Assembly: GCF_030696665.1 (NCBI RefSeq)
Contig: NZ_JAUYRV010000022.1
Coordinates: 2,976-66,975 of the forward strand
Reading direction: 5' to 3'
Length of the DNA: 64,000 nt
Source of the DNA: Novosphingobium sp.
GTDB lineage: Bacteria > Pseudomonadota > Alphaproteobacteria > Sphingomonadales > Sphingomonadaceae
Positions 1 to 64,000 of the stretch are shown one piece after another; position 1 is the first letter of the stretch, and each line of letters opens with the position of its first letter. The notes below the pieces were generated by a model that had not been told where the DNA came from, searched no databases, and saw only the letters and a program-made list of their open reading frames with translations. The translations under genes and the position numbers were made by a program.

Positions 1-896
1 GCCCCACCGGGATCGAAGTTCAGGTCCACCCCTGCTATCCCGGGCTGGGGCATCAGCAGCCGCGTTCCCAGGCCATCACGCGCGGGCGGGATGACCCGCG
101 GCCCGTCCTTTTCGGCCCAGAGCAGATAAAGCGTCGACCCGTCCGGCCCGATAAACCACGATAGGTCCACGCGCCCTCGCTCGGTCGAAAGCGCACCATG
201 CTTGACCGCATTGGTGCACAGTTCATGCAACCCCATGATCAGCGGAATGCAGCTTTCTGTCGGCAGAAGACACTGCTCTCCGGCCATCTTGATCCGCCCG
301 TCTCGGTCAAACGGTGCCAAGGTCTGCTGCGCCAGTTGCGGCAATCGCCCTTCTGCCTCGGCGCCGATCTGCAACAGGTCACTTGCAGCGGCCAGTCCCT
401 CGATCCGCTGGCTGAACTCCTTGAAGAAATCCACCGGTGACGCCGCCTTCGGCCCGCGCGACGCGATGGCCTGAATCAGTGTCAGCATGTTGCGCACCCT
501 ATGGCGCAGTTCGCGGTTGTAGACCTCCTGCTGCGCGTTCAGCGCAGCCAGCGCCCGCACCGACCGACGCAGCAGGGCGCCTGTGGTTATGATCAGCGCT
601 GCCGACATTGCAAACAGACCGAAAAACACGATCCGCACTGTGCTTATATCCCTGAACCACGCGCCGCCGCCAAACAGCCGCTGCGAAACCATCGCCGCGA
701 TCAGCGCGAATATCGCCGCATAGCGCGCGCGCAGCGCCAGCGAGGCGATCACCAGGCTCGGCCAGAAGGTGAGGAACGGCAGCCCCAACGCGCCACCATC
801 GACGCTCGACCGCAGCGCAATCGGCACGACCAGCAGGCCTGCGCACCACAGCAGCGATTCCGCAAACGAGCGATCCCGTTCAACCAGCGCGCGCAT
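1..896 (-). CDS. HWE-family sensor histidine kinase with N-terminal membrane domain (3' end runs off window)
   Basis: Not in ORF track; translated by hand from ATG 896: hydrophobic N-terminus, then H-box ELRHRVRN, HELCTNAVKHGAL and WAEKDGP motifs; no stop before position 1. Confidence 0.9.
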   Translation of the reverse strand, partial: MRALVERDRSFAESLLWCAGLLVVPIALRSSVDGGALGLPFLTFWPSLVIASLALRARYAAIFALIAAMVSQRLFGGGAWFRDISTVRIVFFGLFAMSAALIITTGALLRRSVRALAALNAQQEVYNRELRHRVRNMLTLIQAIASRGPKAASPVDFFKEFSQRIEGLAAASDLLQIGAEAEGRLPQLAQQTLAPFDRDGRIKMAGEQCLLPTESCIPLIMGLHELCTNAVKHGALSTERGRVDLSWFIGPDGSTLYLLWAEKDGPRVIPPARDGLGTRLLMPQPGIAGVDLNFDPGG

Positions 897-1240
897 AAGT
901 GCGCCGCTCGACAGTTGCTTACCTTGCAAAAACCGTCTCCAGGGCGCGCGATATCGACCCGACATCGTCATTTGTCCGTTTCGGACCTTGTAAGCCGCCC
1001 TTCGACCCGAATTCAAGAATTATTACTGAAATTCTTCGCCATTTCCGTGGCTTCGCTCACGCGGCCCGCGCCACGATTGCGGTTATTTTGGCTGGCCGAG
1101 ACAGTGCAATGCAGCATCTTTCGGTAAAGAAGACCTGCAACAGGTGGCATCATCATCAGGCCACGGTTGGCCGGGCGGGGGGTGCAATTCCGCCCGGCCT
1201 TCCGGGGAACCGGTAAACTGTGCTGATCGCTGGCTAAAAG

Positions 1241-1750
1241 TCAGGCCTCGCCTACGCCCTTGCGTGATGCGGATGTGCTTTCAGCGACATTGACGATCGA
1301 ACGGCCAAGCATCTCCAGCGTCTGGTCCATCGCTGCCAGCCCGCGAAAGGTCAGGCACACGAACGTGCGCCGACCGTCACGGCCGTCATCCTCGCGTTCC
1401 ACCAGGCCGCGCGCCTCCAGAATGCGCAGCCAGCGCAGTGCTGTGGTTGGCGGAACATGCGCGCCGATACAGGCGCTTGTGGTGGGAACCCGCCGATCTT
1501 CACGCGCGGCGATGTAGAGATCGAGCAGGATGTCCCACGTCGGCTCGCCAAACAGGTCGGCTGGCAGCGCCTTGTGGCGGCGGCGACGCACGGCATAGAT
1601 CTCGCGTGCAATCGCGGTGTGCCGCGCTTGCGCTTCGGCATCGACCAGATCGGGCGACGCAACGGTTTCGACAAGACGGGCATGCCCGCGACGGCCGCTG
1701 GTCGAGAGGTCAGCGCTGCCAATCGTGGCGCGCATGGAACGGACGGTCAT
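1241..1750 (-). CDS. MarR-like winged helix-turn-helix DNA-binding protein
   Basis: LFGEPTWDILLDLY...PTTALRWLRILEARGLVERE..DGRRTFVCLT wHTH pattern; start uncertain. Confidence 0.8.
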   Translation of the reverse strand: MTVRSMRATIGSADLSTSGRRGHARLVETVASPDLVDAEAQARHTAIAREIYAVRRRRHKALPADLFGEPTWDILLDLYIAAREDRRVPTTSACIGAHVPPTTALRWLRILEARGLVEREDDGRDGRRTFVCLTFRGLAAMDQTLEMLGRSIVNVAESTSASRKGVGEA

Positions 1751-1922
1751 TGAAGTGCTCCCCAGTTGATTAAGGCCGGATTGTTGAAATCAGTTGGCTA
1801 CAGGTCTTCCGATCACGAAGGGGCACGCCCCGCCGATCCGGCAGTCCAGTATGTTGAGGGTGATTGCATTGACCTTCCCCAAGGTCATTGATGCAATCAG
1901 GCGAAATGTAAGGCGGATTCGC

Positions 1923-2369
1923 TCATGTCAGGCGCCAGGCGTGGTATTGGCCAATTCGCCCGATCCGCCGCAGGTGCGCCATCGTGCCTGCGAAGAGCGT
2001 GAGGCCTTGTATGCCGACCGGAAGCTGGGTCATCGCAAAATAGCCATATCGGACGAGCGACAGATCAATGATTTTCGCTGCATGCGATACCATCACGATG
2101 ATCTGGGCGGCACAGGCGATCATCGGCCATCCACGGTTTGCCCGCAAGGCAACCCACATCAGCGCAATCATCACCCAAGCGTCGATGACCAGATGTCCGG
2201 GATTTATCGAGAAAAACCCCGGATCGCCGAACAGGGCGTGATTGACTATGTCCAGCCCTGTTGCAGCAATCATGATCGTCGCCACCAACCGTTCCGGTTC
2301 TTCGCCCTTTAGAAGAGCGAAGAAGAGAATGCCGGCAACCACCAACTTGTAAGACCAAATCACTTCCAT
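1923..2369 (-). CDS. Hypothetical integral membrane protein (about 4-5 TM)
   Basis: 148 aa, several hydrophobic segments; 40 nt downstream of the preceding gene on the same strand. Confidence 0.75.
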   Translation of the reverse strand: MEVIWSYKLVVAGILFFALLKGEEPERLVATIMIAATGLDIVNHALFGDPGFFSINPGHLVIDAWVMIALMWVALRANRGWPMIACAAQIIVMVSHAAKIIDLSLVRYGYFAMTQLPVGIQGLTLFAGTMAHLRRIGRIGQYHAWRLT

Positions 2370-2409
2370 CGGCGGAACCTATCGCAAGACATGTGCCAAT
2401 CCGAACCGG

Positions 2410-2826
2410 TCACGCAGCGCGCACGAGTCCGATGGTATGTCCGGCGTCGCCAGCAGAGCCTGCGGGCGGGCAATCGTCGGCAAGGCCAGATCCCATTTCG
2501 CGGCCCACATCGAGCAGCTTGCCGTGAACACGTGCCATTTCGCCGCTGGCGTCGAGAATAGCCTTCTGGCTTGCTGCAAGCCGAAGCAGCGCCTCCTGTC
2601 CGGTAAACGGCCCTACGGCGGTTTCGCGGCGGGCGCGCACCATCGTGGCAAGCAGGTTGGCCTGACGGATCAGGGCTTCATCCAGCGCGGCTTCCGCTTC
2701 ATGCAGATCGCGGGTGATGCGCAAGCCGTGAATGGCAACGGCGTTGGACGCCCGAGTGCTCGGCGATGTACCGGTGGATGTGGTGTTGGCGGCGATTGCA
2801 GTGACAGTTTTCATGGTGGCTCCCAC
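2410..2826 (-). CDS. Hypothetical alpha-helical protein with C-terminal CPP motif
   Basis: Helical core (LHEAEAALDEALIRQANLLATMVRAR), ends DDCPP...LVRAA; alternative start 2814. Confidence 0.75.
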   Translation of the reverse strand: MGATMKTVTAIAANTTSTGTSPSTRASNAVAIHGLRITRDLHEAEAALDEALIRQANLLATMVRARRETAVGPFTGQEALLRLAASQKAILDASGEMARVHGKLLDVGREMGSGLADDCPPAGSAGDAGHTIGLVRAA

Positions 2827-3010
2827 CTGCCGATCTTGCGATGCGTCAGGTCCCTAACAAAAAAGGATGGCAGCGCCCCCGCGCCGGTCATCCGGTTCCA
2901 GAAGGGAAATGTCGTGCAGGGCTGCTATCCAATCGGCCTGCGGATATTCCTGCCCGGTCATCGGGCGGTCTATCCTATCGGCGCGAAACTGCCCGATCCA
3001 CTTCGATCAG

Positions 3011-3589
3011 TCAGCGATCCAGCAGGGTTGAAAGCTGCGCGTACATGCTCAGCCCTCCCAGCAAAATCAGGATCATGAACACCGTCAGGCCGCCGATAAA
3101 TCCCAGCCGCATGAGGGTGCCGTGTGGCCCTTCAAACATTTCCGGGAGAACGCGGTGATAGACAATGTCGTTGTCCCCAACCGTCGCTGAAAGCGCTGGT
3201 ATAAGGCCGACATTGTTTCCGAACTCGGTCTCGGGTGTTGTTGGCACCTGAACCGGAAACTCCGCCGGAAACTCGTCGTCAGTCGCGTTCTCCTGAACCG
3301 GTATTGCACCGGGAAGCGGCGGAAAGCCTACATGGGAATGTTCATATACGGGTTGTTCGTATACCTCGACGAGCCGCCGATAGGCCTGCGCCACTTCGCC
3401 ACGGGTGGCCACACCCAGCTTTGAACGCGCAAACATGATGCGCTGATCCACCGTATGCGGCGATATGCCGAGGATGCGCGAGATTTCCTTCGAAGTCTTG
3501 TGCTGGATCAGGAGGTCAAGCACCTCCCGCTGTTTGGAAGTCAACTCGACCAGAGGATTCTCGAACAGCTCACCACCCACTGTCATCAT
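3011..3589 (-). CDS. LuxR-type HTH transcriptional regulator with C-terminal transmembrane helix
   Basis: LTSKQREVLDLL..HKTSKEISRILGISPHTVDQRI HTH at N-terminus; C-terminal LGFIGGLTVFMILILLGGLSMY; start moved to ATG 3589. Confidence 0.85.
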   Translation of the reverse strand: MMTVGGELFENPLVELTSKQREVLDLLIQHKTSKEISRILGISPHTVDQRIMFARSKLGVATRGEVAQAYRRLVEVYEQPVYEHSHVGFPPLPGAIPVQENATDDEFPAEFPVQVPTTPETEFGNNVGLIPALSATVGDNDIVYHRVLPEMFEGPHGTLMRLGFIGGLTVFMILILLGGLSMYAQLSTLLDR

Positions 3590-3906
3590 TATATCGCACC
3601 CTTGGAGGCCTTCACCCTTACAAGGGTAAATGAACAACCATTCTATAATGCCCGAGTAACCCTGATATTCCAATGCTTCTTTCGTTAACTGAACCCTTCT
3701 GGATGAGTCACCACGGGTTTCTGCGGCACTCAGGCCGATGTCGGCCAACCGGAATATGTTCAGCGCTGTCTACAAGGCGTGAGGCGGCTCGAAATGACGT
3801 GGCCCCACGGGTGCTGGGCCGCGAATCGCCTACCGCTTCCCACCTTGCATAAGATAGGGAATCGGATAGCGCCTCGAAGGGGGCATTCGGCGCAGCATGA
3901 GCTCCG

Positions 3907-3943
3907 GGAACCGTCAGGGCCAGGAACTATCAGGGCCAGGAAC
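3907..3943 (+). repeat. 16-bp-period tandem repeat upstream of the sensor kinase
   Basis: TCAGGGCCAGGAAC at 3914-3927 and 3930-3943; GGAAC at 3907, 3923 and 3939. Confidence 0.8.
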
Positions 3944-3958
3944 CATTAGGGGAAGCGC

Positions 3959-5623
3959 TTGCAGTTCGGGAAATCGCAACGTCGCAGTTCTGGACGGGTG
4001 GTGGCCACTGGTCGGGCCGTGCTGGCGCTCGCGTTTCTTCTGGCGTCGGGGCTGGAGCCGCAACCGATACTGCGCGAATCAAGTGCCAGTCTGCTGTTGT
4101 TGAGCGTCTATCTCTGCTGGGCAGCGGGCCTCATGGTCGTCGCCTGGCGTAGTTGGTGGTTCGATTATGTGCTGGCACCGGGCGCGCAAGGCATCGATAT
4201 CGCCATGTTCGTCGGCGCTGTTTTTCTTGCCGAAAGCCGGAACAGCGAATTCCAGAGTCCCTTTCTTGCTTTCGCGGCCTTTCTCCTGATCGCGGCGATG
4301 GTCCGCTGGAACTGGAGGGCGACGGCCCTTACCGCAGCCACGTTGCTGCTGACCAACATACTGTTCGGTCTGGTCATGTATCAAACCGGGTTCGACATCG
4401 ATCTGCTCCGGCTCTCCCGGCGCACCCTCTACATCGTGCTGCTGTCGACCATGCTGATCTGGCTCAGCATGTCGCGTGGGGGAGGGCGGATGGCCGCCAT
4501 GCCAGAGCCGCAGGGTATTCCAGGAGAGCGGCGCGATGTCGTGGTTGATGGCGCGCTTGCGTTTATCGCTTCATTGCTTGGCGCACGCAGGGCTGCCTTT
4601 GCCTTTGCCAGCAGCGAAGAGCCGTGGATCGAACTGCGCGAATTTGGCCCGCAAGGCGTTGCGTCGCGTCGGCTAGAACCCGAGCAGTTCGCCGACGAAC
4701 TGCTTGCGCCGCAGCGCACCGCACTTTTCGATATGGTCAGGCAACGCGAACTCGTCGAAGCCGATGACAGCGGTCTGCTGGTGGCGAAGTCCGGGACGAA
4801 TGCCGGTACGGCAAGTCCACGACTGGCGCTTCAACTTGGCATCGATGAAGGATTGATCGTGCCGGTCCAGTGCGCCACCGGCTCGGGGCAGATCCTTGTG
4901 TGGGATGCCGAAAGCCTGAGCTTTGACGATATTCGGTTGCTCGCGGCATTTGGCGATGAACTCGCACGCGCGCTTGATCGGGAAGAGATGGCGCGGCTGG
5001 CGCGGGTCGGGGTTGAAACCGGGGTCCGGCAGGCGGTGGCGCGCGATCTGCATGACAGTGTCGCCCAGTTTCTGGCGGGTACGCTTTTCCGGCTCGAAGC
5101 GTTGCGCCGCTGGATTCACGAAGGCAACGATCCCGATGGAGAGATCAACTCGATCAAGAACGCGCTGCGCCGCGAACAGGCCCAGCTGCGCGTCCTGATA
5201 GAGCGGTTGCGGCGCGGCCAGGAAGGCGATCGTCGCACCGAGATTGCCGATGAACTTCAAGCCCTGCTGACAGAGGCCGGGGCACATTGGTCAATCGCGA
5301 CCGAACTGCTCGCGCCGCCACAACCTCTGCTCGTCCCGGTGGAACTCTCCTACGAAATCCGTCAGATCGTGCGCGAGGCCATTGCCAATGCCGCCCGTCA
5401 CGGCAATTGCGGCAAGGTGAGCGTCGCGATAACACATACCAAAGGGCAATTGCGGCTCAGCATCATTGATGATGGGTCGGGTTTTGGCGATTCTTCTGTT
5501 GCGCCTCAGCGCCCACGGTCCATCAGTGAGCGGGTTGAAGCGCTCGGCGGACATTTTGAACTCCACACGGGCGCGGGCGGTGCTCGTCTCGAAATCGCTC
5601 TGAATACCGGAGAACTCGCATGA
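3959..5623 (+). CDS. Membrane sensor histidine kinase, HisKA_3 (NarX/UhpB-like)
   Basis: Multi-TM N-terminus; H-box ARDLHDSVAQ; EAIANAARH and DDGSGF ATPase motifs; ATGA overlap with response regulator. Confidence 0.92.
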   Translation: MQFGKSQRRSSGRVVATGRAVLALAFLLASGLEPQPILRESSASLLLLSVYLCWAAGLMVVAWRSWWFDYVLAPGAQGIDIAMFVGAVFLAESRNSEFQSPFLAFAAFLLIAAMVRWNWRATALTAATLLLTNILFGLVMYQTGFDIDLLRLSRRTLYIVLLSTMLIWLSMSRGGGRMAAMPEPQGIPGERRDVVVDGALAFIASLLGARRAAFAFASSEEPWIELREFGPQGVASRRLEPEQFADELLAPQRTALFDMVRQRELVEADDSGLLVAKSGTNAGTASPRLALQLGIDEGLIVPVQCATGSGQILVWDAESLSFDDIRLLAAFGDELARALDREEMARLARVGVETGVRQAVARDLHDSVAQFLAGTLFRLEALRRWIHEGNDPDGEINSIKNALRREQAQLRVLIERLRRGQEGDRRTEIADELQALLTEAGAHWSIATELLAPPQPLLVPVELSYEIRQIVREAIANAARHGNCGKVSVAITHTKGQLRLSIIDDGSGFGDSSVAPQRPRSISERVEALGGHFELHTGAGGARLEIALNTGELA

Positions 5624-6246
5624 TACCTGTCCTCGTGGCCGACGATCACGGCTTTATCCGCGCCGGTGTCGAGGCCGTCCTGCGGGGCACTCGCTTCTCG
5701 ATCGTCGCGGCCACTGCCAGCGGCGAGGAGACGCTCGATGCGATCAAGACGCACGACCCGGCAATTGTCCTGCTCGATATCAATATGCCGGGCATGAACG
5801 GCGTTCAGGCACTCGAAGCCCTGCGTGAGCGTGGTGACAAGCGGCCAGTGGTCCTGCTCACTGCCGGGATCAATGACCGGCAGCTTATTTCCGTCATGCG
5901 TGCAGGTGTCGAAGGCATCGTCTCGAAAGACGGTGGCGAAGATGGCTTGATTGACGTGCTGGAAAAAGTTCATTCCGGTCAGAAGGCGATCCAGTCCGAT
6001 TTTCTGCAGCGTGCGCTCGATCTCTCGCTCAAGCCCAGCATCCAGGGCCCGCTGTCCAAACTGAACCCGCGCGAACGCAAGATCACCGCGCTCGTCGCTC
6101 GCGGAATGCGCAACCGCGATATCGGTGCCGAACTCGGCATCGGGGAGGGGACGGTGAAGGTCTACCTCCACACCATCTACCAGAAGCTCGGCATCGAAAA
6201 TCGCACCGAACTCGCGCTGATGGCGGTGAATGAACAGGACGGGTGA
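5620..6246 (+). CDS. NarL/FixJ-family response regulator (REC + LuxR HTH)
   Basis: VADDH, LLDINMPG, LNPRERKI...TVKVYLHTIYQKLG. Confidence 0.95.
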   Translation: MIPVLVADDHGFIRAGVEAVLRGTRFSIVAATASGEETLDAIKTHDPAIVLLDINMPGMNGVQALEALRERGDKRPVVLLTAGINDRQLISVMRAGVEGIVSKDGGEDGLIDVLEKVHSGQKAIQSDFLQRALDLSLKPSIQGPLSKLNPRERKITALVARGMRNRDIGAELGIGEGTVKVYLHTIYQKLGIENRTELALMAVNEQDG

Positions 6247-6285
6247 GGGGGGATCAATTCTCCCCGTTCAGGCGTTAGCCCCGGC

Positions 6286-6660
6286 ATGATCGCCCGCACT
6301 CTTCCGTTCGCGCTGCTCCTGCTCGCCGCCACGCCTGCCCACGCTGAATGGATGAGCGGCGAACAGCTCCACGAAACCTGCGCCGCACCCACGCCGGTAG
6401 ACCGCGCCATGTGCGTCACTTACGTGATGGGCGTGCTCGATGGTTTCCGCGATCTCGACCGCCCGCCTGTGACCCCGCCCGAAGCCAGCGCGGGCGAGGT
6501 GCGCAGCATCGTTGCCCGCTACCTCGCCGATCACCCCGAAAAGCGCGCGCTGCAGGGCCGCGAAGTCATCCGCGCCGCCATCGTGGCGGAGTGGCCAAAG
6601 CTCCAGCCCGCCAAACCGAAACCCAAGCCTAAACCCAAACCCCGCAAAAAGCGCCGCTAG
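6286..6660 (+). CDS. Rap1a/Tai4-like exported immunity protein with Lys/Pro tail
   Basis: Signal peptide (AHA-E), SGEQLHETC...CVTYVMGVLD, YLADHPE pattern recalled for the Rap1a family. Confidence 0.7.
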   Translation: MIARTLPFALLLLAATPAHAEWMSGEQLHETCAAPTPVDRAMCVTYVMGVLDGFRDLDRPPVTPPEASAGEVRSIVARYLADHPEKRALQGREVIRAAIVAEWPKLQPAKPKPKPKPKPRKKRR

Positions 6661-7499
6661 GCCGGTTCCAGCAGCACACTCGCCGCTGCCGTATTGCTGA
6701 TCGGGATGTGGTAGTTCCGGCTCACCTCGGTCATCGCCGCATCGCCCATCGCTCCGCGCGCGGCAATCCAGTTGAGGATTTCCACCCCCTGCGTCCCTGC
6801 CAGCTCGGCCACCTGCTCGGCCGAATGCCCGGTCAGCGCATCGGGATTGGCGGCAAGGTTGTCCAGGCAGAACAGGTCATAGTCCGGGTTCATGAACCCC
6901 GCGCGTGCCCCGTCCAACTGGTGCGAAAGCCCCCCAGTCCCGCAGATCAGCACGCGTTCATCGCCCGCCCACGATTGCAGCGCCCGATGCACCGCCCGCC
7001 CCAGCGCCAGACACCGCTTCGGGCTGGGCAGCGGGTACTGCACCGTGTTTATCGAGATCGGCACCAGCTTGATCGGCCAGCTTTCCACCCCCGGATAGAC
7101 CAGCTCGAACGGGATCGACACCGCATGGTCCACCAGCATCTTCTGGCATGTCGTGATGTCGAACTCGTCACGCACCAGCGCATCGATCACATGCCACGAT
7201 AGCGCCGGATGCCCTTCAAAGCTCTTGTAGACCGGCAGCCCCCAACCTTCGTCGGCATTGTCATACTGCGGCGCGGCACCCACCGCAAAGGTCGGCATCG
7301 TGTCGAGAAAGAAGTTCAGCCCGTGGTCGTTGGAAAACACCACCGCCACGTCAGGCTTCGCCTCAGCCAGCCATTCGCGGATCGGCGGAAAGCCTGCGAA
7401 GAACGGCTTCCAATAGGGCGTCTCCTGATCCCCCCGCACAATCGCGCCGCCAATGCCCGGCACGTGGCTGGTGAAATACCCCCCGATGATCTTCGCCAT
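6657..7499 (-). CDS. ligB: Class III extradiol dioxygenase beta subunit (protocatechuate 4,5-dioxygenase/LigB family)
   Basis: TSHVP, NDH, GGLSHQL and GVEILNW motifs carrying the Fe ligands and catalytic His; start overlaps ligA stop. Confidence 0.88.
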   Translation of the reverse strand: MAKIIGGYFTSHVPGIGGAIVRGDQETPYWKPFFAGFPPIREWLAEAKPDVAVVFSNDHGLNFFLDTMPTFAVGAAPQYDNADEGWGLPVYKSFEGHPALSWHVIDALVRDEFDITTCQKMLVDHAVSIPFELVYPGVESWPIKLVPISINTVQYPLPSPKRCLALGRAVHRALQSWAGDERVLICGTGGLSHQLDGARAGFMNPDYDLFCLDNLAANPDALTGHSAEQVAELAGTQGVEILNWIAARGAMGDAAMTEVSRNYHIPISNTAAASVLLEPA

Positions 7500-7897
7500 C
7501 ACACGTTCTCCTTCACATGCGCGCCCACCGGAACCTTGTCCGCCCAGCGCACCAGCATCGCCTTGAATTCGTCAACCGACATGCCGGTCTGCACCGCGCC
7601 CAGATCCTGCACGCCAAGGCCAAAGATCCCCGCCAGCTTGGCGAGGTAATAGACGTTCCCGCCCGCCTCCAGCATCGCCAGCACATCGCGCCGCGCCACC
7701 GCATCGCGCTGCTCGGGCGTCAGGCCGAACTTCGCGCAATAGGCCTCCTCGTCGGCCACAAAAGCCTCACGGTTCGCCTTGTCATTGAACGAAAAGCACA
7801 TCGCGTTCAGCGCAAAGCCGCGCGTCGCCAACCCGCCATCGAACAGCGGAATTGCGCGCCGCCGCTCGTTATCTTCGCTCACAGGATCGAAAGTCAT
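7499..7897 (-). CDS. ligA: Extradiol dioxygenase alpha subunit (LigA family)
   Basis: LNAMCFSF..ANREAF.ADEEAYCAKFGLTPEQ..GGNVYYLAKLAG; GGAGG RBS before ATG 7897. Confidence 0.88.
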   Translation of the reverse strand: MTFDPVSEDNERRRAIPLFDGGLATRGFALNAMCFSFNDKANREAFVADEEAYCAKFGLTPEQRDAVARRDVLAMLEAGGNVYYLAKLAGIFGLGVQDLGAVQTGMSVDEFKAMLVRWADKVPVGAHVKENV

Positions 7898-8004
7898 CGA
7901 ATCGCCCTCCCAAGGCTGGCCGAAAATGCCTGATGGGGACAATTCATATGCAACACATACAATCCCGCCTTGACCCAGATCAAAGCAGACCACTGACCGT
8001 TGCG

Positions 8005-8061
8005 CCCCTCCCGCAGGCGGGAGGGGCGCTCAACACACTCCCCTCCCGCAGGCGGGAGGGG
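8005..8061. repeat. Two identical REP-like palindromes
   Basis: CCCCTCCCGCAGGCGGGAGGGG at 8005-8026 and 8040-8061, each a 10-bp stem. Confidence 0.85.
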
Positions 8062-8158
8062 TTGGGGGAGGGCATGTCGCGCACGCCACATTCCTTAACC
8101 ACCCCATAGGTAACGTAACGGAATTTCCCCACCCCCAGCAATGACGTAACCCAACGTC

Positions 8159-8530
8159 ATGCCGCTCACCAACGCCGACCGCCAGCGCCGCTATCGCCAG
8201 CGCTTGAAAGCGAAGGCCTCCGGCGCGAACGTGGTGGAGCAAGTCCGCATAGCGGTAGAGCGGGCCATCCAGGCACTGTGGGCCTATCATGAACGGCCCG
8301 GTCCCGGCGGCGTCTCATGGGCCGCGATTGATGGCTGCCAGACGCTCGGCCAGTACCGTTCAGAGCTTGAACGCTCGCCCGCCAACCTCATCCAGGCCTG
8401 CCGCGCCTTCCTCCCCGGCTTCGAAGGCCTCACGCCTGACGAGGCCCGCACCGTGGCCGACGTCATTGAAATCGCCGACGCCCTGCGCCTCGCCACGCCC
8501 ACGCCCATCCACATCCCGGAAGTCGCCTGA
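8159..8530 (+). CDS. Hypothetical protein with basic N-terminal helix (putative DNA-binding)
   Basis: MPLTNADRQRRYRQRLK start resembles plasmid/phage basic-helix proteins; GC-rich third codon positions. Confidence 0.7.
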   Translation: MPLTNADRQRRYRQRLKAKASGANVVEQVRIAVERAIQALWAYHERPGPGGVSWAAIDGCQTLGQYRSELERSPANLIQACRAFLPGFEGLTPDEARTVADVIEIADALRLATPTPIHIPEVA

Positions 8531-9139
8531 ATCCAAAGCCCGCCCCCGAAGCACTTCATCCCGCATCGCCAGCAACCGCGCATGCAGCGATTCCCGCACC
8601 ACCTCCGCCCGCGCAAAGTCCTCCGCCTCCCGCTCCGCCGCCCACTTGGCTTTCAGAGCCTCGTACACCGGATGCCCCTCGCGCAGATCGGCCAGCTTCA
8701 CCGCGCCATACTTCTCCGGCCGCCGCGATCGCAGCAGGAACATCAGCAGCGCCGTATTGTGGTGCGTCCAGTGGGTAACGACCTTCCCGCGTGAGACCAC
8801 CGGTCGCTCTTCGCCCGCAATCGCCCGCTCCAGCGCACAATCCTCCAGCCGCGAATACCCCCGCTCCACCGCCGCATCCCAGGCGTGTGCAAAGCCCTCC
8901 GCCCCCTCCCGATGCCGCAACTTGTAAAGCGCCTCCATCGACGCCCCGATAGACCGCGCCGCCTGAGTGACGATCCCCGTAGCCGCCAATGTCGCGATGA
9001 ACCGCCGCTGTTTGTCAGGCGTGATGGAATTGCGCCGGGGAGCGGCGTGGATATAGGGTGCAAAATCCAGCACCTCGTCGTCCGCCGCCACCTCGTCTGA
9101 ACGCACCACGCGCGATGTCCGCCTGTTCTGCCTTGCCAT
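8360..9139 (-). CDS. Hypothetical HTH protein, terminase-small-subunit-like sphingomonad family
   Basis: TPDKQRRFIATLAATG.VTQAARSIG.S.EALYKLR...FAHAWDAA and LLMFLLRSRRPEKYG; last 171 nt overlap the + strand gene. Confidence 0.7.
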   Translation of the reverse strand: MARQNRRTSRVVRSDEVAADDEVLDFAPYIHAAPRRNSITPDKQRRFIATLAATGIVTQAARSIGASMEALYKLRHREGAEGFAHAWDAAVERGYSRLEDCALERAIAGEERPVVSRGKVVTHWTHHNTALLMFLLRSRRPEKYGAVKLADLREGHPVYEALKAKWAAEREAEDFARAEVVRESLHARLLAMRDEVLRGRALDSGDFRDVDGRGRGEAQGVGDFNDVGHGAGLVRREAFEAGEEGAAGLDEVGGRAFKL

Positions 9140-9280
9140 GCAGTGCAAATAACCTATTTGGTTAAATGTAGGAAAGGGAAAACTTCCCCGGGCTGAGCCT
9201 GCCGCTTGAAGCACGTGACTTGGCGACAGGCCTGACTGGCATCAATCAGCGCCGTTCGGCCGAGCCATGTTTAACAATCG

Positions 9281-9859
9281 TCAGATAACGGACGAGCGTT
9301 CAAGATCGTAGACATCGATCTGTTCAGCAACGAAGCGGTCCTGAAGTGCATCGGGTCCGTTCGCTTCGGCATAGTCTGCCTCTGCGGTCGATATCGGAAT
9401 AATTTGCAGAAACGCCACAGTCCGAGTTTCAAGCTGCTGTGATTCCATATCCCAAAGAAATGGATCGACCAGCATGGCGTGCTGCATCACAAAATCCGGA
9501 TGATACAGCGCCACGACATCTTCCAGTATTTCACCGGGACCGATGTTTGCGCCGTCGTTCATGGCTTCGAAAGCGCAACTTGCCAAGATATGCGCGCCGT
9601 GCTGGTAGCCCGCTCCGCAAGCCATCACCAGTTCGACCCGCAAATCCTTGCCATTCGCCTCCAGACCGATGTCATGTGTGGCGAAATCGAGCGTAGCATA
9701 TGTCTTTACGCCCTGCTCTGGCCGATCGTGCACGGCCATGATGTCAACCTTGCTTACCTCTTTACTGTCGCCAACCCCGATGATCTCCGAAGATTCTCCA
9801 AGCTTGGCCTCAAGATAGGCAAAGACTTTCAGGCTGTCGTTGCTGGGTGTCGTGGTCAC
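9281..9859 (-). CDS. SUFU-domain immunity protein (YqcF-like)
   Basis: DRPEQGVKTYATL, LRVELV, PFLW, FLQIIPIS..E..YAEANG.DALQD motifs; GTG start overlaps toxin stop (GTGA). Confidence 0.85.
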   Translation of the reverse strand: MTTTPSNDSLKVFAYLEAKLGESSEIIGVGDSKEVSKVDIMAVHDRPEQGVKTYATLDFATHDIGLEANGKDLRVELVMACGAGYQHGAHILASCAFEAMNDGANIGPGEILEDVVALYHPDFVMQHAMLVDPFLWDMESQQLETRTVAFLQIIPISTAEADYAEANGPDALQDRFVAEQIDVYDLERSSVI

Positions 9860-10410
9860 TTCGGTTTGCTGCCTTTCCATGCCCCCGTTGGCGCCTCCAG
9901 CGAGTGGCCGCGATTGGTGGAAGGCAACTCCGGACGATAATGCTTGGGGTTGTTGTGCTCGTCAAGAAACTGCTTGCGCTTGATGCCGCGCTTCATTGCA
10001 TCTTGCTGGTGCTTCTTGAACTCATAACCCGGCTTGTGGCCCATGTCCCATTCGTCGGTCTTTTTCATCGGCTGCTTGGTCTTCGGATCTCGAACCTTGC
10101 CGTCCTTGCCCTTGGCTGCGTCCCAGGCCTTGTCGCGCACACCCTTGCGAAAGCCGGATGGCCGATCATAGGTTTTGGGAACTTTCCTTGCAGGCTTGGG
10201 AGCCGGCTTCGAGGCGGGCTTGGGCTTCGGAATGGTAGCTTTTGCCTTCGGGCATTTGGCTATCGACTTTGCAGTTTTGGTAGCGGCCTGTTTGCCAACC
10301 TTCTTGATCGCTGCGGTCGCCGCCTTCTTGGCTGCATGCTGCACCACTTTCTTCGCAGCGTACATCAGGGCCAGCCTCGCTGCGGCGCCCACGATAAGTG
10401 GCAAGACCAT
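9856..10410 (-). CDS. Polymorphic toxin with GH-E (HNH/EndoVII) nuclease domain and short Lys/Ala-rich N-terminus
   Basis: WDMGHKPGYEF..HQ...FLDEHNNP.HYRPELPSTNRGH; directly upstream of SUFU gene. Confidence 0.88.
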   Translation of the reverse strand: MVLPLIVGAAARLALMYAAKKVVQHAAKKAATAAIKKVGKQAATKTAKSIAKCPKAKATIPKPKPASKPAPKPARKVPKTYDRPSGFRKGVRDKAWDAAKGKDGKVRDPKTKQPMKKTDEWDMGHKPGYEFKKHQQDAMKRGIKRKQFLDEHNNPKHYRPELPSTNRGHSLEAPTGAWKGSKPK

Positions 10411-10426
10411 GATCGGCTATCCGTCG

Positions 10427-10762
10427 CTAGGCCGCGTCAACTGACGCATCGAGCAGGTCGTGGATGCGCTGGACGGTGTCATCGCCGCCCTGCACATAGT
10501 CCCTCACCGATGGATATGTCAGCGTATCAGGGCCAAAGCATAATGCCATCGCACATAGCAGGCCGAGCGCCTCCTCATCGTCGACGTCCCACGATTGCGC
10601 CAAAGCCATCGTCTGCCGCACCAGACCGCACAAACCCTCCCACCCAAGAGCCTGCGCATCCTGCGGCATTTCTTCCCACAACGTCTTCGCAACATGGTAG
10701 GCAAACGCATCGCCATGAGCCTTGCCGATGCGCTCAAAGGTGGCGCTGGAAATTTCGAGCAT
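10427..10762 (-). CDS. Hypothetical helical protein, putative toxin adaptor/chaperone
   Basis: 111 aa after GGGAGG RBS; stop 16 nt before toxin start; alternative in-frame start 10945. Confidence 0.65.
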   Translation of the reverse strand: MLEISSATFERIGKAHGDAFAYHVAKTLWEEMPQDAQALGWEGLCGLVRQTMALAQSWDVDDEEALGLLCAMALCFGPDTLTYPSVRDYVQGGDDTVQRIHDLLDASVDAA

Positions 10763-11328
10763 GCCCTCCCACTCGCCTTCCTGCACGGACGAATCGCCCG
10801 AAAGCCTTAAACTATAGTGCCAATAATAGCGCCGCCCGCAATGCGCTGCGGTGACCTCGCGCACACCGAACCCCCGCGCCTCGGCGACAACCGCCACCAC
10901 GCCAAACCCGACAGAGGCAGAAAACAAGAAAAATGCGACGGCCATCGCCCTCACGCTTCTGGAAATGGGAGCAAACCGCACCCCCACCCGCACCCCCGCG
11001 CAGGTGAGGCCTTCAGCCGGTTTAAGGAAAGCTCCATGCGCACGCATCCCGCATCCCGCATCCTCCCGATCTCCACCTTCTCAGCTTCGCCCTTGATGCC
11101 TGAATTGAAGGCTGCTGGCCTTGGCAGTGGGGTCAGCGCAAAGACAAAGCCCCCGAAGGCCGGTCGCCAGTGCATTGATATAGGGAAAGGGGCCGCAGGG
11201 AGAGGAAATGCGAGGGTCATCCGGAATGGTCGCCACGTTTCCGGACGCCGTGCGCATGAATGTTCAAACACTTACCGGCTTGATTGCGGAACTCCATCGC
11301 AGAAGTAGCTTCGGCCACTTCGAATCCC

Positions 11329-11357
11329 TTGACCCCGCCCACAAACCCGCCTAAGCG
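11329..11357 (+). promoter_or_regulatory. Putative sigma70 promoter of the str operon
   Basis: TTGACC-N17-TAAGCG about 260 nt upstream of rpsL. Confidence 0.55.
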
Positions 11358-11423
11358 CCCGTCCTTCCACAGGTGCGGCTTGTCCAAACCTCGTGGCTTG
11401 AGCTGAACATTGCCGGTGCGTCT

Positions 11424-11450
11424 CCGCTCACCCTGAGCTTGTCGAAGGGC
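11424..11450. repeat. Half copy of a REP-like element in the rpsL leader
   Basis: CCGCTCACCCTGAGCTTGTCGAAGGGC resembles one arm of a widespread intergenic inverted-repeat family (recalled); partner arm absent. Confidence 0.4.
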
Positions 11451-11616
11451 CGAAGATAATCCGTCAAAGTAACCCGGCGACGAATGTTGCGGGTGGAGCG
11501 TTTCGGTTCGTGATCGCTTGAGGGCGGGGCCTTATGTCCCCGCGCACACGCTTTTGCGGCATCCGCGATCCTTCACCTTTGGCACCAGCGCCACCAACAC
11601 AGGTGAAGAGTACTTC

Positions 11617-11988
11617 ATGCCCACAATCAATCAGCTGGTCCGCAAGGGCCGCGAACCGCAGAAGGCCAAGTCCAAGGTCCCTGCGATGGAGCAGAACCCG
11701 CAGAAGCGTGGTGTTTGCACGCGCGTTTACACGACCACCCCGAAGAAGCCGAACTCGGCTCTCCGCAAGGTCGCCAAGATCCGCCTGACCAACAGCCGCG
11801 AAGTCATTTCGTACATCCCGGGTGAAGGCCACAACCTGCAGGAGCACTCGGTCGTGCTCATCCGCGGCGGCCGCGTCCGCGATCTTCCCGGCGTTCGCTA
11901 CCACGTCCTGCGCGGCGTGCTCGATACGCAGGGTGTCAAGGATCGCAAGAAGTCCCGCTCGAAGTACGGCGCCAAGCGCCCGAAGTAA
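11617..11988 (+). CDS. rpsL: 30S ribosomal protein S12
   Basis: [10 protein letters not shown]...[11 protein letters not shown]. Confidence 0.99.
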
Positions 11989-12003
11989 GCCAATTGGTCA
12001 GGT

Positions 12004-12086
12004 CCGGTTCCGGCCCGCTCCCCCACCCGGCTACCCTACCAAGGGTAGAATATGGGTGGCCGGGTGGGGGAGCGGGCCGGAACCGG
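12004..12086. repeat. 33-bp inverted repeat in the rpsL-rpsG spacer
   Basis: Arms 12004-12036 and 12054-12086, one mismatch (a G-U pair in RNA). Confidence 0.9.
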
Positions 12087-12132
12087 AAGGCACGCCCGGA
12101 TGGGCGGGCCGCACTCCGAAGGAGTTAAAAGT

Positions 12133-12603
12133 ATGTCACGTCGTCGTCGTCCGGAAAAGCGGGTCATCCTGCCCGATCCCAAGTTCGGTGATCAGACCCT
12201 GTCGAAGTTCATGAACAATCTCATGCTCGATGGTAAGAAGTCGGTTGCAGAAAGCATCGTCTACGGTGCGCTCGAAACCATGCAGACCCGTGCGAAGGCG
12301 GACCCGGTCCAGCTCTTCCACGATGCGCTGAACAATGTCCGCCCGCAGATCGAAGTGCGCTCGCGCCGCGTCGGTGGTGCTACCTATCAGGTTCCGGTCG
12401 AAGTTCGCCCCGAACGTGCCCAGGCGCTCGCCATCCGCTGGCTGATCACCGCAGCGCGCAACCGCAGCGAAACCACGATGGCCGCGCGCCTCTCGGCCGA
12501 ACTGCTCGATGCTGCGAACAACCGTGGCAACGCTGTGAAGAAGCGTGAAGACACCCACCGTATGGCCGACGCGAACCGCGCGTTCAGCCATTACCGTTGG
12601 TAA
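12133..12603 (+). CDS. rpsG: 30S ribosomal protein S7
   Basis: [10 protein letters not shown]...[14 protein letters not shown]. Confidence 0.99.
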
Positions 12604-12678
12604 GTCTTTAAACGGTCACATCCGTAACCATATGGGCGGAGCCTCGCAGGCTCCCCCATATTTCCAAGGAAAAGCATC

Positions 12679-14751
12679 ATGGCACGCAGCCATCCGCTTG
12701 AGCGTTATCGCAACTTCGGCATCATGGCGCACATCGACGCCGGCAAGACGACGACGACCGAGCGCATCCTCTATTACACCGGCAAGTCCTACAAGATCGG
12801 CGAAGTCCATGACGGCGCCGCCACGATGGACTGGATGGAGCAGGAGCAGGAACGCGGCATCACGATCACGTCGGCCGCCACCACCTGCATCTGGAACGAC
12901 CACCGCCTCAACATCATCGACACCCCCGGCCACGTGGACTTCACCATCGAAGTCGAACGTAGCTTGCGCGTGTTGGACGGCGCTGTCGCCGCCTTCGATG
13001 GCGTCGCCGGCGTCGAACCGCAGTCGGAAACCGTATGGCGCCAGGCGGACAAATACAAAGTCCCCCGCATGTGCTTCATCAATAAGTTGGACCGCACCGG
13101 CGCCAACTTCTACTACTGCGTGCAGACGATCATCGATCGCCTCGGCGCGAAGCCAGCGGTGCTTTATCTCCCGATTGGCGCGGAAGCTGATTTCAAGGGA
13201 CTCGTTGATCTCGTCGAGAACCGTGCGATCATCTGGAAGGACGAGGCGCTGGGCGCTGAATTCTTCTACGAGGAAATCCCTGCCGACATGGCCGACAAGG
13301 CCGCTGATTATCGCAACCAGTTGATCGAACTTGCCGTTGAGCAGGACGATGACGCGATGGAAGCGTACCTTGATGGCAACGAGCCTGATGTGGCGACGCT
13401 CAAGGCGTTGATCCGCAAGGGCACGCTGAACCAGTCGTTCGTTCCGGTGATCTGCGGCTCGGCGTTCAAGAACAAGGGCGTTCAGCCCCTGCTCGACGCC
13501 GTTGTGGATTACCTGCCTTCGCCGCTCGACATCGAGGACGTGCAGGGTGTCCACCCTGACACGAACGAGCCGGACAGCCGCGCTACGGCGGACGATGCAC
13601 CGTTCTCGGCGCTGGCGTTCAAGATCATGAACGACCCGTTTGTCGGCTCGCTCACCTTCACCCGCATCTATTCGGGCACGCTCAACAAGGGCGGCTACCT
13701 GAATTCGGTGAAGGGCAAGAAGGAAAAGGTTGGCCGCATGCTGCTGATGCATGCCAACAGCCGTGAAGACATCGATGAAGCCTTCGCTGGCGACATCGTG
13801 GCGCTGGCCGGTCTGAAGGAAACGACCACGGGTGATACCCTGTGTTCGGAAAAGCAGCCGATCATCCTCGAGCGCATGGAATTCCCCGAGCCGGTGATCG
13901 AACTGTCGGTGGAGCCGAAGACCAAGGCCGACCAGGAAAAGATGGGCATTGCGCTCAATCGCCTCTCAGCCGAAGATCCTTCGTTCCGCGTTTCGACCGA
14001 TCACGAATCCGGCCAGACCATCATCAAGGGCATGGGCGAACTTCACCTCGAAATTCTTGTCGACCGCATGAAGCGCGAGTTCAAGGTCGAGGCGAACGTC
14101 GGTGCGCCGCAGGTGGCCTATCGCGAATACCTGGCCAAGCCGATCGAGCTTGACCACACCCACAAGAAGCAGTCGGGCGGCACTGGCCAGTTCGGCCGCA
14201 TCAAGGTGAAGGTCACGCCGGGCGAGCGCGGTTCGGGCTTCAGCTTCAAGGACGAAATCAAGGGCGGTAACATTCCGAAGGAATATATCCCCGCGATCGA
14301 AAAGGGTTTCCGTGAAACCGCATTGACCGGTTCGCTGATCGGCTTCCCGATCATCGACTTCGAAGTGCTGCTTTACGACGGCGCCTATCACGACGTCGAC
14401 TCGTCGGCTCTGGCCTTCGAAATCTGCGCCCGTGGTGCGATGCGTGAAACCGCCCAGAAGGCCGGCATCAAGCTGCTCGAGCCGATCATGAAGGTGGAAG
14501 TGATAACGCCCGACGAATACCTCGGTGACGTTATCGGTGACATCAACTCGCGTCGTGGCCAGATTCAGGGCACCGATTCGCGTGGTAACGCCCAGGCTGT
14601 CACCGCAATGGTGCCGCTGGCAAACATGTTCGGTTACGTGAACCAGCTTCGCTCGTTCACCCAGGGCCGTGCAAACTACTCCATGTTCTTCGACCACTAC
14701 GACGAGGTTCCGGCAAACGTCGCAACCGAGCTCAAGGCGAAGCTTGCATAA
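12679..14751 (+). CDS. fusA: Elongation factor G
   Basis: [19 protein letters not shown]; 690 aa. Confidence 0.99.
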
Positions 14752-14843
14752 GCGCACGGATAGCATTAGGGGCGGCGCTCGATTCAGCGGGTGCCGTCCA
14801 TTTCCCGCAGTATCTGCACACATTGAAAAAGAAGGTTTGAACA

Positions 14844-16034
14844 ATGGCCAAGGCTAAGTTTGAGCGGACCAAGCCGCACTGCAACATCGGCACCATCGGT
14901 CACGTTGACCACGGCAAGACCACGCTGACCGCCGCAATCACCAAGGTTCTCGCTGAGACCGGTGGCGCGACGTTCACGGACTACGCGAACATCGACAAGG
15001 CTCCTGAAGAGCGCGAGCGCGGCATCACCATCTCGACCGCACACGTCGAGTACGAAACCGCCAACCGTCACTACGCACACGTCGACTGCCCAGGCCACGC
15101 TGACTATGTGAAGAACATGATCACCGGTGCTGCCCAGATGGACGGCGCGATCCTCGTCGTGAACTCGGCTGACGGCCCGATGCCGCAGACCCGCGAGCAC
15201 ATCCTGCTTGCCCGCCAGGTCGGCGTGCCTGCTCTGGTCGTGTACATGAACAAGGTCGATCAGGTCGACGACGAGGAAATCCTCGAGCTCGTCGAGCTGG
15301 AAATGCGCGAACTGCTCAGCTCGTATGGCTTTGAAGGCGACGACATTCCCTTCGTCAAGGGTTCGGCTCTGGCCGCTCTCGAAGGCCGCGACGATGCCAT
15401 CGGTCGCGATTCGATCAACGCCCTGATGAAGGCCGTTGACGAGTGGATCCCGCAGCCGCCGCGTCCGACCGACAAGCCGTTCCTGATGCCTGTGGAAGAC
15501 GTGTTCTCGATCTCGGGTCGTGGCACCGTTGTGACCGGTCGCGTCGAGACCGGTATCGTCAAGGTTGGTGAAGAAGTCGAAATCGTGGGCCTCAAGGACA
15601 CGCAGAAGACTGTTGTCACCGGCGTTGAAATGTTCCGCAAGCTGCTCGATCAGGGTGAAGCTGGCGACAACATCGGCGCACTGGTGCGCGGCGTGAAGCG
15701 TGAAGACGTTGAGCGTGGTCAGGTTCTCTGCAAGCCCGGTTCGGTTACGCCGCACACCGAGTTTTCGGCAGAAGTCTACGTGCTGTCGAAGGATGAAGGT
15801 GGCCGTCACACGCCGTTCTTCGCCAACTACCGCCCGCAGTTCTACTTCCGCACCACCGACGTGACCGGTGAAGTTGTCCTTCCTGAGGGCACCGAAATGG
15901 TCATGCCAGGCGACAACCTGTCGCTCTCGGTCAAGCTGATCGCTCCGATCGCGATGGATCCAGGTCTGCGCTTCGCAATTCGCGAAGGTGGCCGTACCGT
16001 CGGTTCTGGGGTTGTCAGCACGATCTCGAAGTAA
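14844..16034 (+). CDS. tuf: Elongation factor Tu
   Basis: [14 protein letters not shown]; 396 aa. Confidence 0.99.
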
Positions 16035-16046
16035 TATAGGCCGCGC

Positions 16047-16086
16047 ACCGGCGGGGAGATTCGCTCTTCCCGCCGGTCGGTTTTTT
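16047..16086 (+). terminator. Intrinsic terminator after tuf
   Basis: GC stem followed by TTTTTT. Confidence 0.7.
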
Positions 16087-16202
16087 ACGACTGATCGCTT
16101 TTTGGCAGTTGGCCCGCTCTCCCCGAGCTTCAGATAATGGGGTGGGGTAGAGGGCAGGTTAGCTGACTTTTTTGTTTCGCTCTTTCGCATCGGTAAACGG
16201 AC

Positions 16203-16514
16203 ATGGACGCCCAGAATATCCGCATTCGCCTTAAGGCCTTTGATCATCGTGTGCTCGACCAGGCCACTGGAGAAATTGCAGATACCGCCCGCCGCACCGG
16301 CGCGCTGATCCGGGGTCCAATCCCGCTTCCGACGCGCATCGAAAAGTTCACGGTCAACCGTGGCCCGCACATCGACAAGAAGTCGCGCGAGCAGTTCGAA
16401 GTCCGCACCTACAAGCGCCTCCTCGACATTGTGCAGCCCAATGCTGCCACTGTGGATGCGCTGATGAAGCTGGACCTTGCCGCTGGCGTGAACGTTGAGA
16501 TCAAGCTCGCTTAA
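16203..16514 (+). CDS. rpsJ: 30S ribosomal protein S10
   Basis: [14 protein letters not shown]. Confidence 0.99.
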
Positions 16515-16906
16515 GCGAGTTTACCCCCGCGTAGTCGGGGGTCTTGACCGGTTGGGCTGACCGTATCAGTCCCGGAATTTACAGGTGGTTTTCGGACTGC
16601 CTGAAATCCCCGCCTTCGCGGGGAAGCAAAGACAAGAGCTGGTGGAAGCCAACTCAAGACCTTCACCCCGGTTTCATGCCGAGTGAAGGGCCAGAGTTTC
16701 CGGGGTAACAAAAGCCTCGTTGACAATGGGATACCTCCGGCGCCGCGCCATTTCCGGGAAACCGGGTGAGCATAGCCGGGCAAGCGTCCCCCGATTGCTT
16801 CTGCGTCTAGTGGAAGTATTCAGCCCGGTCGGGGGCGCGCTTCACATACGGGCTGAACACGCATGTCGGGATGGGCCTGGCATGCCTCTGTTATGGAGTA
16901 TGGATC

Positions 16907-17665
16907 ATGCGCACCGGCGTGATCGCGAAGAAGGTGGGGATGACTCGCCTTTTCCAGGAAGATGGACGGCACGTGCCGGTCACTGTCCTGTCGCTAGAAA
17001 ATTGCCAGGTGGTTTCGGTTCGCACTGAAGATCGTGACGGTTACGTTGCGGTTCAACTCGGTGCAGGCCAAGCCAAACAAAAGAACGTTGCCAAGCCGCA
17101 GCGCGAGCATTTTGCCAAGGCAGAAGTTCCGCTGAAGATGGAAGTCGCCGAGTTCCGCGTCGCAGAAGACGCGCTGCTCGAAGTCGGCTCGACCATTGCT
17201 GCTTCGCACTTCGCCAACGGCCAGTATGTCGACATCTCGGGCAACACGCAGGGCAAGGGTTTTGCCGGTGCGATGAAGCGTTGGGGTTTCGGAGGCATGC
17301 GCGCCACCCACGGTGTTTCGATCTCGCACCGTGCCCACGGTTCGACCGGTAACCGTCAGGATCCAGGTCGCGTCTTCAAGAACAAGAAGATGGCCGGCCA
17401 CATGGGCGATCGCCAGCGCACCCAGCAGAACCTCGAAGTCGTCCGCACGGATGATGAGCGTGGGTTGATTTTCGTGAAGGGTTCCGTGCCCGGTTCGAAG
17501 AACGCCTGGCTGCTGGTTCGTGATGCCGTCAAGGTCTCGCGCCACGCTGAAGCGCCCTATCCCGCTGGCCTCAAGCAGGCCGCCAACAGCAATGACTCGG
17601 CAGCTGCCGACACCCCGGCGGATAACGTCGCGGCTGTCGAAGCCACCGAAGGTCAGGAGGGCTAA
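16907..17665 (+). CDS. rplC: 50S ribosomal protein L3
   Basis: [26 protein letters not shown]. Confidence 0.99.
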
Positions 17666-17668
17666 GTC

Positions 17669-18292
17669 GTGAAGGTTCAGATCCTCAATCTCGACGGCTC
17701 TGTCGGCACGGGCGAAGTTGAACTGTCGGAAGACGTGTTCGGCATCGAACCCCGCGCAGACATCCTGCACCGCGTTGTCACCTGGCAGCTCGAAAAGCGT
17801 CGCGGCACTGCCCGCAAGGCGCGTGAGCGTTCGGACGTTGCCCGCACTGGCAAGAAGTTCGGCAACCAGAAGGGCGGCGGTACGGCTCGTCACGGTGATC
17901 GTGCAGCTCCAATCTTCATCGGTGGCGGCAAGGCTCACGGACCTCGCGTTCGTGACTTCAACCCTTCGCTGAACAAGAAGGTTCGTGCGCTCGGTCTGAA
18001 GATGGCGCTGTCTTCCAAGGCCAAGGCCGGTCTGGTGGTTGTCGACTCGCTCGACATCGAAGCCAAGACCAAGGCTCTGGTTGCAGAACTCGGCAAGGCC
18101 AACTGGGGCCGCAAGGTTCTGGTGATCGATGGCGATGCGGTGAACGACAACTTCGCCAAGGCTGCGCGCAACATCATCGGCGTGAACGTCCTGCCCGCGA
18201 TCGGTGCCAACGTTTACGACATCCTGAAGCATGACACGCTGGTGCTGACGCGCTCTGCTGTCGAACAGCTGGAGGCGCGTTTCAATGGCTAA
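17669..18292 (+). CDS. rplD: 50S ribosomal protein L4
   Basis: [10 protein letters not shown]; position in S10 operon. Confidence 0.99.
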
Positions 18293-18587
18293 CGCAATCG
18301 ACACGCGTCACTATGACGTGATCGTGGCTCCCCACATCACTGAAAAGGCGACGCTTCTCAGCGAGCACAACGCCGTGGTCTTCAAGGTTGCCGAAAAGGC
18401 AACCAAGCCGGAGATCAAGGCAGCGGTCGAAGCCCTGTTCAACGTCAAGGTCACCAAGGTGAACACCCTGACGCAGAAGGGCAAGACCAAGCGCTGGAAG
18501 GGCAAGCCCTACAAGCGCTCCGACGTCAAGAAGGCTGTCGTGACCCTGGCCGCAGGCCAGTCGATCGACGTCACCAGCGGGATCTGA
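18285..18587 (+). CDS. rplW: 50S ribosomal protein L23
   Basis: [15 protein letters not shown]. Confidence 0.99.
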
Positions 18588-18596
18588 GGCTAGACC

Positions 18597-19433
18597 ATGG
18601 CACTCAAGAGCTATAATCCGACCAGCCCCGCACGGCGCGGCCTGATCCTCGTCGACAAATCGTCGCTGTGGAAGGGCAAGCCGCTCAAGGCGCTGACCGA
18701 AGGCAAGTCGAAGACCGGCGGCCGCAACAACAAGGGTCATGTGACATCGCGCGGCATCGCCGGTGGTCACAAGCAGAAGTACCGCTTCATCGACTTCAAG
18801 CGTCGCAAGTGGGACATGCCGGCAACTGTCGAGCGTCTGGAATATGACCCCAACCGCACGGCGTTCATCGCTCTCATCAAGTATGAGGACGGCGAACAGA
18901 CCTACATCATCGCACCGCAGCGTCTTGCGGTTGGTGACTCGGTCGTCGCTGGCGAAAAGACCGACGTGAAGCCTGGCAATGCCATGCTGCTGTCGCAGAT
19001 GCCGGTTGGCACGATCATCCACAACGTGGAGATGAAGCCGGGCAAGGGCGCTCAGATCGCACGTTCGGCAGGCACCTATGTCCAGCTCGTCGGTCGTGAC
19101 CGCGGCATGGTCATTGTTCGCCTGAACTCGGGCGAGCAGCGTTACCTGCGCGGTGACTGCATGGGCACCGTTGGTGCCGTGTCGAACCCCGACAACGCCA
19201 ACCAGAACCTTGCGAAGGCCGGTCGTAACCGCTGGCTGGGCAAGCGTCCGCTGACACGTGGCGTCGCCAAGAACCCGGTCGATCACCCGCATGGTGGTGG
19301 TGAAGGCCGTACTTCGGGTGGCCGTCATCCTGTGACTCCGTGGGGCAAGCCTACCAAGGGCGCCCGCACCCGTCACAACAAGTCGACGGACAAGATGATC
19401 ATTCGTTCGCGCCACGCGAAGAAGAAGAGGTAA
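18597..19433 (+). CDS. rplB: 50S ribosomal protein L2
   Basis: [12 protein letters not shown]. Confidence 0.99.
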
Positions 19434-19438
19434 CAACC

Positions 19439-19717
19439 ATGGCACGTTCCGTCTGGAAGGGCCCCTTCGTCGACCTGCACCTGCTGAAGAAGGCGGAAGC
19501 CTCTCACGGTGCTGGTTCGCGCGCGGCCCCCATCAAGACATGGTCGCGTCGTTCGACCATTATTCCGCAGTTCGTTGGGCTGACCTTCAGCGTCTACAAC
19601 GGGCACAAGTTCATCCCGGTCGCCGTCTCGGAAGAGATGGTCGGCCACAAGCTCGGCGAATTTGCACCCACGCGCACGTTCCCCGGCCATGCTGCTGACA
19701 AGAAGGGCAAGCGCTGA
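19439..19717 (+). CDS. rpsS: 30S ribosomal protein S19
   Basis: [23 protein letters not shown]. Confidence 0.99.
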
Positions 19718-20094
19718 TGAGCAAGCCTAAAGCACCCCGTCGCGTTGGCGACAAGGAAGCGCTGTCGGTTGGCACGCAGATCCGTGGTTCGGCCCAGAAG
19801 CTGAACCTCGTGGCTGCGCTGATCCGTGGTCTGAAGGCCGAAGAGGCCATGAACATCCTTTCCTTCTCGAAGAAGGGGATGGCGGTTGATGCCCGCAAGG
19901 TTCTCGCCTCGGCGATTGCCAATGCGGAAAACAACCACAACCTCGACGTCGATGCACTGGTCGTGGCGGAAGCCTCGGTTGGCAAGTCGATCACGATGAA
20001 GCGCTTCCACACCCGTGGTCGCGGCAAGTCGACCCGCATCCTGAAGCCGTTCAGCCGGCTGCGGATTGTGGTTCGCGAAGTTGAGGAGGCCTGA
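19717..20094 (+). CDS. rplV: 50S ribosomal protein L22
   Basis: SAIANAENN; operon position. Confidence 0.99.
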
Positions 20095-20096
20095 TC

Positions 20097-20792
20097 ATGG
20101 GTCATAAATCAAACCCCATCGGTCTGCGCCTGCAGATCAACCGCACCTGGGACAGCCGCTGGTACGCCGAAGGGCGCAACTATGCGCAGATGCTCAAGGA
20201 AGACCTTGCGATCCGCAAATTCATCGTCGAGACCCTGCCGCAGGCAGCGATCTCGAAGGTGGTGATCGAGCGCCCGGCCAAGCTGTGCCGCGTGTCGATC
20301 TATGCGGCGCGTCCTGGCGTGATCATCGGCAAGAAGGGTGCAGACATTGAAAAGCTGCGCTCGAAGCTGGCCGCGATGACCAACAGCGAAGTGAAGCTGA
20401 ACATTGTCGAAATCCGCAAGCCGGAAATCGACAGCAAGCTTGTCGCTCAGGGCATTGCCGACCAGCTGATCCGCCGCGTGGCTTTCCGTCGTGCCATGAA
20501 GCGCGCGATGCAGTCGGCCATGCGTCTCGGCGCCGAGGGTATCAAGATCACCTGCGGTGGCCGTCTCGGTGGCGCAGAAATCGCCCGCGTGGAATCATAC
20601 CGCGAAGGTCGCGTGCCAGCACATACGCTGCGCGCGAACATCGACTATGCTGAAGCCGAAGCGCTGACCGCCTATGGCATCATCGGCATCAAGACCTGGA
20701 TCTTCAAGGGTGAGATTCTGGGTCATGATCCGATGGCGCAGGACCGACTGATGATGGAAGCACAGACTTCCGGCGTCCGTCCGGCACGCTGA
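20097..20792 (+). CDS. rpsC: 30S ribosomal protein S3
   Basis: [22 protein letters not shown]. Confidence 0.99.
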
Positions 20793-20814
20793 GCCTCGAG
20801 GGTAGAGAAGCACC

Positions 20815-21249
20815 ATGCTGCAACCGAAGAAAACCAAGTTCCGCAAGACCTTCAAGGGCCGTATCCACGGTCTGGCCAAGGGCGGTACGGACCTGAACTT
20901 CGGCTCCTACGGCCTCAAGGCCATGGAACCGGAGCGGGTTACCGCTCGTCAGATCGAAGCTGCCCGTCGTGCGATCACGCGCCACATTCGCCGTCAGGGC
21001 CGTCTGTGGATCCGCATTTTCCCCGACGTGCCGGTTTCGAAGAAGCCTGCTGAAGTCCGTCAGGGCAAGGGCAAGGGTTCGATTGAATACTGGGCAGCCC
21101 GCGTGAAGCCGGGTCGCATCCTGTTCGAACTGGACGGCGTCCCTGGTCCGCTCGCAGCCGAGGCTTTCAGCCGCGCCGCGATGAAGCTGCCGATCAAGAC
21201 GAAGGTCGTCGCCCGCCTGGGTGATACTTCGCACCTTGGTGGCGAGTGA
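20815..21249 (+). CDS. rplP: 50S ribosomal protein L16
   Basis: [18 protein letters not shown]. Confidence 0.99.
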
Positions 21250-21263
21250 TTGGGAGTCGAATG

Positions 21264-21467
21264 ATGGCCAAGATCGAAGACATTCGCGCCAAGAGCGACG
21301 ACCAGCTGTCAGCTGACCTCGCCGAGCTGAAGCGCGAGCAGTTCAACCTGCGTTTCCAAGGCGCGACGAACCAGCTTGAGCGCCCGGCGCGCATCAAGGA
21401 AGTCCGTCGCGACATCGCGCGCATCAAGACGCTGCAGACTGAGCGTTCTCAGTCGGCCCAGGCGTAA
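21264..21467 (+). CDS. rpmC: 50S ribosomal protein L29
   Basis: [11 protein letters not shown]...IARIKT; start 21261 or 21264. Confidence 0.97.
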
Positions 21468-21477
21468 GGAAGCTACT

Positions 21478-21747
21478 ATGCCCAAGCGTATTCTGGTCGG
21501 AACCATTGTTTCCGACAAGACCGACAAGACCGTGGTCGTGAAGGTCGAGCGCAAGGTGAAGCACCCGTTGTACGGGAAGATCATCCGCCGCTCGAAGAAG
21601 TATCACGCCCATGACGAGGCGAATGCCTTCAAGACCGGCGAGACTGTGCGCATCGAAGAGACTGCGCCGATCTCGAAGCTGAAGACGTGGAAGGTCATCG
21701 ACCGCGTCACAGCCGGCAAGGGCACCGCTCTCGAAGCGGACGTCTGA
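21478..21747 (+). CDS. rpsQ: 30S ribosomal protein S17
   Basis: [18 protein letters not shown]. Confidence 0.99.
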
Positions 21748-21850
21748 GCAGTTTGGGGTTGCTTTGCGGCGGAAGTCGTATAGCGGACCCCAACCAGTTT
21801 TTGGAACTGCCGGACTGGTTCCGGCAAGCCAGTGAGAAGGAACCGGATCA

Positions 21851-22219
21851 ATGATCCAGATGCAATCCAATCTCGACGTGGCGGACAACAGCGGCGCAAA
21901 GCGCGTCCAGTGCATCAAGGTACTGGGTGGCTCCAAGCGTCGGTTCGCAAGCGTCGGCGACATCATCGTGGTGTCGGTCAAGGAAGCGCAGCCGCGTGCG
22001 CGCGTCAAGAAGGGCGACGTTCATCGCGCCGTCATCGTGCGTACCCGCAAGGATGTCCGCCGTGCAGACGGTTCGGTCATCCGCTTTGACGGCAATGCTG
22101 CCGTGCTCGTCGGCAAGAACGAAGAGCCGATCGGCACGCGTATCTTCGGACCTGTGGTGCGTGAACTGCGCGCCAAGGGCTTCATGAAGATCATCAGCCT
22201 TGCGCCGGAGGTGCTGTAA
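21851..22219 (+). CDS. rplN: 50S ribosomal protein L14
   Basis: [17 protein letters not shown]. Confidence 0.99.
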
Positions 22220-22536
22220 TGGCTTCCGCTAAGATCAAGAAGGGCGACACTGTCGTCGTTCGTTCAGGCAAGGACAAGGGCCGTACCGGCACTGTCCTGC
22301 AGGTTCTTCCCAAGGACGAGAAGGTTATCGTGCAGGGCGTGAACATCGCCGCACGTCACCGCAAGCCCAGCCAGACCAACCCTCAGGGTGGCATCGATCG
22401 CTTTGAAGCGGCGATGCACATTTCGAAGGTTTCGGTAGCCGACAAGGATGGCAAGCCCACCCGCGTCCGCTTCGAAGAGCGCGACGGCAAGAAGGTCCGT
22501 GTGGCCGTCAAGTCCGGGGAGGCCATCGATGTCTGA
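22219..22536 (+). CDS. rplX: 50S ribosomal protein L24
   Basis: [16 protein letters not shown]. Confidence 0.99.
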
Positions 22537-23110
22537 CAAATACACCCCGCGTATGCGGTCGAAGTATGACGCCGAAATCGCAGCCGCGATGCAGGCCAAG
22601 TTCGGCTACAAGAACGCAATGGAAATCCCGCGCATCGAAAAGATCACGCTCAACATGGGCGTGGGCGAAGCGAGCCAGGACAAGAAGAAGGTCACGATCG
22701 CAGCTGCCGAAATGGAGCTGATCGCTGGCCAGAAGCCCGTCATCACCAAGGCGAAGAAGTCCATCGCGCAGTTCAAGCTGCGCGAGGGCATGCCGATCGG
22801 TTGCAAGGTTACCCTGCGCCGTGAACGCATGTATGAATTCCTCGACCGTCTCATCACCATCGCAATGCCCCGCATCCGCGACTTCCGTGGGTTGAACCCG
22901 AAGTCGTTCGACGGCCGCGGCAACTATGCGATGGGTCTGAAAGAGCAGATCATCTTCCCAGAGATCAGCTACGACCAGATCGAGAAGGTGCGTGGCATGG
23001 ACATCATCGTCACCACCACCGCCAAGACCGACGACGAAGCGCGCGAGCTGCTCCGCCTGTTCGGTTTCCCGTTCCCGCAGGAAGTTGCTGAAGAGCAGCA
23101 GGCTGCCTGA
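22529..23110 (+). CDS. rplE: 50S ribosomal protein L5
   Basis: [15 protein letters not shown]. Confidence 0.99.
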
Positions 23111-23152
23111 ACGTTGTTGGCTCACCAGAATTGAAGAAGAGAGCTTAAGTCC

Positions 23153-23458
23153 ATGGCGAAACTGAGTTCCATCAACAAGAACGAGAAGCGCAAGAAGCTC
23201 GTTGTGAAGTACGCGGCAAAGTTTGCCGCCCTGAAAGCCATTGCTGACGATGAGTCGCTCGAAGAAACCGAGCGTCTGATTGCCCGCCTGAAGATGGCCG
23301 AACTTCCGCGCAACGCAAACCCGACCCGGGTTCGCAACCGTTGTGCAACAACCGGCCGCCCTCGTGGCTATTATCGCAAGTTCGGCCTTTGCCGGATCGA
23401 GCTGCGGGACAAAGGCAACAAGGGCCTTATCCCCGGCCTGACCAAGTCGAGCTGGTAA
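23153..23458 (+). CDS. rpsN: 30S ribosomal protein S14 (long form)
   Basis: [12 protein letters not shown]; 101 aa. Confidence 0.99.
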
Positions 23459-23468
23459 GGATCATCCG

Positions 23469-23864
23469 ATGGCAATGACCGACCCCTTGGGTGATATGCT
23501 CACCCGCATCCGCAACGGCCAGCAGGCAAAGAAGGACACCGTCCTTTCGCCCGCGTCCAAGTTGCGTGCGCACGTGCTCGAAGTCCTTCAGCGTGAAGGT
23601 TACATTCGTGGCTTCTCGGAGGACACCACCGGTGCCCACCCGCAGCTGCGCATCGAGCTCAAGTATTTCGAAGGACAGCCTGCGATCAAGCATGTTGCCC
23701 GTGTCTCCAAGCCTGGCCGCCGCGTCTATTCGGGTTCCAAGGAACTTCCGGTAATCCGCAACGGCCTTGGCATCACCATCGTCTCGACGCCACGCGGCGT
23801 GCTTTCGGATGCCGAAGCGCGCGCTGCCAACGTCGGTGGCGAAGTGCTTGCGGAGGTGTTCTGA
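23469..23864 (+). CDS. rpsH: 30S ribosomal protein S8
   Basis: [12 protein letters not shown]. Confidence 0.99.
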
Positions 23865-24397
23865 TGAGCCGCATCGGCAAGAAGCCGGTGGCGATCCCCG
23901 GTGGCGTCACTGCGAACATCGCTGACGGCGTGCTGACCGTAAAGGGGCCCAAGGGCACCCTGACGCTCACGCTCCGTGACGAAATCAGCTACATCGTCGA
24001 TGGCGATACCATCCTCGTAAAGCCGGCCAATGACACCAAGTCGGCCCGCGCTTTCTGGGGCATGCAGCGCACCCTCGTCGACAACCTCGTGACCGGCGTT
24101 ACGCAAGGCTACACCAAGGTCCTTGAGATCACCGGTGTTGGTTACCGCGCGAATTCGCAGGGCAAGAACCTGAAGCTGCAGCTTGGCTACAGCCATGACG
24201 TCGATTTTTCGATCCCGGAAGGCATCGAGATCAAGACCCCGGACAACACCACGGTGGAAATCTCGGGTATCGACAAGCAGAAGGTTGGCCAGGTCGCCGC
24301 CGAGATCCGTCGCTGGCGCAAGCCCGAGCCTTACAAGGGCAAGGGCATCAAGTACCGCGGCGAGTTTATCTTCCGCAAGGAAGGGAAGAAGAAGTAA
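23864..24397 (+). CDS. rplF: 50S ribosomal protein L6
   Basis: [18 protein letters not shown]. Confidence 0.99.
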
Positions 24398-24747
24398 TGG
24401 CAAAGCTGTCTCTCTTCGCACGCCGCCGCCGTCGCGTCCGCACGGCGCTGAAGGCGCGTTCGGGCGGGCGTCCCCGTCTGTCGGTGCATCGCTCCGGCCG
24501 CCACATCTACGTCCAGATCATCGACGATGCGCAAGGCAAGACGCTTGCTGCCGCTTCGACCTTGGTCAAGGGCGAGAAGTCAATCGGCGCGAATGTCGAT
24601 GCTGCCGTCAAGGTTGGCACCGAAATCGCCGAAAAGGCCAAGGCTGCCGGTATTACCACTGTCGTGTTCGATCGCGGCGGGTTCCTGTTTCATGGCCGCG
24701 TCAAGGCGTTGGCTGATGCTGCCCGCGCTGGCGGGTTGGAGTTCTGA
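24397..24747 (+). CDS. rplR: 50S ribosomal protein L18
   Basis: [17 protein letters not shown]. Confidence 0.99.
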
Positions 24748-24749
24748 CA

Positions 24750-25481
24750 ATGGCTGACGAAACCAACCTGGAAGGCGTCGCACCGGTCGAAGCGACCAGC
24801 GCCGAGCCGCAGCAGCGTGAAGGTCGTGGTCGTGGTCGCGGCCGTGGTGGCAACGATCGCGGTGGCAACAATGATCGCGGTGGAAACAACCGTGGCCGTC
24901 GTGATGATCGTCGTGGCGGTGGCCGTGGCGGTGACGATGACGGTGGTGAAGAGCTGATCGAAAAGCTGGTTCACATCAACCGCGTGTCGAAGACCGTCAA
25001 GGGCGGCAAGCGCTTCGGCTTTGCAGCACTGGTCGTGGTCGGTGACGGCAAGGGCCGTGCAGGCTTCGGCAAGGGCAAGGCGCGCGAAGTGCCTGAAGCG
25101 ATCACCAAGGCTACTGCCGCTGCAAAGCGTGCGATGGTCCGCGTGCCGCTGAAGGAAGGCCGCACGCTGCATCACGACGGCAAGGGCCGTTTCGGTGCAG
25201 GCAAGGTCAACGTTCGCACAGCACCTGCTGGTACCGGCATCATCGCCGGTGGCCCGATGCGCGCTGTGTTCGAAAGCCTTGGCGTTGCTGACGTGGTGAC
25301 CAAGTCGGTCGGCACTTCGAACCCCTACAACATGATCCGCGCAACCTTCGACGCGCTCGTCAGCCAGACTTCGCCGAAGTCGGTTGCTCAGCGTCGTGGC
25401 AAGAAGGTTGCCGATCTGCTCGGCCGTGGTGGCGCTTCGGTAGTCGAAGCCGAAGCCGCTGCCGACGCCATCACGGAGTAA
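24750..25481 (+). CDS. rpsE: 30S ribosomal protein S5
   Basis: [11 protein letters not shown]; Gly/Arg-rich N-terminal extension. Confidence 0.99.
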
Positions 25482-25487
25482 TCGGTC

Positions 25488-25664
25488 ATGGCTACGATCA
25501 AGATCAAGCAGATCGGTTCGCCGATCCGTCGCCCGGAACATCAGAAGAAGATTCTGATCGGCCTGGGCCTGGGCAAGATGAACCGCGTGGTCGAGCTGGA
25601 AGATACAGCCGAAGTACGTGGTGCCATTGCCAAGCTTCCTCACATGGTGGCCGTGGTCGACTGA
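25488..25664 (+). CDS. rpmD: 50S ribosomal protein L30
   Basis: Not in ORF track (58 aa); [21 protein letters not shown]; lies between rpsE and rplO. Confidence 0.96.
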
Positions 25665-25694
25665 CCATTGCTTCCCACGTGGGAATAAGGGACG

Positions 25695-25723
25695 CCCCGG
25701 CCAAGTGCCGGGGTTTTCCGTTT
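25695..25723 (+). terminator. Intrinsic terminator-like hairpin after rpmD
   Basis: CCCCGGC-CAAGT-GCCGGGG followed by TTTTCCGTTT. Confidence 0.6.
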
Positions 25724-25835
25724 GATGCGGACATCCAATGGTTTGGCCGTTTCATATAGGGGTGACAGACCGCAGGCTTTGTCCTATGGGCGCCCCTTCC
25801 ATTCAGCGCGACAAAAGCGAAAGCGAGTGCACGAA

Positions 25836-26354
25836 ATGAAACTGAACGAAATTTCCGACAACAATGGTGCCCGCAAGGGTCGCATGCGCGTTGGCCGTGG
25901 CATCGGCTCGGGCAAGGGCAAGACCGCTGGCCGTGGCCAGAAGGGCGCCAAGGCGCGTTCGGGCGTCAGCATCAATGGCTTCGAAGGCGGCCAGATGCCG
26001 CTTCACATGCGCATCCCGAAGCGTGGCTTCAACAACATCTTCGCCAAGGATTTTGCAGAAGTGAACCTGGGCATGGTCCAGAAGTTCATCGATGCCGGCA
26101 AGATCGATGTTTCGGCTCCGGTCGATCACGCTGTGCTGAAGGCTGCTGGCCTTGCCCGTGGCGGCAAGGACGGCGTGCGTCTGCTCGCCAAGGGTGAACT
26201 CACTGCCAAGGTCGCCTTCAAGGTTGACGGCGTGAGCAAGGGCGCACTTGAAGCTGTGCAGAAGGCTGGCGGTTCGGTCGAACTGCCCGAAGCCCGCCCG
26301 AGCGAGCATGAAAAGAAGACCGCTCGCCGCGAGGCGAACAAGCAGGCCAAGTAA
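25836..26354 (+). CDS. rplO: 50S ribosomal protein L15
   Basis: [25 protein letters not shown]. Confidence 0.99.
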
Positions 26355-26502
26355 GCACTTTCCGATCCCCGCCCGCCATCGGGCGGGGATTTCGGCATTG
26401 CAGGGGTTCGACTTTCGTCATCCCGCACTATATGGGCTAGCTCAAGACGTCCGATCCCTGAGGCCAATGGCCCGGTTTCGCAGCAAGGCTTAGAACCCCG
26501 AA

Positions 26503-27870
26503 ATGGCATCACGCGCCGATAACATCGCCAGCAACCTGAATCTGGCCAACTTCTCCAAAGCGACCGAGCTGAAAAAGCGGATCTGGTTCACGGTGGGCGC
26601 GCTCATCGTTTTCCGTTTCCTCAGCTTTGTGCCGCTGCCGGGTGTGAACCCGCTGATTATGGAGACGCTCTACGACCAGACCCGGGGTGGCGTTCTCGAC
26701 ATTTTTAACGCGTTTTCCGGCGGTTCGCTGGAGCGCATGAGCCTGATCGCGCTGGGCGTGATGCCCTATATCACGGCTTCGATCGTGGTGCAGTTGGCCG
26801 CCTCGCTTCATCCGACCCTTGCGGCGATGAAGAAGGAAGGCGAGAGCGGGCGCAAGAAGCTCAACCAGTACACCCGCTACGGCGCTGTGCTTTTGACCGC
26901 GATTCAGGGCTGGGTGCTCGCCTCCGGGCTTGAAGCATACGGCGCGTCGAGCGGGCTGCAGGCGGTGGTCAACCCCGGCTTGCTGTTCCGCGTGGGTGCG
27001 GTGATCTCGCTGATCGGCGGCACGATGTTCCTGCTGTGGCTGGGTGAACAGATCACTTCACGCGGGATCGGCAACGGCGTTTCGCTGATCATCATGGCCG
27101 GGATCGTGGCGCAACTGCCCAAGTTCTTCGGCAATCTGTTTGAAGGTGGGCGCACCGGATCGATTTCTCCGTTCCTGATCGTGGGCATCGTTATCATGCT
27201 CGTCGCGCTGGTGCTGGCGATCTGTTTCTTCGAACGCGCAACGCGGCGATTGTTGATCCAGTATCCGAAGCGGGCAACGCAGCGCGGCATGATGCAGGCT
27301 GACAGCAGCCATCTGCCGCTGAAGCTCAACACCGCAGGCGTCATTCCGCCGATCTTTGCCAGTTCGCTGTTGCTGCTGCCGCTGACGATCACGCAGTTTG
27401 CCGGCAATTCGATCTCGCCAGACACCACGATGGGTCAGGCGATCGTCACGCTGAACCAATACCTTGGGCACGGCAAGCCGCTGTATATGCTGCTGTACGC
27501 GCTGGGGATCATCTTCTTCGCGTTCTTTTATACCGCCGTGGTGTTCAACCCGGAGGAAACCGCCGAGAACCTGAAGAAGAACGGTGGGTTCATCCCGGGC
27601 ATCCGTCCGGGCAAGAATACCATGAACTACCTCGATTATGTGCTGACCCGCATCACCGTGCTGGGCGCTGCCTATATCACTGTAGTGTGCGTGGTGCCGG
27701 AATTCATCATGGCCGAGACCGGCATGGGGGCAGTGTTCTTTGGTGGCACCAGCCTGCTGATCGTGGTCAACGTGACGGTCGATACAATCACCCAGATCCA
27801 GTCGCACCTGCTGGCGCACCAGTATGGCGACCTGATCAAGAAGGCGAAGTTAAAGGGCAGGCTGCGCTGA
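26503..27870 (+). CDS. secY: Preprotein translocase subunit SecY
   Basis: LGVMPYITASI, FIPGIRPG. Confidence 0.99.
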   Translation: MASRADNIASNLNLANFSKATELKKRIWFTVGALIVFRFLSFVPLPGVNPLIMETLYDQTRGGVLDIFNAFSGGSLERMSLIALGVMPYITASIVVQLAASLHPTLAAMKKEGESGRKKLNQYTRYGAVLLTAIQGWVLASGLEAYGASSGLQAVVNPGLLFRVGAVISLIGGTMFLLWLGEQITSRGIGNGVSLIIMAGIVAQLPKFFGNLFEGGRTGSISPFLIVGIVIMLVALVLAICFFERATRRLLIQYPKRATQRGMMQADSSHLPLKLNTAGVIPPIFASSLLLLPLTITQFAGNSISPDTTMGQAIVTLNQYLGHGKPLYMLLYALGIIFFAFFYTAVVFNPEETAENLKKNGGFIPGIRPGKNTMNYLDYVLTRITVLGAAYITVVCVVPEFIMAETGMGAVFFGGTSLLIVVNVTVDTITQIQSHLLAHQYGDLIKKAKLKGRLR

Positions 27871-27900
27871 GAGCAGCAGCCGCTAGAGGGGGTAGCTTAC

Positions 27901-28551
27901 GTGAACATCATTCTGTTGGGGCCTCCGGGCGCGGGTAAGGGCACCCAGGCACATCGTCTGGTCGAACGTCACGGCATGAAGCAGCTTTCAACCGGCGACA
28001 TGCTGCGCGCTGCGGTGAAGGCCGGGACGCCGGTAGGCCTCAAGGCCAAGGCTGTGATGGAAGCAGGCGAGCTGGTTTCGGACGAGATCGTTTCAGCGCT
28101 GATCGGCGATGAACTTGATGCGCTGCCCGAGGGGCAGGGTGCGATCTTCGACGGTTATCCGCGCACGGCACCGCAAGCTGAATCGCTTGACGAAATTCTG
28201 GCTGCTCGTGGCAAGGCCCTGGATCATGTGATCGAGCTGGAGGTGGACGAAGACGCGCTGGTTGATCGCATCACCGGTCGCTACACCTGCGCAAGCTGTG
28301 GCAAGGGCTATCACGACACGTTCGAGAAGCCGGCGATTGAAGGCACTTGCGACAAGTGCGGCTCTCACGAATTCAAGCGTCGTCCAGACGACAATGAGGA
28401 AACCGTGCGCACGCGCATGGCCGAATACCGGGCCAAGACCGCGCCGATCCTGCCGATCTATGAAGCGCAAGGCATTGTTGCCCGCGTGAACGGCATGGCT
28501 GACATGGACGAGGTGACAGCAGCCATTGAGGCGATCCTGCTCAAGCGCTAA
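27901..28551 (+). CDS. adk: Adenylate kinase (Cys4 LID)
   Basis: GPPGAGKGT, DGYPR; LID has CASC...CDKC. Confidence 0.99.
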   Translation: MNIILLGPPGAGKGTQAHRLVERHGMKQLSTGDMLRAAVKAGTPVGLKAKAVMEAGELVSDEIVSALIGDELDALPEGQGAIFDGYPRTAPQAESLDEILAARGKALDHVIELEVDEDALVDRITGRYTCASCGKGYHDTFEKPAIEGTCDKCGSHEFKRRPDDNEETVRTRMAEYRAKTAPILPIYEAQGIVARVNGMADMDEVTAAIEAILLKR

Positions 28552-28596
28552 CAGGCAGGGGTGCCTGCCTGATTGGGGCAGGGGGAGGCTCCGGCA

Positions 28597-29346
28597 ATGC
28601 GCACCATGACGATACTTTTTGCGGCGGGGCTGGTCGGCTCCGCCGTTCCCGCGTCTGCCGAAGTCACGCAGAAGAGCGAGGCGGGCTTTGTATCGCGCAT
28701 AGCCGGTGAAGTGGCGGTCAGCCCAGCAGAGGCGTGGAAAGCTCTGGTCAGCCCGTCGCTGTGGTGGAACGCGCAGCACACCTTTTCGGGCGATGCGGCC
28801 AATCTGACACTTGAGCCAAACGCGAACGGCTGCTTCTGCGAAAAGCTTCCTGTGCCAAAGGACGCCCCAGCGGGCCAAAAACCTGGCTCTGTCATGCACA
28901 TGCGCGTTGTCTATGCAGAGCCTTATCGCGCGCTGCGAATGGTCGGCGGCTTAGGGCCGCTGCAATCCGAGGCTGTGAACGGCACGATGACGGTAACGTT
29001 CAAGCCAGTGGATGGCAGCGGTGGCAAGAGGACTCGGATCCTGTGGGAATATGTCGTCGGTGGTTACATGCGCTACAAGGCTGACACGATCGCTGGCGCG
29101 GTCGACAAGGTGCTGGACGGTCAGCTTGAAGGGCTTGTGAAGCTTCTGGGGCCTGTTCAGCCTGTGGAGGCTTCAGCACCGGTCATCGCTACCGAAGCCG
29201 TCAACGCCGAGGCTCCGGCTGCGGAGGAAGTGCCGAGCTATACACCCGATCCGGGGCGGGACGAGGAAGCTGCCGGTAAATCGGTCAAGTCAGCGCTCGA
29301 CAAACTGTTTCCAGGCAGCGGTAGCGCCGCGCCCGACGACAGGTGA
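28597..29346 (+). CDS. Exported SRPBCC (START-like) family protein
   Basis: Signal peptide (ASA-E), WWNAQHTFSGDAANL, GCFCE, GGLGPLQ. Confidence 0.75.
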   Translation: MRTMTILFAAGLVGSAVPASAEVTQKSEAGFVSRIAGEVAVSPAEAWKALVSPSLWWNAQHTFSGDAANLTLEPNANGCFCEKLPVPKDAPAGQKPGSVMHMRVVYAEPYRALRMVGGLGPLQSEAVNGTMTVTFKPVDGSGGKRTRILWEYVVGGYMRYKADTIAGAVDKVLDGQLEGLVKLLGPVQPVEASAPVIATEAVNAEAPAAEEVPSYTPDPGRDEEAAGKSVKSALDKLFPGSGSAAPDDR

Positions 29347-29497
29347 GGGCGCCAGACACGGCTATCGCATGGCTTAAAACACGCTAGTCTGCATCGACCA
29401 AAAGATTGCGACTCGGAATACATTCCGAAGTCACTCGATACGGGGCGCACCATACCGCAACAGGAGTCATCACGACTCCATAGAGGGGGAGAGCACC

Positions 29498-30853
29498 GTG
29501 GCCGTATCCGATCATGTCGATTTGCCAACGTTCATGGAAGGCGTGAACAAGCGCAATCCACACCAGCCCGAATTCGTCCAGGCCGTTCAGGAAGTGGCCG
29601 AAGACATCTTCGAATTCATGGAAGACAAGGAAGAATACCACGCGCAGCAGATTCTGCGCCGCATTGCCGAGCCTGACCGGGTGGTATCTTTTCGCGTGTG
29701 CTGGGAGGATGATAACGGCAATGTCCGTGTGCAGCGCGGTTGGCGCGTGCAAAACAACAACGCCATCGGCCCCTACAAGGGCGGCATTCGCTTTCACCCG
29801 TCAGTAACTGAATCGGTGCTGAAGTTCCTCGCGTTTGAACAAACGTTCAAAAATGCGCTGACGGGCCTGCCGATGGGCGGCGGCAAGGGTGGATCGAACT
29901 TCAACCCCAAGGGCAAGAGCGTGCGCGAGATCATGCGCTTCTGCCAGAGCTTCATGACCGAACTGTACCGCCACATTGGCGCAGACGTTGATGTTCCTGC
30001 AGGAGACATCGGCGTGGGCGGGCGCGAGATCGGCTTCATGTTCGGGCAGTACAAGCGCATCACCAACAACTTCACCGGCGTGCTGACGGGCAAGGGCCTC
30101 GAATGGGGTGGTTCGCTGATCCGCACCGAGGCGACCGGCTATGGCGCGGTCTATTTCCTTGCCAACATGATGGCGCACAAGGGCGAGGATCTGGTAGGCA
30201 AGACGGCGGTCATTTCAGGCTCGGGCAACGTGGCGACACATGCGGCCGAAAAGATCGTCCAGCTGGGCGGTAAGGTGCTGACGCTCTCGGATTCGGGCGG
30301 TTACATCCATGACCCGGACGGCATCGATCAGGAAAAGATCAACTGGGTGAAAACCCATAAGACACATCGGCGTGGGCGCATCGAGGAATATGTCGAGGCG
30401 TTCCCCAAAGCGACTTTCGTGGCGGGCAAGACGCCGTGGCACGTGCCGTGCGACGTGGCGCTGCCGTGTGCAACGCAGAACGAACTGCTGGGCGATGACG
30501 CGCGCGCACTGATTGCCAATGGCTGCAAGGCCGTGGCGGAAGGCGCGAACATGCCCACCGATCTTGACGGCGTACACGTCTTCAAGGCGGCAAAGATACT
30601 CTACGCGCCTGGCAAGGCCTCGAATGCGGGCGGTGTGGCTGTTTCAGGCCTCGAGATGAGCCAGAATTCAGAGCGGCGTTCATGGCGGGAAGATGAACTG
30701 CAGCAGATGTTGAAAGACATCATGGCAGGCATTCACAAATCGTGTCTTGCCTATGGAGATCAAGGTGGCGGTTACATCGACTACGTAAAGGGCGCGAACA
30801 TCGCAGGCTTCAAGAAGGTGGCTGACGCAATGTTGGCGTTTGGCGTGGTGTGA
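29498..30853 (+). CDS. gdhA: NADP-specific glutamate dehydrogenase
   Basis: GPYKGGIRFHP, LPMGGGKGG, EGANMP. Confidence 0.97.
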   Translation: MAVSDHVDLPTFMEGVNKRNPHQPEFVQAVQEVAEDIFEFMEDKEEYHAQQILRRIAEPDRVVSFRVCWEDDNGNVRVQRGWRVQNNNAIGPYKGGIRFHPSVTESVLKFLAFEQTFKNALTGLPMGGGKGGSNFNPKGKSVREIMRFCQSFMTELYRHIGADVDVPAGDIGVGGREIGFMFGQYKRITNNFTGVLTGKGLEWGGSLIRTEATGYGAVYFLANMMAHKGEDLVGKTAVISGSGNVATHAAEKIVQLGGKVLTLSDSGGYIHDPDGIDQEKINWVKTHKTHRRGRIEEYVEAFPKATFVAGKTPWHVPCDVALPCATQNELLGDDARALIANGCKAVAEGANMPTDLDGVHVFKAAKILYAPGKASNAGGVAVSGLEMSQNSERRSWREDELQQMLKDIMAGIHKSCLAYGDQGGGYIDYVKGANIAGFKKVADAMLAFGVV

Positions 30854-31074
30854 GTCTGACCGCGCTTTAACGGCGGTTTATCAGGACCGGCTGCAGCAGG
30901 GCGAATCGAGCGCCAGTGCTACGGCCGGTTCTTTCATTCCCGAAGCATCTCCGTGCGGCTCCAATGCCCCCATCTGTGGCTTTCCCACAGGCATGGCCGC
31001 GTCTGGCGTGACGAGAATTGCTTTCCGGGATAGACGTTTGGCAGATGTTGCATCCGCAACGGAGAAATATTTTC

Positions 31075-31089
31075 GTTCCCTACTTGTTC
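31075..31089 (+). promoter_or_regulatory. LexA (SOS) box upstream of recA
   Basis: GTTC-N7-GTTC, the alphaproteobacterial SOS consensus, 74 nt before recA. Confidence 0.88.
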
Positions 31090-31162
31090 CAACGGAACAC
31101 AAGGGGTACACAACCCTTGTTGACGGTTCATGTGAGCCAACTCTAGCAAGGGATACGAAGCC

Positions 31163-32233
31163 ATGGCGGCGCAGCTCAAGCTCATTGAGGAGGGTAAGAT
31201 CAAGGACTTGGATCGTCAGAAGGCGCTCGACGCAGCGCTTGCACAGATTGACCGTGCGTTCGGTAAGGGTTCGGCGATGAAGCTGGGGTCCAAGGAAACG
31301 ATGCAGGTGGAGGCAATTTCCACCGGATCGCTGGGCCTGGATATTGCTCTTGGTGTAGGTGGCCTGCCGCGCGGACGCGTGATCGAAATTTACGGACCGG
31401 AAAGTTCGGGTAAAACCACACTTGCACTGCACGTAATTGCCGAGGCGCAGAAAGGCGGTGGGACGGCGGCGTTTATCGATGCCGAGCATGCGCTCGATCC
31501 CGTTTATGCCCGCAAGCTTGGGGTCAACATCGACGAACTGATCGTCTCGCAGCCCGATACGGGTGAACAGGCGCTGGAGATCGTCGATACGCTGGTTCGC
31601 TCGAACGCGATTGATGTGCTGGTGGTGGATTCGGTCGCCGCACTGGTGCCCCGCGCCGAAATCGAAGGCGAAATGGGCGACAGCCACGTGGGCCTGCAAG
31701 CCCGCCTGATGAGCCAGTCGCTGCGCAAGTTGACCGGTTCGATCAGCCGGTCGCGCTGCATGGTTATCTTCATCAACCAGCTGCGCATGAAGATCGGCGT
31801 GATGTACGGCAATCCCGAGACGACGACGGGCGGCAACGCGCTCAAGTTCTATGCCTCGGTCCGTCTCGACATCCGCCGCACCGGACAGATCAAGGACCGT
31901 GACGAAATCGTCGGCAACGCCACGCGCGTGAAGGTCGTCAAGAATAAGGTTGCTCCGCCGTTCAAGCAGGTCGAATTCGACATCATGTACGGTGAGGGCA
32001 TTTCCAAGATCGGCGAAATTCTTGATCTTGGCGTGAAGGCCGGCGTGGTCGAGAAGTCGGGCGCCTGGTTCAGTTATGACTCCATTCGCATCGGGCAGGG
32101 GCGTGAAAACTCGAAGAATTTCCTGCGCGAGAACCCCGAAATCTGCAACCGCATCGAAGCCGCGATCCGTGGCCGCACCGATCAGGTTGCCGAAGGACTG
32201 ATGGCTGGCCCGGACGCGGACGACGACATCTGA
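31163..32233 (+). CDS. recA: Recombinase RecA
   Basis: [18 protein letters not shown]. Confidence 0.99.
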
Positions 32234-32285
32234 TCTTTCAAGGCGGCAGGCCCGGAAAGCAGAACCGGAAATTTACCGCCATACC

Positions 32286-32327
32286 AAAAGGCCCGCGTGT
32301 TCCCCGGCAGGATCGCGCGGGCTTTTT
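32286..32327 (+). terminator. Terminator-like hairpin after recA
   Basis: GCCCGCG...CGCGGGC followed by TTTTT; large loop. Confidence 0.55.
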
Positions 32328-32384
32328 GTTTGCGTTCCGAAGCTTGGCGTTTAACCTAGCGGTTAAATCACCGGGAGAATCGTT

Positions 32385-33011
32385 GTGAGCATTGTCGTCC
32401 ACCATCTCAACAACAGCCGCTCGCAGCGTGTGCTCTGGTTGCTGGAGGAACTCGGTGTCGATTACGAAATCCGGCACTATCAGCGCGATGGTGTGACCAA
32501 TCTTGCTCCGCCGGAATTGAAGGCTGTCCATCCCTTGGGCAAATCGCCCCTGCTGGAAATCGATGGGCGGATCATCGAGGAATCGGGAGCGATCGTGCAA
32601 GTGCTGTGCGACCGCTATGGCAATGGTGCCTGGTGCCCCGACGCTGGCACAGACGATGCGATCCGCCATCTTGAACTGATGCATTTTGCCGAAGGTTCGG
32701 CGATGACGCCGATCCTGATGCAGCTTTACACCTCGCGGCTTGGCGACGCCGCCGCGCCGCTCAAACCGCGCATTGATGAGCAACTGGCGTCGCACTTCGG
32801 CTATATGGAGCAGATTCTGCGCCCTTCTGGCCACTTCATCGGTGATGACTGGACGGGCGCGGATGTGATGATGAGCTTCCCGGCCGAGATTGCTGTGATG
32901 CAGGGGGCAGGCGCACATTTCCCCAAGCTTGCTGCATTCGTGGCCGCAATCCATGCTCGTCCGGCCTGGCAGCGCGCGCGCGAAAAGGGCGGTGACTACT
33001 TCGGCACGTGA
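32385..33011 (+). CDS. Glutathione S-transferase family protein
   Basis: HHLNNSRSQRVLWLLEEL, HPLGKSP, ESGAI. Confidence 0.95.
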   Translation: MSIVVHHLNNSRSQRVLWLLEELGVDYEIRHYQRDGVTNLAPPELKAVHPLGKSPLLEIDGRIIEESGAIVQVLCDRYGNGAWCPDAGTDDAIRHLELMHFAEGSAMTPILMQLYTSRLGDAAAPLKPRIDEQLASHFGYMEQILRPSGHFIGDDWTGADVMMSFPAEIAVMQGAGAHFPKLAAFVAAIHARPAWQRAREKGGDYFGT

Positions 33012-33024
33012 GGGAGCAGGTGCG

Positions 33025-33852
33025 ATGACCAATGCGAGCGATTGGCGCGGTACGGTCGGCAAGAGCTGGGCGCAGGAATGGATGCGCACCGACATCAGCT
33101 TCGGCGAGCTGACGCCGCGTCTGCTGGCCGCCATCGCGGCCGAGCCGGGTGACACGGTCGTCGATGTGGGGTGCGGCGCGGGACAACTGTCCATTGCGGT
33201 CGGGCAGGCCCGACTCCACGCGTCGGTGACAGGTATCGACATCTCGGGCGACCTTGTCGCAGCGGCCACAGCGCGGTCGGACATACCGAACGTGCGCTTT
33301 CTCGAGGCCGATGCGTCACACTGGCAGCCTGAGGGGGGCCGTCCCGATCTCTATGTCTCACGCCATGGGGTGATGTTCTTCCCGGATCCGCCAGAGGCCT
33401 TTGCGCATCTCGCGCAGATTGCAGCACCGGGCGCGCGCATCGTCTTCTCCTGTTTCCGCAAACCTTCAGAGAATGCCTGGGCGGCAAGTCTTGCGGGCTT
33501 GCTGCCAGCGACAGAGCCTTCAGCGCCGCAGCGATTTTCGCCGGGGCCCTTTGCCTTTGCCGATCCGGACCATGTGCGACTGTGCATGGCCGGGTGGCGC
33601 GATCTTGCCTTCACGCCGGTGGATTTTGCCTATGTCGCCGGGGCAGGGGACGATCCGGTCGGGGAAGCCATGGCGCTGTTCCGGCGAATCGGTCCTGCCG
33701 CAGCGGCGTTGCGGAACCTGGTTGATGCGGAGCGGCAAGAGGTCGAGGAGCGGTTGCTGGAACTGGTCAAAGCGCATCTGGTGGACGGACGCGTCACTTT
33801 TCCCGCAGCGGCGTGGCTGGTAAGTGCTTCATCCGATCACCGTAATGGATGA
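33025..33852 (+). CDS. Class I SAM-dependent methyltransferase
   Basis: VVDVGCGAG, SRHGVMFF. Confidence 0.92.
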   Translation: MTNASDWRGTVGKSWAQEWMRTDISFGELTPRLLAAIAAEPGDTVVDVGCGAGQLSIAVGQARLHASVTGIDISGDLVAAATARSDIPNVRFLEADASHWQPEGGRPDLYVSRHGVMFFPDPPEAFAHLAQIAAPGARIVFSCFRKPSENAWAASLAGLLPATEPSAPQRFSPGPFAFADPDHVRLCMAGWRDLAFTPVDFAYVAGAGDDPVGEAMALFRRIGPAAAALRNLVDAERQEVEERLLELVKAHLVDGRVTFPAAAWLVSASSDHRNG

Positions 33853-33895
33853 AACGTGCTTGTAGCGCGCCGAGTGCTCGCCTAATCGGCAAGTC

Positions 33896-36541
33896 ATGAC
33901 TTCCACGAACGAAATCCGCCGGTCCTTCCTCGACTACTTCGGCTCCGCAGGCCACGATGTGGTGCAGTCCGCGCCGCTTGTGCCTTACAACGATCCCACG
34001 CTGATGTTCGTCAACGCGGGTATGGTGCCGTTCAAAAACGTGTTCACCGGGTTTGAAACGCGTGCGACGCCGCGTGCGACGTCTTCGCAGAAGTGTGTGC
34101 GGGCGGGCGGCAAGCACAACGATCTGGACAACGTGGGTTACACCGCGCGGCATCACACGTTCTTCGAGATGCTCGGCAATTTCTCGTTCGGTGACTATTT
34201 CAAGGAGCAGGCGATCACCCATGCGTGGACGCTGCTGACGAAAGAATGGGGCCTGCCCAAGGATAAGCTGCTGGCGACGGTCTATCATACCGACGACGAA
34301 GCGTTCGAGCTGTGGAAGAAGATTGCGGGGCTGCCCGAGGACCGCATCATCCGCATCGCTACGAAGGACAATTTCTGGGCGATGGGCGATGATGGCCCGT
34401 GCGGGCCGTGTTCGGAAATCTTCTTCGATCATGGCGATCACATCTGGGGCGGGCCTCCGGGATCGGCGGAAGAGGACGGGGACCGGTTCATCGAGATCTG
34501 GAACCTCGTGTTCATGCAGTTCGAACAGACTGCGGGCGAGATCACCGGCAACCTGCCCAAGCCCAGCATCGACACCGGCATGGGGCTGGAGCGCATTGCC
34601 GCGGTGTTGCAGGGTGAGCATGACAACTATGACACCGATACATTCAAGGCGCTGATCGCTGCGTCCGAGAGCCTGACGTCGGTCAAGGCTGAGGGCGAGC
34701 AGCGCGCGAGCCATCGTGTAATTGCCGATCACTTGCGCTCGACCAGCTTTCTGCTGGCCGATGGCGTGCTGCCTTCGAACGAAGGGCGCGGCTATGTACT
34801 GCGCCGGATCATGCGCCGTGCGATGCGCCATGCGCACTTGTTGGGTGCGCGCGACCCGTTGATGCATCGTCTGGTGCCTGCGCTGGTTGCGGAAATGGGC
34901 GCTGCGTACCCGGAACTGGGCCGCGCGCAGCCACTTATCGAGGAAACGCTGCTGCGCGAGGAAGTGCAGTTCCGCCGTACATTATCAAACGGACTTCGTC
35001 TGCTGGACGAAACCACCGGCGCACTGGGCGAGGGCGACAAGCTGCCGGGTGAAACCGCGTTCAAGCTGTATGACACGTTTGGTTTTCCCTACGACCTGAC
35101 TGAGGATGCACTGCGCGCGCGTGGCATTTCAGTGGACCGCGAGGGCTTTGACGCCGCGATGGCGCAGCAGAAGGCGGCTGCACGCGCGGCATGGAAGGGT
35201 TCGGGCCAAGCGGCTGATGGCGAAGTGTGGTTCGACATTGCCGAGCGCGTCGGTGCGACCGAGTTTACCGGCTACTCGTCCACCACCGGTGAGGCGCAGG
35301 TCGTTGCGCTGGTGAGGGACGGCAAGGAAGTCGAATCAGTTGCGGCCGGTGATACCGTTACGGTGCTGGTCAACCAGACGCCGTTCTATGGTGAGAGCGG
35401 CGGCCAGATGGGCGATGCTGGAACTATCACCGGAACCGGCGGGCTTGTGCTGACGGTTGCCGACACGGCCAAGCCGCTCGGCCGCCTTCATGCGCACAAT
35501 GCGATAGTTGAATCGGGCACGATCAGAGTAGGCGATGTCGTCAAGCTCGACATCGATGTGGCGCGGCGCGATGCGATCCGGGCGAACCATTCGGCCACGC
35601 ACTTGCTGCACGCCGCTTTGCGCAACCGTTTGGGCGGGCACGTGACGCAGAAGGGGTCGCTCGTGGCAGCAGATCGTCTGCGCTTCGACTTTTCGCAGCC
35701 GACCGCACTGACGGCAGACGATATCGCGGCGATCGAGGCGGAAGTGAACGCTGAAATCCGCGCGAACGAGGCGGTGACGACGAGGCTGATGAGTCCGGAC
35801 GAGGCGATTGAAGCCGGCGCAATGGCGCTGTTCGGTGAAAAATATGGCGACGAAGTGCGCGTGCTGAGCATGGGCCGTGCTGTGGACAAGCATTTCTCGG
35901 TTGAACTGTGCGGCGGCACCCATGTGCGTGCGCTGGGTGACATCGGCGTGTTCCGCATTGTGAGCGAGAGCGCGGTGTCTTCAGGCGTGCGGCGCATCGA
36001 GGCGCTGACCGGCGAAGGTGCGCGGCAGTGGTTTGTGGCGCGCGAGGATGCGCTGAAGAACACGGCTTCAATTCTGCGCACGACGCCTGAGGACGTCGAG
36101 GCGCGCGTGGCGGCGCTGATGGACGAGCGCAAAAAGCTGGAGCGTGAACTGGCCGAGGCCAAGAAGGCGCTGGCGCTTGGCGGCGGCGGGGCCAAGGCTG
36201 AAAGTGCTGACGAAGACGTTGGTGGCGTGAAATTCTCTGGCCAGGTGCTTGAAGGGCTGGACCCGAAAGACCTGCGCGGCCTGCTTGATCAGGCCAAGCA
36301 GCGCATGGGTTCTGGCGTGGCCGTGATCGTGGCAGTGAACGAGGGCAAAGCCTCGATCGCGGCGGCGGTGACCGAGGATCTGGTCGGCAAGGTCAGCGCG
36401 GTCGATCTGGTGCGTGCAGGCGTGGAAGCGCTTGGCGGCAAGGGCGGCGGCGGCCGTCCGGACATGGCGCAGGGCGGCGGGCCGGATGGTTCGAAGGCGG
36501 CCGATGCCGTGGCTGCGGCAAAGGGCGTAGTGGCAGGGTAA
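33896..36541 (+). CDS. alaS: Alanine--tRNA ligase
   Basis: [31 protein letters not shown]. Confidence 0.99.
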
Positions 36542-36554
36542 CCGGCTTCGTGCG

Positions 36555-37520
36555 ATGGTGCGCCATATGGACACCATCGCAACACTCGATATTGCCCGAA
36601 TAGTATCTGACATTGCGGAGGAGATGCGCGGCATTTCCGACCGTGGAGCGGTGGCCAGCTACATCCCGCCGCTGGCGCAAGTCTCGCCGGACAAGTTCGG
36701 CATCGCCGTGGTCATGGCCGATGGCGCGGCCCATGTGGCGGGCGATGCGGACGCGGCGTTTTCGATCCAGTCGATTTCCAAGGTCTTTGCGTTGACCCAG
36801 GCGTTGGGTGCGGTGGGCGATCAGTTGTGGCAGCGCGTGGGACGTGAACCTTCGGGCAGCGCGTTCAATTCCATCGTCCAGCTTGAGAGCGAGCAGGGCA
36901 TCCCGCGCAATCCGTTCATCAATGCAGGGGCGATCGTGCTGTGCGATGTGCTGTTGGGGCGGTGCGAACCGCGCGAGGCAATCGGGCAGATGCTGCGCTT
37001 CGTGCGGATGCTGGCGGGCGATGATGCCGGAACGATCAAGATTGACGAGACGGTGGCGCTGGCCGAGCAGGACACCGGCTTTCGCAACATGGCGCTGGCC
37101 AATTACATGCGCGCATTCAGCAATATCCGCGCGCCGGTGGAGCGGGTGCTGGGGGTATACTTCCATTTCTGCGCCTTGGCGATGACCTGCCGCGAACTGG
37201 CAATGGCGGGGCGATACCTGATGGACGGCGGCCGGGTGGATGGCCATTCCATTGTTACCGCCAACCGCGCGCGGCGCATCAATGCGCTGATGATGTCGTG
37301 CGGGCATTATGACAATTCTGGAGACTTTGCGTTCCGTGTCGGTTTGCCCGGCAAATCCGGTGTAGGCGGCGGCATCCTTTCAGTTGTGCCGGGGGTGGCG
37401 AGCATCGCGGTGTGGTCGCCAGGCCTGAATGCCAGCGGCAATTCCCAATTGGGCACGCTGGCGCTTGAGCGGCTCGTACAGCGCACCGGATGGAGCGTGT
37501 TCGAGCCGCGCCTGCGTTAA
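36555..37520 (+). CDS. glsA: Glutaminase
   Basis: [25 protein letters not shown]. Confidence 0.95.
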
Positions 37521-39298
37521 CCGCGTTCGCGCAACGAGGCTGATTTCAGTTTCGGTAGTGAATTCAGCTCGCCTTCTTCCTTGATCTTCCGGCGGAATTC
37601 GTCGCGCTTTTCGTGGATCGAGGCGATGACCGGTCCCATCGGGAAGCCGAGATCGACGAGTACAGCTTCAGACAGTTGCAGCGAGCTTTCGAGCGTTTCT
37701 GGCACTGCATGGCTGGCACCTGCCCGGTAGAGTTCGGCCGCATGGGCCGCATCGCGGGCGCGGACGATGATTGGCAGGTCTGCATGCATGGCGCGCAGCC
37801 GCTTGACCATGCGCAAGATCAGCACGGGTTCGTCCATTGTCAGGATCATCGCGCGAGCATCGTCGAGGCCAAGGCGGTGAACGGCGTTCTCGCTGTCGAC
37901 ATTGCCGAACAGGACGGGCAAGCCTGCCTTGCGCGCGGCCTTTACGATGGTGGGGTTGCTATCGATCCCGAGCCATTTGGCACCGTGGACTGTCAACATA
38001 TCTGCGATCAGATGGCCGACGCGGCCAAATCCCATCACCACTACGCGCTCGCCCTCAGGTTCTGCTACCGCGGTGCTCTGGCCAGCGTCGGCTGTGTCCT
38101 TGTCGAGTCGACCGGCCCAGTATTCTCCGAGCTTTGCCAGCATGGGCGTAATTGTCAGCCCGATGGCGGTGACGATTTGCCAGAACTGCGCAGTCTCGCG
38201 GTCAATCAGAGAGGCTTCGGCAGCTGCGGTCAGCACGATCAAGGTGGTTTCCGAAGGGCTGGCCATGAGGATGCCGGTCTGCAGCGCGGTCGCGCGGTTT
38301 TTGCCCATCGCGCGCAAGGCGAACCCCGTCACAACGGCCTTCAGAATGACGACACCCAGCACAGCAATCGTCAGTGGCCCGATTTCCGCCCAGACGACGC
38401 GCAAATCGATGCCCATGCCGATGGTGATAAGGAACACGCCGAGGGCGAGGCCCTTGAACGGCTTGGTGATCGATTCCACTTCGGAATGGTATTCGGTCTC
38501 GGCGATCAAAAGTCCGGCCAACAATGCGCCCATGATCGGGGAGAGGCCGACCATCGACGTGGCAAGCGCCGAGGCAATGACGACCAGCATGGTGGCGGCA
38601 AGGAACAGTTCCGGGCTTTTGGTGTGCGCTGCCTGTGCGAACAGGCGGGGCAGGAGCAGGCGTCCACCGACCAGCAGAACCGCAACAACAATGCCGCCAT
38701 AGATCAGGGTTTCGCCAATGCTAGGCCCAGCATCCTGTGCCGCGTAGGGAGCAAATGCGCCGAGCAGGAAGATGATTGGGACCAGCGCAATATCTTCAAA
38801 CAGCAACATGGCAAGCGCGGCGCGGCCGACCGGGCCTTGCGTGCCCGAGATGGGCAGGACCAATGCCGTGGAGGACAGTGCGAGGGCAAGGCCAAGGCCA
38901 AAGGCGCCACTGATCGGCAAACCTGTTGCCATCAATACGCCCGAAAGGAGGAACGCTGAAACGCCCAGTTCCATCGCGCCCAAACCGAAGACGAGGCGGC
39001 GCATGTCCCACAACCGGTTGAAGGAAAGTTCCAGACCGATTTCGAACAGCAGCAGAATGATCCCGAATTCGGCGAAGGGTGTGATCGCGGCCGGGTCGGT
39101 GATGGTTATGTGGTAGAGCCACGGATACTGGCCCACGAGCGATCCGAGGCCGAACGGGCCAACGGCAAGGCCGACGAGAATGAAGCCGATAATCGGCGTG
39201 ATGCGCAACCGTGCAAAGGCTGGAATTACGATCCCGGCAGCGCCAAGGACTACGAGTACGTCGGATAACGCGGTTGTCGGTTCGAGATTGCCTGCCAT
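37517..39298 (-). CDS. KefB/KefC-family cation:proton antiporter with TrkA-N domain
   Basis: CPA2 TM domain ([13 protein letters not shown]), C-terminal GFGRVG. Confidence 0.92.
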
Positions 39299-39376
39299 GA
39301 CATGAGGTTAGGGGAGGGGGCAGCCTAAGTCACCCGGTAACGTCTACCGTTGCGGTTGAATTGTGGCTTGCCAACG

Positions 39377-39404
39377 AAAAAGGCCCCGGCGTGAACCGGG
39401 GCCT
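39377..39404 (-). terminator. Terminator after icd
   Basis: AGGCCCCGG/CCGGGGCCT stem with T tract on the minus strand. Confidence 0.7.
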
Positions 39405-39433
39405 CTTGATTTCTGGCGATGAATGCCGGGCGC

Positions 39434-40657
39434 TTACGCCCAGTTCTTCATTTCCGCTTCGAGGTTCTCGACGATGGCTTCGAAGAACTTCTCGGTGGTC
39501 ATCCATGCCTGATCGGGGCCGATGAGCAGAGCAAGATCCTTGGTCATCTTGCCGCTTTCGACGGTTTCGATGCAGATGCGTTCGATGGTTTCGGCAAAGC
39601 GCACAACATCGGGCGTTTCGTCGAACTTGCCGCGATACATCAGCCCGCGCGTCCACGCGAAGATCGAGGCGATCGGGTTGATCGAGGTCTGCTTGCCCTG
39701 CTGGTGCTGGCGATAGTGACGGGTCACCGTGCCGTGGGCGGCTTCGGCTTCCACCGTCTTGCCGTCTGGCGTCATCAGCACCGAAGTCATCAGGCCGAGC
39801 GAGCCGAAGCCCTGTGCGACCGTATCGGACTGCACGTCACCATCATAGTTCTTGCAGGCCCAGACGAACTTGCCCGACCACTTGAGCGCCGATGCGACCA
39901 TGTCGTCGATCAGGCGGTGTTCGTAGACGATGCCGGCAGCGGCGAACTTTTCCTTGAAGCCTTCGGCGTCGAACACTTCCTGGAACAGATCCTTGAAGCG
40001 GCCGTCATAGGCCTTGAGGATGGTGTTCTTGGTCGACAGATATACCGGCCAACCGAGGTTCAGACCATAGTTGAACGAGGCGCGTGCGAAATCGCGGATC
40101 GAATCATCAAGGTTGTACATCGCCATGGCGACGCCGGCGGATGGGTACTTGAAGACTTCGCGATCGATCGTTTCGCCGTTATCGCCTTCCCAGACGAGGC
40201 GCAGCTTGCCGGGGCCGGGAACGAGGAAATCGGTGGCGCGATACTGGTCACCAAAGGCGTGACGGCCGACCACGATGGGGTCGGTCCAGCCCGGGACGAG
40301 GCGGGGCACGTTCTGGATCACGATGGGTTCGCGGAACACGACGCCGCCAAGGATGTTGCGGATCGTGCCGTTGGGCGACTTCCACATTGATTTGAGGTTG
40401 AATTCCTCGACGCGCTGCTCGTCAGGCGTGATCGTGGCGCACTTTACGCCAACGCCGTACTGCTTGATCGCATTGGCGGAATCGATGGTGATTTGGTCGT
40501 CGGTCTCGTCACGCTTTTGCACGGAGAGATCGTAGTACTTCAGATCAATGTCGAGATAGGGGAGGATCAGGCGTTCGCGGATCCATTCCCAGATGATCCG
40601 GGTCATTTCGTCGCCGTCGAGTTCAACGACCGGGTTCTTCACCTTGATCTTCGCCAT
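39434..40657 (-). CDS. icd: NADP-dependent isocitrate dehydrogenase (eukaryotic-like type)
   Basis: [34 protein letters not shown]. Confidence 0.98.
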
Positions 40658-40842
40658 AACCATCCTGTCTTTCAAGCTGGGGAGAGAATTTGCGTTTTCC
40701 CTTAGCAGAGGCTTTGCTTCGCGCAAGGCAGGTGGGCAATTCGCGCAATAATTAGGGTGGGGCACTGGACATGGCAGGCATGGCCGGGCAATGTTTTAAG
40801 TGACCGGTTAAAGCCGGGCAAGATTTCATGCGGAGAGATGCA

Positions 40843-41607
40843 ATGAGCGAGGCCGAAGTCCTTACCGAAGTCGATGGCAATGTGCTGATCGTCACGATCA
40901 ACCGGCCCGACGCCAAGAACGCGATGAACAAGGCGGCGGCCGAAGGTATCTCGGCGGCGATGGACCGGCTGGATGCAGAGGCAGACTTGCGCTGCGCGAT
41001 CCTGACCGGGGCGGGCGGGACATTCTGTTCAGGCATGGACCTGAAAGGTTTCCTGCGCGGCGAATCGCCGTCAGTGCCGGGGCGCGGCTTTGGCGGGTTG
41101 TCGCAATGGACGCCCAAGAAGCCCATCATCGCGGCGGTTGATGGTTATGCTCTGGCTGGCGGCATGGAAATGGCGCTTTCGTGCGATCTGATTGTTGCCA
41201 GCGCATCAGCCAAGTTCGGCATTCCCGAGGCCAAGCGCGGGTTGGCCGCAGCGGCGGGAGGACTGATCAAGTTGCCACGCCAGATTCCGCCGCGCATCGC
41301 GATGGAACTTGCCCTCACTGGCGATTTCATCACGGCGCAGCGAGCCTACGAGTTGGGCTTCGTCAACCAGATCGTTGAAGGACCGTCGCTTGATGCGGCC
41401 AAGGCGCTGGCGGCGCGCATTGCCGAGAATGGACCGCTGGCGTTGATCGCTTCGAAGGGCATCATCCGCGATTCGCACGAATGGACCGAAGCGGAGATGT
41501 GGGGCAAGCAGCAGGCTTATATTGCGCCCGTCTTCACGTCGAGCGACGCGCGCGAAGGTGCGGCGGCCTTTGCCGAGAAGCGCAAGCCGAACTGGCAGGG
41601 CAAATAA
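40843..41607 (+). CDS. Enoyl-CoA hydratase/crotonase family protein
   Basis: FCSGMDL, ALAGGME, FGIPEAKRG. Confidence 0.95.
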   Translation: MSEAEVLTEVDGNVLIVTINRPDAKNAMNKAAAEGISAAMDRLDAEADLRCAILTGAGGTFCSGMDLKGFLRGESPSVPGRGFGGLSQWTPKKPIIAAVDGYALAGGMEMALSCDLIVASASAKFGIPEAKRGLAAAAGGLIKLPRQIPPRIAMELALTGDFITAQRAYELGFVNQIVEGPSLDAAKALAARIAENGPLALIASKGIIRDSHEWTEAEMWGKQQAYIAPVFTSSDAREGAAAFAEKRKPNWQGK

Positions 41608-41660
41608 GCCAATCGGGGGCGGGGTGGTTCAGTCGCTCCGCACCCTGCGCTTTGGACAAG

Positions 41661-41688
41661 AAAAAACCCCGCCAGCGGCGGGGTTTTT
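41661..41688. terminator. Bidirectional terminator between crotonase gene and tRNA
   Basis: AAAAAACCCCGCC-AGC-GGCGGGGTTTTT. Confidence 0.85.
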
Positions 41689-41695
41689 CATGCGA

Positions 41696-41770
41696 TGGTG
41701 GGCGTAGCAAGGATTGAACTTGCGACCCCTACGATGTCAACATAGTGCTCTACCACTGAGCTATACGCCC
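41696..41770 (-). tRNA. tRNA-Val(GAC)
   Basis: Cloverleaf GGGCGTA...TACGCCC-ACCA, anticodon loop TT-GAC-AT, T-loop GTTCAATC, encoded CCA. Confidence 0.97.
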
Positions 41771-41883
41771 GCACCATCGTGCAACCTTCAAGCGTTCAGA
41801 TAGACCGTCGCGCTGTCGGGAAGCGGCCCATTAGCCTTGGGGCATGGGCAAGGCAAGGGGGAATTTGCTTAGGTCGCCAAGGT

Positions 41884-42267
41884 TCACGGTTGGCGTGTTC
41901 CGGCAAAGGGTGCGTCTTCAAACACGCGCTCCACTTCGAGCACCAGATCCTTGAGGTGAAAGGGTTTGGACAGCACGCGTGCCTGCGGGGCCTCGCGATT
42001 CGCCTTCAGCGTAACGGCGGCGAATCCGGTGATGAACATGACTTTGGTGGCAGGGCTGATCTCGGCACAGCGCTGCGCGAGTTCGATCCCGTCCATTTCG
42101 GGCATGACGATGTCGGACAGCAGAAGGTCGAAGTGTTCACGCTCAAGCAGCGGGATCGCTTCGGTTCCGCGATCAACAGCGGCCACGGAAAAGCCCGCGT
42201 TTTCAAGTGCGCGCGTGAGGTAAGTGCGCATCGCCTCTTCGTCTTCGGCGAGCAAAATGCGGATCAT
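41884..42267 (-). CDS. cpdR: Single-domain response regulator CpdR
   Basis: ILLAEDE..SDIVMPEMDGIELA..VMFITGFAAV..VLSKPFHLKDLV. Confidence 0.92.
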   Translation of the reverse strand: MIRILLAEDEEAMRTYLTRALENAGFSVAAVDRGTEAIPLLEREHFDLLLSDIVMPEMDGIELAQRCAEISPATKVMFITGFAAVTLKANREAPQARVLSKPFHLKDLVLEVERVFEDAPFAGTRQP

Positions 42268-42473
42268 GGCCAACCTGTATCTGTTATGGGCTTCGGTACG
42301 GGCGGAGACGCAACGGGGTGCGCCGGGACAGCACATATAGGCGTGCGAGGTTAACATTCTTGCGCTGCCTACCCTGCCAATCGCGCCATGAGGCACAAAA
42401 ACTATCATGCACAATCTTTGGAAGAGCCAGACAGGATTTTGACTTCATCACGAATCGGTTGCACGGTTGTGTC

Positions 42474-43436
42474 ATGCGGCATCCCGGCGAGCAAACTGCT
42501 GATTCGGCACTGATCCAAGGCGGGTCGGTGCCAGGCAACCCCGGCGTCCCGGCGTTCACGCTCATGCTGCCGAATCCCTCGCCGATTCCGGTCATGATCG
42601 CGGTGCCGCATGCGGGGCGGGCCTATGCCAAATCGCTGCTGGACCGGATGCGCCATCCCGCCTTTTCCGCACCACGCCTTGAGGACCGTTACGCCGATCT
42701 GCTGGGCGAGGCGGTAGCGCAGGAGCTTGGCGCGGCGCTGCTGATAGCGCGTGCGCCGCGTGCGATGCTCGATCTCAACCGCGCGAGCGATGATGTCGAT
42801 TGGGAAATGCTGGGGGGAAGGCCTCCCGATGCGTCTGCTTCGCCCAGCGGATTTGGTAGGCGCGCACGCAGTGGCCTCGGCCTTGTGCCGCGACGCCTGC
42901 CGGGTTTGGGAGAGCTGTGGAAGAGACGGCTGGATCACGGAGAGTTGAATGAGCGGATTTCTGCCATTCACGAGCCATACCATCGTGCGCTGGCCGACAC
43001 CTTGGAGACGATCCGTGATCGCTGGGGCGCGGCGCTACTGATCGATTTGCACTCGATGCCGCCGCTGGCTGCACGGTCGCCCGGTGAGGCTGCGCCGGAA
43101 TTCGTGATCGGTGATCGGTTCGGCGCGTCTTGTGACGGCGGCGTTGTGGCCTCGGCCTTCAGCGTATTTGCCGAAGCGGCACGCAGGGTTTCGCACAATC
43201 GGCCCTATGCGGGCGGTTACGTGCTGGAACGGCATGCGCGCAGGCATGAGGGGCTGCATTGCCTGCAATTGGAGATCGACCGCACCTGCTACCTCGATTC
43301 GCGCATGGCCGAACCAGGACCGGGTTTTGACGCGACGGTGGAACTTGTCATTGGCCTGGTCAGGCGGCTGGCGGTGGACGTGGCGGACCTTGGCCGCACT
43401 TCCGATCGCACCCGTTGGCGCGCCGCAGCGGAATAA
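42474..43436 (+). CDS. N-formylglutamate amidohydrolase family protein
   Basis: AVPHAGR, DLNRA, LIDLHSMP, HNRPYAGGY; start uncertain. Confidence 0.9.
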   Translation: MRHPGEQTADSALIQGGSVPGNPGVPAFTLMLPNPSPIPVMIAVPHAGRAYAKSLLDRMRHPAFSAPRLEDRYADLLGEAVAQELGAALLIARAPRAMLDLNRASDDVDWEMLGGRPPDASASPSGFGRRARSGLGLVPRRLPGLGELWKRRLDHGELNERISAIHEPYHRALADTLETIRDRWGAALLIDLHSMPPLAARSPGEAAPEFVIGDRFGASCDGGVVASAFSVFAEAARRVSHNRPYAGGYVLERHARRHEGLHCLQLEIDRTCYLDSRMAEPGPGFDATVELVIGLVRRLAVDVADLGRTSDRTRWRAAAE

Positions 43437-43467
43437 CGCAAACCAACCCCGGAATCAGTACTACCCA

Positions 43468-43570
43468 AGAAAAAACCACCTGGAGCAAGCTCCAGGTGGC
43501 CAAGGTTCAGGGAGGAGGTACACCGAAGTGTACCAATTGCGCTGGGCCATGAGGGGAGCCGCAACGCAAC
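43468..43570 (-). ncRNA. MmgR/SuhB (alpha-r8)-like trans-acting sRNA
   Basis: Hairpin, CCTCCTCCCT anti-SD, terminator with T6; convergent with the N-formylglutamate amidohydrolase gene as recalled for MmgR; 5' end inferred from promoter. Confidence 0.75.
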
Positions 43571-43576
43571 ATCTTC

Positions 43577-43605
43577 AAGATAGGTGAGGTGTTGGGGGGC
43601 TGCAA
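43577..43605 (-). promoter_or_regulatory. Putative sigma70 promoter of the sRNA
   Basis: TTGCAG-N17-TATCTT on the minus strand. Confidence 0.65.
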
Positions 43606-43709
43606 GGGTTTTCGAGGGATTTTTGCAACACTCCAAGAAAAAACGCGACGAACCGTGAGGTCGCCGCGTTTTTCTTTCGGACTGTTGCCTGATTGCGCTT
43701 TTGCGCGAA

Positions 43710-44489
43710 TCAGGCCACCGGAGCGGGCACCGCAGGAACCGGACCCTTGCCCAGTTGAACTTGCGCACCAAAAATCTGGCTGATCAGTTCAAGCGAGAAC
43801 AGGTGCGCATAGAGCAGCGGCAGAAGCCCGCTCTGCGCCCAGCCACGCAACACATCGCCACGGATTTCCCGCAGCTTTTCCTGATTGATCATCTGGAAGC
43901 CGCGATAGATGAACGGCTGTTCGTTGCCTTCCTGCTGAATGGCCACTTCGCCTTCCATCAGCAGGTCATGCTTCTTCAGCTCGTCGATAAAGGCCTGCGT
44001 GCGCTGGCCGGCCTGTTCGAACTGTTCGCAGAAACCGAGCGCGGCCTTGGTCGCTTCCGACGGCTGACCATCGGTGAACAAATCCTGCCCTTCGTGCGAA
44101 TCGCCCAAAAGGCCCGACGACGGATCGAAGCACAGCGACAGTTCTTCGCTGCTGGGATTCAGCTTGGCGAGCAGGAACGGATAGCGGCGCACATACGCAG
44201 GAATGTAGATCGGCTGGGTGACCTTGCCGGTCTCGTCAACAAAGACGTTCACACCTTCGTTGAGGCCCATCAGCGCGAGCGGCACCGGATTGTCGGCCGA
44301 TGCCAAGAGGATCGGGTAGTGGCGAGCAGCCTGCGGAAATTCTTCTGCCGTCAAAGGGATAGCGTGCTGGCCAATGAGCCAGGGCGCTGCATCCGCATTC
44401 TTTGCCTTCCACGTAGCGTGGTCACGGCTGTTGAGCGGCATCAGATCGTTGTAGAACATCGGCAGGTTGGCTTGCGGCGCGCTGGCCAT
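43710..44489 (-). CDS. SapC family protein
   Basis: EFPQAARHYPI, ALMGL..G.NVF, YIPAYVRRYPF. Confidence 0.9.
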   Translation of the reverse strand: MASAPQANLPMFYNDLMPLNSRDHATWKAKNADAAPWLIGQHAIPLTAEEFPQAARHYPILLASADNPVPLALMGLNEGVNVFVDETGKVTQPIYIPAYVRRYPFLLAKLNPSSEELSLCFDPSSGLLGDSHEGQDLFTDGQPSEATKAALGFCEQFEQAGQRTQAFIDELKKHDLLMEGEVAIQQEGNEQPFIYRGFQMINQEKLREIRGDVLRGWAQSGLLPLLYAHLFSLELISQIFGAQVQLGKGPVPAVPAPVA

Positions 44490-44599
44490 TTTGCATCTCT
44501 CCAATAAGCAACACACAACGCACGGCAAAATAACGGCGCTGGCCGCACCACGCGGGAACGGCGGTTATTAGGGACTGACGCAGGAGCGTGCAAGCAACG

Positions 44600-46024
44600 T
44601 TACAGCAGCTTTCCCGGGTTCAGCAGTCCGTGCGGGTCAAGCGCCTGCTTGATCGCACGCATCGCCGCCAGAGTTGCCGGGTCGGACAGGCGCGCCAGTT
44701 CGTCGCGCTTCAGCCGCCCGATGCCATGTTCGGCTGAGATCGAGCCACCCCATGCGGCAACCATATCATGCACTTGCGCGCTGATGGCCTTGCCGTCTGC
44801 GGCTTCCCATTCCGTCCGTTCGCGCCCCGGCGGCGCAATGACGTGGAAGTGGACATTGCCATCTCCAAGGTGGCCGAAGCAGACTGCGCGCGTCCCGGGC
44901 CAGTCGGTTTCGAGGCGCGGCACCGCCGCTTCGACAAAGGCAGGCATCTTTTCCACCGGCACGGATATATCGTGCTGCATCGCCGGTCCAATCGCGCGCT
45001 CTGCCGGCGAGATCGTCTCGCGGATCAGCCAGAGCCGCTCTGCCTGATCCTCGCTGGCGGCTATGGTGGCATCGGCAATCAATCCGCGTTCGAATGCGGT
45101 GGACAGCAGGTTTTCGGCGATTGCGGGCAGGCGCGCAGCGGTATCGGCATCTCCGGCGACGAGTTCGATCAGCGCGTGCCATGCGTGCGGATCGGCCAGC
45201 GGCGCGCGCGCGTCAGGCAGGTAATCGAGCACGGCTTCGAGGCTGTGCTGGGGCAGCACTTCGAAGCCTTCCAACTGGTCCTCGGCCATGTCCTGCGCCA
45301 GCAGCAGGAGGCTGCGTGCATCATGCAGTGAGGCTGTGCCCGCCCACATCACGGTGCGCCCTGCAATCGCCGGCGCGAGCTTAAGCGTGGCGGCAGTAAC
45401 AATGCCAAGCGTGCCTTCAGATCCGATGAGCACCTGCTTCAGGTCGAACCCGCGATTATCCTTTTTCAACGGGGTAAGCAGATCGAGCACCGAGCCATCG
45501 GCCATCACAGCTTCGACGCCAAGCACCAGCGCGCGCATCGATCCGTGGCGCAGCACTTGCGTACCGCCAGCGTTGGTGGCGATCAGGCCGCCGATCGTCG
45601 CCGAACCCTTGCCGCCCAATGTGAGCGGGAATCGCAAGTCTTGCGCCTCAGCCGCTTCGTGCAGCACCTGCAGGATGACGCCAGCCTCGCACGTCGCGGT
45701 CCGCGCTGCGCTATCGACATCAATAATGTGGTTCATCCGGCGCAGCGAGATGATCAGCTCGTGCCCGCTGTCGAACGGCGTTGCTCCGCCTGACATGCCG
45801 CTGTTGCCACCTTGTGGCACGATTGGCACGCTGTGCCGGGCACAAAGCTTTACCAGTGCCGAAAGCTCGCCGGTATCGGCAGGCGACGCCAGGGCCAGCG
45901 CCTTGCCGGTGTAGCGGCCGCGCCAGTCGGTCAGCCACGGTTCGAGGTCGGCTGTCTCGGTCGTCAGCCCTTTTGGCCCGAGCAGGCGGGCCGCTTCGTT
46001 CAGAAACGTGTCGCTCATCTGCAT
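44600..46024 (-). CDS. FAD-binding oxidoreductase (D-2-hydroxyacid dehydrogenase-like)
   Basis: PQGGNSG, IGSEGTLGI, GHLGDGNVH, SISAEHGIG. Confidence 0.93.
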   Translation of the reverse strand: MQMSDTFLNEAARLLGPKGLTTETADLEPWLTDWRGRYTGKALALASPADTGELSALVKLCARHSVPIVPQGGNSGMSGGATPFDSGHELIISLRRMNHIIDVDSAARTATCEAGVILQVLHEAAEAQDLRFPLTLGGKGSATIGGLIATNAGGTQVLRHGSMRALVLGVEAVMADGSVLDLLTPLKKDNRGFDLKQVLIGSEGTLGIVTAATLKLAPAIAGRTVMWAGTASLHDARSLLLLAQDMAEDQLEGFEVLPQHSLEAVLDYLPDARAPLADPHAWHALIELVAGDADTAARLPAIAENLLSTAFERGLIADATIAASEDQAERLWLIRETISPAERAIGPAMQHDISVPVEKMPAFVEAAVPRLETDWPGTRAVCFGHLGDGNVHFHVIAPPGRERTEWEAADGKAISAQVHDMVAAWGGSISAEHGIGRLKRDELARLSDPATLAAMRAIKQALDPHGLLNPGKLL

Positions 46025-46178
46025 CCGGCTATTGCGAGGTGCGCGCGAGGGCAATTCATTTTTGATTGCTGACGGGTTAAGCAAAGGTTCAAGCGTTCCG
46101 GCTAGGGGTGCTGGCAGGACGGTGGCGGCACAGGGCCGCACCGCTCAAGAGGGGTCAACGAGAGTTCTCGCTACACAA

Positions 46179-46778
46179 ATGTCCAGTCTTGCCAATCTTC
46201 TGGTCCCGCTCGGGATGCTGCTTTCGTTCGGCGCGAGTGAACCGGCGGCGCAGGTGGACGTGGGCCTGGACGTAGACAAGGCGTGGGCGGCGGCGAGCAC
46301 TCCCATCGGGTCGCCACTGTTTGAAAAATCTCCGGCATCCGGTGCGTTTGACGCATTCATTGCTGAAGGACTGGGCGATCAGACCTGGGATCAGGTGCGC
46401 ATCGAACAGCGCATGATCGTGCGCATCGCCCCGCGTATGCCGGGTTCGATGCTCGCGCCTCCGCCCGATCCACGTTTTTCCGGACCGCCACAGCCGCCGC
46501 GGTTTTTTGAACGCAAGGCCGACAAATGCCTGCCGATTGCGAGCATCGCTGGGGTCCAGATCGAATCGCAGGACCGGCTGCTGCTGATCACCCGCAACCG
46601 CAAGATGATCGGCGCGAGCCTCGATAAATCGTGCCGGGCGCGGGACTTCTATTCGGGCTTTTACGTGGATCGCAGCGAAGACGGGCGGCTTTGTGCTGGC
46701 CGCGATACGATCCATTCGCGCGCCGGGGCCAATTGCGCCATCACCAAAATGCGCGAACTCGTGCCCGATGATGACTGA
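46179..46778 (+). CDS. Conserved exported hypothetical protein
   Basis: Hydrophobic N-terminus, QVRIEQRMIVRI, four conserved-looking Cys in C-terminal half. Confidence 0.7.
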   Translation: MSSLANLLVPLGMLLSFGASEPAAQVDVGLDVDKAWAAASTPIGSPLFEKSPASGAFDAFIAEGLGDQTWDQVRIEQRMIVRIAPRMPGSMLAPPPDPRFSGPPQPPRFFERKADKCLPIASIAGVQIESQDRLLLITRNRKMIGASLDKSCRARDFYSGFYVDRSEDGRLCAGRDTIHSRAGANCAITKMRELVPDDD

Positions 46779-46919
46779 AACTGCCACACCGGTGTGGAAT
46801 TCTTGACTTTTCGGCGCATGTCGTCATAGCGCCCCGGTAGTGCTGGCAGCTTAGCCAAGAGCTTGCCGTCCAGCTGGCGCAGATGATGCGCCGTCTCTTG
46901 TTTTCGGAAAATAGCCTGC

Positions 46920-48353
46920 ATGAAGTTTGCCGACCTCGGCCTCTCGGATGAATTGCTCAAGTCGGTGCTTGATGCCGGCTACGATGAGCCGACCCCGATT
47001 CAGGCGCAGGCTATCCCCGCCGTCCTCATGATGAAGGACATCATCGGTATTGCCCAGACGGGTACCGGAAAGACCGCCGGGTTCGTGCTGCCGATGATCG
47101 ATATTCTGGCCCATGGCCGTCGCCGTGCACTGATGCCACGCTCGCTGATTCTTGAGCCGACGCGTGAACTGGCCGCACAGGTTGCCGAAAACTTCGAGAA
47201 GTACGGCAAGAATCACGACCTGAAGATGGCGCTGCTGATTGGCGGCGTGCAGATGGGTGACCAGATCAAGGCGCTGCAGGACGGCGTTGACGTGCTGATC
47301 GCCACGCCGGGCCGGTTGATGGACTTGTTCGAACGCGGCAAAATTCTGCTGACGGGCTGCGACCTGCTGGTGATCGACGAGGCTGATCGCATGCTCGACA
47401 TGGGGTTCATCCCCGATATCGAGAATATCTGCACCAAGCTTCCGGCCCAGCGCCAGACTTTGCTGTTCTCGGCCACGATGCCGCCGCCGATCAAGAAGCT
47501 GGCCGACAAGTTCCTGTCGAACCCGAAGATGATCGAAGTGGCGCGTCCGGCTTCGACCAACACCAGCATTGTTCAGCACAAGGTCCGCTGCACCACGCGC
47601 CAAAAGCGTGAAGTGCTGCGTCATCTGCTGAAAACCGATAACGTCACCACCGCGATCATCTTTGCCAATCGCAAGACGACCGTGCGTGAACTGGCCAAGT
47701 CTTTGCAGAGCCACGGTTTTGCCGCCGGTGAAATCCACGGTGACATGGATCAGAACTCGCGCAATGCCGAATTGCAGAAGTTCAAGGACGGCGACATCAC
47801 GATCCTGTGCGCGTCCGACGTCGCCGCGCGCGGGCTTGACGTGAAGGGTGTGAGTCACGTCTTCAACTTTGACACGCCGTGGCACCCGGATGACTACGTC
47901 CATCGCATCGGCCGCACCGGTCGCGGCGGGGCAACGGGGCGGGCATTTACGCTGGTTGCGGACGAAGACCTGGAATCGATCGAGAACGTCGAGAAGTTGC
48001 AGGGCACCAAGATCCCTGAATTCAAGATTGAGGTCGCCGAGAAAGCAGAGCGCAAGCCGCGCGCAGTTAAGACCGAGGTCGAAGCTTCGGAAGAACCAAA
48101 GCGCGGGCGCCGCAGCGAACGTCCAGCGCGTGAAGAGCGCAAGCCGCGTGCCGAGCGTGAGGTTCAGCCAGAGCGCGAGGCGACTCCTGAGCGTGCGGCT
48201 CCGGTGGAGCGTGAAGCAAAACCGGCACGTGAGCCACGTCCCGTCCGCCCGCCGCGTGGTGAGCGGACATATCGCGATCAGGCTGAGCCGATGAGCAAGC
48301 CGGGCGAATGGAATGGTCCGGTGCCAGAGTTTCTGGGCGTTTCGGCGCTCTAA
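46920..48353 (+). CDS. DEAD-box RNA helicase
   Basis: AQTGTGKT, DEAD, SAT, HRIGRTGR; charged disordered tail. Confidence 0.97.
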   Translation: MKFADLGLSDELLKSVLDAGYDEPTPIQAQAIPAVLMMKDIIGIAQTGTGKTAGFVLPMIDILAHGRRRALMPRSLILEPTRELAAQVAENFEKYGKNHDLKMALLIGGVQMGDQIKALQDGVDVLIATPGRLMDLFERGKILLTGCDLLVIDEADRMLDMGFIPDIENICTKLPAQRQTLLFSATMPPPIKKLADKFLSNPKMIEVARPASTNTSIVQHKVRCTTRQKREVLRHLLKTDNVTTAIIFANRKTTVRELAKSLQSHGFAAGEIHGDMDQNSRNAELQKFKDGDITILCASDVAARGLDVKGVSHVFNFDTPWHPDDYVHRIGRTGRGGATGRAFTLVADEDLESIENVEKLQGTKIPEFKIEVAEKAERKPRAVKTEVEASEEPKRGRRSERPAREERKPRAEREVQPEREATPERAAPVEREAKPAREPRPVRPPRGERTYRDQAEPMSKPGEWNGPVPEFLGVSAL

Positions 48354-48369
48354 CGCAGCACCGATGCCG

Positions 48370-48415
48370 AAAAGACAGCCCCCTCAACCACAACAGGTTG
48401 AGGGGGCTGTCTTTT
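48370..48415. terminator. Bidirectional terminator between helicase genes
   Basis: Perfect 20-bp inverted repeat with A/T ends. Confidence 0.88.
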
Positions 48416-50699
48416 ATCCAGCAAGCTTCACAAAGCTGTCGATCACGCGTTTGCGGCCTGTGCCGTCAAAATCGATCTCAAGCTTGTTGCCTTCCTGCTC
48501 AGCCACAGTGCCATAGCCGAACTTTTCGTGGAACACGCGCGCACCCACCGCGATGTCGTTGCGTGGTTTAGCAGCGAAGCTGGCGGCGCTGCGGGTGCTT
48601 TCGGCGATGCGGCGCGGCTTTGGATCGAAGGGCTGGGCGGCGGCGCGTTGCCAGCCCGGACCGCGCGATGCACCGCGATTGGCGCTGGCCTGTGCCACAT
48701 GCGCGAAAGGATCGTCCCGCTCGCTCCAGTTGGCGCGCCACATTGATGCCCCGCCCGACAGCGTGGTTTCCTCCTCGATGTGGTCGGCTGGCAGTTCGCC
48801 GATGAAGCGCGAGGGGATGGAACTGGTCCACTGGCCATAGATCTGGCGATTGGCGGCGTGCAGGATCGTGCAGCGCCGCCGCGCACGCGTGATCGCCACA
48901 TAGGCCAGGCGGCGTTCTTCCTCCAGCGAGGCAAGACCGCCTTCGTCGAGCGAGCGTTGCGAGGGGAATACGCCCTCTTCCCAACCGGGGAGGAACAGGT
49001 TCTCGAATTCCAGTCCTTTGGCTGCGTGGATGGTCATGATCGTGACCTTTTCCTCGTCGGCAGTCGCCTCGTTGTCCATCACAAGGCTGACGTGTTCGAG
49101 GAAATCACCCAGCGTTTCATACTCTTCCATCGCGCGGGCGAGTTCGGTGAGGTTTTCGAGGCGGCCGGCGGCTTCGGCGGTCTTTTCGGCCTGCAAGGCG
49201 GCTGTGTAGCCGCTTTCGTCGAGCATCGTGCGGGCGAGTTCGGCGGGGGCAAGCGTTTTGGCCTCATCGCGCCAGCGTGCAAAATCGCGCATCAGGGCGG
49301 TCAGGGTGCCGCGTGCGCGGGCGGGAAGTTCGTCTGTGTCGAGAATTTCGACCGAGGCCAGAGCCAAGGGAATGCCGCGTGCCCTCGCGTGACGGTGCAG
49401 CTTCTCCAGCGTCTTGTCGCCAAGGCCGCGCTTGGGGGTATTATAGATGCGCTCGAACGCCAAGTCGTCCTGCGGGCTGGCGATCTGCCGCAGATAGGCC
49501 AGCGCATCGCGGATTTCGGCGCGCTCGTAAAAGCGGAAGCCGCCAATTATACGATAGCCCATCCCAATCTGGATGAAGCGGTCTTCGATGGCGCGGGTCT
49601 GGAACTGCGCGCGCACAAGGATCGCCACCCGATCAAGCGCGGCACCTTCGCGTTCCAGTCGCTCGATCTCGTCACCGATCCGCCGTGCTTCTTCAGGCGC
49701 GTCCCACACGCCGATGACGCGCACCTTGTCGCCGCCATCGACCTCGGTCCACAACGTCTTGCCGAGGCGTTCGGAATTCTCCGCGATCAGGCCGGATGCC
49801 GCGCCAAGGATGTGCGGGGTGGAGCGGTAGTTTTGCTCCAGCTTGATGACCTTCGCGCCCGGAAAATCCTTTTCAAACCGCAGGATATTGGCGACCTCTG
49901 CGCCTCGCCATGAATAGATCGACTGGTCATCGTCACCCACCACGCAGATGTTCTTGCGGTTCTGGGCGAGCAGCCGCAGCCACAGGTACTGGACAGCGTT
50001 GGTGTCCTGATACTCGTCCACCATCACGTATTTGAAGCGCTGCTGCCAGCTTTCGAGAATGTCACGTTCGCGGCGGAAGATATTGAGCATGTGCAGCGTC
50101 AGATCGCCGAAATCGCAGGCGTTCAGCTCGCGCAGCCGGTTCTGGTAGAGCGCATAAAAGCGTTGACCTTTGCCGTTGGCATAGGCCTCATTTTCCAGCG
50201 CATCGAGATCGGCCGGGTTGTACCCGCGGTTTTTCCAGCGGTCGATCAGTCCCGCAAGCAGCTTGGCTGGCCAGCGCTTGTCGTCCACACCTTCGGCCAC
50301 GATCAGTTGCTTGAGCAGGCGCAATTGGTCGTCGGTATCGATGATCGTGAAGTTGCTTTGCAGGCCGACAAGTTCGGCGTGGCGGCGGAGCATCTTGGCC
50401 GCGATGGAATGGAATGTGCCGAGCCACGGCATCCCTTCCACCGCCGGGCCGATCAGCGCACCAACCCGCTCGCGCATTTCGCTTGCGGCCTTGTTGGTGA
50501 AGGTAACGCACAGGATCTCGCTTGGCCACGCAAGCCGCTGGCGCAGCAGATTGGCGAGGCGCGCAGTTAGCGCAGCAGTCTTTCCGGTGCCCGCGCCCGC
50601 CAGCATCAGCACCGGACCTTCGGTGGTCAACACCGCCTCACGCTGGGGCGGGTTCAGGCCATCGAGCCAGCTTTGTTCTTGATTCGCAATTTGAGACAC
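48414..50699 (-). CDS. uvrD: UvrD/PcrA superfamily 1 DNA helicase
   Basis: AGAGTGKT, VDEYQD, LEQNYRS, EERRLAYVAITRA; start moved to GTG 50699. Confidence 0.95.
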   Translation of the reverse strand: MSQIANQEQSWLDGLNPPQREAVLTTEGPVLMLAGAGTGKTAALTARLANLLRQRLAWPSEILCVTFTNKAASEMRERVGALIGPAVEGMPWLGTFHSIAAKMLRRHAELVGLQSNFTIIDTDDQLRLLKQLIVAEGVDDKRWPAKLLAGLIDRWKNRGYNPADLDALENEAYANGKGQRFYALYQNRLRELNACDFGDLTLHMLNIFRRERDILESWQQRFKYVMVDEYQDTNAVQYLWLRLLAQNRKNICVVGDDDQSIYSWRGAEVANILRFEKDFPGAKVIKLEQNYRSTPHILGAASGLIAENSERLGKTLWTEVDGGDKVRVIGVWDAPEEARRIGDEIERLEREGAALDRVAILVRAQFQTRAIEDRFIQIGMGYRIIGGFRFYERAEIRDALAYLRQIASPQDDLAFERIYNTPKRGLGDKTLEKLHRHARARGIPLALASVEILDTDELPARARGTLTALMRDFARWRDEAKTLAPAELARTMLDESGYTAALQAEKTAEAAGRLENLTELARAMEEYETLGDFLEHVSLVMDNEATADEEKVTIMTIHAAKGLEFENLFLPGWEEGVFPSQRSLDEGGLASLEEERRLAYVAITRARRRCTILHAANRQIYGQWTSSIPSRFIGELPADHIEEETTLSGGASMWRANWSERDDPFAHVAQASANRGASRGPGWQRAAAQPFDPKPRRIAESTRSAASFAAKPRNDIAVGARVFHEKFGYGTVAEQEGNKLEIDFDGTGRKRVIDSFVKLAG

Positions 50700-50703
50700 A
50701 CGG

Positions 50704-50718
50704 GAACGGTTAGAGAAC
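50704..50718 (-). promoter_or_regulatory. LexA (SOS) box upstream of uvrD
   Basis: GTTC-N7-GTTC on the minus strand (GAAC-N7-GAAC on plus). Confidence 0.8.
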
Positions 50719-50763
50719 ATTCCTCAGTGCGGCAAGGGCGCGTGGCCTGCCTGAGTCCGGACC

Positions 50764-51003
50764 TCAGTCCTCGTAGTTCTCGTAGTAGTCCGCTTGATAG
50801 TCGGAGTGCTCATGGTAAGCGTCCGCGTTGTTGTCGCGGTCATTATGCCATTTCAGCTCTTCCTTTTCATAGAAGTTGCCAGCCTTTTCCGAGGCCTTGC
50901 CAACCACTGCCACGGTGGTGGCCCCCATGATCGCACATGAACTGATCCAGAGAAGTGACAGGCACCCAAGACCCATCATCACCGAACGCAAAAGATCCGA
51001 CAT
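50764..51003 (-). CDS. Small hypothetical membrane protein or lipoprotein
   Basis: 79 aa, hydrophobic N-terminus with ISSC lipobox-like motif, Asp/Tyr/His-rich tail. Confidence 0.55.
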   Translation of the reverse strand: MSDLLRSVMMGLGCLSLLWISSCAIMGATTVAVVGKASEKAGNFYEKEELKWHNDRDNNADAYHEHSDYQADYYENYED

Positions 51004-51182
51004 CGAAGCCCCCTATATTCATCCCGAGATTTACGGCGGCACGGTTAATTTCATTTGAAGATTGTCGGTTCGTCGCATCAATTGTGGCGGACTGCCGCAA
51101 TTGGCGGAACCCGGCGTGTGTCTGCGGCTTGGCCCTATGTCCTGATGCTTCAGCTTCAGAATTTCGACCGAAGGAGTCCATC

Positions 51183-51845
51183 ATGCGTAACCTTTTTGCC
51201 GCCAGTGTGCTGGCGCTTGCCGTTGCTTCGGCACCAAGTTTTGTCGCCGCGCAATCCACCATGCCACCGGCGGCGTCGGCAATGCCTGACACAACTTCGC
51301 CTACCCCGCCTGACGATACGACTGCAGCCACCGCGCCGACCACAGCCACCCCCTATGCGCCCTCGGCAGATCAGCAACTGCTGATCGATGCATGGCCGGC
51401 TGAGCAGAAGAGCAAGTATGCCACTTGGCCGTCGTCCTATCAGGAGTACTTCTGGACGCTCGACGAAAGCCAGCAAAAGGGCTGGTGGGCGCTGACCGAA
51501 GAGCAGAAAGGGCAGGTCTATGCCATGACGCCCGATCAGCGCACGCAGGTCTGGCCGTCAATCGTGGCGCAGGTGAATGGCCAGTCGGCCGCTGCGACTT
51601 CCGCCAATCCGGCACAGTCTAACCCTGGCGCGCCTGCTCCGGGTATGGCCGAAAACGCCATGCCCACGACGCCGGGCCAGCCTGTGGGAAATAGCATGAC
51701 GGCTGATGCTGGCCCTGCTGCAACCACGCAGACGCCCGGTACGGCAATGGCGAGCAACGCAGAGGCGCCCACTGCGATGTCCAAGGACTATCCGGTGTGC
51801 AGCAAGACTGTGAAAGACGGCTGCCGCAACCGTGGCGGTGTGTGA
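51183..51845 (+). CDS. Exported low-complexity protein with Trp-rich 11-residue repeats
   Basis: Signal peptide, Pro/Thr/Ala linkers, C-terminal YPVCSKTVKDGC. Confidence 0.8.
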   Translation: MRNLFAASVLALAVASAPSFVAAQSTMPPAASAMPDTTSPTPPDDTTAATAPTTATPYAPSADQQLLIDAWPAEQKSKYATWPSSYQEYFWTLDESQQKGWWALTEEQKGQVYAMTPDQRTQVWPSIVAQVNGQSAAATSANPAQSNPGAPAPGMAENAMPTTPGQPVGNSMTADAGPAATTQTPGTAMASNAEAPTAMSKDYPVCSKTVKDGCRNRGGV

Positions 51846-51991
51846 ATCGTCAGGGTGAAGTGATGCAATGAAACAGGGCGCAGGACTCAGGTTCTGCGCC
51901 CTTCTTGTTTGGGCCAAGCCACTTGCTGGTATGGAAAGTGAGGACTAATCCCCCGTCGTCGGCGACCTGCGCTGGCGGGAGGAACCGAACC

Positions 51992-53251
51992 TTGCATCCC
52001 CTGAAAACGCACGCGCGGGTTTTGAGCGCCAGTCTGGTTGGCACGGCGGTGGAATTCTATGATTTCTACATCTACGCCACAGCCGCTGCGCTGGTGATCG
52101 GGCCATTGTTCTTCCCGAGCGAATCCGAAACCGCACAAACCCTGCTGGCTTTCATGACCTTTGGCCTTGCTTTCTTTGCGCGGCCAGTCGGGGCGGTCGT
52201 GTTCGGGCATTTCGGGGACAGGATCGGGCGCAAATCGACGCTGGTCGCCTCGTTGATGCTGATGGGCACCTCGACTCTGCTGATCGCGTTCCTGCCGACT
52301 TATGCCATGGCCGGATGGATCGCGCCCGCGCTGTTGTGCCTGCTGCGTTTCGGGCAGGGCTTCGGCCTTGGCGGAGAGTGGGGCGGGGCGGCGCTTCTGG
52401 CGGTGGAGAATGCCCCCAAGGGCTGGGAAGCGCGCTTTGGCAGCGCACCGCAATTGGGCGCGCCGGTAGGGTTCTTCTTTGCCAACGGTCTGTTCCTGCT
52501 GCTGGGGTTGGGCCTGTCGGAGGCGGACTTTGCCAGCTGGGGCTGGCGCGTGCCGTTTCTGGCCAGCGCAGTGCTGGTTGGCGTGGGCCTATGGGTGCGG
52601 CTGAAGATTGGCGAGACGCCTTCGTTCAAAGCCGAGATGGAAAAGGCACCGCCGCCAAACGTGCCGATTACGCGACTGCTGCGCGATCACACTCCCGCCG
52701 TGCTGGCCGGGATCGCAGGGGTGGTGGCTTGCTTTGCGGTGTTCTACCTTGCGACGACGTTCGCGCTATCGTTTGCAACCACCAAACTGGGCTATGCCAA
52801 GCAGGAATTCCTCGGCATTCAATTGGGTGCAAACGCCTTCTTTGCGCTTGGCATTCTGGTTGCGGGGTACTGGGCCGACAAGTCCTCGGTCCAGCGCGTG
52901 CTGGGTACTGGGGCGGCGCTGACGGCGGTTCTCGGGCTGTTCTTCGGCACGGGGCTGGGATCAGGGTCGTTGCCTATCGTCTTCATGACACTGGCCGGAT
53001 CATTGTTCGTGATGGGCCTCGCCTACGGTCCGCTCGGCGCGTGGTTGCCGACGCTGTTTCCAGTCTCGGTGCGCTACACCGGCATCTCGCTGGCATTCAA
53101 TATCGGCGGCATAATCGGCGGTGCGCTGGCGCCGTTCGCGGCGGCTTGGACCGCTGCTGTGGGGGGCACGGCCTATGTCGGCCTGTTCCTGACGCTGGCG
53201 GGTGCGACAACGCTGGCCGGCATCTGGTTTGCGCCGAGGTTGAAGGCCTAA
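51992..53251 (+). CDS. MFS transporter (MHS metabolite:H+ symporter family)
   Basis: VEFYDFYIY, GDRIGRK, QGFGLGGEWGGA; TTG start after GGGAGG. Confidence 0.93.
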   Translation: MHPLKTHARVLSASLVGTAVEFYDFYIYATAAALVIGPLFFPSESETAQTLLAFMTFGLAFFARPVGAVVFGHFGDRIGRKSTLVASLMLMGTSTLLIAFLPTYAMAGWIAPALLCLLRFGQGFGLGGEWGGAALLAVENAPKGWEARFGSAPQLGAPVGFFFANGLFLLLGLGLSEADFASWGWRVPFLASAVLVGVGLWVRLKIGETPSFKAEMEKAPPPNVPITRLLRDHTPAVLAGIAGVVACFAVFYLATTFALSFATTKLGYAKQEFLGIQLGANAFFALGILVAGYWADKSSVQRVLGTGAALTAVLGLFFGTGLGSGSLPIVFMTLAGSLFVMGLAYGPLGAWLPTLFPVSVRYTGISLAFNIGGIIGGALAPFAAAWTAAVGGTAYVGLFLTLAGATTLAGIWFAPRLKA

Positions 53252-53793
53252 GCCTTCAACCGCATCAGCGTGATCAGCGCCTTGCCAACCTTGCGCTCGG
53301 CATCGACTTCGCAGATGCGCACATCGGGTTTTTCCTTGAGGCCGGTTTCGAGGCTGATCCAGGTGCCTTCGCCAATCCAGCCTAGCCTGGTCAGTTTCTC
53401 GATCGCCACTGCCCCTGCGCCGGTGCCATAGGGCGGATCGAGCATCACGAGATCGAGCGGCTGCTTGACCGCGCCAAGGGTCAACACCGATGATGCGCGT
53501 ACATCGCACTGCGGGGCGCAGCGCAGCGCCGCGATGTTGGCGCGGATGGTGCGCACCGCGCTGGCATCAGTCTCCACAAACAGCGCCGTGGCAGCACCGC
53601 GCGACAATGCTTCGAAGCCCAGCGCGCCCGAACCGGCGAACAGGTCGGCCACAGCCAGCCCTTCGAAACTGCCGAGGCGGCTGGCGAGCATCGAGAACAG
53701 GGTCTCGCGCGTGCGGTCGGCTGTGGGCCGGGTGGTGTCACCCTCGGGCGCGCGCAACGGGCGGCCGCGCCATTCTCCGGCGATTATTCTCAT
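53248..53793 (-). CDS. rsmD: 16S rRNA m2G966 methyltransferase RsmD
   Basis: MRIIAG, RPTADRTRE, DLFAGSG, DPPY. Confidence 0.95.
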   Translation of the reverse strand: MRIIAGEWRGRPLRAPEGDTTRPTADRTRETLFSMLASRLGSFEGLAVADLFAGSGALGFEALSRGAATALFVETDASAVRTIRANIAALRCAPQCDVRASSVLTLGAVKQPLDLVMLDPPYGTGAGAVAIEKLTRLGWIGEGTWISLETGLKEKPDVRICEVDAERKVGKALITLMRLKA

Positions 53794-54686
53794 TTGGCTT
53801 TCAACGTCTTGCGGAAGCGTTCAACCTGCACCTGCGGAATTTCTTCCACTGACCCGCGCTGCAGATCGGCCAGTTCAAACGGGCCATAGCTGGTGCGCAG
53901 CAGGCGCGAGACTTCAAGGCCGAGGTGTTCGAGCACGCGGCGGATTTCGCGGTTCTTGCCTTCGGTCAGCGTCATTTCGATCCACTTGTTGCGGTTGGCG
54001 CTGCGTTCCAGATTGGCGTTTATCGGGCCATAGCGTACGCCGTCGATCTCTATGCCCTCCATCAGCTCTTCGAGCCGTGCCTGGGTGATCTCACCGAACG
54101 TGCGGGCGCGATAAGTGCGCGGGATGCCGGTTGATGGCAGTTCCAGAGCGCGCTTCAATTCGCCGTCGTTGGTCATCAACAGCAGCCCCTCGGTGTTCAC
54201 ATCGAGGCGGCCTACCGGCATGACGCGCGGGGTGTTTGCAGGCATGGAATTGCGCAGTGCGGTGTAGATCGTCGGGCGGCCCGTGGGATCGCGCTCGGCC
54301 GTGATCAGGCCCGCAGGCTTGTGGAAGCGGAACAGGCGCGGCGCAGCGATGGGGCCCACAGGCTTGTCATCAACGCTCACGCCCCTGAGGCTGGTCAACA
54401 ATGTGGCAGGGGTGGTCACCACCTCACCATGAAGCTTAACGCGTCCATCCTCGATCATCCGCTCAACCTCGCGGCGGCTGGCGATACCGGCGCGGGCGAG
54501 CAGTTTGGCGATGCGGTCACCTTCACGCTCGGAGCCATCTTCGGCCAGTGCGCGCTTGGCAGCGACAACGGGTTGCGACGTGCGCGGCGCACCGCTGCGC
54601 ATGGAAAACGGCTTCTTTTCGGGGGTGGCGGTGCGAGGGCTGAACCTCTTCGGGCGATCGCCGCCATTTCTTGGGGGTAAAGTCAT
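53790..54686 (-). CDS. rRNA pseudouridine synthase (RluB/RsuA family)
   Basis: S4 domain (ASRREVER), PVGRLD, EGKNREIRR. Confidence 0.93.
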   Translation of the reverse strand: MTLPPRNGGDRPKRFSPRTATPEKKPFSMRSGAPRTSQPVVAAKRALAEDGSEREGDRIAKLLARAGIASRREVERMIEDGRVKLHGEVVTTPATLLTSLRGVSVDDKPVGPIAAPRLFRFHKPAGLITAERDPTGRPTIYTALRNSMPANTPRVMPVGRLDVNTEGLLLMTNDGELKRALELPSTGIPRTYRARTFGEITQARLEELMEGIEIDGVRYGPINANLERSANRNKWIEMTLTEGKNREIRRVLEHLGLEVSRLLRTSYGPFELADLQRGSVEEIPQVQVERFRKTLKAK

Positions 54687-54798
54687 CCGCCGCCCTTACG
54701 CGCAAACGCGCAATCCGTCACCCCGAGTCATGAGGGTCTGGCATCACGGCAATTGGGCGCTAGTGTGCCGGTCAGATTTTGAGGGAGCATTCGCGTCA

Positions 54799-56127
54799 AT
54801 GAGCGCAGACACGTCCGGCCAGCGTACCTTGATGGATTCGGTGCGGCCCTATCTCGAGAAGGAATCGCTTGCCGCGTTCTTCCTCGGCATGTCGTCGGGT
54901 TTTCCCTATGCGATGATCGGCGCGACGCTGACCACGCGGCTGGCGCAGGACGGGATCGACAAGAAGACCGTGACGGCCTTCACGCTGGCGTTTCTGGTCT
55001 ATAATCTGAAGGTTTTCTGGGCGTGGGTCGTCGATGGCGTTCACTTGCCACTGCTGGGGCGCATGGGGCAGCGCGTTTCGTGGATGCTGCTGTCCGGCGC
55101 ACTGGTCATGGCGGCCGTAGCCAATCTGGCGCTGGTCGATCCTTCGGCAGACCTTGGCGCGACAGTGCTGGCTGCGGTGCTGGTGGGCGTGGCTGGTGCG
55201 ACCTTCGATATCGTGATCGACGCTTACCGGATCGAGACGCTGAAACCCTACCAGCTCGGCACCGGATCGGGGATGAGCCAGTATGGCTGGCGCATCGGTT
55301 CGGCCGGGGCAGGCGCTTTGGCGCTGGTGGCTTCGGCACGATACGGGTGGAGCGCTGCCTATCTGTTCTGCGCCTTGTTCGCGCTGCCCGCGATGCTTAC
55401 CGCGCTGGCGCTGGGCGAACCTGCACGCCATCGCGATCCGGTAGGCAAGAAGGGCGTGGGCGATGTAGTCGCCTCGATCATCGGCCCGTTTGGCGAGTTC
55501 TTCCGGCGCAATGGGGCGTGGCTGGTGCTGGCGTTCATCCTTATCCACAAGGTTGGCGACACGCTGGCCAATCTGACCTTCCGCCTGCTTTTCAACGATC
55601 TGGGGTTCAGCAACGACGAGATCGCGATTTGGGACGTGGGCGTGGGCTTCTGGGCCTATCTCATCGGCATCTTCATCGGCGGCATCGCTTACACGCGCAT
55701 GGGGCTGAAGCGCTCGGTGCTGGTGGCGCTGGTGCTGATGGCGGTATCGAATCTGTCGTTCGCCGCGTTGGCGGCGGCGGGCCATTCGAACCTCGGCATG
55801 GCGGGCGCAATCGGGTTCGAGAACATGGCTTCGGGCTATGGCGGGGTGGTCGTTGTCGCCTATTTCTCGGCGCTGTGCGACTTGCGCTACACCGCGTCGC
55901 AATATGCGCTGATTTCGGCCAGCGCGAGCGTGATCGGGCGGTTCGCCACTGGCACCACGGCGGGCGGACTGATCGAATCGATGGGTTACGTGAACTTCTA
56001 CATCCTCACCACGCTGCTGGCGCTGCCCGGTGTGGTGCTGTTCTGGTGGATGGGGCATAGCGGGCTGGTCGATGCGGCGATGGGGACCGCTGGCGAGGAC
56101 AAGTCGGACGCCGATCCGTTTGCCTAA
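54799..56127 (+). CDS. ampG: AmpG-family muropeptide MFS permease
   Basis: GMSSGFP, ATFDIVIDAYRIE, TASQYAL. Confidence 0.85.
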   Translation: MSADTSGQRTLMDSVRPYLEKESLAAFFLGMSSGFPYAMIGATLTTRLAQDGIDKKTVTAFTLAFLVYNLKVFWAWVVDGVHLPLLGRMGQRVSWMLLSGALVMAAVANLALVDPSADLGATVLAAVLVGVAGATFDIVIDAYRIETLKPYQLGTGSGMSQYGWRIGSAGAGALALVASARYGWSAAYLFCALFALPAMLTALALGEPARHRDPVGKKGVGDVVASIIGPFGEFFRRNGAWLVLAFILIHKVGDTLANLTFRLLFNDLGFSNDEIAIWDVGVGFWAYLIGIFIGGIAYTRMGLKRSVLVALVLMAVSNLSFAALAAAGHSNLGMAGAIGFENMASGYGGVVVVAYFSALCDLRYTASQYALISASASVIGRFATGTTAGGLIESMGYVNFYILTTLLALPGVVLFWWMGHSGLVDAAMGTAGEDKSDADPFA

Positions 56128-56138
56128 CCCCAAACATT

Positions 56139-56206
56139 CCGTTCGGGTCGAGCGAAGTCGAGACACCGCAACGCCAACGTGTCTCGACTTCGCTCGCCAC
56201 GAACGG
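56139..56206. repeat. REP-like inverted repeat between convergent ampG and folC
   Basis: Perfect 18-bp arms 56149-56166 / 56179-56196 plus outer CCGTTCG/CGAACGG. Confidence 0.88.
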
Positions 56207-56214
56207 GACTCGGC

Positions 56215-57522
56215 TTAATCCGGAATTTCTTCGTTCAGCCGCAGCACTTCACCCGCAAGGTAGAGCGAGCCGACGATCAGCACGTCGCCCTCTGGTGGCA
56301 GCGCGGCAAGTGCTTCGGGCACGGTGGCAAAGCTGCGCACAGGCAGGCTGGTGAACGGTGCAAAGTCCTCTGGCCGATGCGCGTCATGTCCCGGCGCGGG
56401 GACGACTGAAAGCGACAACGCCCGGTCTGTCAAAGGCTTCAGGATTGCCGATGGATCCTTGTTCGCCAGCATGCCCATGATCAGATGCACCGGTGGCTGC
56501 GACGCGAGGTGGCGGGCGATGGCGCGGCCTGCGTCGGGGTTGTGCCCGCCGTCGAGCCACACGGTTCGGTGCCCGGCCAGTTCCGTCAGTGGACCTTGGC
56601 CGAGGCATTGCAGGCGTGCAGGCCAGCGCGCATCGACAATGCCCTTGCCCATCGCTGCGAGTGACACGGAAACCGCGCTTTGGTGCCGGAGCATTGCCAC
56701 GGCCAGTGCGGCGTTCTCGGCCTGATGTTCGCCGGGAAGTGCGGGCAGGGGCAGGGTCAATTCGCCCGATGCATCGCGGTAATTGATGCAGCCTGCGATC
56801 TGCGCGTCCCAATCGCGCCCGCGCATAATCAGCGGCGCGCTGATCTTTGCAGCAGTCTTGGCCACCGAATCGGCGGCGATCTGCGGATAGGCCATCGTCA
56901 CCAGCGGCACGCCGGGCTTGGCGATGCTCGCCTTTTCGAACGCGATGCGGGCCAGAGGCTCGGCAGGCACGCCTTCCTCCGGGGCAAGCAGGAACGCTTC
57001 GTGGTCTATCCCCAGCGTGGAAATCCCGCAGACAGCGGCGGTTGGCATCACGTTGGTGGCATCGAGCCTGCCGCCAAGCCCTGTCTCGATCACGCAGGCA
57101 TCGGCGGGGGTGCGGGCATAGGCGAGGAACGTGGCGACCGTCGTCACCTCGAAGAAGCTGGGTTCAAGGTCGTGTCCGGCGTCCAGGACTTCCTTTAGCA
57201 GCGCGGCCAGCAGGTCGTCCTCGATCAACTTGCCCGCAATGCGGATTCGCTCGTTATAGCGGACGAGGTGCGGTTTGGTGGCGGAGTGGACGGTCAGGCC
57301 CTCTGCTTCGAGCATGTGGCGCAGATAGCTGCAGGTCGATCCCTTGCCGTTGGTCCCGGCCACATGAAACACGGGCGGCAAGTGGTCCTGCGGATTGCCG
57401 AGCCGTGCGCAAAGCTCGCGCACCGTATCAAGGCCAAGGCGGCCCGATGGCAGCGATAGTGCGCCGAGGCGGTCAAGCTGGGCTTGTACCTCGGCGTTTT
57501 CTGAGATTGCGAAGTCCTTCAA
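56215..57522 (-). CDS. folC: Bifunctional folylpolyglutamate synthase/dihydrofolate synthase
   Basis: VAGTNGKGS, ETGLGGRLDATN, LDGGHNP; TTG start. Confidence 0.96.
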   Translation of the reverse strand: MKDFAISENAEVQAQLDRLGALSLPSGRLGLDTVRELCARLGNPQDHLPPVFHVAGTNGKGSTCSYLRHMLEAEGLTVHSATKPHLVRYNERIRIAGKLIEDDLLAALLKEVLDAGHDLEPSFFEVTTVATFLAYARTPADACVIETGLGGRLDATNVMPTAAVCGISTLGIDHEAFLLAPEEGVPAEPLARIAFEKASIAKPGVPLVTMAYPQIAADSVAKTAAKISAPLIMRGRDWDAQIAGCINYRDASGELTLPLPALPGEHQAENAALAVAMLRHQSAVSVSLAAMGKGIVDARWPARLQCLGQGPLTELAGHRTVWLDGGHNPDAGRAIARHLASQPPVHLIMGMLANKDPSAILKPLTDRALSLSVVPAPGHDAHRPEDFAPFTSLPVRSFATVPEALAALPPEGDVLIVGSLYLAGEVLRLNEEIPD

Positions 57523-57524
57523 CC

Positions 57525-57660
57525 CATCCTCCCCTGCACGGGGAGGGGGACCGTCCGCAGGACGGTGGAGGGGGTTGTCGGAGCCCGCTGCGGCTGATGG
57601 AGAACCCCCTCCACCACGCTTCGCGCGGTCCCCCTCCCCGTCCCCGTCCCGGGGAGGATG
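57525..57660. mobile_element. MITE/CIR-like 136-bp inverted-repeat element between accD and folC
   Basis: Terminal CATCCTCCCC/GGGGAGGATG; internal paired blocks GGGAGGGGGACC and GGTGGAGGGGGTT; no ORF. Confidence 0.75.
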
Positions 57661-57664
57661 AGGG

Positions 57665-58516
57665 TCACGCCGCCGCCTTCGCCGCCATCAGATAATCGAT
57701 CACCTGCGCCAGCGTCACTTTCATGTCGCGCCGGTGCGTTACCATGTCGATCATGCCATGCGCATAGAGATACTCCGCGCGCTGGAAACCTTCGGGCAGC
57801 TTTTCGCGGATCGTGTCCTGGATCACGCGCTGTCCGGCAAAGCCGATGAGTGCGCCGGGTTCGGCAATCTGCACATCGCCCAGCATCGCATAGCTGGCGG
57901 TAACGCCGCCGGTGGTGGGATCGGTCAGCACGACGATATAGGGCAGTCCCGCAGCGCGCAGACGCGATATCGCCACGGTCGAGCGCGGCATTTGCATCAG
58001 GCTGAGGATGCCTTCCTGCATACGCGCGCCACCGGCTGCGGTCACGGCCACGTAAGGGCACTTTTCACGCACTGCACGCTCGCACCCGGCGACGAAAGCA
58101 TTGCCCACGGCCATGCCCATCGATCCGCCCATGAAGGCGAATTCCTGCACGCCGACAACGGCTTTCTGCCCCTCGATCTTGCCGAAGGCGTTGGTCAGCG
58201 CATCGGCGTGGGGATTGGCGGCGCGGGCGGCTTTCAGTCGGTCGACATACTTCTTGCTGTCGCGGAACTTGAGCGGGTCTTCCTTGACCTTGGGCGCGGG
58301 CAGCAACTCGTACCCTGCGTCCAGCAACTGGTTGAGCCGCGCGTCTGCGCCAATGCGCCCGTGATGTTCGCAATGCGGGCAGACCGATAGGTTGTCTTCA
58401 TAGTCCTTCACGAACAGCATTTCGCTGCACGAAGGGCACTTGATCCACAGGTTGTCCGGCGTGTCCCGCTTCGGCGTGAAGGGGAGGGCGTTGCGGACCT
58501 TGTTCAGCCAGCTCAT
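57665..58516 (-). CDS. accD: Acetyl-CoA carboxylase carboxyltransferase beta
   Basis: CPSC...[19 protein letters not shown]. Confidence 0.98.
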
Positions 58517-59313
58517 GCGATTTCCTTCCGGGCAGAGTGGACGGCAGCGGCCAGCGCTGCGGTAAGTTCCCGCACCGGGCCAGCGGCATCCGCGCCATGT
58601 TGTGCTACCAGATCGACCAGCGCCGAACCGACGACGACGCCGTCTGCGACCTTGGCGATTGCAGCGGCCTGTTCGGGCGTGCGCACACCAAAGCCTACCG
58701 CAACGGGGATGGTGGCCGAAGCCTTGATCCGCGCCACCGCCTCGTCAATCGAGGCTTGCGCAGCCTGCTGCATCCCGGTGATGCCCGCGACCGACACGTA
58801 GTAGAGAAAGCCGGACGATCCATCGAGCACAGCCGGAAGCCGCGCCGCATCGGTGGTCGGCGTGGCGAGGCGGATCAGGGAGACGTCAGCACCACGCAGC
58901 GCGGGGCCAAGCTCGGGGTCTTCCTCGGGCGGAATGTCCACGCAGATCACGCCATCGACGCCCGCCTTGACGCATTCGGCGGCGAACCAGTCGGCCCCGC
59001 GAATGGTCATCGGATTGGCATAGCCCATCAGCACCAACGGTACTTCCGGGTGGCGCGCGCGGAATTCGGTGGCGATGCGCAGGATGTCGGAAGTCTTGGT
59101 ACCAGCGCCGAGCGAACGCAGGTTCGCCAGCTGGATCGCCGGACCATCGGCCATCGGATCGGTGAACGGCATTCCCAGTTCGATCACGTCCGCGCCGCCT
59201 TCGACGAGTGCGTCGAGGATGGATGCGGTGGCGTCAGGCGTCGGATCGCCACCGGTGACGAAGGTCACGAGGGCGGGGCGGCCCTTGGCGAAGGCGTTGG
59301 AGAGGCGGGTCAT
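58513..59313 (-). CDS. trpA: Tryptophan synthase alpha chain
   Basis: [24 protein letters not shown]. Confidence 0.98.
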
Positions 59314-59567
59314 ATTTTCGGCTTCCACCATATGATCGGGAGTAAAATCCAACTTACAAGAAACATGGTCACTCCAAGGAGTCCCAAGGTGACTTCAAGA
59401 GCCGACGGGAAAAGGATTTCTGACGGGAGAAGCGAGTGGGGAGAAATCGTCTCGAATTCATATCCCCGTTCAGCGCGATTAACCCGCATCCGGTTTTCTA
59501 GAAACACAGTAATCAAGCCGGACAGCTGAAGGCAGAAAACCAGCAAGAGCCGCCCGTCTCTTTTCAA
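59310..59567 (-). CDS. Small two-TM hypothetical membrane protein coupled between trpB and trpA
   Basis: TTG start overlaps trpB stop (TTGA); TGA stop overlaps trpA ATG (ATGA); two hydrophobic segments. Confidence 0.6.
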
Positions 59568-60778
59568 AGCGAGACCCCCAGATGCTCCGCGACCGAGAAG
59601 ATGTCCTTGTCCCCCCGTCCGCACAGGTTGGCAAGGATGATCTGGTCCTTGTCCATCGTCGGCGCGAGCTTCTGGACGGCTGCAATTGCGTGGGCAGGCT
59701 CCAGCGCGGGGATGATGCCTTCGGTGCGGCAGAGCAGCTGGAATGCGCTCAGCGCTTCCTTGTCGGTTACCGAGGTATAGTCCACGCGGCCGATTTCCTT
59801 GAGCCATGAATGCTCAGGCCCGATGCCGGGATAATCGAGCCCTGCGCTGATCGAGTGGCCTTCGGTGATCTGGCCGTCCTCGTCCTGCAGCAGATAGGTC
59901 TTGTTGCCGTGGAGAATGCCGGGGCGTCCGCCGGCGAGCGAGGCGGCATGTTCCTTGTCCAGCCCATGCCCTGCCGCTTCGACGCCGAGCATCTTGACGC
60001 TGGGATCATCGAGGAACGGATGGAACAGGCCGATGGCATTCGATCCGCCACCGATGGCCGCAACCAGCACATCGGGCAGACGGCCAGTGCGGTCCATCAT
60101 CTGGACGCGCGCTTCCTTGCCGATCACGCTCTGGAAATCGCGGACGAGTTCCGGATAGGGATGCGGACCGGCGGCGGTGCCGATGATGTAGAACGTGTTG
60201 TGGACGTTCGCCACCCAATCGCGCAGCGCCTCGTTCATCGCGTCCTTGAGCGTGCCCGCGCCTGCCGTTACCGGCACCACTTCGGCGCCCAGCAGCTTCA
60301 TGCGGAACACGTTGGGCGCCTGACGCGCCACGTCGGTCGCGCCCATGAAGATCACGCAAGGAAGGCCGAAGCGCGCGCAGACGGTGGCCGTGGCAACACC
60401 ATGCTGACCAGCGCCGGTCTCCGCGATGATCCGCGTCTTGCCCATGCGCATGGCGAGCAGAATCTGCCCGACGCAGTTGTTGATCTTGTGCGCGCCGGTG
60501 TGGTTCAGCTCGTCGCGCTTGAACCAGATTTGTGCGCCGCCTAATTCCTCGGTGATGCGGGGCGCGAAGTACAGCGGGCTGGGGCGGCCCACGTAATGTT
60601 CCAGCAGATCGTCGAACTCTGCCTGAAATGCCGGGTCGGCCTTGGCCTTGCGGTATTCGGCTTCCAGATCGAGGATCAGCGGCATCAGCGTTTCGGCAAC
60701 ATACCGCCCGCCGAACTGGCCGAAGTGGCCACGTTCATCGGGCAGGGTGCGGAAGCTGTTGGGAGTTGGCGCGTTCAT
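59564..60778 (-). CDS. trpB: Tryptophan synthase beta chain
   Basis: [27 protein letters not shown]. Confidence 0.99.
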
Positions 60779-61151
60779 GCGCCCGCGCTTGGCAGAGCCG
60801 CGCGGGAAAGTCCAGATTTGCAAAGCCCGGACCTTTGGGGCAGGGGGCTTTTGCTGCATTGCAGAAATCTGCACGTGTCGTTCATCTTTCAGCAATCTGC
60901 TGCAGTCTAGTGCGGCTTTGCAACGTCGTGAAGGCGGCTCCGAAAGGGGTCGCCTTCTTGCGTTGTAGTAATGATCAAATAAATCTCAAAAGTAACTATC
61001 ATTGTTAGTGTGGCTAATGTTGCAGACTTGTCACATTTTATCCGGGTTTTGCTTTTGAAGTGATTTTCGTCATTGTCACCCTGCCGGACCGACCCTACCT
61101 GACCCCCGCCACCTTCGGAAAGAAGGGGCCAAAAAGTCAGGAGTACAAAAT

Positions 61152-61613
61152 ATGCGTCTGGTTCTTATCTCTCTCGCCGCCTCGCTTGTTGCGGCAACCC
61201 CAGCTCTCGCCAACGAAGCACGCGTCGAAGCACGCGGCGGCATTATCTGGAACGGTTCGGACAGCGAAGAGCTGGCTGGCGTCGCTGCCGGTTACGATTA
61301 CGACCTCGGTGAAACCGCGTTTGCCGGTGCTGAAGTTTCGGCTGACAAGCTGCTCACCGATGGCACCAAGGTTTCGTTCGGCTTCAGCGCCCGCGCCGGT
61401 GCGAAGATCGGCGAAGCTGGCAAGCTCTATGGCATCGGCGGCTACAGCACCGAAAACTGCGACAGCTGCGAAGGCGCATGGTCGCTCGGCGCTGGCTACC
61501 AGCACTCGTTCGGCAAGTTCTACGCGAAGGCGGAATACCGCCACTTCTTCCCGGACAACGCTCTGTTCACCGATACCGATGCTGCTGTCATCGGCCTCGG
61601 CGTGAAGTTCTGA
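61152..61613 (+). CDS. Small outer-membrane beta-barrel protein (OmpA-TM/porin-like)
   Basis: Signal peptide (ALA-N), alternating beta-strand pattern, KAEYRH, C-terminal GLGVKF. Confidence 0.85.
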   Translation: MRLVLISLAASLVAATPALANEARVEARGGIIWNGSDSEELAGVAAGYDYDLGETAFAGAEVSADKLLTDGTKVSFGFSARAGAKIGEAGKLYGIGGYSTENCDSCEGAWSLGAGYQHSFGKFYAKAEYRHFFPDNALFTDTDAAVIGLGVKF

Positions 61614-61639
61614 TAGCGCGCCTCCACGCACGTTTGGAA

Positions 61640-61678
61640 CAAAAGGCGGGCGGTCTCTTCGGGAGGCCGCCCGTTTTT
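61640..61678. terminator. Bidirectional terminator between OMP gene and trpF
   Basis: AAAAGGCGGGCGGTCTC-TTCGG-GAGGCCGCCCGTTTTT. Confidence 0.8.
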
Positions 61679-61687
61679 GCGTAAGGA

Positions 61688-62332
61688 TCAGGCGTTTCGC
61701 GCGTTGAAGCAGAAAGTGCGGATGCGCGTTTCATCCTTCACACCCGGCGCGCTTTCCACGCCTGACGACACATCGACCAGCGTCGTCCCCGTGCCCCGCA
61801 CCGCATCGGCCACATTGCCCGGGGCAAGGCCACCGGCAAGCCCCCAGCCCAGCGGTCCCCTGTAGGCCTTCAACAAATTCCAATCGAACACCAGCCCCAG
61901 CCCGCCGGGCAGGGCCGCGCCCTTGGGCGTTTTGGCATCGAAAAGGACGAAATCGGCAGCATCTGCATAGGCGTCCGCCTTGGCCACATCGCCCGGCCCG
62001 GCCACGGAAATGACTTTCCACACCGGCTTGCCAAATTGCGCGCGCACTGCGGCTGCCCGCGTCGGCGTTTCCTTGCCGTGCAGTTGGATCGCATCGAGCC
62101 GCGCCGCTGCCACCGCCTCGGCGATGAAGGCGTCATCGGCGTCGACGAACACGCCCACGCGGGTGACCCGCCCCTCGGCTTGCGCGGCAAGTGCAGGTGC
62201 GGCGGCAAACGTCAGGAATCGCGGGGAAGGGGGGAAGAAGTTGAACCCGACATGGCTGGCCTGCGCGCCAATCGTTGCGTCGAGCGCATCGCGCGTGGTT
62301 ACGCCGCAAATCTTGATGTGGGGTCCGGGCAT
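61688..62332 (-). CDS. trpF: Phosphoribosylanthranilate isomerase
   Basis: IKICGVT, QLHGKE, LAGGL..NV, VDVSSGVE. Confidence 0.98.
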   Translation of the reverse strand: MPGPHIKICGVTTRDALDATIGAQASHVGFNFFPPSPRFLTFAAAPALAAQAEGRVTRVGVFVDADDAFIAEAVAAARLDAIQLHGKETPTRAAAVRAQFGKPVWKVISVAGPGDVAKADAYADAADFVLFDAKTPKGAALPGGLGLVFDWNLLKAYRGPLGWGLAGGLAPGNVADAVRGTGTTLVDVSSGVESAPGVKDETRIRTFCFNARNA

Positions 62333-62390
62333 AGGCGGCGCGTTACGGGGAACGCGCCGCCTATGTCAAATTGCCCGGCTCAATTCAGCT

Positions 62391-63143
62391 TCAGTTCGCC
62401 AGTTCGTAGCTGACGTTGACGGTCACCGTCATTTCCAGTTCGCCTGCCGCAACCGGAGAGGACTTGGGTGCTGAAGCCATGTCAGCCCGTGCGAACATCA
62501 CTTGCGGCTGCGGGGGTGACCAACCGGCGTTCTCGTTGATTGCAAGAATGCGCACGACGCGCAGACCCGCAGCCTTGGCATAGAGGTCCGCACGCGCCCG
62601 AGCCTTTTTCATCGCTTCGATGCGTGCTTCGTCCATCGCCGCATCGGGGCTGTCGATCTGGAAGCTTGGACCGTTCACCTGATTCGCGCCTGCTGCCACC
62701 AGCGTGTCGATCACCTTGCCGTACTGGTCCAGCTTGCGCTGGCGGACCGAGACCTGATTCGTCGCCTGATAACCGACGATCACCGGGTCGCGCTCTTCGA
62801 TGGAACCATCGGGCAGGCGCTTCGGCTGGCCATAGACTGGGTTCACCGACAGGTTGCTCGTCTGGATGTCGCGCTCGGCAATGCCGCTCTTGCGCAGCGA
62901 TGCGATGACGGCAGTCATGCGCTGGGCATTCTCCGTAAGCGCTTCACCGGCGGTCTTGCCTTGCGTGGTGACGCCTGCATTGAACACCGCCAGATCGGGC
63001 GTGCGGGCAGATTTGCCCTCGGCTGCTATGCTCAGCAGCGTGTTGCCTGCGCCAACGACCGGACCTGAAGACATGACCTGAGCCTGAGTTGCAAACGGGG
63101 TGAGCGCCGCGAGTGCGGCGGCGATAAGGAACTTGCGCTTCAT
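62391..63143 (-). CDS. SIMPL domain (DUF541) exported protein
   Basis: Signal peptide, PDLA..GV.T, RDIQT.NLSV.P, AMKKARARA..YA. Confidence 0.9.
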   Translation of the reverse strand: MKRKFLIAAALAALTPFATQAQVMSSGPVVGAGNTLLSIAAEGKSARTPDLAVFNAGVTTQGKTAGEALTENAQRMTAVIASLRKSGIAERDIQTSNLSVNPVYGQPKRLPDGSIEERDPVIVGYQATNQVSVRQRKLDQYGKVIDTLVAAGANQVNGPSFQIDSPDAAMDEARIEAMKKARARADLYAKAAGLRVVRILAINENAGWSPPQPQVMFARADMASAPKSSPVAAGELEMTVTVNVSYELAN

Positions 63144-63213
63144 GTAGGGTAGTCTCCCGGAAATGCCACTGCTGCCGATCTGGGCGCAGCGACGTTACAC
63201 GGCGATGAACCGT

Positions 63214-63717
63214 TCAGCGCAGGCTTCGTTCCAGCACGACCATGCGGAATGTGTCGGGGTCGCCATAAGGAAATGGTCGCGTTTCGCCGCTGCGAGCATA
63301 CCCCCGTCGTTCATAATACGCGATCAGGTCTGCCCTTGCGTCGATCACGGTCATTTCCATGATCTGCGTGCCGAACTGCTCGGCTGCCATGTCTTCGGCA
63401 TCGGCAATCAGCGCGCGGCCCAGCCCCTCGGCCTGCAACTCCGGATTTACGCAGAGCATGCCAAGATAGGCGCGGCCTTTGCCAAGGGTGCGGATGGTGA
63501 CTGTCCCGGCGAGCTTGCCTTCAATCTCCGCCAGCAGAACCCTGGTGTTATCGTCAGCAATGGCATTGGCCAGTTCTTCATCGCTGGTGCGCTCATCATC
63601 GAGCAGATCCGCCTCGTGCGTCCATCCTTGTTTGGCGCTTTCACCACGATACGCGCTTTCCACCAGCACGCGCAGACGCGGCACGTCCACAGCTTTGGCA
63701 AGTGCGAAGCGAATCAT
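63214..63717 (-). CDS. GNAT-family N-acetyltransferase
   Basis: YLGMLCVNP.LQAEGLGRALI, YYERRGY; start 4 nt after pyrF stop. Confidence 0.92.
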   Translation of the reverse strand: MIRFALAKAVDVPRLRVLVESAYRGESAKQGWTHEADLLDDERTSDEELANAIADDNTRVLLAEIEGKLAGTVTIRTLGKGRAYLGMLCVNPELQAEGLGRALIADAEDMAAEQFGTQIMEMTVIDARADLIAYYERRGYARSGETRPFPYGDPDTFRMVVLERSLR

Positions 63718-63721
63718 CGGA

Positions 63722-64000
63722 TCAAAGCGTGCCTTCGATGGCCCGGGCAGCGGCGACCGGATCTTCGGCGCGGCTGATTGGGCGGCCAATGACCAGAACG
63801 CTTGCCCCGGCATCACGCGCGGCGCGCGGCGTGACAGCGCGTTTCTGGTCACCCAGCTTGCCATCAGCGGGGCGCAGGCCCGGCACCACGAAATAGCCGT
63901 TCTTCCAGCGCTTGTGGATCGCGCCCACTTCGTGCCCGGAACAGACGATGCCATCCAGCCCGGCTTCCTGCGCCAGATCGGCAAGTCGCAACGCCTGATC
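63722..64000 (-). CDS. pyrF: Orotidine-5'-phosphate decarboxylase (5' end outside window)
   Basis: GIVCS, VVPGLRP, DQKR..TP, LVIGRPI. Confidence 0.95.
   Translation of the reverse strand, partial: DQALRLADLAQEAGLDGIVCSGHEVGAIHKRWKNGYFVVPGLRPADGKLGDQKRAVTPRAARDAGASVLVIGRPISRAEDPVAAARAIEGTL

Follow-up and report, generated by a model that had tools for sequence, protein, structure and literature searches.

The genes REG, MID and TM4 are part of a conserved, uncharacterised module of four to five genes that is almost confined to the Sphingomonadaceae. The core of this module is a near-invariant pair, consisting of the tail-anchored DNA-binding protein REG and its small five-helix membrane partner TM4. 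The genes lie in a stretch of 64,000 nucleotides from a Novosphingobium sp. contig that was analysed as a whole (hereafter the window). An earlier, sequence-only reading of this DNA had named three co-oriented genes as a candidate signalling module, and the analysis confirmed each of these ORFs on the minus strand (Table 1). It had missed the fourth gene, wHTH, which is located downstream, and the RadC-like JAB peptidase gene that joins the module in other lineages. We give an even chance to the interpretation that the module is a Sphingomonadaceae-specific transcription-control system comprising a membrane-anchored regulator (REG), a polytopic co-component (TM4) and a cytoplasmic modulator (MID).

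Table 1. Genes, protein segments and intergenic sites of the module, in positions of the window.
Feature	Description	Position	Strand	Basis
REG	Tail-anchored LuxR/GerE-type HTH protein, 192 aa	3011..3589	-	ORF
MID	Cytoplasmic helical-hairpin protein, 134 aa	2410..2814	-	ORF
TM4	Five-helix inner-membrane protein, 148 aa	1923..2369	-	ORF
wHTH	Winged-helix (MarR-like) protein, 169 aa, fourth gene of the module	1241..1750	-	
REG helix-turn-helix domain	Residues 14-67	3389..3550	-	Pfam matches
REG juxtamembrane motif	YHRVLPEMFEGPHGTLMR, residues 144-161	3107..3160	-	Alignment
REG transmembrane helix	C-terminal, approximately residues 162-185	3035..3106	-	Hydropathy
Possible REG promoter	Weak, sigma-70-type: TTGGAA, 17 nt, CATTAT	3645..3673	-	Read from sequence
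REG/MID gap hairpin	GC-rich, GGAUG..CGGCGC-GGGG-GCGCUG..CAUCC followed by a U-run	2862..2893	-	Terminator-like site

The REG-MID-TM4 arrangement occurs far beyond chance. Among the 58 modules examined in this GTDB family, REG lies directly upstream of TM4 in 57, MID is placed between the two in approximately 48, and a JAB and/or wHTH gene is found downstream of TM4 in 46. Across 201 genomes of the family, 70 of the 79 MID matches have a TM4 match directly downstream on the same strand, and the order REG, MID, TM4 holds without exception. The cases that appeared to have no REG (19 of 19) turn out to carry a diverged tail-anchored REG, and of 16 TM4 genes that had looked solitary, 15 proved to have a REG gene upstream under broader models. 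REG, MID and TM4 show parallel divergence as paralogous units (Mantel r of 0.59-0.84; no value as high in 2000 permutations). A second, diverged copy of the module (REG2-TM4b-wHTH2) is present in the same genome and has no MID gene; genomes G012, G073 and G090 have two divergent modules each. MID is dispensable for the core, because both modules without MID and orphan MID genes occur. No natural fusion of TM4 to REG, MID or wHTH was seen in the 150 best library representatives. Some of the synteny could reflect an inherited order of genes and not a functional coupling.

The module was found in approximately 45% of the sampled sphingomonad genomes, often in two or three copies. No MID or TM4 was found in other families of the Sphingomonadales, and a member was present in one of approximately 298 other alphaproteobacterial genomes. 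Outside the family, one genome carries MID-MID-TM4 without REG. The co-occurrence anticipated by the sequence-only reading is therefore borne out within the sphingomonads, where the genes are conserved and evolve together as a unit, but does not extend to the other families of the order. Similarly, its mention of such triads is correct for sphingomonads (58 modules in one family) and finds no support for caulobacters, given the single member among the other alphaproteobacterial genomes. Within Novosphingobium the chromosomal position is stable: the module always adjoins one kinase/regulator pair, and the rpsL-tuf operon is close by. This divergent HisKA_3 kinase/NarL-type regulator pair was rejected as part of the unit because the adjacency is limited to Novosphingobium. 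The same four genes are present in the genetically tractable N. aromaticivorans DSM 12444, in which TM4 is Saro_1240 and REG, MID and wHTH are probably Saro_1238, Saro_1239 and Saro_1241. Full-text literature searches returned nothing on its locus tags Saro_1236 to Saro_1242 and nothing relevant on tail-anchored LuxR regulators.

The two companion genes differ in their distribution. In every Novosphingobium locus wHTH is the next gene downstream of TM4, on the same strand. It also occurs in many modules that are distant or paralogous, the second copy in this genome among them. The wHTH family has approximately ten paralogues in this genome, only two of them linked to a module. The Pfam scores of wHTH against MarR (20.0 bits, cut-off 24.6) and HTH_27 (19.0 bits, cut-off 22.2) are below cut-off, and a fused relative just passes the HTH_27 cut-off (22.5 against 22.2). 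These scores make a winged helix likely; membership of the MarR family is not established. A BLAST cluster that placed wHTH in 18 of 20 loci was rejected as a chaining artefact produced by a RadC-wHTH fusion; a single ORF in genome G198 that carries both RadC and wHTH links JAB to wHTH. The JAB paralogues linked to the module in other genera contain the full RadC JAB domain (PF04002) with an intact HNHPSG...PS..D motif, the same domain and motif as in RadC-like JAB proteins, and they are extra copies beside a near-universal housekeeping RadC. The JAB gene is absent from the module in the window and from all Novosphingobium modules, and the single RadC gene of the genome lies elsewhere. To our knowledge, the function of the RadC family has long been unclear, and we know of no protein substrate demonstrated for RadC-like JAB proteins.

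These companions bear on an explanation that does not involve envelope signalling, namely that the genes form a conflict or mobile-element-type cassette (serving defence, exclusion or addiction), with TM4 as its effector and the HTH proteins as no more than its regulators. RadC-like JAB genes are often found in mobile elements, and the RadC paralogue matches a PHROG. The G+C content of the module is approximately 0.55-0.57, compared with 0.62-0.66 in the flanks, and the paralogous copies, a tandem triplication of TM4 and the orphan MID genes are also in line with a cassette. However, PADLOC-DB 2.0 contains no match for MID, TM4, wHTH or the JAB paralogues, the only match from the module being that of the generic HTH of REG to a CARF-HTH model, and none of MID, TM4 and wHTH matches a PHROG. 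The module in the window is not flanked by any integrase, transposase or repeats. The stable chromosomal position across Novosphingobium and the strictly lineage-restricted distribution likewise argue against a cassette, which we consider very unlikely.

REG belongs to the LuxR/GerE HTH superfamily, as its GerE-type four-helix HTH scores above the gathering cut-off. The Pfam matches are to GerE (PF00196; 38.3 bits, cut-off 23.5, residues 16-67) and to Sigma70_r4_2 (39.4 bits, cut-off 25.7, residues 14-58), and conservation in the alignment A1 is highest in the HTH. No Pfam or NCBIfam model of an autoinducer-binding domain matches REG, in which the HTH is N-terminal in a total of 192 residues, and a LuxR quorum-sensing receptor was excluded for want of that N-terminal domain. 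A NarL/FixJ response regulator was excluded for want of a receiver domain: there is no Response_reg match in Pfam, and the NCBIfam matches span the HTH only. An ECF sigma factor was also excluded, as REG has region 4 without region 2 and the NCBIfam sigma models score far below their cut-offs. The HTH is followed by a linker (residues 75-146, with 10 Pro and 8 Glu among 72 residues) that is long and variable across the family. A single hydrophobic segment (residues 162-180; Kyte-Doolittle peak of 2.38) has about 9-12 residues after it, and the tail beyond the membrane helix is 7-9 residues long (0-21 across the family). Pfam, composition and hydropathy thus agree with the protein described in the sequence-only reading, with an N-terminal HTH, a Pro/Glu-rich linker, a C-terminal transmembrane helix, no AHL-binding or receiver domain and almost no periplasmic part.

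The juxtamembrane motif is strongly conserved. Residues V147, L148, P149, E150, F152, G154, P155, G157, T158 and R161 are invariant in Novosphingobium REG, and distant subfamilies retain the pattern VVP..(F/L)(D/E)G..(G/A).L.R, with R161 at least 90% conserved. The position of the membrane helix is kept in all aligned members, and the complete architecture (HTH, linker, juxtamembrane motif and terminal helix) is conserved in 36 diverse members. Of the 886 homologues of REG, every named one is from Novosphingobium.

TM4 was estimated previously to have four to five transmembrane segments, and the AlphaFold2 model (pLDDT 83, pTM 0.78), which has five long helices, settles the number at five. The predicted topology is N-out/C-in with almost no exposed loops; loops 1 and 3 together with the C-terminus carry eight Lys/Arg residues, compared with two on the opposite side. 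Residues G22, E26, R79 and H96 are invariant, and the best-conserved residues are in loops and a tail that are cytoplasmic by the positive-inside rule (G-x-x-P-E-R, R-A-N-R-x-W-P and the basic C-terminus). TM4 is represented by 1155 clusters in the representative library. It has no Pfam, NCBIfam, PADLOC, PHROG or PDB match (including a PDB profile search and Foldseek), and no resemblance to any transporter or peptidase was found. As REG and TM4 are predicted to expose nothing outside the membrane, any signal would have to be sensed in the membrane or at it.

Transcription regulators anchored in the membrane are common, yet only a few of them are understood, and nearly all of those studied carry periplasmic sensor domains. 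Those with few or no sensory domains form a recognised class (PMC10269533). REG, with a GerE domain and one predicted membrane helix, fits the definition of a transmembrane transcription regulator (TTR), in which a predicted DNA-binding domain and at least one predicted transmembrane region are combined in one protein (Demey et al., 2023; PMC10269533). The module resembles TTRs, ToxR/ToxS and TcpP/TcpH in having a DNA-binding domain tethered by a single helix, a neighbouring gene for a membrane partner and no phosphorelay domain, and by analogy its partner may likewise set the activity or stability of the regulator. The ToxR/ToxS- or CadC/LysP-like logic that had been proposed for these genes agrees with the adjacent, co-conserved membrane partner, and the near-invariance of REG and TM4 fits the idea of a membrane partner acting on a tethered regulator. 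The comparison goes no further than this logic. Regulators of the ToxR/CadC type have an OmpR-type winged helix and a periplasmic sensor, whereas REG is GerE-type with no Trans_reg_C match and has its anchor at the extreme C-terminus without a sensor domain. ToxS and TcpH are single-pass periplasmic partners, whereas TM4 is polytopic, with five helices and no exposed domains, and neither ToxR/ToxS nor TcpP/TcpH has the additional hairpin protein, winged-helix protein and JAB peptidase. The GerE-type HTH of REG is homologous to that of LuxR-family 'solo' and NarL/FixJ-type regulators, but in place of their autoinducer-binding or receiver domains the only other conserved parts of REG are the juxtamembrane motif and the membrane helix.

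HigX from the alphaproteobacterium Caulobacter crescentus shows that a regulator embedded in the membrane can function with no periplasmic domain, and its membrane part is needed for stability or activity (PMC13384398). The module described here is likewise alphaproteobacterial, with a compact helix bundle and no periplasmic domain. However, HigX is a single polypeptide in which four N-terminal helices are fused to a LytTR domain (PMC13384398), whereas here the bundle and the DNA-binding domain are encoded by separate genes (TM4 and REG), the DNA-binding fold is different and there is no homology.

In the transcription-control reading, REG would stay at the inner membrane while its HTH reaches DNA on the linker of approximately 70 residues, and its membrane helix and juxtamembrane motif would dock on TM4. 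TM4 would respond to a cue from the membrane or envelope by setting the activity or stability of REG. MID may bind the REG-TM4 complex, or the HTH, as a modulator at the cytoplasmic face, and proteolysis that acts through the C-terminal [AV][AGS] end would control the level of MID. wHTH could add a second layer of regulation or be the direct output, and the JAB peptidase, where present, would probably cut one of the module's own proteins.

REG could instead be an inactive precursor stored in the membrane and released by proteolysis, with JAB, or else a site-2 protease or FtsH, cutting the linker or helix to free the HTH into the cytoplasm and with TM4 shielding REG. The protection of TcpP by TcpH offers a known precedent for such shielding (PMC11323476). 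The very short extracytoplasmic stub of REG (0-21 residues) would suit intramembrane proteases, the linker is long and variable, and many modules encode a RadC-like JAB protein with its motif intact. Against release stand the lack of a JAB gene in the window's module and in all others from Novosphingobium, and the lack, as far as we know, of any demonstrated substrate for these proteins; the strong juxtamembrane conservation argues for a lasting membrane-proximal interaction. Release by proteolysis seems rather unlikely.

MID starts at an ATG behind the ribosome-binding site GGTGGGAG (with an alternative GTG at 2826) and terminates in ...LADDCPPAGSAGDAGHTIGLVRAA, so that the ...DDCPP...VRAA ending reported earlier is seen in the ORF. 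No hydrophobic segment was found by hydropathy and no signal peptide was found. AlphaFold2 predicts two helices (residues 19-65 and 73-106; pLDDT 67) with disordered tails, which makes MID a soluble protein folded as an antiparallel helical hairpin; the small residues at its C-terminus are conserved. It has 227 homologues, and E41 and H97 are invariant. There is no Pfam, NCBIfam, PADLOC, PHROG or PDB match to MID, and scans of Pfam, NCBIfam, PADLOC and PHROGs gave no match for any member of the broad MID and TM4 alignments. A PDB profile search with MID sequences returned nothing below an E value of 0.07, and Foldseek returned nothing at E <= 0.001. As the PDB profile search and Foldseek gave only non-specific helical matches, TraM-like, PspA-like and transporter-like identities were dropped. 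MID is comparable to the TraM-type anti-activators of the LuxR-family protein TraR in being small, helical, cytoplasmic and encoded beside a LuxR-type regulator, but it has no sequence or fold similarity to TraM, which is absent from the Foldseek listing.

The C-terminus of MID shows strong conservation of small residues. The conserved N-terminal domain is followed, after the Cys-Pro, by a variable tail of 15-37 residues in which the last two residues are conserved. These are [AV][AGS] in 111 of 120 homologues (92.5%), compared with approximately 9% in a crude genome background; the last residue is A, G or S in 119 of 120 (34% in the background), and 65 of 120 (54%) end in AA (4.7% in the background). 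An ssrA-like ClpXP degron is a free C-terminal Ala-Ala after a non-polar residue, with turnover that depends on ClpXP. MID likewise usually ends in Ala-Ala, but the residue before the final pair is mostly R, D, Q or K and not L, giving R-A-A, A-G, A-S or V-A ends instead of L-A-A. The conserved small-residue end is possibly a degron.

The sequence-only reading had also raised the possibility that MID is a peptide precursor. In such a scheme MID would give rise to a secreted or modified Cys-Pro peptide and TM4 would be the processing or export protein. A D-x-C-P motif is shared by 110 of the 120 homologues from Novosphingobium, and a conserved N-terminal domain with a variable tail is consistent with a precursor. 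However, CPP is confined to one subfamily, and the Cys is missing from the large distant subfamily. The lack of a signal peptide also weighs against a precursor, the conserved last two residues are unlike a hypervariable core peptide, and TM4 is unlike any transporter or peptidase. Because the module in the window is accompanied by no modifying enzyme, ABC exporter or peptidase, we regard a precursor role as extremely unlikely.

In the candidate REG promoter, TTGGA(A/T) and the block after it are partly common to four Novosphingobium loci; the promoter is below the scan threshold, and its assignment from the letters is made with low confidence. The hairpin in the REG/MID gap has a predicted folding energy of -21.1 kcal/mol (z of -1.5), and its core, GGCGCGGGGGCGC, is common to five Novosphingobium loci, whereas the T-run is not. 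The hairpin is a possible terminator or attenuator, and REG and MID/TM4 may therefore not be co-transcribed in the window. No convincing conserved operator was found in the three intergenic regions aligned from seven Novosphingobium loci, the inverted repeats at 2960-2997 and 1867-1890 are not conserved, and Rfam gave nothing in positions 1-8000.

The module could also be a proteolytically gated route from membrane to DNA, in which TM4 would read the state of the membrane or envelope and hold REG, MID would be a degron-tagged anti-activator and JAB, where present, would cleave a protein of its own module; we judge this to be improbable. MID and TM4 belong to no described family, and the frequent coupling of the module to extra RadC-like JAB genes provides a concrete, testable context for RadC. 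If the gated route were correct, RadC-type JAB peptidases would for the first time have a physiological role and protein substrate, and two protein families would be newly defined.

The three open reading frames described in the sequence-only reading were confirmed on the minus strand of the window at 1923-3589; they encode a tethered regulator (REG), a helical-hairpin protein (MID) and a membrane protein (TM4). The proposed anatomy of REG also held. A GerE/LuxR-type HTH occupies residues 14-67 in the Pfam scan (GerE, 38.3 bits against a cut-off of 23.5; Sigma70_r4_2, 39.4 bits against 25.7), the linker of 72 residues includes ten Pro and eight Glu, and a single hydrophobic helix (residues 162-180) is followed by about 9-12 residues. 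Neither an autoinducer-binding nor a receiver domain was found in REG by the Pfam and NCBIfam scans. Alignments of members show that the HTH, a variable linker, a pre-membrane motif and the membrane helix are kept across the REG family; the motif, VVP..(F/L)(D/E)G..(G/A).L.R, lies immediately N-terminal to the helix family-wide, and 0-21 residues follow the helix.

Positions of the module genes and of associated features (window coordinates unless a contig or locus is named)
Feature	Position	Strand	Description
wHTH	1241-1750	-	169-aa winged-helix protein downstream of TM4
Inverted repeat	1867-1890		upstream of wHTH gene
TM4	1923-2369	-	ORF, 148 aa
MID	2410-2814	-	ORF, 134 aa
GC-rich hairpin, then U-run	2862-2893	-	between REG and MID
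Inverted repeat	2960-2997		after REG
REG	3011-3589	-	ORF, 192 aa
HisKA_3 histidine kinase and NarL-type response regulator	3959-6246	+	divergent from REG
124-aa protein	6286-6660	+	signal-peptide-like start, C-terminal (Lys-Pro)n run
LigA/LigB-type dioxygenase genes	6657-7993		adjoin the 124-aa protein gene
Second module, REG2-TM4b-wHTH2	G000 (window's genome) contig C22:46415-48043 (L064:1916-3544)	-	diverged, without MID, on another contig
JAB-winged-helix ORF	L079:8909-9751		genome G198, 281 aa
MID-MID-TM4 without REG	L063:2520-3842		genome G270, different alphaproteobacterial family
Tandem TM4 triplication	G150 C1:575173-577509 (L022 / L070)		behind one REG and one MID

The protein initially read as having four to five transmembrane segments has five helices in its AlphaFold2 model (pLDDT 83, pTM 0.78). 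Loops 1 and 3 and the C-terminus of TM4 carry eight Lys/Arg residues and the opposite side two, so an N-out/C-in topology is predicted. Homologue alignments identify G22, E26, R79 and H96 as invariant and P25, D63, Y110 and G128 as nearly so. The predicted cytoplasmic side holds G-x-x-P-E-R, R-A-N-R-x-W-P and a basic tail, and D63, H96 and Y110 are predicted near the outer face. In a library of 1.84 billion proteins TM4 matched 1155 clusters at E <= 0.001, the best 150 of which are short single-domain proteins, mostly of about 150 aa, with no TM4 fusions among them. The counterpart in N. aromaticivorans DSM 12444 is Saro_1240.

MID starts at an ATG preceded by the ribosome-binding site GGTGGGAG, ends in ...DDCPPAGSAGDAGHTIGLVRAA and has no hydrophobic segment. 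In its AlphaFold2 model (pLDDT 67), helices 19-65 and 73-106 form an antiparallel hairpin and the tails are disordered. Two residues, E41 and H97, are invariant; each lies 25 residues from the turn, so they should face each other within the hairpin. The Cys-Pro motif is present in 120/120 listed Novosphingobium homologues; a large distant subfamily lacks it. The C-terminus is conserved in kind: among the 120 listed homologues the last residue is A, G or S in 119 (99%, against a crude genome background of 34%), the last two are [AV][AGS] in 111 (92.5% against 9.0%, same crude background) and they are AA in 65 (54% against 4.7%, likewise crude). The earlier idea that MID is a peptide precursor is one of the weaker readings and is unlikely. 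Neither MID nor TM4 matched any Pfam, NCBIfam, PADLOC or PHROG family, PDB sequence or PDB fold.

These genes form a conserved, co-diverging unit. Among 201 genomes drawn evenly from the GTDB family of the window's genome (Sphingomonadaceae), 71 have a MID match and 94 a TM4 match; TM4 lies directly downstream on the same strand for 70 of the 79 MID matches, and REG is upstream in every case where it was detected. All 19 MID-TM4 pairs apparently without REG are preceded by a diverged tail-anchored GerE protein, and 15 of 16 seemingly solitary TM4 genes have REG upstream under broader models. The co-occurrence expected from the initial reading was borne out by a detailed reading of 58 family modules: 57 have REG upstream of TM4, and about 48 have MID between the two. 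As both MID-less REG-TM4 pairs and orphan MID genes occur, the core is REG plus TM4, with MID a frequent accessory. Pairwise identities of REG, MID and TM4 are strongly correlated between matrices (Mantel r 0.59-0.84; 0/2000 permutations as high), and paralogous modules within a genome diverge in all three. Orphan MID genes at L059, L066 and L067 (genomes G155 and G057) lie apart from any REG or TM4; they encode the Cys-Pro motif and end in -AA, and the REG-TM4-wHTH modules of these genomes are without MID. A tandem triplication of TM4 was also seen.

The original three-gene extent proved too small, since in 46 of the 58 modules TM4 is followed on the same strand by JAB (a RadC-like peptidase), by wHTH or by both. 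The wHTH gene, whose MarR and HTH_27 matches fall slightly under the Pfam cut-off, follows TM4 in all Novosphingobium loci and in many distant modules; in other genera a JAB gene either separates TM4 from the winged-helix gene or stands in place of the winged-helix gene. Module-linked JAB proteins match PF04002 (E 1e-24 to 1e-35) with an intact HNHPSG...PS..D motif. They are extra copies, since nearly every genome has a higher-scoring housekeeping RadC elsewhere; the sole RadC of the window's genome is the housekeeping copy. The G198 ORF, with a RadC-like JAB domain (residues 26-138) and the winged-helix domain of the module (215-264), would be a natural fusion linking both downstream components, unless it reflects a sequencing frameshift. 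The second module of the window's genome encodes a tail-anchored REG2 of 168 aa, a TM4-like protein of 159 aa and a 181-aa wHTH paralogue, with 54 and 44 bp between the genes. The presence of the winged-helix gene in this copy shows that it accompanies the module itself and is not just an inherited neighbour. This genome has about ten wHTH paralogues (E < 1e-10); one, of 347 aa, is extended by an additional N-terminal domain, and two, on contig C20, are flanked by genes for GerE-type regulators.

Named homologues of REG, MID and TM4 are from Novosphingobium without exception. The broad TM4 profile had zero matches in genomes of the other families of Sphingomonadales, and outside the family TM4 matched one of about 298 alphaproteobacterial genomes; the similar caulobacter triads of the initial reading thus found no support in this sample. 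The same genome, G270, has the only convincing MID match outside the family, where hotdog-fold-like ORFs and a hybrid histidine kinase gene precede two tandem MID paralogues and the TM4.

Between REG and MID, the hairpin core GGCGCGGGGGCGC is conserved in five Novosphingobium species, with the T-run after it in the window only; this element may uncouple or attenuate MID and TM4 expression. The inverted repeats CATTGACCTT-N4-AAGGTCATTG (upstream of wHTH) and ATCGGGCGGT-N18-ACTGCCCGAT (after REG) are not conserved in related species. The HisKA_3 kinase, which has a long multi-helix membrane N-terminus, and its NarL-type partner adjoin the module across Novosphingobium and not beyond. Further along, the N. 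aromaticivorans gene at the position of the 124-aa protein carries Pfam Rap1a (PF18602).

The unit comprises a membrane-tethered DNA-binding protein and a polytopic membrane partner whose conserved surfaces are predicted to face the cytoplasm; a soluble hairpin protein, conserved at its C-terminus, and linked genes for a winged-helix protein and a peptidase also belong to it. Given this conserved unit and its component types, we infer that REG would act within a membrane complex with TM4, and that TM4 would set REG activity or stability in answer to an intramembrane cue. MID would modulate the complex and be turned over via its own C-terminus, the winged-helix protein would be a second layer or output, and the JAB peptidase, where present, would cleave a module protein. 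The main rival is that REG is released by cleavage; a conflict-system role is a weaker alternative. REG itself can be placed in the broad class of transmembrane transcription regulators (PMC10269533). HigX of Caulobacter, although unrelated in sequence to the module proteins, shows that a membrane-embedded regulator without a periplasmic domain can function in an alphaproteobacterium (PMC13384398). The pairing resembles the ToxR/ToxS and TcpP/TcpH co-component systems in logic only; the module differs in its DNA-binding fold and extra components, lacks any periplasmic domain and has a polytopic partner. The initial interpretation holds in part: the analysis supports its unit and its partner logic, its phyletic range was too wide, and its peptide idea is unlikely. 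No publications on the module genes were found in a literature search, and a tractable model organism is available for the module.

Follow-up and report, generated by a model that had tools for sequence, protein, structure and literature searches.

Three tightly packed genes on the minus strand of a Novosphingobium genome (positions 9281–10762 of the window, i.e., of the whole stretch of 64,000 nucleotides which was analysed) would appear to be a cargo-effector module of a type VI secretion system (T6SS). A probability of about 0.7 is given to this reading. The module would consist of a GH-E DNase, a helper protein which would bind the leader of this DNase and resembles the C-terminal lobe (C-lobe) of DUF4123 adaptors, and an immunity protein of the SUFU family. 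The partner of the helper would be encoded on a different contig of the same genome (C14; the window is located on C28), where the gene for a DUF4123 protein with an N-terminal lobe (N-lobe) only lies beside a PAAR gene. Judged from its sequence, the cassette represents a genuine T6SS effector-immunity unit, probably a functional one, with a detached adaptor lobe.

The following mechanism is proposed. The helper would bind to the N-terminal leader of the effector, which comprises about 50 residues, and the N-lobe-only DUF4123 protein of contig C14, a TecT-like protein, would provide the other half of the adaptor. Via this N-lobe protein, helper and effector would then be attached to the spike of PAAR and VgrG. 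On firing, the loaded effector would reach neighbouring bacteria and, as a nuclease, degrade their DNA, while the producer and its kin would be protected by the SUFU-family protein, which would neutralise the toxin. In principle, an effector of this small size (184 amino acids) could travel in Hcp rather than on the spike.

Gene layout, toxin and immunity protein

The dense packing of three minus-strand genes, which had been noted in the original prediction, was found in the layout of the open reading frames (Table 1). The longest reading frame of the helper reaches to position 11047; all homologues begin at the motif MLxIS, which corresponds to position 10762. The stop codon of the helper is separated by 16 nt from the ATG of the toxin. 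The ATG at 10410 was taken as the start of the toxin gene because the motif MxxPLIVG is conserved across the homologues; the recorded gene call (P0001) begins 15 residues after this ATG. The toxin stop (TGA, 9858–9856) and a GTG start of the immunity gene (9859–9857) form a literal GTGA overlap, as had been described, and an in-frame ATG at 9880, situated 21 nt upstream of the GTG, is an equally plausible start, which would result in an overlap of 25 nt.

Table 1. Features of the cassette (positions in the window).
Feature	Position	Strand	Basis
Co-adaptor ("helper"), predicted, 111 aa	10427..10762	-	Homologue starts, profile/profile match, AF2 fold
T6SS cargo effector, predicted, 184 aa	9856..10410	-	Pfam GH-E, homologue contexts
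Effector leader, residues 1-53	10252..10410	-	Alignments A2 and A3
GH-E nuclease domain, residues 103-172	9895..10104	-	PF14410, profile positions 1-68/68
Imm-SUFU, 199 aa (ATG 9880) or 192 aa (GTG 9859)	9281..9880	-	Pfam SUFU

The cassette had also been thought to be richer in A/T than its surroundings. Its GC content is 0.567 and that of the genome 0.623, a deviation of z = -2.1 which places the cassette among the lowest 2.6% of 1482-bp windows; therefore the enrichment is real but modest. Scans for promoters and terminators gave background levels, and no convincing upstream promoter was detected. Each cassette gene was found once only in the genome, and no DNA common to the C28 and C14 loci was detected; for these reasons no rearrangement breakpoint could be traced. 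The cassette yielded no match in PADLOC; its sequence was found in metagenomic DNA runs only.

The toxin is composed of an N-terminal leader, a Lys/Pro-rich linker and a C-terminal GH-E (HNH/EndoVII) nuclease domain, and is encoded by the only GH-E gene of this genome. Its match to Pfam PF14410 (5.3e-25, 88.3 bits) covers the entire profile, and the immunity protein, whose gene overlaps the toxin stop, matched the SUFU profile PF05076 (7.2e-27, 94.8 bits); the curated cut-off of Pfam is 25 bits for both profiles. The motifs DMGHKPGYEF and STNRGH are present and aligned with those of the homologues, and the motif residues GH, E and N, which were tabulated as conserved in Tox-GH-E by Zhang et al. 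(2012; PMC3482391), are kept. The earlier statements that the motifs MGHKPGYE and NRGH are intact, and that the genes are a toxin-immunity pair of the polymorphic toxin type, agree with these results; the combination of GH-E and Imm-SuFu was catalogued by the same authors as being shared across T5SS, T6SS and T7SS (PMC3482391). The 184-aa protein is accordingly described here as a putative antibacterial GH-E DNase, with predicted activity and toxicity, and the SUFU-family protein as its predicted immunity protein, which should neutralise the toxin. Sequence searches against the PDB gave no match for either protein.

The immunity protein shares 33% identity (E 7e-41) with the SUFU protein encoded after the homologous toxin of Rhizobium deserti. 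The GH-E domain shows 67–79% identity to homologues of several phyla, namely 73.5% to that of Rhizobium deserti, 79% to an unassigned metagenomic protein (P0002) and 67–77% to proteins from Bacillota. A resemblance of the toxin to YqcG, as proposed originally, is evident from the values for Bacillota and from the database name of homologues ("Toxin YqcG C-terminal domain-containing protein"). A transfer across phyla from Bacillota, however, was not supported, since the alphaproteobacterial and metagenomic copies of the GH-E domain are about equally similar.

The helper as a detached adaptor lobe, and the leader of the effector

The first gene of the cassette had been considered adaptor-like. 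Profile comparisons and fold prediction agree with this and identify its product as a free-standing homologue of the C-lobe, by which DUF4123 (Tap/Tec) adaptors bind their effectors. The helper has no match in Pfam, NCBIfam, PHROG or PADLOC, and word-index homologue searches with the helper, or with the leader alone, returned the window's own proteins only. An exhaustive HMMER search yielded a family of proteins of about 110 amino acids, all beginning with MLxIS (alignment A1). Comparison of A1 with residues 192–296 of a DUF4123 adaptor of 306 amino acids, encoded at locus L002, gave 94.9% in hhalign (E 4e-8), and hmmsearch with A1 recovered the C-termini of fused adaptors from L002 (4e-11) and L055 (1.5e-11) as well as the separate helper of L054 (8.5e-22). 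The AF2 model of the helper (pLDDT 92.3) is entirely alpha-helical; its best match in the PDB was the adaptor Tap3 (9r8g_B; TMq 0.69, prob 0.99, with a weak Foldseek E of 0.33), and all following PDB matches had TM values of ≤ 0.43. The C-terminal domain of Tap3 is a five-helix bundle (PMC12909789). Between the helper and the adaptor of Rhizobium deserti, neither BLASTP nor hhalign gave significant similarity. The profile PF13503, which represents the N-terminal alpha/beta lobe of DUF4123, was absent from the helper and from the longer upstream extension of its reading frame; hence the helper is not a DUF4123 protein in the sense of Pfam, but a C-lobe only.

Several apparent relatives of the helper were rejected. 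A locus in an Ilumatobacteraceae MAG was based on a chance match of 34 residues in an unlikely reading frame, and P0124, P0128 and P0131 are long repeat proteins whose match to LAFGPDGKPYV repeats was compositional.

The leader of the effector starts with a hydrophobic tip, MVLPLIVGAAARLAL, which is followed by a Lys/Ala-rich helix and a conserved Cys at the end (alignments A2 and A3); it has no match in Pfam. Leaders of this type, about 50–70 amino acids long and conserved, occur on at least five toxin domains, each time with a homologue of the helper upstream. In L061 the leader is joined to an RNase domain of the colicin-E5 type (Pfam 3.1e-25), and in L015, L058 and L060 to three C-termini other than GH-E, which have no Pfam match; in each of these four loci a helper of the A1 family is encoded directly upstream of the leader-bearing gene. 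Similarities of helpers and leaders were correlated (Mantel r 0.345, p ~0.03, n = 10), and L015 clusters with the window both by its helper and by its leader, with a different toxin domain. Such a correlation is compatible with recognition between the two sequences, and also with simple co-inheritance. From these comparisons, the leader is a candidate loading signal which would be bound by the helper; being common to GH-E, colicin-E5 and other toxin domains, it is also a candidate for a new delivery signal. In the literature searched, no description of the helper family or of the leader was found, and the occurrence of a modular leader on at least five toxin domains, always preceded by a helper, is regarded as moderately new. 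No model exists for the helper family in Pfam, NCBIfam or PHROG, and the family can be used to track down T6SS effectors which are encoded away from the secretion genes.

Secretion genes in the genome, loci of relatives and rival explanations

The genome consists of 3.83 Mb on 54 contigs. In whole-genome scans, all matches above threshold to VgrG, PAAR and TssC were located on C14 and none on C28; the sole strong match to DUF4123 was likewise on C14, and two DUF4123 matches below threshold were on C27 and C29. RHS repeats were absent from the genome. Profile matches on C14 included VipB (9e-122), VgrG (4e-72), Hcp (7e-40), VipA (1e-55), IcmF, DotU, VasE and a ClpV-like AAA protein; the contig further encodes an FHA protein as well as a Ser/Thr kinase. 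The core set which was scored (TssB, TssC, Hcp, VgrG, ClpV, TssK, TssL and TssM) is present on C14, in the single T6SS cluster of the genome. A search for T6SS genes, as suggested in the original prediction, was therefore positive. The claim that the cassette has no delivery system holds for the 64-kb window only and fails for the genome, with its T6SS, PAAR and DUF4123 N-lobe genes on C14; the absence of VgrG, PAAR and Rhs near the cassette was correct, and extends to the whole of C28 for VgrG and PAAR and to the whole genome for RHS repeats. For annotation, this means that a toxin cassette which looks like an orphan in a window of 64 kb can be an ordinary T6SS effector with its loading partners elsewhere.

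The PAAR protein of C14 (151 amino acids) contains the PAAR motif in residues 18–87 and a C-terminal tail of 64 residues. The neighbouring DUF4123 protein (174 amino acids as the listed reading frame, about 160 from an internal Met) has the N-lobe only (Pfam 1.9e-29 over residues 19–137). No effector gene lies beside this pair; the downstream gene encodes a CPBP/Rce1-like membrane protein. The block of CHAT, PAAR, N-lobe protein (161–174 amino acids) and CPBP genes was met again in further members of the family which possess a T6SS, and the PAAR/N-lobe pair, with N-lobe proteins of 161–174 amino acids, is kept in seven related genomes.

The cassette and the PAAR/N-lobe genes are on separate contigs, and this counts against the reading preferred here. 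As the genome appears to be metagenome-assembled, binning and co-variation of depth are the basis for assigning C14 and C28 to one genome. The depths of the two loci in three independent metagenomes were 47 versus 54, 12.5 versus 13.1 and about 4 versus about 3.5; these matching values argue for one organism and against a binning artefact.

Of about 200 GH-E homologues which were examined, few resemble the window protein over its entire length, where the motif MxxPLIVG at the N-terminus is followed by a Lys/Ala-rich helix, by one or two Cys and then by GH-E. In Rhizobium deserti (L001), such a toxin is encoded in the order VgrG ... PAAR - DUF4123 (407 aa) - GH-E - SUFU. Two marine/environmental metagenome contigs (L002, L003) show PAAR - DUF4123 (306 aa in L002) - GH-E, and the genes for the full-length homologues P0003 and P0026 are located directly 3' of PAAR-DUF4123 and 5' of SUFU genes. 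From these contexts it was concluded that the toxin family represents T6SS cargo effectors, loaded via a DUF4123 adaptor. The earlier idea that the toxin had been re-headed for another export route was not supported, since homologues with the same leader follow directly behind VgrG-PAAR-DUF4123, which is the ordinary spike/adaptor route of the T6SS.

Other loci showed a divided adaptor. In the metagenomic contig L054, the end of an N-lobe reading frame (RFYDPRV and, further on, a stop) is followed by helper, GH-E and SUFU genes. The order in L058 is CHAT - helper - leader-effector - immunity - PAAR - N-lobe protein (164 aa) - CPBP, which equals the C14 block of the present genome with a cassette inserted between CHAT and PAAR, and in L061 the C-terminus of a CHAT protein is immediately upstream of the helper. 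The contigs L058 and L061 tie helper-led cassettes to PAAR/N-lobe pairs of the kind found on C14. In the window, L014, L015, L054, L058, L060 and L061, the effector gene is directly preceded by a gene for a separate C-lobe protein; a helper alone with its effector, with no adjoining N-lobe, occurs in the window, L014, L015 and the contig of P0002. On this sequence evidence, the adaptors of one effector family take three forms: fused, split into two neighbouring genes, or reduced to the helper.

The distribution of these genes is patchy: among 301 sampled genomes of the family, the helper was found in four and the N-lobe protein in nine, and neither was found in the sampled genomes of the same genus. 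Since an A1-type helper is present in only three of the nine sampled genomes with a PAAR/N-lobe pair (the present genome included), the pair does not depend on the A1 helper family, which likewise counts against the preferred reading. The cassette is located just upstream of the str operon, as originally stated, and the slot upstream of rpsL is a variable hotspot of lower GC content; in the same-genus genome G319, a methyltransferase gene and a DUF262/HNH gene are in the place of the cassette. A small-terminase-like gene (8360–9214), which adjoins the cassette, neighbours rpsL in G319 too; as it is kept there without the cassette, it is not part of the module, and it was rejected as a sign of delivery by phage or GTA.

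The unlinked position of the cassette could have a simpler cause, i.e., the module was moved from a PAAR locus, is undelivered, and is kept as an immunity gene or as a recombination reservoir with its toxin intact. Separation from all T6SS genes, the lower GC content in a variable slot and the lack of a convincing promoter upstream would fit, and orphan toxin/immunity cassettes are general in polymorphic toxin systems (PMC3482391). This is nevertheless considered unlikely. All three reading frames are intact and have proper starts, the helper beginning where its stand-alone homologues begin, and no difference is listed within the cassette for a second strain, versus a divergence of about 2.5% in the flank. 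Moreover, the same layout of helper and effector behind a divergent gene was observed in four independent contexts (window, L014, L015 and the contig of P0002), which argues for a functional transcription unit, and the PAAR/N-lobe pair of C14 is without an effector of its own.

The homologues within VgrG/PAAR/DUF4123 operons, and a helper which is related to a lobe of T6SS adaptors, leave very little probability for an intracellular toxin-antitoxin or abortive-infection pair, in which the nuclease would be anchored in the inner membrane with its basic region in the cytoplasm, the SUFU protein would be the antitoxin and no export would take place. The hydrophobic tip and the strongly basic segment which follows would fit an N-out/C-in membrane anchor, and the terminase-like neighbour and the defence-type methyltransferase/HNH pair in the slot of G319 point in the same direction; yet the cassette lacks a PADLOC match, and the terminase-like gene is conserved in G319 without it. 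Delivery by other means (eCIS, phage or GTA particle, T4SS, or a bacteriocin released by lysis) is highly improbable as well. It could be proposed because no T6SS gene is present in the window, the small-terminase-like gene is adjacent, and many export systems make use of GH-E domains (PMC3482391), but PAAR, DUF4123 or VgrG occurred in every informative context of the helper/leader family (linkage evidence), and the genome possesses a T6SS with an effector-less PAAR/adaptor pair and no RHS repeats.

If the preferred reading of a T6SS cargo-effector module is correct, a helper-effector-immunity cassette which is unlinked from PAAR and N-lobe genes would be moderately new. A more general proposal can be made only tentatively, since its probability is judged to be clearly below one half: the leader, with its hydrophobic tip, basic amphipathic helix and Cys, and the free DUF4123 C-lobe could define an undescribed class of small polymorphic T6SS effectors, encoded by portable cassettes which may be located at any place of the genome and use a generic PAAR/N-lobe hub in trans. 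In this class, the leader may also serve as a carrier of the nuclease across the inner membrane of the target.

Comparison with known systems

In DUF4123 adaptors, contact with the spike is made by the N-lobe and contact with the effector by the variable C-lobe, and the lobes may be separate reading frames (PMC11582642). The closest arrangement is PAAR4-TecT-co-TecT-TseT-TsiT of the H2-T6SS of P. aeruginosa (Burkinshaw et al. 2018, here as presented by Colautti et al. 2024, PMC11582642), where, according to the latter account, TecT and co-TecT tether the DNase TseT to PAAR4 via the C-terminal extension of PAAR4. As far as described there, the similarities are an N-lobe-only DUF4123 protein beside a PAAR protein with a C-terminal extension (here on C14), a small protein encoded separately, beside a DNase effector, which takes the role of the C-lobe, and a gene for immunity downstream; the helper is likened to co-TecT by this arrangement and the role as described. 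In contrast, the two halves are encoded in one operon in that account and on different contigs here (PAAR/N-lobe on C14, the cassette on C28), and the present effector is small (184 amino acids), of the GH-E type and equipped with a distinctive leader. By analogy with the published account, operon linkage is the one feature of TecT/co-TecT at the level of sequence which the present system lacks.

The adaptors Tap-1/Tec, Tap6, Tap14 and Tap3 possess a conserved spike-binding N-lobe and a variable helical C-lobe which contacts the effector (Unterweger 2015, PMC4557670; PMC11582642; PMC12909789). Tap3, known from the cryo-EM structure of Tap3-Tke5 (PDB 9R8G, PMC12909789), was the best fold match of the helper model, and the fused adaptors upstream of homologous GH-E effectors end in a helper domain. 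The known adaptors, however, are single polypeptides, encoded after vgrG and serving large effectors (MIX, Rhs, Tle), whereas here only the C-lobe is encoded at the effector locus. YqcG-YqcF of Bacillus subtilis (LXG/T7SS, PMC3482391) has the same toxin fold and an immunity protein of the same superfamily as the cassette, and the same toxin fold occurs in candidate PAAR-Rhs-GH-E effectors of Salmonella (PMC11669294); both differ from the present toxin, which has a short leader and a non-covalent adaptor instead of LXG or a fusion to Rhs/PAAR.

As in MIX, FIX, RIX, PIX and WHIX effectors, a short N-terminal region is combined with varied C-terminal toxins; in those effectors this region is needed for loading. 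In this comparison, which was made by description, the differences are the taxa, the hydrophobic tip and the constant association with a DUF4123 C-lobe domain in the present case. RIX, a basic N-terminal domain of 55 amino acids which is restricted to Vibrionaceae and Moritellaceae (PMC10435454), would by its description be the nearest functional analogue of the leader. The general picture of T6SS loading is unchanged by these results, and the precedent of TecT/co-TecT would be extended to alphaproteobacteria and to small effectors.

The slot upstream of rpsL

In a second strain, present in the freshwater metagenome run X1, window 8809-11429 was compared, and none of the differences listed fell within the cassette; a few differences stood outside the listing. 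The small-terminase-like gene which adjoins it differed from the window at about 2.5% of positions in this strain, and its depth was half as great. No other phage genes were found near the small-terminase-like gene in the window; in a genome of the same genus (G319) a small-terminase-like gene is likewise kept beside rpsL. The position of the cassette itself is taken in G319 by a methyltransferase-like gene and a DUF262/HNH-like gene, which suggests that the slot upstream of rpsL is a hotspot where accessory or defence cargo is taken up.

A REP/MITE-like element of about 80 nt is located in the same region of the window. Dozens of copies, with 75–97% identity, are distributed over many contigs of the own genome, and the element gave rise to a depth spike in metagenome contigs.

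Features of the window, of the own genome (contig C14) and of related loci
Feature	Location	Remarks
REP/MITE-like element	window 8000-8090	
Small-terminase-like protein, 284 aa	window 8360-9214 (-)	phrog_4044, 8e-21
Small-terminase-like gene	L051 3984-4796	G319
DNA methyltransferase-like gene (373 aa), DUF262/HNH-like gene (368 aa)	L051 907-3131	G319; named by eye from sequence
CHAT protease-like (1057 aa), PAAR, DUF4123 N-lobe, CPBP/Rce1-like membrane protein	L012 9340-14496	C14
PAAR	L012 10672-11127	own genome; conserved PFCExC at C-terminus
DUF6931 protein	L013 15899-16438	C14, directly after vgrG; 7.9e-31
71-aa ORF with PFCExC	L062 4008-4223	no PAAR domain
Helper domain as N-terminus of 229-aa protein, then unassigned 350-aa protein	L021 8466-10204	G028
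118-aa helper upstream of unassigned 1028-aa protein	L020 5104-8564	G086

Genes beside the T6SS cluster and the PAAR tail

The conserved four-gene block from the CHAT protease-like to the CPBP/Rce1-like gene adjoins the T6SS cluster on C14, and at least four further genomes of the family carry it as well. The DUF6931 gene overlaps the stop codon of the VgrG gene; its product may be a VgrG-associated accessory protein. The motif PFCExC terminates the PAAR tails of the own genome, of genomes G141 and G028 and of the related locus L058, and in L062 it occurs alone, in a short ORF ahead of the N-lobe DUF4123 gene. PFCExC is thus a candidate for the place where the DUF4123 N-lobe docks.

Helper domains beside larger proteins

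In G028, the helper-domain protein and its 350-aa neighbour stand directly upstream of PAAR-DUF4123N; in G086, the helper and the 1028-aa protein are 224 kb away from it. Judging from these neighbours, the helper fold may also serve larger effectors which have no leader.

Follow-up and report, generated by a model that had tools for sequence, protein, structure and literature searches.

The first bacterial case of translational coupling cited in PMC10666635 is the trpB/trpA pair of Escherichia coli (Das and Yanofsky 1989). In reporter experiments, termination-reinitiation drops sharply once 14-38 nt are left untranslated, and it fails beyond about 20-40 nt (PMC10666635). Coupled pairs of this kind have 4-nt overlaps of the form NTGA, lie on the same strand and encode subunits of heteromeric enzymes (Huber et al. 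2019, PMC6728339; 2023, PMC10666635), and the locus described here resembles them in these respects. Non-trp genes of unknown function have been noted between trpB and trpA in some Burkholderia, in Flavobacterium and in one Sargasso Sea contig, in the passage of Kagan et al. 2008 (PMC2395257) that cites Xie et al. 2003. The junction is the same as ours; small membrane ORFs and double coupling are not mentioned in that passage, and the comparison is by description.

We analyzed a window of 64,000 nucleotides from Novosphingobium sp., in which the order on the minus strand is trpF, trpB, gap, trpA, accD and folC. Our results are probably best explained, when taken together, by a real gene for a two-helix membrane protein that occupies a trpB/trpA cargo slot of Sphingomonadales, with ribosomes relayed from trpB to the insert and from the insert to trpA.

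The reading frame between trpB and trpA

The trpB gene (tryptophan synthase beta) occupies 59564..60895 on the minus strand as a maximal ORF, with its stop TGA at 59564-59566. Its true start is likely the ATG at 60778 (MNAPTPNSF...) rather than the start of the maximal ORF, and the C-termini of TrpB in relatives are 70-98% identical to its product. The trpA gene (tryptophan synthase alpha) lies at 58513..59313 on the same strand, its ATG (59311-59313) aligned with residue 1 of TrpA in relatives. Exactly 250 nt separate the trpB stop from the trpA start. They are filled by an 85-codon ORF (59310..59567, minus strand) for a predicted small membrane protein with two helices. It opens with TTG at 59565-59567, closes with TGA at 59310-59312, and overlaps a gene of the same strand by 4 nt at each end, as TTGA (59564-59567) at the trpB stop and as ATGA (59310-59313) at the trpA start. 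In the list of ORFs this frame has no entry of its own and forms the tail of a shadow ORF of 165 aa (59310-59807). The gap is single-copy in the 3.83-Mb genome, and its GC content is 0.47-0.55 versus about 0.65 in the flanks. By codon position, GC content was 0.54/0.38/0.57 in the ORF, 0.65/0.43/0.79 in trpB and 0.67/0.51/0.80 in trpA. The low third-position value (GC3) of the ORF fits weak constraint as well as foreign origin. A preliminary description of this DNA had claimed a gap exactly filled by one frame with both overlaps, two hydrophobic stretches, A/T-richer codons, and a frame visible only as the tail of a shadow ORF. The minus-strand coordinates, the hydrophobic segments at residues 5-24 and 51-82, the GC3 of 0.57 versus 0.79 and 0.80, and the 165-aa ORF all agree with it.

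The trpA gene opens with ATG ACC, which always places TGA in the coupled frame, and trpB closes with CTT TGA, which supplies an NTG. As the flanking genes dictate part of each overlap, the overlaps alone are weaker evidence than they appear, and the evidential weight rests on the open frame and its conservation. The coupled frame had no stop codon, while the other five frames of the gap had 5, 4, 1, 4 and 3. The coupled frame was open in 3.3% of shuffles of the gap.

The 85-residue product has two hydrophobic segments and basic termini. The first segment (residues 5-24; 59496..59555, minus strand) is preceded by the basic N-terminus MKRDGR; it was found by hydropathy and corresponds to an AlphaFold2 helix at residues 3-39. 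The second (residues 51-82; 59322..59417, minus strand) was likewise found by hydropathy and corresponds to a helix at residues 56-81. The AlphaFold2 model, made with the alignment of the family described below, was a helical hairpin with these two helices and a mean pLDDT of 82. The product is predicted to be a helical-hairpin inner-membrane protein, and both termini would lie toward the cytoplasm. No specific family for it was found in Pfam, NCBIfam, PADLOC, PHROGs or PDB sequences, and a Foldseek comparison with PDB structures was equally uninformative (E>3). At the C-terminus lies the motif WWKPKI (codons TGGTGGAAG; 59313..59330, minus strand), which is common to family members through synonymous codon changes.

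Several other kinds of element were considered for the gap and rejected. The only plus-strand ORF of more than 40 aa that reaches it (58537-59529) is the usual high-GC shadow of trpA and not an opposite-strand gene. For an RNA element, there was no Rfam match beyond an 11-bit chance match, and the RNA fold was no stabler than those of shuffles (z +0.73). No promoter-like or terminator-like site was found in the gap on either strand. The gap is not a repeat or mobile element, being single-copy in the genome and free of meaningful internal repeats. A type I toxin-like peptide was rejected as well, since neither strand of 58900-60000 had a promoter-like site and no RNA family matched. Attenuators of trp operons consist of tandem Trp codons followed by alternative terminator and antiterminator hairpins, upstream of the structural genes. 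The ORF has tandem Trp codons; it has no terminator, shows the unremarkable fold and Rfam results given above, and lies between the last two genes, and a trp leader peptide or attenuator was rejected on these grounds.

In a translated search of 376 Novosphingobium genomes, one clear homologue was found, at locus L138. It has 87 codons, lies between trpB and trpA with the same overlaps, and is 36% identical to the 85-aa product. Four weak matches were found besides it, of which only the match in G003 was in the trp slot. In global alignment versus shuffles, the 85-aa product gave z 11.9 with L138, 8.8 with L031 and 4.3 with L058 (N. taihuense), all three being homologues at the same trpB-trpA junction. 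In a frame control, the coupled frame gave z 11.6 and the other five frames gave 6.2 or less. Identity by codon position was 0.39/0.63/0.33, with position 2 the most conserved; since this alignment was protein-guided, the frame control is the fairer test. Among the seven N-terminal and seven C-terminal codons, 3 were identical to those of L138, 8 differed by synonymous and 3 by non-synonymous changes, and the residues common to both termini were K-R-(D/E)-G-R-L and W-W-K-P-K-I. We take this synonymous pattern as the strongest sign of a frame that was read as protein. For the 85-aa ORF, dS was saturated versus every homologue, so that no dN/dS could be obtained.

A word search of 5.8 billion clusters with the 85-aa sequence gave no match. 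The exact sequence was absent from the records of a 15-billion-protein collection, which implies that no gene caller has called the ORF. A metagenome pattern scan for near-identical alleles gave 57 loci, only 4 of them trp-slot family members and none near this ORF. The homologues at the same junction, the frame control and the synonymous changes indicate that the frame is a real, unannotated coding gene and not a chance frame.

A family of small two-helix proteins

A profile made from four slot ORFs was run against 1.84 billion cluster representatives and matched 28 of them at E<=1e-3. The consensus of this family, of about 95 residues, is M-x-R-D-x-R-L-L, a first transmembrane helix (TM1) with QAxI, a loop, a second helix (TM2) and WWKPK. 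The loop carries the motifs NW..F and GP..CFxxCxPxLPFxxGW, the latter with a Cys pair. R3, D4, R6 and P83 were near-invariant in 27 sequences. When the other family members were compared with Pfam, NCBIfam, PADLOC, PHROG and PDB, only scattered single-member matches with E>1e-3 were found.

The 85-aa product has the family termini, as MKRDGRLL and WWKPKI, and the two predicted TM helices with basic termini that characterize the family. The NW..F and Cys-pair loop motifs are absent from it and from L138, and TM1 is about 9 residues shorter. Slot members P0063 and L186 likewise have no loop motifs. With a leave-one-out profile, the 85-aa ORF ranked first among the 54,590 six-frame ORFs in its genome (E 1.9e-4). 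The E value rose to 1.1e-3 when the profile was restricted to database members and to 0.021 when it was restricted to canonical members with the Cys motif. These searches identify the ORF as a divergent member of the family, with a weak profile match. Its original function may have decayed, given the missing loop motifs and Cys pair, the short TM1 and the weak score versus canonical members.

Some members are free-standing genes (L142, L145, L146, L147 and L148), and three of these five (L142, L145 and L146) have a visible upstream SD-like site. Their neighbors are unrelated, for example riboflavin synthase, glutamate dehydrogenase and NDUFA12. A conserved partner gene was rejected for them, as the upstream small genes were not related to one another. 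Other members (L143, L144, L150 and four metagenome contigs) occupy the trp slot and overlap each neighboring gene by 4 nt. The WWKPK motif is kept in the free-standing members, away from the trp context, which suggests that the tandem Trp codons before the trpA restart are a feature of the family and not of the slot. A tryptophan-specific role is unlikely because unrelated cargo occurs in the same slot, a third of the order is insert-free, and the free-standing homologues lie in unrelated neighborhoods. We take the product to be an accessory membrane protein under weak constraint rather than a tryptophan-specific factor.

Fillings of the junction across Sphingomonadales

When 60 Novosphingobium genomes were searched at the DNA level, the matches fell into two parts, one in trpB and one in trpA, and the spacing of the two parts varied. 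Among named relatives, N. taihuense is the nearest, its TrpA being 96-97% identical. The junction was mapped, from trpB stop to trpA start, in 126 Sphingomonadales loci. In 41 of these the junction was empty, with no spacer and mostly a classic -4 overlap (GTGA, ATGA or TTGA). In 51, an ORF ran from an NTG overlapping the trpB stop to within about 30 nt of the trpA start; among these ORFs were DUF6980 Cys-rich proteins and short repeat-element frames. The remaining 34 junctions had other fillings: DUF559 endonuclease cassettes with flanking GC-rich inverted repeats, a cupin, what we take to be a DUF1640-like protein, and inserts that were degenerate or stacked, in some cases with fragments of trpA-5' and trpB-3' in duplicate. 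The slot is usually occupied by one gene of 40-170 codons, and the cargo is nearly always co-oriented and extends up to the downstream start. REP-like non-genic elements in the slot (L127, L130 and L032) are open, doubly overlapping frames too. In the operon of the window, the accD-folC gap holds a REP-like element that is likewise an open, doubly overlapping frame.

By a hand count, 26 of 38 spacers within the genus had a length congruent to 1 mod 3, the remainder needed for an ORF that overlaps both neighbors. The coupled frame was fully open in 22 of 37 Novosphingobium gaps of at least 130 nt, versus 2.7 expected from shuffles. When all 83 occupied gaps of at least 100 nt were considered, a sense ORF covered at least 90% of the gap and ended within about 30 nt of the trpA start in 68, and the stop was the TGA of an NTGA overlap in 53. 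In a sample of about 45 genomes of other alphaproteobacterial families, the gaps implied by the listed rows were roughly 0-100 nt by hand calculation; the lone genome of the window's own family in that sample had a gap of about 530 nt.

Exactly two hydrophobic segments were found in 41 of the 48 coupled slot ORFs of at least 50 residues, versus 10.6 by residue shuffling. The density of Lys+Arg in slot ORFs was 0.26 before segment 1, 0.09 in the loop and 0.27 after segment 2. This distribution fits the positive-inside rule and a hairpin with both termini inside (N-in/C-in). The slot ORFs form more than 30 sequence clusters. Subfamily A (the N. resinovorum group) has a host-like GC3 of 0.82-0.89 and dN/dS of 0.07-0.26 among close pairs. 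None of the hairpin slot ORFs had a match in Pfam or NCBIfam. When 10 slot ORFs were looked up, 5 were recorded as 'hypothetical protein', and the 85-aa ORF and 4 others had no record. These patterns indicate that the slot ORFs are mostly membrane hairpins and that at least some are selected as proteins.

The fillings change rapidly. On a tree of 125 tips built from the adjoining 840 nt of trpB and trpA, inserts had to appear or disappear at least 30 times, a count that is rough because the tree came from a quick search of few sites and 41 of its 121 inner branches were unsupported. About ten well-supported sister pairs had differing fillings (for example L065/L068, L036/L074, L070/L071 and L041/L046). 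The four closest relatives of the window show four states: a diverged homologue (L058), another hairpin ORF (L011), a DUF559 cassette (L012) and no insert (L013/L014). The flanks have dS of about 0.42 versus N. taihuense, at which neutral DNA is calculated to be still about 68% identical and easily aligned. The gap DNA gave z 2.3 versus N. taihuense, barely above shuffles and no better than versus an unrelated filling. The 85-aa ORF resembles L138 more than L058; in the flanks, L138 is the more distant of the two. In our reading, either the filling was exchanged by recombination within the conserved ends of the flanking genes or it diverged very fast, and the data fit both.

Close relatives retain the 4-nt trpB/trpA overlap, which is the ancestral state, and against that state the gap is an insertion. 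The junction behaves in these comparisons as a hypervariable cargo slot. The 85-aa ORF is one filling of a slot that has been occupied, emptied and refilled throughout the order, and not a unique recent import.

A proposed ribosome relay and comparison with known systems

The 3' end of trpB carries a conserved SD-like CTGGGGGT (59574..59581, minus strand), and the NTG that overlaps the trpB stop lies 7 nt downstream. We expressed SD-like strength as the duplex energy with the anti-SD in kcal/mol, for which control 18-mers had a mean of -2.65. Before the NTG at the trpB stop, the strength was -9.1 in this window, -8.0 on average in the 51 occupied junctions, and -7.4 on average in 36 empty junctions, where the site precedes trpA. 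Before trpA, it was -4.9 in this window and -4.3 on average in occupied junctions. A strength of -6 kcal/mol before trpA was reached in 24% of occupied versus 89% of empty junctions. The codons TGGTGGAAG of WWKPKI double as the sole, weak, SD-like site ahead of trpA (the -4.9 kcal/mol above). These values suggest that the 85-codon ORF took over the SD-like CTGGGGGT and the NTG that serve trpA in empty junctions.

We propose a ribosome relay from the steep loss with distance of termination-reinitiation in published reporters and from the SD-like strengths at the two sites. Transcription of the operon would run through the gap. Ribosomes ending trpB at its TGA would restart at the overlapping TTG with the help of the SD-like CTGGGGGT, translate the small protein, terminate at the TGA within ATGA, and restart on trpA at a weak SD-like site. 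If the gap were left untranslated, TrpA would be starved. With the weak SD-like GGTGGAAG before trpA, some initiation there may be independent of the relay. Under this model, the insert would inherit the expression of trpBA and would have to remain open for TrpA synthesis. A relay would explain why, in nearly every filling, palindromic repeats included, an open sense frame extends as far as trpA begins. We infer that insertions may persist only where translation is relayed to trpA.

The preliminary description had offered two readings, a foreign gene inserted while preserving coupling and a translated spacer that relays ribosomes to trpA, and had pointed to the spacers of relatives as the place to look for conservation of frame and overlap. 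Both frame and overlap recur there, in the 22 of 37 open gaps versus 2.7 expected and in the 51 of 126 junctions coupled at both ends. The insertion part of the first reading stands, on the ancestral 4-nt overlap in relatives and on a family with free-standing genes; the word 'foreign' has to be qualified for a slot that is recurrently refilled. Our comparisons support the view that the two readings hold together.

Other explanations were weighed against a selected gene with a relay. The peptide might be functionless, a decaying cargo whose frame is translated only to deliver ribosomes to the trpA start for TrpA synthesis; selection would then act only on the absence of stops, on the junction sequences and on products that are tolerable because they insert into the membrane or are quickly degraded. 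The ORF has lost the family loop motifs and the Cys pair but kept its first and last seven or so codons, and its GC3 of 0.57 is low. Non-genic REP-like elements in the slot (L127, L130 and L032) and in the accD-folC gap are open and doubly overlapping as well, occupied junctions have no strong SD before trpA, and 68 of 83 occupied gaps have a covering sense ORF that ends near the trpA start. However, the pattern of two segments with basic termini in 41 of 48 slot ORFs is well above composition, similarity to homologues is frame-specific with position 2 conserved across the body of the ORF, and close pairs of subfamily A, another slot family, are under purifying selection (dN/dS 0.07-0.26). We regard a functionless relay peptide as unlikely, although well within what could be believed.

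A role tied to tryptophan, with WW sensing charged tRNA-Trp for TrpA synthesis or with the membrane protein modulating transport of tryptophan or indole, seems very improbable to us. It could draw on the adjacent Trp codons 12-17 nt upstream of the trpA ATG (four codons before the restart), on a Trp content of 3.0% in slot ORFs versus 1.5% in host proteins, and on the Streptomyces trpCXBA operon, which has a small ORF with a role in tryptophan biosynthesis (TrpM, PMC5036795). But WWKPK also occurs in free-standing members beyond the trp context, WW is found in only 3 of 52 slot ORFs, Phe is enriched too, as expected of small membrane proteins, attenuator hairpins are absent, and the slot receives unrelated cargo (DUF559, DUF6980, cupin, REP) or, in a third of the order, none. 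A chance open frame in a non-coding spacer, with trpA on its own ribosome-binding site, was already disfavored, and we find it hardly credible. In its favor, the gap is AT-rich in the manner of intergenic DNA, the ORF is uncalled by any gene caller, the overlaps are partly forced by the neighboring genes, and one such gap is open 3.3% of the time; yet chance does not account for same-site homologues with frame-specific similarity and synonymous substitutions at conserved residues, for family members elsewhere in public data, for 22 open gaps of 37 versus 2.7 expected, or for a gap with no RNA structure, Rfam match, promoter or terminator.

The preferred reading, a selected membrane-protein gene with a relay, places an unannotated gene in a textbook operon and brings to light a protein family that has no Pfam, NCBIfam or PDB entry. 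We would suggest, tentatively and with some doubt, that the slot is a single-gene cargo site with a translational filter, in which only sense ORFs from the trpB stop to the trpA start persist and the cargo is obligatorily translated at a housekeeping level. If such a filter exists, captured membrane-protein genes, endonuclease cassettes and palindromic repeats would all be forcibly expressed, and small membrane proteins would be captured, diversified, degraded and perhaps born in the slot, with the 85-aa ORF as a half-decayed example. A possible rule is that tightly coupled pairs may tolerate insertions only as ribosome-passing ORFs, which would tie translational coupling to how accessory and new genes evolve. 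The trpB-trpA gaps of 130-900 nt in sphingomonads are a target for annotators of missed genes, and the many natural fillings are a ready series for the effects of cargo length and sequence on reinitiation.

Operon-encoded small membrane proteins such as KdpF, CydX, AcrZ and MgtS have fewer than 100 residues and one or two TM helices, and are often unannotated. They act on a defined partner that is encoded nearby or co-regulated. The 85-aa ORF differs from them in having no evident partner, tryptophan synthase being cytoplasmic. It resembles TrpM (trpX, SCO2038) of Streptomyces coelicolor in being a small ORF embedded in a tryptophan operon (PMC5036795). TrpM differs, as compared by description, in that its gene is flanked by trpC and trpB, and many unrelated families occur in the present slot. 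To our knowledge, TrpM is not a membrane hairpin. A T-rich sense strand, weak codon adaptation and a TM-prone product recall membrane proteins emerging from T-rich sequence (Vakirlis et al. 2020, PMC7005711). Unlike those de novo proteins, the 85-aa ORF has homologues, free-standing genes included.

In the literature searched, there was no description of this small-protein family or of a doubly coupled trpB/trpA cargo slot. The rapid turnover of unrelated accessory genes between core genes is as in hotspots of horizontal gene transfer (Oliveira et al. 2017, PMC5635113). No integrase was found in the trpB/trpA slot in the junctions surveyed, and, unlike those hotspots, the slot lies inside an operon, at an overlapping stop and start, and usually holds a single, co-oriented gene (PMC5635113). 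Empty Sphingomonadales junctions have the classic -4 overlap of termination-reinitiation pairs. Occupied junctions differ from such pairs in two ways: two overlaps are chained, from trpB to the cargo and from the cargo to trpA, and the cargo would use the initiation region that formerly served trpA.

Gene boundaries at the trpB-trpA junction

The trpB ORF as listed begins with a TTG located 39 codons 5′ of the likely true ATG (MNAPTPNSF...), and this extension (60778-60895 in the window) is probably not translated. In one relative (locus L015, genome G004), the trpB-trpA gap measures 232 nt and holds no full-length coupled ORF. The TrpA match at this locus is broken into two frames around residues 61-63, possibly because of a frameshift or an assembly error.

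Other filled junctions and coupled ORFs in the same genome

Small membrane ORFs coupled on both sides are rare in the genome containing the window, yet the one in the trpB-trpA slot is not unique. Two-helix ORFs of 57 aa (C47, 23704-23877, + strand) and 74 aa (C38, 138343-138567, + strand; both in strand-relative coordinates) each lie between two long ORFs and share a stop/start overlap with each of them.

The operon of the window has another filled junction besides trpB-trpA, namely accD-folC. Its 142-nt gap is filled by a GC-rich palindromic repeat element (57523-57664, minus strand), of which many partial copies are found across the genome. The element, too, can be read as an open frame, 49 codons long, which begins at a GTG overlapping the stop of accD and ends at a TGA overlapping the TTG start of folC.

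Cargo in the trpB-trpA slot of relatives

At L052, L067 and L074, which represent three lineages, the slot was filled by Cys-rich acidic proteins that match Pfam DUF6980 (E 1e-25) and are ~70-84 aa long. Stacked cargo was seen in the gaps of L030 (G064, 895 nt) and L025 (G023, 559 nt), both of which also contain duplicated pieces of trpA (from its 5′ end) and of trpB (from its 3′ end). These duplicates look like recombination scars at the gene ends.

DUF559 genes, encoding a Vsr-like endonuclease with the motif EIDGDTHD, occupied the gap at L012, L037, L042, L054, L056, L068 and L079, in several lineages; degenerate copies of the cassette were present at L078, L083, L090 and L103. The slot DUF559 genes are flanked on both sides by GC-rich inverted repeats, the translation of which is PLPTLSPEGERVGRG. 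The same repeats bound a DUF559 homolog outside the trp slot in the window's own genome (C17:182406-182744). The arrangement of the slot cassettes resembles that of a free-standing homing endonuclease placed between conserved genes.
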